Translations under genes and position numbers: made by a program
Notes under the pieces: generated by a model
The model's input: only the letters and a program-made list of their open reading frames with translations
The model's database searches: none
What the model was told of the DNA's origin: nothing
Assembly: GCA_023150835.1 (NCBI GenBank)
Contig: JAKLKB010000015.1
Span: 50,920-70,919, forward strand
Origin: Myxococcota bacterium
GTDB taxonomy: Bacteria > Myxococcota_C > UBA6777
Length of the DNA stretch: 20,000 nt
Direction: 5' to 3'
Shown: positions 1 through 20,000 of the stretch, in pieces
Numbering within the stretch: the first letter of the stretch is position 1
Layout of the letters: every line of letters begins with the position of its first letter

Positions 1-19
1 CCCAACCACCAACCCCACG

Positions 20-134
20 CACAACAGCCCAAGGCATCGGCCCTGTGCGATAGGCTTTGTTGTGAAGCGATCCGCGATCCATGCACACAACAGCCCAAGG
101 CATCGAGCCAACAAGCCGATGCGCACAACAGCCC
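20..134. repeat. Short intergenic direct/inverted repeat cluster
   Basis: CACAACAGCCCAAGGCATCG is exact at 20-39 and 86-105. Its first 11 nt recur at 124-134, and an imperfect inverted copy (GGCTTTGTTGTG) lies at 53-64. Located downstream of the transglutaminase gene at the window edge. Confidence 0.6.
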
Positions 135-204
135 GAAGAGGCGCACCTAAGCGGGCGTAGTATCGGCTCACGTCGTATCTTTTCAAACGCATGACTCTGT
201 CCTC

Positions 205-2724
205 TCAAGAAACAGCAGGAGACGGTGTGGTGCGGCGCTTCTTTTCGGCCCTTTTTTCGGCCTTCTTGGCGGCTCGTCTTGCTTGAGCGTCTTTCCAGCG
301 AACCCAAAAAGCCGGTGGCAAGACACGCCAGCGATCAAATAGATGCAAGCACCAAGAAACAGGGTCCAAAAAGCCGAAGACTTGGCGATACCAAGCAAAG
401 GTCTTGGAGATCTGAACCTGACAAGCCAACAGATCGTGCGCGTTGACTTTGGGCGGAAGCCGCGAACCCAAGCGCAAAGCTGAAAGCTGCTCAACAATCG
501 GTCGCAGCGCAGGGATCGTCTGTTGAAAACGATCCGCAAACACCTCAAGCGACTCGCCCACAGGACGCCGCATCCCCATCTCACAAAACCGATCTTCGAG
601 CGACATCAAAAACCAGCGCAAACGGCGCTCACCACCCGCGATCGCAAACCAAAAAGCCACACGTCGCCCAAACTTCAAGGCATACAAACTCAAGATCAAC
701 GCCCACAAGAAAGGGAACAGATTGATCCGCAACGGTTCTCGACGCCGCAAGATCGGATCGATCTCCTCTTTAGGATTTTTGATCGCCCCGATCTTCGGGG
801 GGGGTGGAGGCGTGTTGCGCGAAAGCTTTGCAAGGGTCTGGCGAAGCTGTGGATCGGGCGGTGGTTGGCGCTGTTCGCGCAGTGCTTGGGGAGAAGGATC
901 CATCGGAACCCAACCGATCCCCTCGAAGTAAAGTTCTGGCCATGCGTGGGCCTCGTTGTCCCGAATCAACAAGCTCGAAGTCGAGCCTCGGTTGTCATCG
1001 GGCGTTGCGTAGCCTTCGCCGATACGGGCAGGGATCCCCGCAAGCCGCATCAAAAACACCGAAGCATGGGACAGATGCACACAATACCCGATACGACTGC
1101 GGAACAAAAAGTGACGCACAGGATCTTGCTTGGCCGTAAGCTCCTCGTAGCGCGGATCAGGAAAGGAAACCTTCTTTGCGCTGGGATGATCGCGCAGGAA
1201 ATCCGTCCACGGATTGCCTTTTTCCATCCGCTCGCGGTGTTTGTCCCACAGCCCCTTGATCCGCTCTTGCGAAGGCGGGCGCAGCGAATACAACGTGTGC
1301 TTGTCCAGCCACATCTTGATCAAAAAAGCCTTGGCCGTCAGGTTGTTGGCATGTTTTCCAGAAAGCGGACTCAATATCTCCGCCAGCAGATCTTTGTAAG
1401 ACTGATCTTGCGGTCCAGCCGTATAATGCTGCCACAGATCCTTGCTCCAACGCGGATTCCCCACCTTGAGCGTCAATGCATACTCCCCATCATAGGCCAT
1501 CGAGTCGACTTCATAAGCGCGCACAAACACCCGTGGATTGGGGTTTGCGATCCCTTGAAAACTGGTCGGATCCAACAAGCCGAAGGGATGGGTATGTTCG
1601 CGCAACAACGACACTCGCGTCCGTACACGCTTGCGGTCTCCTCGAAGCTGCGGTAGCGGCTTGCCATCCTTCCCCTGCTGTGAGCTTCCTCGGGCTGCAT
1701 ACAGATGCTCCATCACCCCTTCGTTCGGGAAAAAAGACATCGTATCGTTGTGGATCTCTTTGTGCGAACCTTTCTCCATCCGCAAGCCGTTGTAAAAAGT
1801 CAAGGCTTTTTGGCGGAAGTACAGGATCTTGCGCTTGGGACGGTAATCATCCCGAAACACCACCACCGCCACAGGCTCAGGCTGCGGCTGTTGCTGGTTT
1901 TGTGGAGGGGGCGGATCAAATGGCATCTCGTCTTGCTGTTTTTTGCGCTGCTGTTCTTGCTCTTTCTTCTTGCCTTGCTTGTCGTCGCCTTTGCCTTGCA
2001 GTCGATTCACAAGCTTGTCCAGCTTCGCCGCTCCGACCCCCGACAAGAACCACAGCACCGACGAGATCAAGAACAACACCAACACCGCAACCCCCACGAT
2101 CTGTCGGCGCTGTCGCACCCGAATCAGTCCCAGCACCATCAAGATCGCAGCCCCCACCCCGATCAACAACAGATACAAGATCGGATCTTCGCCTCGCTCC
2201 AAAGCCCAATCCACAAGGTATTGTGGTCGGTGGATGCTGTTGTCACGGTGCGAAGCAAACAACGAAGCCGCCCCAAACAACGGCAACATCAACTCGACAC
2301 TCACCCATGCTGGAAAGCGCACCGCCAAAGCACGCAATCCACCAAGCAGCGCAAGCGCTCCTCCCCCCCACCAACAGATATCCGCCGCACGCAGGGCCAT
2401 CCCAGCCCCCAACAGCTCGACCAACCACGACCACGCACCGAACGCAAACGAAAGCCCCGCGCACACCAACCCGCCCACAACGATCCACGCGTACAACATC
2501 CATGCACGCAACCTCGTGCGCGCCAGCCATTCCCCCACATACACGCCCCCGATCGCCCCCAACACCCCTGCGATCACTCCCACGCCCGTCGTGAGGCCCC
2601 ATCCAAACGCAAGCATCGACAACGCCATCAACAACGCCCGCAACGTCACGCCAAAACGCCGCAAGAGACTTTGCCCGTCTTCTTTGCTGACTTCTTCGAT
2701 CCGTACGGCTTGTTCGATCTGCAT
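205..2724 (-). CDS. Membrane-anchored transglutaminase-like domain protein (TgpA-like)
   Basis: 839 aa. About 7 N-terminal hydrophobic segments. Transglutaminase-like catalytic triad motifs GYCVHLSHA (Cys), AHAWPELY (His) and GWVPMDP (Asp). A C-terminal TM is followed by a DUF4129-like GMRRPVGESLEVFADR. Third gene after MoxR and DUF58. Confidence 0.88.
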   Translation of the reverse strand: MQIEQAVRIEEVSKEDGQSLLRRFGVTLRALLMALSMLAFGWGLTTGVGVIAGVLGAIGGVYVGEWLARTRLRAWMLYAWIVVGGLVCAGLSFAFGAWSWLVELLGAGMALRAADICWWGGGALALLGGLRALAVRFPAWVSVELMLPLFGAASLFASHRDNSIHRPQYLVDWALERGEDPILYLLLIGVGAAILMVLGLIRVRQRRQIVGVAVLVLFLISSVLWFLSGVGAAKLDKLVNRLQGKGDDKQGKKKEQEQQRKKQQDEMPFDPPPPQNQQQPQPEPVAVVVFRDDYRPKRKILYFRQKALTFYNGLRMEKGSHKEIHNDTMSFFPNEGVMEHLYAARGSSQQGKDGKPLPQLRGDRKRVRTRVSLLREHTHPFGLLDPTSFQGIANPNPRVFVRAYEVDSMAYDGEYALTLKVGNPRWSKDLWQHYTAGPQDQSYKDLLAEILSPLSGKHANNLTAKAFLIKMWLDKHTLYSLRPPSQERIKGLWDKHRERMEKGNPWTDFLRDHPSAKKVSFPDPRYEELTAKQDPVRHFLFRSRIGYCVHLSHASVFLMRLAGIPARIGEGYATPDDNRGSTSSLLIRDNEAHAWPELYFEGIGWVPMDPSPQALREQRQPPPDPQLRQTLAKLSRNTPPPPPKIGAIKNPKEEIDPILRRREPLRINLFPFLWALILSLYALKFGRRVAFWFAIAGGERRLRWFLMSLEDRFCEMGMRRPVGESLEVFADRFQQTIPALRPIVEQLSALRLGSRLPPKVNAHDLLACQVQISKTFAWYRQVFGFLDPVSWCLHLFDRWRVLPPAFWVRWKDAQARRAAKKAEKRAEKKRRTTPSPAVS

Positions 2725-2805
2725 CTCTTCGATCCTCTCTCTTCTCTTTCCCGTGTTGACCCGAATTGTCGGCTTGGATGGTGTGAGGGTTATGGACGAC
2801 TGCGG

Positions 2806-4170
2806 TCAAGACCAAGACAGACTTTCACCAAAGTTCCGTGCCTCGTAGTGGCTGCGTTGGGGTCGTGCAGCAAAACGCAACTCCATCCCATGTTGGCCGA
2901 TCTGCCGCAGTTCTTCGAGAAGAGAGGGCTGCGGTGACTCTTCTTCGCCTTTTGGCAACAAAAAGAAACGCCACCAACGCGGCTCGCTTGGGGGGGGCGC
3001 GCTTGTATCCAAAGCAACGTCTTCATCCAGTTCTCGATTGTCCGCAACAATCAAACTGCACCGCGCAGGATGACGCTTGAGTGTGTCTCGAACCTGCGGC
3101 AACCAGCGCCATACGCTCGCCGACGCAAACAACAACAACTGGTGGCGCTCTGGATCGAATTGTACAGACTCCAAAAAGCCCTCTAGGCCCCGACCCTGCG
3201 CCTCCATCGCCGTCCCCGATCGCGCCAAGATCTCGCGGCCCGTCGCCAAATCTTCTTTTGCGATCAAAGAACTCCCATCCGCCCCCAAAGACCACCCGTG
3301 CCCAAGCGCACCACTTTCCATCGACCAACGGGCGATCTCCGATGCGTACTCATCGAACGGATCGCAGATCAGATAGGCCAGTAATTTGAGATCGTAGTCT
3401 CTTGAAGGCTCTTGTATCCGCACGATCAACTGTTGCGAACGCGCAAACAGCTTCCAATGGATGTGGCGTATCGGATCACCCGGCATATACGCCCGTGTGT
3501 CTACAAGATCCCCGTGACGTGGGCTGCTTGGAACATAATGGCCTTCGCCATCCGACATCGAACGCAAGGGAGTTGTCAAAAAGCTCGATACTCTAGGAAG
3601 AACTTGTACCGATCGTTGTTCCTCCCGCTCCCACCGCACTTCTGATAAACTAAAAAAATCACGCACCACAAATGCCCGAACGATCCGCTCTGCCGACCAC
3701 CGCCGCTGAAAGCGAACAAACTCTTCCATCCCCCGAAAGTGCGTCTCTAACGTCACTTCGGCCTTGGGTTCTAACCAGATCACCCGAAAGTCCACAAATG
3801 GCATCTGCCACGCGGGCAGCCGTAGCCCCGTTTCTACGGCCTCTCCAACCACACCCTGCAACGGGGTCGTTGCGATGGACGTTGCAGACAGCGCACGCAT
3901 CCGCCATCCCACCCACAAAGACGTCCCCACCACCAACACCACCCCCAAAACCACCAAACAAAGCGCAATCGCCCCAAGCACCAACAAGATCCAATCTTTT
4001 TGACGCAGGCCGTACCCCCACAAAAACAACACACCAAACACGGCCATCCCCATCCCTCGGCGGCTAAGAGGAAAAAGCAACCACACACGGCGCAAGAAAC
4101 GACCGATCTTTCGCCAGAATCCGCGTTTCTCTTTTGTACTCGTCTCTTGAGGCTGCAATTCAATCCCCAC
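2806..4170 (-). CDS. DUF58 domain-containing protein
   Basis: Motif DLVDTRAYMPGDPIRHIHWKLFARSQQLIVR matches the DUF58 signature (R.Y.PGD..R.I.WK..AR). Two N-terminal TM helices. Start placed at in-frame GTG 4170, 7 nt after AAGGAG; the ORF track start 4335 would overlap moxR. Confidence 0.87.
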   Translation of the reverse strand: MGIELQPQETSTKEKRGFWRKIGRFLRRVWLLFPLSRRGMGMAVFGVLFLWGYGLRQKDWILLVLGAIALCLVVLGVVLVVGTSLWVGWRMRALSATSIATTPLQGVVGEAVETGLRLPAWQMPFVDFRVIWLEPKAEVTLETHFRGMEEFVRFQRRWSAERIVRAFVVRDFFSLSEVRWEREEQRSVQVLPRVSSFLTTPLRSMSDGEGHYVPSSPRHGDLVDTRAYMPGDPIRHIHWKLFARSQQLIVRIQEPSRDYDLKLLAYLICDPFDEYASEIARWSMESGALGHGWSLGADGSSLIAKEDLATGREILARSGTAMEAQGRGLEGFLESVQFDPERHQLLLFASASVWRWLPQVRDTLKRHPARCSLIVADNRELDEDVALDTSAPPPSEPRWWRFFLLPKGEEESPQPSLLEELRQIGQHGMELRFAARPQRSHYEARNFGESLSWS

Positions 4171-4222
4171 GCGCAATCTCCTTTTCGTTGTGGTCGCGAT
4201 GGTGTCGATGGGATGGGCTGGA

Positions 4223-5320
4223 TCAGCGTTGGGGAGAGCGCGCAGGAGGCGCGATCGATGCACCGCCGTTGCGCAGGCTTTGCACCAGCCGCTCCAACGG
4301 GGCGCGTGATGTTTCACGGAACAACACTTCTGCATTCGGACTGCCGGGCGCTCGCTCCATACGATGGCAAAATAGATACGGCCCTAACTTTTGCACATCC
4401 TCGGGACTCACATAATCCCGACCGTGTATAGCTGCTCGCGCTTGCAAGGCTGGCAACGCCAACACCAAGCTCCGTGTCGAGATCCCCTGCAACACCCGAC
4501 GATCTCGACGGATCTCTTGGGCGAGATCCACCAAAGCTTCGCGGATCGGCATCGAGACCTGCACACCACGGGCGATCGCCTTGCGGCAAGACAAGATATC
4601 CTCACGCGAAACGGGATCCAAAGTCGGGCGTGCGATCCGCGCATTTTTTAGTTGCAAAGCCAGCACTTCCATCTCGGACTCTCGATCGATGTAGTTCATC
4701 GGGATCTTGAACAAAAAACGATCGAGCTGTGGTGTCGGCAACGGATAGGTTCCCGTGACGTCCAACGGGTTTTGCGTGGCGATCACAAAAAACAAATCAT
4801 CCAACGGATACAAACGCCCATCCGCTGTCACTTGTTTCTCACCCATCGCTTCCAACATCGCGGCTTGGACTTTGGGCGGAGTTCGGTTGATCTCGTCCGC
4901 AAGCAAAAGGTGCGTAAACACAGGTCCCGGATTGAACGAAAAAGTTCCTGTTTGCGGTTGAAACACCGAAACACCCGTGATATCCGAAGGCAATAGATCT
5001 GGCGTAAACTGTATCCGCCGAAACGTAGGAAACTCCGTCTTTTCGCTCTGGATCGAACGCCCCAACGCTTTCGCCAAAGTCGTTTTTCCACTCCCTGGAT
5101 AATCCTCTAACAGCACATGGCCATCCGCCAACAACGCCACCAACACCAACTCGATCACGTCATCGCGCCCCAAGATCGCCTGACGAAGATGCGCCCCGAT
5201 CCCGCCAAATACCCGCCGCGTCAACTCCAACATCAAACGCAATTCTTCGGCACTTGCTTGTCCTGTGGATTCGTTTTGACCCCACGAAAACGACGCGCCG
5301 CTTGCGTAGCCCATCTCCAT
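4223..5320 (-). CDS. moxR: MoxR family AAA+ ATPase
   Basis: GHVLLEDYPGSGKT (Walker A), FRRIQFTPDLLPSDITG, LLLADEINR (Walker B), ATQNP, GTYPLP.PQLDRF. Start placed at ATG 5320 (MEMGY, purine-rich upstream); the ORF extends to 5401. Confidence 0.93.
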   Translation of the reverse strand: MEMGYASGASFSWGQNESTGQASAEELRLMLELTRRVFGGIGAHLRQAILGRDDVIELVLVALLADGHVLLEDYPGSGKTTLAKALGRSIQSEKTEFPTFRRIQFTPDLLPSDITGVSVFQPQTGTFSFNPGPVFTHLLLADEINRTPPKVQAAMLEAMGEKQVTADGRLYPLDDLFFVIATQNPLDVTGTYPLPTPQLDRFLFKIPMNYIDRESEMEVLALQLKNARIARPTLDPVSREDILSCRKAIARGVQVSMPIREALVDLAQEIRRDRRVLQGISTRSLVLALPALQARAAIHGRDYVSPEDVQKLGPYLFCHRMERAPGSPNAEVLFRETSRAPLERLVQSLRNGGASIAPPARSPQR

Positions 5321-5647
5321 GCTCTGCGCCTTTCTTCTTTCGAAGCCTCTTGTGTTCGAGCGTATCGCATCGGGTGGCTCGATTCGACCATCACCCCGCA
5401 CTACGCTCCGCCTTCATCCCGCCCAATATCGCCTTCTGCTCCCACCTCGTCAACTCTGCTCCACCAAAAGCCGTGATACGATATCCAAGTGATGCGTACA
5501 CAAAGAATAGCGCACAGACGCCCTTATGGTTGGGCAGTGGCTGCCCCTACGTCTTTACGATAGAACGATGGGCGGATTTCGTATGAGGTGGTTTTCAAGC
5601 GACGCAAACGCGGCTTTTTTGGCTCACGGCGTCACTCCGAACCACCC

Positions 5648-7870
5648 TTACGTCGCGGAGGTCGGCACGTGGCCGTGACGTTCTTTGAGATCGACAAAAA
5701 GCTGCTCACACCGCAAGAACGCATCCACCACCACAGGATCAAAGTGTTTTGCATATTCGCGCAACAACATCCCCTTGGCCTCCTCGTGCGTAAAAGCACG
5801 CGGACGGTACACACGCACCGATGTCACGGCATCATAAACATCTGCAACCGTCACGATCCGCGCTGCAAGCGGGATATCGTCACCACGCAAACCTTGCGGA
5901 TACCCTTTGCCATCGAAACGCTCGTGATGACACAAGGCGATCAATTGCGCCATCTTCAAAAAGTCCACTCCTTCGAGGACTTCTGCACCGATGGTCGTGT
6001 GCGTCTTCATGATCTCGTACTCTTCCTCCGACAAACGCCCCCCCTTCAACAAGATATGATCTTCGATCCCGACTTTTCCGATATCATGCAACGGACTCGA
6101 ATCGAAGATCTCCCGAATAAACAAGTCATCCACTTGTTTTTGATATGGCGAATATGGAGCCGCCAGATCTTCCGCAAGCACCCGACTATAATGGCTGATC
6201 CGCCGAAGGTGCGCTCCCGTCTCATCGTCCCGTTTTTCCGCAAGCTGCGCCAGTTTTGACATCGCCACTAGCTGCGTGCGTTGCCGATCCAAAAACTCCC
6301 GAACGATGCTGATCTGAAATCCCAGCGTCACCGAATAAGACATCAAGATCGCCGCATCTGTCCGTTGCACAGGACGGCCATAATTAAACAACACCAAACG
6401 ACCAATACTCCCCGTCATCGCATGTAACGGGCAGCACACAAAGTTGGCGATATGACCCCCCAAAATCCGCAATAACTCTTGGGGGGGAGGCGGAAGCTGC
6501 GAAAGATGCAAGTCCGAAGGCAACCCGATCTGATTGAAGATCACCCCTCCTGAACGTGCCGGAAACAGAATCGAAAGCTCTGGACCCGGAATTAGCGGAG
6601 CCATCACCACCACTCGCTGCATCGCATCACGCCCAAAAACCGTCACACGCAGCCGCGTCCCTTCTTCGCGCAACACCAACGCATACGGCGGCAATCGATC
6701 CCCTGCACGCCGCGACAACATCCGATCCAACGTCCGACGAAACAACTCTAACTCTCGCGGTTCTTCCATCCGAAAATCCAGCAATAGCTGCTCATTAAAT
6801 TGCGCGATCTCGATGTGCTGTTGAAAAGATTCCCGTAGCTCCGCTTCTGCCAAGCGTGCGCCCAACATATAACCCACTTTTTGCGCGATCAGCGCCAGAA
6901 GATCCTTCTCCAATCCCTGCAAGGTCTCAGGATTCAAAAAGTACATCCCCAGCACGCCCAAAAATTGTTGGTGGCTGTCACGGATCGGCTGCCCCCAAAA
7001 TGTGACGTCCCGCATCATCAACTCGGGATAATGACGAGCCACTTCTTCCGCTTCCATCGTCACCACACGCTGCTTTTGCTGCACCTGCATCTCTGGCTCG
7101 TTCGCCCCCCATTCAAGGGCTTTGTAGCCTGCTGCCGCACTCAATCGCAGACCCGACGAAAACACGCTGATCCGCAAAGCTTCCACACCCAAGATCTTGC
7201 GCAAACGTTGACACAAAGTATTCAAAAAGCCCTCGGTGTCTGTGTTTGGCACGATGCTCACATCATAAAGCTCGGAGATGACGCGGTTTTGATATTCAAG
7301 CTGGCGGTTTCGCGTGTGCAACTCTTGCGCAAGACGCTTGTTTTGAACGCGCAAGCGGCTCTGTTCCGCCACCCGATCCAATGTCAACGAAAGATCCGAC
7401 ATTGTAGATGTCTTCAACAAATAGCCCGAAGCACCCCATTTGACCGCCTCGATCGCACGTTCCTCTGTCGAATAGCCCGTCAAGATCACCACCGCTTGCT
7501 CGCTGTCACGTGCGCGGATCTTTTGCAACAACGACAGTCCGTCCACCTCGGGCATCAACAGATCACTCACCACCACATCGCACCACGCTTCATCCAACCA
7601 TTCCAGCGCTTCCATCGCGCTTTGCGCGACGTGGACCTCCCACCCCTTGCGCCGCAAATAACGTCCCCATGGCTCCATCACATCGCGATCATCGTCCACC
7701 AACAACACGCGATAAGGCCCCTCATACATCGCACGATGCTCGACCGTCACCGACCGACTTGACACGACTACTTCGGAAAGCTCGCCGCTTGACGGCAACA
7801 CCTCCAAAGAAACGGACTCTGCTCTCTTTTCGCTCACCCGATCCTCTTCCGTCTGTGATGTCTTTAGCAT
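5648..7870 (-). CDS. Response regulator receiver + GAF(s) + HD-GYP cyclic dinucleotide phosphodiesterase
   Basis: REC motifs VLLVDDD, VVSDLLMPEVDG, ILTG, YLLK, then a coiled coil. GAF-like segments FWGQPIRDSHQQFLGVLGMY and FVCCPLHAMTGSIGRLVLFN. HD-GYP motifs LHDIGKVGI, HHERFDGKGYP, VADVYDA. ATG 7870 follows GGGGAG. Confidence 0.92.
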   Translation of the reverse strand: MLKTSQTEEDRVSEKRAESVSLEVLPSSGELSEVVVSSRSVTVEHRAMYEGPYRVLLVDDDRDVMEPWGRYLRRKGWEVHVAQSAMEALEWLDEAWCDVVVSDLLMPEVDGLSLLQKIRARDSEQAVVILTGYSTEERAIEAVKWGASGYLLKTSTMSDLSLTLDRVAEQSRLRVQNKRLAQELHTRNRQLEYQNRVISELYDVSIVPNTDTEGFLNTLCQRLRKILGVEALRISVFSSGLRLSAAAGYKALEWGANEPEMQVQQKQRVVTMEAEEVARHYPELMMRDVTFWGQPIRDSHQQFLGVLGMYFLNPETLQGLEKDLLALIAQKVGYMLGARLAEAELRESFQQHIEIAQFNEQLLLDFRMEEPRELELFRRTLDRMLSRRAGDRLPPYALVLREEGTRLRVTVFGRDAMQRVVVMAPLIPGPELSILFPARSGGVIFNQIGLPSDLHLSQLPPPPQELLRILGGHIANFVCCPLHAMTGSIGRLVLFNYGRPVQRTDAAILMSYSVTLGFQISIVREFLDRQRTQLVAMSKLAQLAEKRDDETGAHLRRISHYSRVLAEDLAAPYSPYQKQVDDLFIREIFDSSPLHDIGKVGIEDHILLKGGRLSEEEYEIMKTHTTIGAEVLEGVDFLKMAQLIALCHHERFDGKGYPQGLRGDDIPLAARIVTVADVYDAVTSVRVYRPRAFTHEEAKGMLLREYAKHFDPVVVDAFLRCEQLFVDLKERHGHVPTSAT

Positions 7871-7932
7871 CGCCACTCCCCATCACTCGTTTGCAAAAGC
7901 CTCTTTTTCGATCCAATAGGCGTTACACATTC

Positions 7933-8069
7933 GATAAGTTTTGTGGGGCTTTGCCCCATACCCCACAAGGGAACCCTGCTCCCTTGACCCCGTATCAGCG
8001 GGACAAACAGACGTTTTTCAAACAAACAACAGCTCCGCTTGATGTACCACGAACACGGGGGGGCTTATC
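7933..8069 (+). repeat. Dispersed multi-hairpin non-coding repeat, copy 1 (MITE/REP-like or structured ncRNA)
   Basis: Core 7942-8059 aligns without gaps to 18344-18461 (+) and 18872-18989 (-). Hairpins TGTGGGGC-TTT-GCCCCATA and AAGGGA...TCCCTT. Flanked by GATAAGTT/GGCTTATC. Confidence 0.85.
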
Positions 8070-8146
8070 AACAATTCGCTCCTAGGACAACAAAGAAAGT
8101 CGAAACAACAGTACGACAACTGCTTACAAAAACACAAGATGCCACC

Positions 8147-9349
8147 TCAGCAAAGATCGACCGCTCGCTGCGCCGCGACGTAACGATCCAAACGGGCGTA
8201 GTCTTGGCCGAGCACGATGCTTTGATAGGCTTTATCGCTTCCAAACAGCGACAACGCCGCCTGCCCCTGTTGAGAACCGATCTCCACCAACAACCACCCC
8301 TGCGGCTTCAAAAACCTCGGAGCTTCCCGCACGATCCGACGCACGATGTCCAAACCATCCTCTCCAGCCTCCAGCGCCAAATGCGGCTCATAATCACGCA
8401 CCTCACGTTGAAGGCCCGCCATCTCATCCCTTCGGATGTACGGCGGGTTTGACACGATTAGATCAAAAGACTGCCCTTCCACCGACGACCACAGATCCCC
8501 TTCGACAAGACGGATCCGCTGCGAAAAGCCCAAGGCTTCGATGTTTTTGCGCGCAACCTCCAAGGCTCCAACCGAGATATCCGAAGCCCACACCGTCGCC
8601 CTCGGAAACTCGCTCGCCAACGCACACGCCAACGCACCCGAACCCGTACACAAATCCAAAAACCGCCATTCTTTCAACCGAACACGACTCTCTTTTTCCT
8701 TTGATGATTCGATTTGCTCCGACGCTTCGGCTTGTTCGATGCCTGCGTTTTCGTCCGATGCTTCGGCTTGTTCGATGCCTGCGTTTTCGTCCGATGCTTC
8801 GGCTTGTTCGATGCCTGCGTTTTCGTCCGATGCTTCGGCTTGTTCGATGCCTGCGTTTTCGTCCGATGCTTCGGCCTGTTCGGCGGTGTTTGTGTGGGAA
8901 GCTTCTTTTGATCGTGCCGAAAGATCAGGCTGTTGCTCGTTCCAACGCAAGACCTTTTTGGGGCGGGTTGATGTGAAAGCCTCGGAAAATTCGATCTCTC
9001 CAGACACAGAAGCCCGAAGGCGGCGACAAGCTTCTTCGACAAGGCACTCTGTTTCGGGGCGAGGGATCAAAACACGAGGATCGACGGCGAATGTCAGCGA
9101 CCAAAACTCTTGGGTTCCCAAGATGTATTGGGTGGGTTCGCGGCTGGTTCGACGTTTTAAAAGGGCCTTGTATCCGGCCAATTCTTCTGCGGTAAGGGGT
9201 TTCTGATATCGTAGATACAAGTCGACCCGCGACATCGCCAACGAATGCCCCAACAACAGTTCTGCGGTACGTTTTGGAGCGTCGATCTCGTTCTTTTTCA
9301 GGTAGGTAGCGCTCCACTCCAACACCTTCCCAACGGTCCAATCCAACAT
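8147..9349 (-). CDS. prmC: Peptide chain release factor N5-glutamine methyltransferase, with a large repeat insertion
   Basis: REPTQYILG.QEFWS, VLIPRPETECLVE, LDLCTGSG, DLIVSNPPYI, EP.LAL.AGEDGLD, EIG..QG. Lies 1 nt downstream of the prfA stop. Confidence 0.95.
   Translation of the reverse strand: MLDWTVGKVLEWSATYLKKNEIDAPKRTAELLLGHSLAMSRVDLYLRYQKPLTAEELAGYKALLKRRTSREPTQYILGTQEFWSLTFAVDPRVLIPRPETECLVEEACRRLRASVSGEIEFSEAFTSTRPKKVLRWNEQQPDLSARSKEASHTNTAEQAEASDENAGIEQAEASDENAGIEQAEASDENAGIEQAEASDENAGIEQAEASEQIESSKEKESRVRLKEWRFLDLCTGSGALACALASEFPRATVWASDISVGALEVARKNIEALGFSQRIRLVEGDLWSSVEGQSFDLIVSNPPYIRRDEMAGLQREVRDYEPHLALEAGEDGLDIVRRIVREAPRFLKPQGWLLVEIGSQQGQAALSLFGSDKAYQSIVLGQDYARLDRYVAAQRAVDLC
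8718..8882. repeat. 36-bp in-frame tandem repeat (about 4.6 copies) inside prmC
   Basis: Unit TCCGATGCTTCGGCTTGTTCGATGCCTGCGTTTTCG starting at 8718, 8754, 8790, 8826 and 8862 (partial). Encodes (EQAEASDENAGI)n. Confidence 0.97.
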
Positions 9350-9350
9350 C

Positions 9351-10454
9351 TTAGCGTTCCTCGGCCATCGAAGTGGCCCCTGCTTTGAGCATCTCAGCCT
9401 GCATCGAAGAGGTGAGCGGCTCGATCATGTCCTGTAATGCGCCGTTGACCACTTGATCCAACTTGTACAAAGTCAACGAGATGCGGTGATCCGTCACGCG
9501 GTTTTGTGGGAAGTTGTAGGTGCGGATCTTTTCCGAACGATCGCCCGATCCGATCTGAGAACGCCGCATCGCCGTCTCTTCGGCCTTTTTGCGTTCGAGT
9601 TCCATATCGTACAACCGCGAGCGCAAAACGGTCAGCGCTTTGGCTTTGTTCTTGTGTTGAGACTTTTCGTCTTGGCAAGTCACCACCAACCCCGTCGGCA
9701 AGTGCGTGATCCGCACCGCCGAATCGGTGGTGTTGACGCTCTGTCCGCCCGGTCCGCTCGAACGATACACATCGATCTTCAGGTCTTTCTCTTCGATCTG
9801 GACGTCGACTTCTTCTGCTTCGGGCAAGACCGCCACCGTCACCGCAGAAGTATGCACGCGCCCTTGTGTTTCCGTCGCTGGAACCCGCTGAACGCGATGC
9901 ACACCGCTTTCCCACTTCAATCGCGAATACACACGATCCCCTTGGATCTGTGCGATCACTTCCTTGTATCCGCCCAAGCCCGTCTCGTTGGCATCCAAGA
10001 TCTCGACCCGCCATCGCATCCGCTCTGCATAACGCAGATACATCCGAAACAGCTCTGCCGCAAACAAGGTCGCTTCATCGCCCCCCGTGCCCGCTCGGAT
10101 CTCCAAGATGACGTTGCGTGCGTCGTTGGGATCTTTCGGCAACAACAAGATCTGCAAACGCTCGCTCAATCTCTCCAATTCACCGCGTGTTTGCTCGATC
10201 TCTTCGCGGCACATCGCCAACAACTCACCGTCGCTCTCGGTTTGCTCCATCTGTTGGGCATCCTTCAACGCCTGTTCCGTTTCGCGGTACGCACGAAACA
10301 CGCTCGTGATCTCCCTGATCTCGGCGTGTTCACGGCCAAGCTTTTGCTGAAGCTCGCGATCCTCCCAGATATTTGGGTCTGCCAGATCGCGTTCGATCTT
10401 CTCGAACTTTTGCTCAACGCCCTTCAATTGTTCCACCAACGCTGTATTCAACAT
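9351..10454 (-). CDS. prfA: Peptide chain release factor 1
   Basis: EIRAGTGGDEA, ESGVHRVQRVPATE (RF1-specific PxT), SSGPGGQSVNTTDSAVRITH (GGQ), GDRSEKIRTYNFPQNRVTDHRI. Confidence 0.98.
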   Translation of the reverse strand: MLNTALVEQLKGVEQKFEKIERDLADPNIWEDRELQQKLGREHAEIREITSVFRAYRETEQALKDAQQMEQTESDGELLAMCREEIEQTRGELERLSERLQILLLPKDPNDARNVILEIRAGTGGDEATLFAAELFRMYLRYAERMRWRVEILDANETGLGGYKEVIAQIQGDRVYSRLKWESGVHRVQRVPATETQGRVHTSAVTVAVLPEAEEVDVQIEEKDLKIDVYRSSGPGGQSVNTTDSAVRITHLPTGLVVTCQDEKSQHKNKAKALTVLRSRLYDMELERKKAEETAMRRSQIGSGDRSEKIRTYNFPQNRVTDHRISLTLYKLDQVVNGALQDMIEPLTSSMQAEMLKAGATSMAEER

Positions 10455-10658
10455 CGCTCGTCACCTTTCTAAGAAAGAAATACCCCGACTGTACGCCAAC
10501 GCAAAAGGTCACGCGCCTGTCGACGGCTCAAGTTTCGATGATTTGGGAGATTTGGAGAAAGAAAAGAAAAAAAGCCCGAACGGGCCGAGGGGAAGGGCTA
10601 GTGTTCGGAGAGTCTCACAAGAGGGCAGAAGCTCACAGACCGATGCGCTGCTGACGAC

Positions 10659-10686
10659 TTGACAGCAAGGCGTGTCTTTCTATACT
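10659..10686 (+). promoter_or_regulatory. Sigma70-type promoter upstream of the POT transporter
   Basis: TTGACA (10659-10664), 16-bp spacer, TATACT (10681-10686) in the divergent prfA/POT intergenic region. Confidence 0.65.
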
Positions 10687-10917
10687 GCGGTCTTTTCATC
10701 AAGGGCCTCCATCCGTCCTTCGCTCTGCGATGATCTCCATGCGAACGGCTTTCTGCGTACCACACACGGATCGCGAACGCACGTTAAGAGACAAACCAAC
10801 ACTTGTCAACCCAAACTTTCGTCAGCTTCGGTGTTTGCTGCACTTGTCTGCACCACGATACCTCGGCCACCAAGCCGCTCGAACCGCCCACTCTCGACAG
10901 AAAGGAATTACTGCTTC

Positions 10918-12750
10918 ATGAAGCCTGTCAAACAAAGCCAGCCACCCGGCCTTTACGTCTTGTTTTTCGCAGAGGCATGGGAACGCTTTTCGTATTACGG
11001 TATGCGCGCTCTGCTTGTTCTCTACATGGTTGGACACCTCGACTTTGACAAGAACCAAGCTCTTTCGGTCTATGGGACTTATACGGGCCTTGTTTATCTG
11101 ACTCCCGTGTTGGGGGGCTATCTCGCAGACCGCTTTTTGGGGGCACGCAAGGCCATCCTGATCGGCGGGATCATCATGGCATTGGGCCATCTCGCGATGG
11201 CCTTTGAGAGTATGCTCTATCCCGCCCTGACGTTGCTGATCATCGGAAACGGCTTCTTTAAGCCCAATATCTCGACGATCGTCGGCGGCCTCTACGAAGA
11301 AAAAGACGCACGCCGCGACGGTGGATTCGCGATCTTTTATATGGGCATCAACCTTGGGGCATTCTTTTCTCCCCTTGTCTGCGGCTCTTTGGGACAACAA
11401 TACTACGAACTCACCCTTTTTGGGACCAAGATGCAGATCGGCGGATGGCACTGGGGCTTTGGAGCCGCAGGGATCGGTATGATCATCGGCCTGCTCGTCT
11501 TTCTTGCCGGGCAGCGCTTCCTTGGCACCATCGGATTCCCTCCCCACATCACGAATCCCACCGCAGAAACACGACTTAACGCCAAAGACTGGCGCGATAT
11601 CTTCTTGATGGTGATCGCGGCTTGTCTTGTGACGGCGGCGGTCATGCCTTTGTGGGAACCCACCAGTTGGGTCGTTCGCTTGATCCTCGGACTCGTTTTG
11701 ATCAGCGTCTTTTTCTTCGGATGGACCGACGAATCTGGCTCACAACAGCACCATCACCAAGCCGAACAGCCCACACTCACCAAAGAAGAAACCGACCGCA
11801 TCGTCTACATCCTCATGATGTGTGTGCCGATCATCGTCTTTTGGCTCGGCTTTGAACAAGCAGGCGGAACCTTTAACCTCTTTGCTCAAAACAACACCGC
11901 CCTCCCCCGCTACGCATACTGCGCCGCCAAAGAATCCAAAAAAGTCAAAGAATCCAACCTCTTCAACCTTAAACTCATCGGTCAAACCGAGTCTTTCAAG
12001 CGCGGTGAACAAAAGAAAAGCGCAAAAGATCCCAACCAAAAACCAACAGAACACTACAAGCCCAAGATCAAGTGTCTTCCAAGCGCTCCCCCCCAAGCCA
12101 TCGCAGCCACCACCCCCAAGATCACTTGCCCCGCCAACGAAGTCGCCAAAGTCTGGGAGATGCCCGCCTCCTACTTCCAATCGCTCAACCCGATGCTGAT
12201 CATGCTACTCGCTCCGCTGTTTTCGCTGATGTGGCTGCGGATGGGCAACTGGAAAAAGCCCCCCTCCGTCACCACCAAGATGTCTTTTGGCGTCCTGTTC
12301 TTGGGGATCGGCTTTATCATTATGTTCGCTGGAGCGGCCTTTACCGCTCATGGGCGTGTCAATCCAATGTGGCTTGTCGGCGTCTATTTCTTCCACACCG
12401 TCGGCGAGTTGTGCTTGTCACCTGTCGGCCTTTCGATGGTCACCAAGGTCGCTCCCTTGCGCCTTGTCTCCTTGATGATGGGCGTCTTCTTCGCTGCCAC
12501 CGCCAGCGCCAACTATCTCGCTGGGAACCTCGAACAACTCCTCGACAAAGAGATGATCGCCGGTCCCATCGACCTGATCAGCGTCAAGATCGTCGCTCTC
12601 TTGGGCATCTCTGAAAATGCCCTCACCTGCGAGATGTACGGATTTATGCGCATCAGCGTCTTTGTTACCGTCCTTTCTGTTGTCTCTTTCGTCTTCTTCC
12701 TCCTCACCCGCAAAGTCGTTGAACGCCTCTCACACGGACGCTCCGCCTGA
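10918..12750 (+). CDS. POT/PTR family proton-coupled di/tripeptide MFS transporter
   Basis: EAWERFSYYGMRA (ExxERF motif), GGYLADRFLG, GNGFFKPNIS, FYMGINLGAF, FEQAG, FQSLNP, GELCLSPVGLS. Start placed at ATG 10918 after AGAAAGGA. Confidence 0.95.
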   Translation: MKPVKQSQPPGLYVLFFAEAWERFSYYGMRALLVLYMVGHLDFDKNQALSVYGTYTGLVYLTPVLGGYLADRFLGARKAILIGGIIMALGHLAMAFESMLYPALTLLIIGNGFFKPNISTIVGGLYEEKDARRDGGFAIFYMGINLGAFFSPLVCGSLGQQYYELTLFGTKMQIGGWHWGFGAAGIGMIIGLLVFLAGQRFLGTIGFPPHITNPTAETRLNAKDWRDIFLMVIAACLVTAAVMPLWEPTSWVVRLILGLVLISVFFFGWTDESGSQQHHHQAEQPTLTKEETDRIVYILMMCVPIIVFWLGFEQAGGTFNLFAQNNTALPRYAYCAAKESKKVKESNLFNLKLIGQTESFKRGEQKKSAKDPNQKPTEHYKPKIKCLPSAPPQAIAATTPKITCPANEVAKVWEMPASYFQSLNPMLIMLLAPLFSLMWLRMGNWKKPPSVTTKMSFGVLFLGIGFIIMFAGAAFTAHGRVNPMWLVGVYFFHTVGELCLSPVGLSMVTKVAPLRLVSLMMGVFFAATASANYLAGNLEQLLDKEMIAGPIDLISVKIVALLGISENALTCEMYGFMRISVFVTVLSVVSFVFFLLTRKVVERLSHGRSA

Positions 12751-12796
12751 TCTCAACACTTCCTTACCAACCCTGCACGATACATGGGAGCGCGTG

Positions 12797-15724
12797 ATGG
12801 CCGACCTCTTGAAGCTTGAAGAAAAGCTACAGCTTCACACCAAACATCGCGAGGTGATCTGGGAAACCCCCGACCACCTTGACGATCCCCTACCCATCCT
12901 TTCTGCCGACGAGATCGAGCTTCGCTTCTATGAGCAGTTTTTCTTTGGCCGCGATCTCGAACCCTACCCTGTCCAAGAAGAAGCCTTTGGAGCGATCTTC
13001 CAAGGCGAAAACGCCCTCATCACCGTCCCCACAGGCACAGGCAAAACCATGATCGCCAAAGCAGGGATGTACAAAGCCCTGTATTCGGGGCGTAGCGCGA
13101 TCTATACAACGCCTCTTCGCGCACTCACCGAAGAAAAATACAGAGAGCTTTGCGACGACTTTGGCGAACAACACGTCGGATTCGCAACAGGCGACTACAA
13201 GATCAACGCCAAAGCCCCGATCCAAGTAGTCGTTGCCGAGATCCTTTGGAACCAGATCTTCAGCAATCGCCAGATCATGCCCGCTGACGTCGTGATCATG
13301 GATGAAGGCCACTACTTCAACGACCCCGAACGCGGCTATGTCTGGGAACAATCGATCATCGGCCTCCATCCGCGCACACAACTGATCGTCCTCTCCGCCA
13401 CCGTCGGAAACCCCCAACAGTTCTGCCAATGGTCTTATCTTGTGCGGCGCGCCCCCATGAAGCTCGTCTCCTCGGATGAACGGCGCGTTCCGCTTTATCA
13501 CAAGTATGAAGAAGAGTACCTTGTCGACCGCGCCAAAGACCTCTTCCATCATGGCGAATATCCCGTGATTATCTTCGTCTTTGGCCGACAACAATGCTTC
13601 GATTACGCTCGCCTGCTCAAAAGCTGCCGACGTTTTACCACCGACGCCGAGCAAAAGCTGATCGAGGCCGCGATCAACCCGATCCTCTTGCCCAAAGGCA
13701 TGGGCGAAACGCTGCGCTCGTTGCTGATGCACGGCATCGGTGTTCACCACGCAGGGATCTTGCCTGCCTACAAACGCCTTGTCGAAGAACTTACCCTCCA
13801 ACGCCTGATCAAATTCGTTGTCAGCACCGAGACCATCTCTGCGGGCATCAACCTTCCTGCCAAACGTGTGGTCTTTCCGAGCCTACGCAAACACGTCTCT
13901 GGCAAAGCCCGACTGTTGCGGCCTGACGAATACCACCAGATGGCGGGACGTGCGGGCCGCCCTCAATTCGACACCGAAGGCATCGCCATTACCCTCGCCC
14001 CCGAACAAGTCGTCCAAGAACTCCGAAAAGAACTTGCCGATGCTGCCCGTTCTCCCTACAAGATCGACGAAGCGCAGATCCGACGCCGTGCTTATTCTCG
14101 CGCACGCACAAAAGCCCAACAGAACGACGATATCATCTGGGATCAAGAAGCCCACCAATCCCTCGTCGATGGCAAACCTGCTGCCCTCAAAAGCCACACC
14201 AAGATCACCGCCGAACAGATCCTTGCCATCGGACTCCCCGACCTCAGCAGCGAGCGCCTGCCCGGCGAAGATCTCGTCAAAGCCGAGATCGAAGCCAAAG
14301 AACGAAAACGCCTCGAACGCGAACAAGAGATCGCACAACGCGAACAAGAAAAAGAACGCCGCGAACAACAACGCGCTCTCGGTAAACGCGGCTCTGGCCT
14401 TGGCTCCGCCTTTACTTCCCTCTCCACCCTTCTCCCCACTTCACCAGAAGACACTCCCCCCCCATCCACCGAGGAGATCGAACCTCTTACCGAAAACACG
14501 CAACAGCCCCCATCCACCGAGGAGATCGAACCTCTCACCGAAAACACGCAACAGCCCCCATCCACCGAGGAGATCGAACCTCTTACCGAAAACACGCAAC
14601 AGCCCCCATCCACCGAGGCATCCGAGCCTCCCACTTCCACCGACCCATCGTCTCTCCCAGTAAACGATGCAGAGCAAGCCGCACCTATCGCGGAAACAGA
14701 CGATGCCTCCGCCCGTATAGAGGACACGGCTCTCCACCAAGAGGCGGCCTTCACAACGACCTCTGCGGAAAATGCCGTCGCTCCGACGGTACGCCCTGCA
14801 CGCTCTTTTTCGCGATGGCCCGAACACGAACGAAAAAGTTGGATAGAACAAGCGATGGCCTTTGAAAAGCGCCCTCGCATCACCGAAGCATCCACAGAAA
14901 CATACCACGACGTCGTGGACTTGCGCGCTCCCTCGAAGCAACGCAAACACTTCAAAATGGATCAGGACTCTACAGAAAACTTTGCCCATCTTGCGGGACT
15001 TCCGGCGTATATGAAACTGGATATCCGCACGATCATCGACAACCTTTTCCTTGAGGATGTCGAAAAGCGCGAAGCGCACAAGATCCTCGTCAAGATCACT
15101 GCAAACCTCAAAGCGATGGGTGTTCTCAACGAGCGCGGCATCCAAGAAAAAGGCGAGTTGATCGGCAAACTGCGCGGAATCGACGGGCCGTATGTGTATT
15201 ATTGTTTGATGGAACACGATCTGTCTTATGTGCAATGCCGCGAATTGGTCGAATACCTCGTCGATCACGACGTGATCCAACGACGCCTCAATCGCAAAGA
15301 AGAAGACGAAAAAAGAGACTGGATCCGCAATCGCTTACGAGAACGGCGGCAAGAAAACCCGCAGATCACGTGGGACGATGTGCGCGAAGAATATGAGCGC
15401 GAATTCCCCCGTAAGCTCGAATGGATCGAAGAGCTTCATCAGCGCTTTTTGCGTCTAATCCCGCATCCCGAACTACACGGGGGAAAGCTTTACAAAAACA
15501 CTTGGGCGCAGATCGAAGATCAGCAACAAACCTTTGTCGAGTTCGTCTTACGCCACGATCTCGAACAAGAAGAAGGTAGCCTGTTCACTTACCTTGCTCG
15601 CGTGATGAAAAGCGCCCGCTTGCTTCACGAAGTGACGGGTATTCAAGAATTCCGCAAGATCGAAAGCAGCATTCGCTACAAACTGGCCGTCATCGACGAC
15701 CGCATCCTCGACGAGATCTGGTAG
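12797..15724 (+). CDS. Ski2-like DEAD/DEAH-box (SF2) helicase with a long low-complexity insertion
   Basis: Q-motif YPVQEEA, PTGTGKT, YTTPLRALTEEK, DEGH, LSAT, GIGVHHAG, TETISAGINLPA, QMAGRAGR. ATG 12797 follows GGGAG. Confidence 0.92.
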   Translation: MADLLKLEEKLQLHTKHREVIWETPDHLDDPLPILSADEIELRFYEQFFFGRDLEPYPVQEEAFGAIFQGENALITVPTGTGKTMIAKAGMYKALYSGRSAIYTTPLRALTEEKYRELCDDFGEQHVGFATGDYKINAKAPIQVVVAEILWNQIFSNRQIMPADVVIMDEGHYFNDPERGYVWEQSIIGLHPRTQLIVLSATVGNPQQFCQWSYLVRRAPMKLVSSDERRVPLYHKYEEEYLVDRAKDLFHHGEYPVIIFVFGRQQCFDYARLLKSCRRFTTDAEQKLIEAAINPILLPKGMGETLRSLLMHGIGVHHAGILPAYKRLVEELTLQRLIKFVVSTETISAGINLPAKRVVFPSLRKHVSGKARLLRPDEYHQMAGRAGRPQFDTEGIAITLAPEQVVQELRKELADAARSPYKIDEAQIRRRAYSRARTKAQQNDDIIWDQEAHQSLVDGKPAALKSHTKITAEQILAIGLPDLSSERLPGEDLVKAEIEAKERKRLEREQEIAQREQEKERREQQRALGKRGSGLGSAFTSLSTLLPTSPEDTPPPSTEEIEPLTENTQQPPSTEEIEPLTENTQQPPSTEEIEPLTENTQQPPSTEASEPPTSTDPSSLPVNDAEQAAPIAETDDASARIEDTALHQEAAFTTTSAENAVAPTVRPARSFSRWPEHERKSWIEQAMAFEKRPRITEASTETYHDVVDLRAPSKQRKHFKMDQDSTENFAHLAGLPAYMKLDIRTIIDNLFLEDVEKREAHKILVKITANLKAMGVLNERGIQEKGELIGKLRGIDGPYVYYCLMEHDLSYVQCRELVEYLVDHDVIQRRLNRKEEDEKRDWIRNRLRERRQENPQITWDDVREEYEREFPRKLEWIEELHQRFLRLIPHPELHGGKLYKNTWAQIEDQQQTFVEFVLRHDLEQEEGSLFTYLARVMKSARLLHEVTGIQEFRKIESSIRYKLAVIDDRILDEIW
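14459..14618. repeat. 48-bp in-frame tandem repeat (about 3.3 copies) inside the helicase gene
   Basis: Unit CCCCCATCCACCGAGGAGATCGAACCTCT(T/C)ACCGAAAACACGCAACAG at 14459, 14507, 14555 and partial at 14603. Encodes (PPSTEEIEPLTENTQQ)n. Confidence 0.97.
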
Positions 15725-15793
15725 CCCCAAGCACAACCGTTCGCATCGCTCCCTCCCGCTGCGCTCTCCGCCCCAACGAAAACCAGAAACCCG

Positions 15794-16654
15794 CTAGTCC
15801 AACGAAAACCAGAGATCACCTTCACACAAAACAGGCGATCGCTCCAACGCCACCAAGGCCAACTGCCCAGAATCCGAGCAAACAGGTTGCAGCGTGAAAG
15901 AACGTATCCATGCGTAGCCTCGATGTTGATCTTCACGCATACACTGTAGCCGCTGGCCTTGCGAGAGAGTCCCCGTATAACACAAGGCATACCACCAAAC
16001 GAGATCCTTCCCTTCCTGTGGGGCTTTGCGCACCCACTCACCCCAAGAGCGTTCCCGCAGCGATGCTCCACGCAAGCGATCTCCCACACACAACGATACA
16101 CCACCCACCCATTGCACCCACCCCTCTTCGCACAGGCTCGCACACGGTCCACCCTCCGCCCACAACGAACGGATGCGAATCAACCCGATTATCCGACCGT
16201 TTCGCATCACTTCAAAAGAGGCCCCACGCCGTATCTCTCGCCCTTCCACCGAAATCCGCGCAAGTCGCAGCCCTTCGGAAATCGTATACACCCGAATCAC
16301 GGACGATTGCGTAGATACGTGGCTCGTTCTCTCTGACAAAAACGGCAGCGCCAAATAAGACGTGTTGGTGTCGTGTGCTTTGCCGAAAACTTCGTCCTCA
16401 CCGCCTGCTCTGTTTGTGCTTGTCTGGGCCGAAGCAACTCCGAGCGATGGCGGGCATTTTTCTTCGACCACAAACCCCGCTGTCGGCCAATGATCCAAGA
16501 CTTCGTAGGCAAGGGCTGTTGCGCTTGGTTTGGCCCCATAGGCAAGGGCCATTGCGCTTGGTTTGGCCCCGCAGGCAAGGGCTGTTGCGCTTGGTTTGGG
16601 AAGTGGAGTGCGGCCTTGTGTTGCGGTGGTTTGGGCGTCATCAAGACCTCGCAT
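15794..16654 (-). CDS. Hypothetical protein: repeat-containing N-terminus and two putative IF2-C2/EF-Tu-like beta-barrels
   Basis: 286 aa. ATG preceded by GGAGG. Fills the gap between coaX and the convergent helicase. Barrel similarity is by eye only. Confidence 0.6.
   Translation of the reverse strand: MRGLDDAQTTATQGRTPLPKPSATALACGAKPSAMALAYGAKPSATALAYEVLDHWPTAGFVVEEKCPPSLGVASAQTSTNRAGGEDEVFGKAHDTNTSYLALPFLSERTSHVSTQSSVIRVYTISEGLRLARISVEGREIRRGASFEVMRNGRIIGLIRIRSLWAEGGPCASLCEEGWVQWVGGVSLCVGDRLRGASLRERSWGEWVRKAPQEGKDLVWWYALCYTGTLSQGQRLQCMREDQHRGYAWIRSFTLQPVCSDSGQLALVALERSPVLCEGDLWFSLD
16507..16599. repeat. 33-bp in-frame tandem repeat (about 2.8 copies)
   Basis: Unit AGGCAAGGGC(TG/CA)TTGCGCTTGGTTTGGCCCC.. 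at 16507, 16540 and 16573. Encodes KPSA(T/M)ALA(C/Y)GA on the minus strand. Confidence 0.95.
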
Positions 16655-16758
16655 CTTTTCCCTCCATTGGGTGGCGTGTGGCGGCGATCCGTTCGGTGCG
16701 TGCGTGACCTCGGATTGCGCTGAAACGTTCTCGCCGTTGGGTGACGGCGATGCTCGGC

Positions 16759-17529
16759 TCAGCGCACGTTGCGTTCGTAGATCAAGCGCAATCCTTCGAG
16801 GGTCAGATCGGGGATGGATTCTTGGATCAGCGCGGAATCTTGCGTAAACAGCGAGGCGAGTCCACCCGTCGAGATCACAAAAGGGTTGGCCTCATCGATC
16901 TCTTGGAGCATGCGTTTGGTGATCTCATCGATCAATCCGACGTAACCAAAGAACAGCCCTGCCTGCATACTTTGGACGGTATTGCGTCCGATCAAACGAG
17001 AGGGGCGTGTCACTTCGACACGCGGGAGTTTTGAGGCTCGTTGGAACAGGGCTTCCGCAGAGATGCCGATCCCGGGAGCGATGGCTCCGCCCATGTATTC
17101 GCCGCGTGGAGAGATGGCATCGAATGTCGTCGCTGTCCCCAAATCCACCACCACACCACCTTTGTGATAACGCTGATAAGCGGCTACCGCATTTACGATG
17201 CGATCCGCTCCGACTTCACGGGGGTTTTCGTACAAGATCGGCATCCCCGTTTTCAATCCGGGGCCGACCTGCATCGGTTTTTGGCTAAAATAACTCTCGC
17301 ACATATCCTCGATCACACCGCTAAGCGGCGGAACCACCGAGGCCATGATCACCCCTTGTACATCCGAGGATTCGATCTTGTGATGTTGAAGCAGCGAACG
17401 CACCAAGACACCGTACTCATCGGCAGTACGATCGCGTGAAGTCTGAAGACGCCAGTGATGCACAAGATCTTTGTCCCGATACAATCCCATCACAATGTTG
17501 GTGTTTCCGATATCGATCACAAGCAACAT
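16759..17529 (-). CDS. coaX: Type III pantothenate kinase
   Basis: MLLVIDIGNTNIVMG, ASVVPP, YENPREVGADRIVNAVAA, VVDLGTATTFD, GGAIAPG, ISTGG, PDLTLEGL. Start placed at ATG 17529. Confidence 0.96.
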   Translation of the reverse strand: MLLVIDIGNTNIVMGLYRDKDLVHHWRLQTSRDRTADEYGVLVRSLLQHHKIESSDVQGVIMASVVPPLSGVIEDMCESYFSQKPMQVGPGLKTGMPILYENPREVGADRIVNAVAAYQRYHKGGVVVDLGTATTFDAISPRGEYMGGAIAPGIGISAEALFQRASKLPRVEVTRPSRLIGRNTVQSMQAGLFFGYVGLIDEITKRMLQEIDEANPFVISTGGLASLFTQDSALIQESIPDLTLEGLRLIYERNVR

Positions 17530-17565
17530 ACGCAACTCCCCAACCATCGCAAAGGGAGACCGCGT

Positions 17566-18279
17566 TCACGGTCCCCAACCAACCCAATGTTCGCCGTCTT
17601 CAAAGTACTCTCTCTTCCAGATCGGCACAACCTCTTTCAATCGATCGATGGTAAACGAACACGCCGCAAAGGCTTCTTTACGATGCGGCGTCGAAACCGC
17701 GATCGCAACCGCAAGATCACCGATCGCCAACGTCCCGACGCGGTGATGGATCGCGATCTTGGCTTGAGGCCATTGTTCGAGGGCTTCATCGACCACACGC
17801 TGCATCTGAGTCAGCACCATCGGGGGGTAGGCTTCATAATCAAGATGCGTCACAACACGCCCCTGACTTTGGCGACGGACGGCCCCTGCGAAGGTGACGA
17901 CGGCCCCTGCCTCGCTGCGCTCCACAAGCCGCGAAACATCGGATACATCGAGTGGATCGAACGACAAGCGCAGACGGCCTTCTGCGGCAACAAGGCTTTC
18001 TGGTGGCTCAGAAGCCGCAGTTCGTGGATCGGGCGCACCACCACTCACAGGCGGCAACAGCGCGATCTCATCGCCATCACGAAGCGGCTCGTGAGACTCG
18101 GCGTATTGGTGGTTTCGAGCGATCGCCACACGCTCCACGATCGACCCCAAGGACGGATGCTTTCGCCCAAGTTCTCGCAAAAGTGCTTGAATATCCGCTC
18201 CCTCTGCGATCTCGATATCTTCTTCTCGCAAACCCACAAGTTCGCGCAACACCGCAAAATAACACACTCGAACGCGCAC
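17566..18279 (-). CDS. moaD-moaE: Fused molybdopterin synthase MoaD-MoaE (MoaX-like)
   Basis: MoaD part: VCYFAVLRE...LRDGDEIALLPPVSGG. MoaE part: AGAVVTFAGAVR, LDYEAYPPM, HRVGTLAIGD, STPHRKEAF, IDRLKEVVPIWKRE. Start placed at GTG 18279 after GAGG. Confidence 0.93.
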   Translation of the reverse strand: MRVRVCYFAVLRELVGLREEDIEIAEGADIQALLRELGRKHPSLGSIVERVAIARNHQYAESHEPLRDGDEIALLPPVSGGAPDPRTAASEPPESLVAAEGRLRLSFDPLDVSDVSRLVERSEAGAVVTFAGAVRRQSQGRVVTHLDYEAYPPMVLTQMQRVVDEALEQWPQAKIAIHHRVGTLAIGDLAVAIAVSTPHRKEAFAACSFTIDRLKEVVPIWKREYFEDGEHWVGWGP

Positions 18280-18333
18280 ACGCACCTCGCTTGCTAACGC
18301 ATTGATATGGCTTGTGATCAGGCTTATGCAGTT

Positions 18334-18477
18334 CGGTGGTTTTTGTGGGGCGTTGCCCCACACCCCACAAGGGAGCGCGGCTCCCTTGACCCCGACTTGA
18401 CGGGGAGAGCACAGGTTTTTCAAACCAACGACAGCGTCGCTTGAAGTGCCGCGAACACGTCTTTTTTGTCAACACCG
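18334..18477 (+). repeat. Dispersed multi-hairpin non-coding repeat, copy 2
   Basis: Core 18344-18461. Hairpins TGTGGGGC-GTT-GCCCCACA, AAGGGAGC-GCG-GCTCCCTT and CCCCG-ACTTGA-CGGGG. Conserved GTTTTTCAAAC and CGAACACG. Flanked by CGGTG/CACCG. Confidence 0.85.
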
Positions 18478-18595
18478 TGGCGCGTTGGCTCTCGTTAAAA
18501 ACACCGCTGCATCGGCTTTTTTTGGGAGCATCCGATGCCGTGATGGATGGCATTCGCCGCGTTTTCGTTACGAGGCTTGTGGTGTGCCTTGCCTT

Positions 18596-18679
18596 CGGGA
18601 TTTAGCTGGGTTAGCTAGATCGTACCAAGTCAAACAAGTGCTCGCTGCGCTTCACAAATTGGATGAAATGAGTGAGTGA
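18596..18679 (+). pseudogene. hicA: 3' remnant of a HicA-like toxin gene
   Basis: GLARSYQVKQVLAALHKL resembles the C-terminal helix of HicA-type toxins (G.AK.YQVKQVL.AI..L). Its stop lies 1 nt before the hicB ATG. No recognisable GSH active-site motif upstream. Confidence 0.55.
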
Positions 18680-18680
18680 G

Positions 18681-18893
18681 ATGGAACGACATCAACTTTA
18701 TTGGTATATCGTGGAATGGGAAGAAGAGGATCAAGTGTTTGTGGCGCGTGTCGCCGAATTTCCTTCGCTGAGCGCACACGGAAACACACAAGAACAAGCG
18801 ATGGCCGAGTTGCAAGGTGTGGTTGCGTTTGTGTTGGAGGATCTAGAAGAGCTGCGCAGTCGGCTAAAAAACCCGTGTTCGCGTCATGCCTAG
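18681..18893 (+). CDS. hicB: HicB-family antitoxin N-terminal domain, probably C-terminally truncated by repeat copy 3
   Basis: YIVEWEEEDQVFVARVAEFPSLSAHGNTQEQAMAEL is a typical HicB N-terminal domain. After EDLEE the frame runs into the repeat (LRSRLKNPCSRHA*), with no GEPIPEP linker or RHH domain. Confidence 0.8.
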   Translation: MERHQLYWYIVEWEEEDQVFVARVAEFPSLSAHGNTQEQAMAELQGVVAFVLEDLEELRSRLKNPCSRHA

Positions 18894-19008
18894 CGGAGCC
18901 GCTGTTTGTTTGAAAAACATCTGTTTGTTCCGCCGATACGGGGTCAAGGGAGCCGTGCTCCCTTGTGGGGCGTGGGGTGAAACCCCACATCGCGAACCCA
19001 ACCGCGCA
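18853..19008 (-). repeat. Dispersed multi-hairpin non-coding repeat, copy 3 (inverted)
   Basis: The reverse complement of 18872-18989 matches the copy 1 core at 98/118 positions (hand count, no gaps). An 11-bp closing stem TGCGCGGTTGG/CCGACTGCGCA forms on the minus strand. Confidence 0.85.
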
Positions 19009-19046
19009 AGCCAAGCCAGAGAACGAACAGAAGAAAGGTGTAAGGG

Positions 19047-19814
19047 ATGTCGGAGTGGCTTCGTGTGAGTCTCGTGATCGCGTTGTTTGTTTGCTACACG
19101 GTGTTGCGGGTTCATGCGCGACGGAAACAACGGAGATATCCATCGCCCCCCTTGCCCGAACAGTCGCCGAAGATATCGCTTTCCCCACAAGCACCTCGCC
19201 AATCTCCACAACTCAACCGCCCAAGCGAAGGTTTCTTGGGACGCCTCGGGCGTCGGTTGTTGGTGGGCGTGTTTTTTGTGGGGACGCTGTTGTACGTAGT
19301 GGTGCTTCCGTCGACCAAGATGTCCTATGATTGGGCGCGTCAGACGTATCTTTTCACACAGCTGGATATCGCGCAGTGGTGGGGTTGGTTGGGCCTTGTG
19401 CTGGCGCTCGGTGGATTGGGCTTGTTGGCGTGGTCGCACCATGCGCTGGCTCAATTTTGGAGTCCAGAGATCCAAGTGCGTGACGATCATCGGCTCATTC
19501 AACACGGCCCCTACCAACGCATCCGACACCCGATGTACACTAGCCTATTTTGCTTTTTTGCGGGAGTTTCGCTGATCTCGGCAAGCTTGTTATTGGCGGT
19601 GCCTGCGGCCTTGGTCTCGCTGTATTTGGTGAACCGCACACGCGCCGAAGAACGGTTGTTAACGATCCATCTTGGCCTGCCTTACCGCGAATATGCCCAA
19701 GTGACGGGGCGATTCTTCCCAACGCTTCGGCGAAAAAAAACAGCCCACCGCCCCCGAACAACCGCCCAAACCACAGATCGCCCGTCCGATTTCGATCCTC
19801 CCTCACAGCCTTAG
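19047..19814 (+). CDS. Isoprenylcysteine carboxyl methyltransferase (ICMT/Ste14/PEMT) family membrane protein
   Basis: Multiple TMs. HRLIQHGPYQRIRHPMYTS (RHPxY motif), EERLL, YREYAQVTGRFFP. AGAAAGG upstream. Confidence 0.9.
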   Translation: MSEWLRVSLVIALFVCYTVLRVHARRKQRRYPSPPLPEQSPKISLSPQAPRQSPQLNRPSEGFLGRLGRRLLVGVFFVGTLLYVVVLPSTKMSYDWARQTYLFTQLDIAQWWGWLGLVLALGGLGLLAWSHHALAQFWSPEIQVRDDHRLIQHGPYQRIRHPMYTSLFCFFAGVSLISASLLLAVPAALVSLYLVNRTRAEERLLTIHLGLPYREYAQVTGRFFPTLRRKKTAHRPRTTAQTTDRPSDFDPPSQP

Positions 19815-19894
19815 CCGCGACATCATCGGACTCACGCTGTTGGGCAGAAGAGGTGGGGTGCCACCCCATACGCGCCTTGTGAAGCGGAGGAAAG

Positions 19895-19932
19895 CCCCCC
19901 ACCCCGCCCTCCCCCGTGAACAGGGGAGGGAG
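19895..19932. repeat. REP-like GC-rich palindrome
   Basis: CCCCCACCCCG followed by CCCTCCCC-CGTGAACA-GGGGAGGG (8-bp perfect stem, 19907-19930) downstream of the ICMT gene. Confidence 0.55.
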
Positions 19933-20000
19933 CGAAAGTCGGAAGCCTCGGGGATTTTGTTTTTTCATGACGCACGCTGTATGCACGAAATGCAGACGCT

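What the first reader, a model, noticed from the sequence alone, without database searches (positions are those of the whole stretch)
18334..19008. Inverted pair of the elements brackets a doubly truncated hicAB toxin-antitoxin fragment
Seen: copy 2 (+) and copy 3 (-) are inverted, with tails pointing inward, around a 375-bp segment (18478-18852) whose hic part looks more AT-rich than the flanking genes. The segment carries only the 3' end of a hicA-like gene and the 5' domain of hicB. HicB similarity stops where copy 3 begins (EDLEE|LRSRLK). Inference: the element either inserted into and inactivated a TA locus, or captured it as a miniature composite transposon or invertible cassette between the divergent moaDE and ICMT genes.
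Basis: partly seen in the sequence, partly recalled or inferred. Interest (0 to 1): 0.65.

Follow-up and report, generated by a model that had tools for sequence, protein, structure and literature searches.

The report
Decayed hicAB remnant between two MITEs
Two copies of a small, very abundant mobile DNA element landed separately on either side of a toxin-antitoxin gene pair that has since been cut down to a dead remnant, which is ordinary genome decay and not a new kind of mobile cassette or switch.

Summary
Two inverted copies of one repeat (18317-18477 +, 18851-19016 -) bracket a hicA-like remnant and the first 57 codons of hicB. HicB similarity stops at EDLEE, at the edge of copy 3. All five close homologues are 114-121 aa and carry the C-terminal HicB domain.

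The repeats are MITEs: a 172-nt unit with a 15-nt terminal inverted repeat, 3-4-nt target duplications, about 790 hits in the 7.6-Mb genome, and clean filled and empty sites against a sister species.

The pair is not a unit:
- A public contig, 99% identical on both flanks, has copy 2 and the hic DNA but 207 other letters in place of copy 3. That is the length expected for an intact hicB end.
- The hic fragment occurs once in the genome.
- No target duplication flanks the pair.
- Both inner MITE ends lack their outer 7-10 nt, so deletions, not insertions, made the truncations.

The hicA remnant evolves neutrally: 15 non-synonymous against 3 synonymous codon differences, plus a stop in the sister species.

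Capture and inversion are not supported. One point remains unexplained: genome-wide, convergent MITE neighbours outnumber divergent ones 30 to 6.

This scan had already noted MITE-like repeats on other contigs of this genome.

The parts
17566..18290 (-). moaDE (MoaD/ThiS-MoaE fusion), left neighbour. The start is placed near 18290; the mechanical ORF runs on to 18423 through the MITE.
   Evidence: Pfam MoaE 1.1e-40 and ThiS 1.4e-19.
18317..18477 (+). MITE copy 2. The head inverted repeat starts at 18317. The tail stops at model position 162 of 172, so the last 10 nt of the tail repeat are missing.
   Evidence: nhmmer against the 172-nt TIR-to-TIR profile, E 5.6e-40; family alignment.
18485..18679 (+). 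hicA-like pseudogene remnant. It has no start codon of its own and lacks about 16-17 N-terminal codons.
   Evidence: tblastn with HicA-like proteins taken from loci of HicB relatives. Against the sister species: 15 non-synonymous and 3 synonymous codon differences, and a stop codon there. No Pfam hit for the remnant itself.
18681..18851 (+). hicB remnant, codons 1-57 (N-terminal domain only). The open frame continues to 18893 on MITE sequence.
   Evidence: Five homologues of 114-121 aa with PF05534; similarity ends at EDLEE. There is a 7-nt deletion in the sister species.
18851..19016 (-). MITE copy 3. The head repeat is complete and ends at about 19016. The tail repeat lacks its outer ~7 nt where it meets hicB codon 57.
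   Evidence: nhmmer E 7.6e-38. A public contig replaces 18851-19020 with 207 other letters.
19047..19814 (+). ICMT/PEMT-family methyltransferase, right neighbour.
   Evidence: Pfam PEMT 7.2e-12 and ICMT 9.3e-12.
7917..8059 (+). MITE copy 1 of the same family (model 2-145).
   Evidence: nhmmer E 4.5e-27.

Best explanation
The interval holds the wreck of a horizontally acquired hicAB toxin-antitoxin operon. It was broken in steps by two independent insertions of one MITE family and by deletions next to them.

Shown: the repeats are MITEs that moved after this species split from its sister species. Both hic genes are truncated exactly at the inner ends of the MITEs. Those inner ends are themselves cut. 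The hicA remnant is a neutrally drifting pseudogene.

Inferred order:
1. Copy 2 arrived upstream of hicA. A deletion then took its last ~10 nt, the hicA promoter and about 16 codons, which killed the toxin.
2. With the toxin dead, hicB was dispensable.
3. Copy 3 arrived just upstream of the ICMT gene. A deletion of about 210 nt removed its outer ~7 nt, the short spacer and hicB codons 58-117.

The pair has no function as a unit. It neither moves nor inverts.
For: MITE nature:
- A 172-nt TIR-to-TIR unit; 34 copies carry both 15-nt inverted repeats, and 14 of those 34 have an exact 3-4-nt flank repeat (examples).
- 790 hits in the genome.
- About 15 clean filled or empty sites in 312 kb compared with the sister species G001.
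- Found in G000 and G001. Not found in G002 (64% complete) or in G003-G005.

Truncations:
- HicB homologues, 5 of 5, run 114-121 aa and have PF05534.
- The hicA-like similarity covers 18485/18512-18679 only.
- Copy 2 ends at model position 162. Copy 3's last positions overlap hicB-derived bases.

Independent, stepwise origin:
- Run X20, record 19 (1007 nt), matches 18366-18850 with 4 differences, then has 207 other letters, then matches 19021-19335 with 5 differences.
- 207 equals 183 nt (codons 58-117 plus stop, as in homologue P0002) plus 24.
- In two other convergent pairs (C138, C235), one MITE is shared with G001 and the other is G000-only.

Decay:
- hicA remnant, G000 against G001: 15 non-synonymous and 3 synonymous codon differences, with a stop in G001.
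- hicB remnant: a 7-nt deletion in G001.

Stability: the same junctions occur in G001, and a 605-nt contig from another study matches 18366-18970 with no differences.
Against: - The 207 letters of the X20 contig were not shown to me. That they are the hicB 3' end rests on their length and on the existence of P0002, whose first 57 residues match the window at 56 positions.
- The copy-3 allele is shared with G001 (about 93% identity nearby), while a 99%-identical strain lacks it. This needs an extra assumption: transfer of the allele by recombination, or an old polymorphism. The 96-99% G000-G001 identity over 18772-19171 against about 93% around it fits transfer, but it could also reflect constraint on the ICMT promoter.
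- Most copies of the family have poorly matching ends; only 84 of 626 body-complete copies reach both termini. Copy 2's missing tail could therefore partly be divergence.
- No transposase with these ends was found.
Confidence: 0.75

Rival explanations
1. Each MITE inserted directly into the gene (copy 2 into hicA, copy 3 into hicB). The other halves of the genes, on the head sides, were lost later by deletions that started exactly at the MITE heads.
For: The heads are complete and lie only about 25-30 nt from the neighbouring start codons. Transposase-made adjacent deletions start at an intact element end; this is established knowledge, recalled.
Against: The tail junctions are not canonical. 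The outer 7-10 nt of both tail repeats are absent, so a deletion at each tail is needed anyway. In the X20 contig, the sequence to the right of the 207 letters resumes at 19021, next to the head of copy 3. That places the insertion site there.
Confidence: 0.12
2. The two MITEs and the hic fragment form a miniature composite transposon that captured the fragment elsewhere and carried it to this site using the two outward-facing heads.
For: Both outer ends are heads with a recognisable inverted repeat, which is all a composite needs. Thirty-one convergent pairs with gaps of 150-1200 nt exist, counting this one, and some hold small genes.
Against: The hic fragment is single-copy. The flanks outside the heads are GTG and CAG, so there is no duplication. 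The X20 contig has copy 2 and the hic DNA without copy 3. Two of two other testable pairs were built one MITE at a time. Eight of the 30 other pairs hold whole-domain genes and none holds a cut domain.
Confidence: 0.04
3. The segment is an invertible cassette that flips by recombination between the inverted MITEs.
For: The repeats are inverted. Contig joints on opposite strands at 18415/18919 and nearby were seen in runs X7 and X20.
Against: Those joints have only 32-38 nt on the shorter side and lie wholly inside the repeats, so other MITE copies explain them. The arms are 73% alike and share at most 17 identical bases in a row. That is below the roughly 25 nt usually needed for efficient homologous recombination (recalled). 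The orientation is the same in G000, in G001 and in X20 record 19. The cargo is a pseudogene.
Confidence: 0.03

Closest known systems
Bacterial MITEs (for example the Correia/NEMIS elements of Neisseria; recalled, not tested here)
   Same: Short and non-coding, with terminal inverted repeats, short target duplications, hundreds of mostly intergenic copies, and filled or empty sites between close relatives.
   Different: No autonomous partner was found in this assembly. The family was found only in this species and one sister species among the six related genomes held. A shorter class, about 114-118 nt, shares the same ends.
hicAB type II toxin-antitoxin operons (Makarova et al. 2009, PMC2701414; seen only in a search listing and abstract start)
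   Same: The gene order is hicA then hicB. The close HicB homologues have an N-terminal domain plus a C-terminal PF05534 domain. The upstream genes of more distant relatives pass the HicA_toxin cut-off.
   Different: Here both genes are cut and no longer functional. The nearest upstream genes belong to a divergent HicA-like subgroup: 6 of 7 give no Pfam hit at E 0.01 or below, and the seventh scores below the cut-off.
MITE-flanked composite units such as integron mobilisation units (recalled from the literature, not looked up)
   Same: Two copies of a MITE bracket a piece of foreign DNA.
   Different: There is no target duplication around the unit, no second copy and stepwise assembly. This locus fails the defining tests.
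   Same: It is probably the 114-118-nt class that shares the inverted repeat with this family.
   Different: The link to ISAba11/IS701 was not confirmed here. A search of the genome with PF13546 found nothing.

Membership tests
MITE | Short unit without coding capacity | tested here: met
   TIR-to-TIR length is 159-176 nt in 34 copies, mode 171-173.
MITE | Terminal inverted repeats | tested here: met
   A 15-nt repeat stands at both ends of the profile consensus and in filled-site alignments. Only 84 of 626 body-complete copies reach both termini.
MITE | Target-site duplication | tested here: met
   14 of 34 copies with both repeats have an exact flank repeat of 3 or 4 nt; chance expectation is about 0.5. 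Clear 3-4-nt repeats in the listing.
MITE | Filled and empty sites between relatives | tested here: met
   About 15 clean presence/absence sites in 312 kb of G001 against G000. The G001 contigs were chosen because they carry copies.
MITE | Autonomous IS with the same ends and a transposase | tested here: inconclusive
   25 facing repeat pairs 0.8-3.2 kb apart. The 8 longest ORFs I looked at appear by eye to be ordinary genes; they were not scanned. No PF13546 match. The assembly is 93% complete and breaks at repeats.
HicAB toxin-antitoxin | HicB with N-terminal domain and C-terminal DNA-binding domain (PF05534) | tested here: not met
   The window ORF has only weak N-terminal hits below the cut-offs (UPF0150 22.9 bits against 27.3). 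The C-terminal domain is absent. The homologues have it.
HicAB toxin-antitoxin | Intact HicA toxin gene directly upstream | tested here: not met
   The remnant has no own start and no Pfam hit. It is similar to HicA-like genes only over 18485/18512-18679. There is a stop codon in G001.
Composite transposon | Target duplication flanking the whole unit | tested here: not met
   GTG to the left of the copy 2 head, CAG to the right of the copy 3 head.
Composite transposon | The unit occurs at more than one site, or is present or absent as a whole | tested here: not met
   The hic fragment is single-copy. The X20 contig lacks copy 3 only.
Invertible DNA segment | Both orientations present in a population | tested here: inconclusive
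   Logan contigs break inside both MITEs. The opposite-strand joints lie within the repeats, with sides of 32-38 nt. G000, G001 and X20 record 19 share one orientation.
Invertible DNA segment | Dedicated recombinase next to the segment | not tested
   Only the two neighbours were scanned, and they are moaDE and an ICMT-family gene.

The most novel reading that the evidence does not exclude
The tail-to-tail arrangement is favoured genome-wide. Among neighbouring copies 150-1000 nt apart there are 30 convergent pairs against 6 divergent, 12 ++ and 15 --. MITE pairs might therefore be kept by selection as two-sided transcriptional insulators around short genes or foreign DNA, or the element might prefer to insert near an existing copy in the inverted orientation. 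The hic locus would be one such insulated islet.
Probability: 0.1. Interest if true: 0.5.

Novelty: new member of a known kind. Interest (0 to 1): 0.2.

Why it matters
On its own it matters little. It is a clean, datable example of how a chromosomal toxin-antitoxin pair dies: apparently the toxin first, then the now useless antitoxin. It also shows how a very abundant MITE family reshapes intergenic DNA in an uncultured lineage from wastewater sludge.

It is useful for annotation. The 73-aa 'HicB' ORF is a chimera of 57 hicB codons and 16 MITE-encoded residues, and it should be marked as a pseudogene.

The orientation bias of neighbouring MITEs is the only feature that could lead to something new.

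Tried and rejected
- Inversion. The opposite-strand joints in read laying (18415/18919, 18416/18917, 18420/18913) and two 'skip' joints (18394-18931, 18431-18931) have sides of 20-38 nt inside the repeats. I read them as other MITE copies, not as evidence.
- Rest of the hic genes elsewhere. tblastn with five full-length HicB homologues, four of their C-terminal parts and 29 HicA-like proteins found nothing beyond the window locus.
- Intact relative at the DNA level. The genome contigs and metagenome-contig scans kept only HicB relatives of 61% identity or less.
- Known RNA family. Rfam found no match at E up to 1 in 17500-20000.
- Terminator in the tail. The fold of copy 2 (z -2.58) puts no strong hairpin before the T run, so I make no terminator claim. 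One search failed on a length limit and was repeated.
- Transposase. PF13546 found nothing in the genome. ORFs between distant repeat pairs looked like ordinary genes by eye only.
- Gene-orientation explanation for the convergent bias. A crude gene call gave 5' neighbour on the same strand 295 against opposite 219, which does not explain the bias.
- Literature. One search on MITE, toxin-antitoxin, pseudogene and HicB listed general TA papers only; none was read.

Full report
**1. What is there**

The window is the last 20 kb of contig C134 in a 7.56-Mb, 239-contig assembly with 55% G+C. Between a MoaD-MoaE fusion gene on the minus strand and an ICMT/PEMT-family methyltransferase gene on the plus strand lie two inverted copies of one repeat. 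The repeat finder gives arms 18321-18467 and 18866-19012, 73% complementary. A third copy lies at 7930-8059, and the three align with 79% mean column identity.

The 73-aa ORF 18672-18893 has only weak, sub-threshold Pfam hits to HicB-type N-terminal domains. A search of the large protein collection returned, besides the window's own product, five homologues of 114-121 aa. All carry PF05534, and they are 60-83% identical to the window ORF over the alignment. The last 16 residues of the ORF are a read-through into copy 3.

**2. The hicA-like remnant**

I read the ORFs that end at the start of hicB in the loci of HicB relatives. I searched 29 distinct ones against 18300-18720. The closest subgroup aligns in a single frame from about 18485/18512 to 18679, at 36-44% identity and E about 1e-7 for this small target.

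About 16-17 N-terminal codons and any start codon of its own are missing. More distant members of the set pass the HicA_toxin cut-off (2 of 9 scanned). Of the seven from the closest subgroup, one gives a sub-threshold hit and six give none at E 0.01 or below, so 'hicA-like' is the right label. The remnant covers most of the gene, not only its 3' end.

**3. What the repeats are**

An iterated nhmmer search finds 783 copies in the genome, 667 of them covering at least 100 model positions. I compared 312 kb of the sister species G001 (same genus, about 93% identity) with the genome. The comparison gave about 15 sites where one genome holds a 145-200-nt insert, sometimes with other repeats attached, and the other holds nothing or a few bases.

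The filled sites showed that the unit is longer than my first model and ends in a 15-nt terminal inverted repeat. Copies with both repeats are 159-176 nt long. Fourteen of these 34 have an exact 3- or 4-nt direct repeat of the flank. A profile built from them finds 790 hits.

The family is present in G000 and G001. In G001, all 40 scored candidates out of 642 matched. It was not found in G002 (same genus, 64% complete) or in three genomes of the same family. These are MITEs. No transposase with these ends was found, and Rfam has no match. Earlier notes of this scan had already flagged MITE-like repeats on other contigs of this genome.

**4. Anatomy of the two copies**

- Copy 2 aligns to model positions 6-162 at 18322-18477. 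Its head repeat starts at 18317, about 27 nt from the moaD start region. The last 10 positions of the tail repeat have no counterpart.
- Copy 3 aligns to positions 7-170 at 19010-18847. Its head is complete and ends near 19016, 30 nt before the ICMT start codon. The last positions of its tail overlap bases that belong to hicB codons 55-57, so the outer ~7 nt of the tail repeat are missing.

Both truncation points of the hic genes are therefore non-canonical MITE ends. They are deletion junctions, not insertion junctions.

**5. Evidence from other genomes and samples**

- G001 has the same locus, with the same hicB-copy 3 junction and the same copy 2-hicA junction. In addition it has a 7-nt deletion in hicB, and it has lost the first ~118 nt of copy 2.
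- Between the two species, the hicA remnant differs at 15 non-synonymous and 3 synonymous codons and has a stop codon in G001. The hicB remnant differs at 2 non-synonymous and 3 synonymous codons. This is neutral decay.
- In G002, moaDE and ICMT lie on different contigs, each behind another co-directional gene. The junction is therefore specific to the G000/G001 lineage.
- Twenty public runs from eight studies hold at least half of the sampled words of 18200-19100.
- A 605-nt contig of run X7 matches 18366-18970 without a difference.
- In run X20, a 1007-nt contig matches 18366-18850 (4 differences), then has 207 letters that do not lie on the window, then matches 19021-19335 (5 differences). 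Copy 3 is therefore absent there, while copy 2 and the hic DNA are present.
- The length fits an intact hicB. Codons 58-117 plus the stop, as in homologue P0002, make 183 nt, which leaves a 24-nt spacer. I could not see the letters themselves.

**6. History I infer**

The toxin gene was hit first, because copy 2 and the hicA truncation are shared by all forms seen. The antitoxin gene stayed whole in some strains. In the line leading to the window, copy 3 then inserted just upstream of ICMT, and about 210 nt were deleted from its tail into hicB.

One difficulty remains. G001, the more distant genome, shares the copy-3 allele, while a 99%-identical strain lacks it. G000-G001 identity rises to 96-99% over 18772-19171 against about 93% around it. 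That fits transfer of this allele by homologous recombination between the two lineages. It is not proof.

**7. Tests of the capture and switch ideas**

- The hic fragment occurs once in the genome, and its missing parts occur nowhere.
- The three bases outside the two heads differ.
- The arms share at most 17 identical bases in a row.
- I scanned 114 inner ORFs from the other 30 convergent pairs with gaps of 150-1200 nt. Eight pairs hold a Pfam domain over its cut-off that is covered nearly end to end (YbjN, BMC, YhhN, GBBH-like_N, YbjQ_1, C2, Transglut_core, ApbA). One pair has only coiled-coil-type hits. Twenty-one have no hit. None shows a cut domain.
- For the two pairs that lie in the G001 DNA I fetched, one MITE is shared and the other is G000-only. 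Pairs arise one insertion at a time.
- The opposite-strand joints in the laid contigs lie inside the repeats and carry no weight.

**8. What stays open**

Neighbouring copies 150-1000 nt apart are convergent 30 times and divergent 6 times, with 12 ++ and 15 --. A crude gene call did not explain this. I have no tested explanation for it.

**9. Verdict**

The locus is an ordinary case of a toxin-antitoxin pair eroded by MITE insertions and adjacent deletions. It is of low general interest.

Noticed in passing
window 19826-20000 (contig end): A second repeat family starts here with a similar end motif and hairpin. It has 164 BLAST hits in the genome, many 94-100% identical and lying at contig ends. 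In internal copies its core sits inside the first hairpin of the MITE, as if nested.
   Followed up: partly
genome-wide (G000): A shorter class shares the same terminal repeat with the 172-nt family. Of 80 facing repeat pairs, 44 are 110-119 nt apart, with clear 3-4-nt flank repeats.
   Followed up: partly
genome-wide (G000): Neighbouring MITE copies 150-1000 nt apart are convergent 30 times, divergent 6 times, ++ 12 times and -- 15 times. Unexplained.
   Followed up: partly
window 18772-19171 against L178 (G001): Identity to the sister species is 96-99% here, against about 93% in the neighbouring genes. This could be recent exchange of the allele or a constrained promoter region.
   Followed up: no
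L093, L094 (G002): In the third species of the genus, moaDE and the ICMT gene are on different contigs, each preceded by a co-directional gene of 730-770 aa. The window's divergent junction is therefore a rearrangement point.
   Followed up: partly
window 8710-8889, 14459-14634, 16506-16604: Tandem repeats of 36, 48 and 33 nt. In the crude gene call the first two fall inside called genes (8147-9349 on the minus strand, 12617-15724 on the plus strand); the third lies outside any called gene, though mechanical ORFs cover it.
   Followed up: no
window 5595-5640: A solo tail fragment of the MITE (model 126-171, E 1.4e-5).
   Followed up: no
The genome search, scope 'phylum': The phylum-level group of this genome holds only six species genomes in the collection, of 5-11 Mb.
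   Followed up: no
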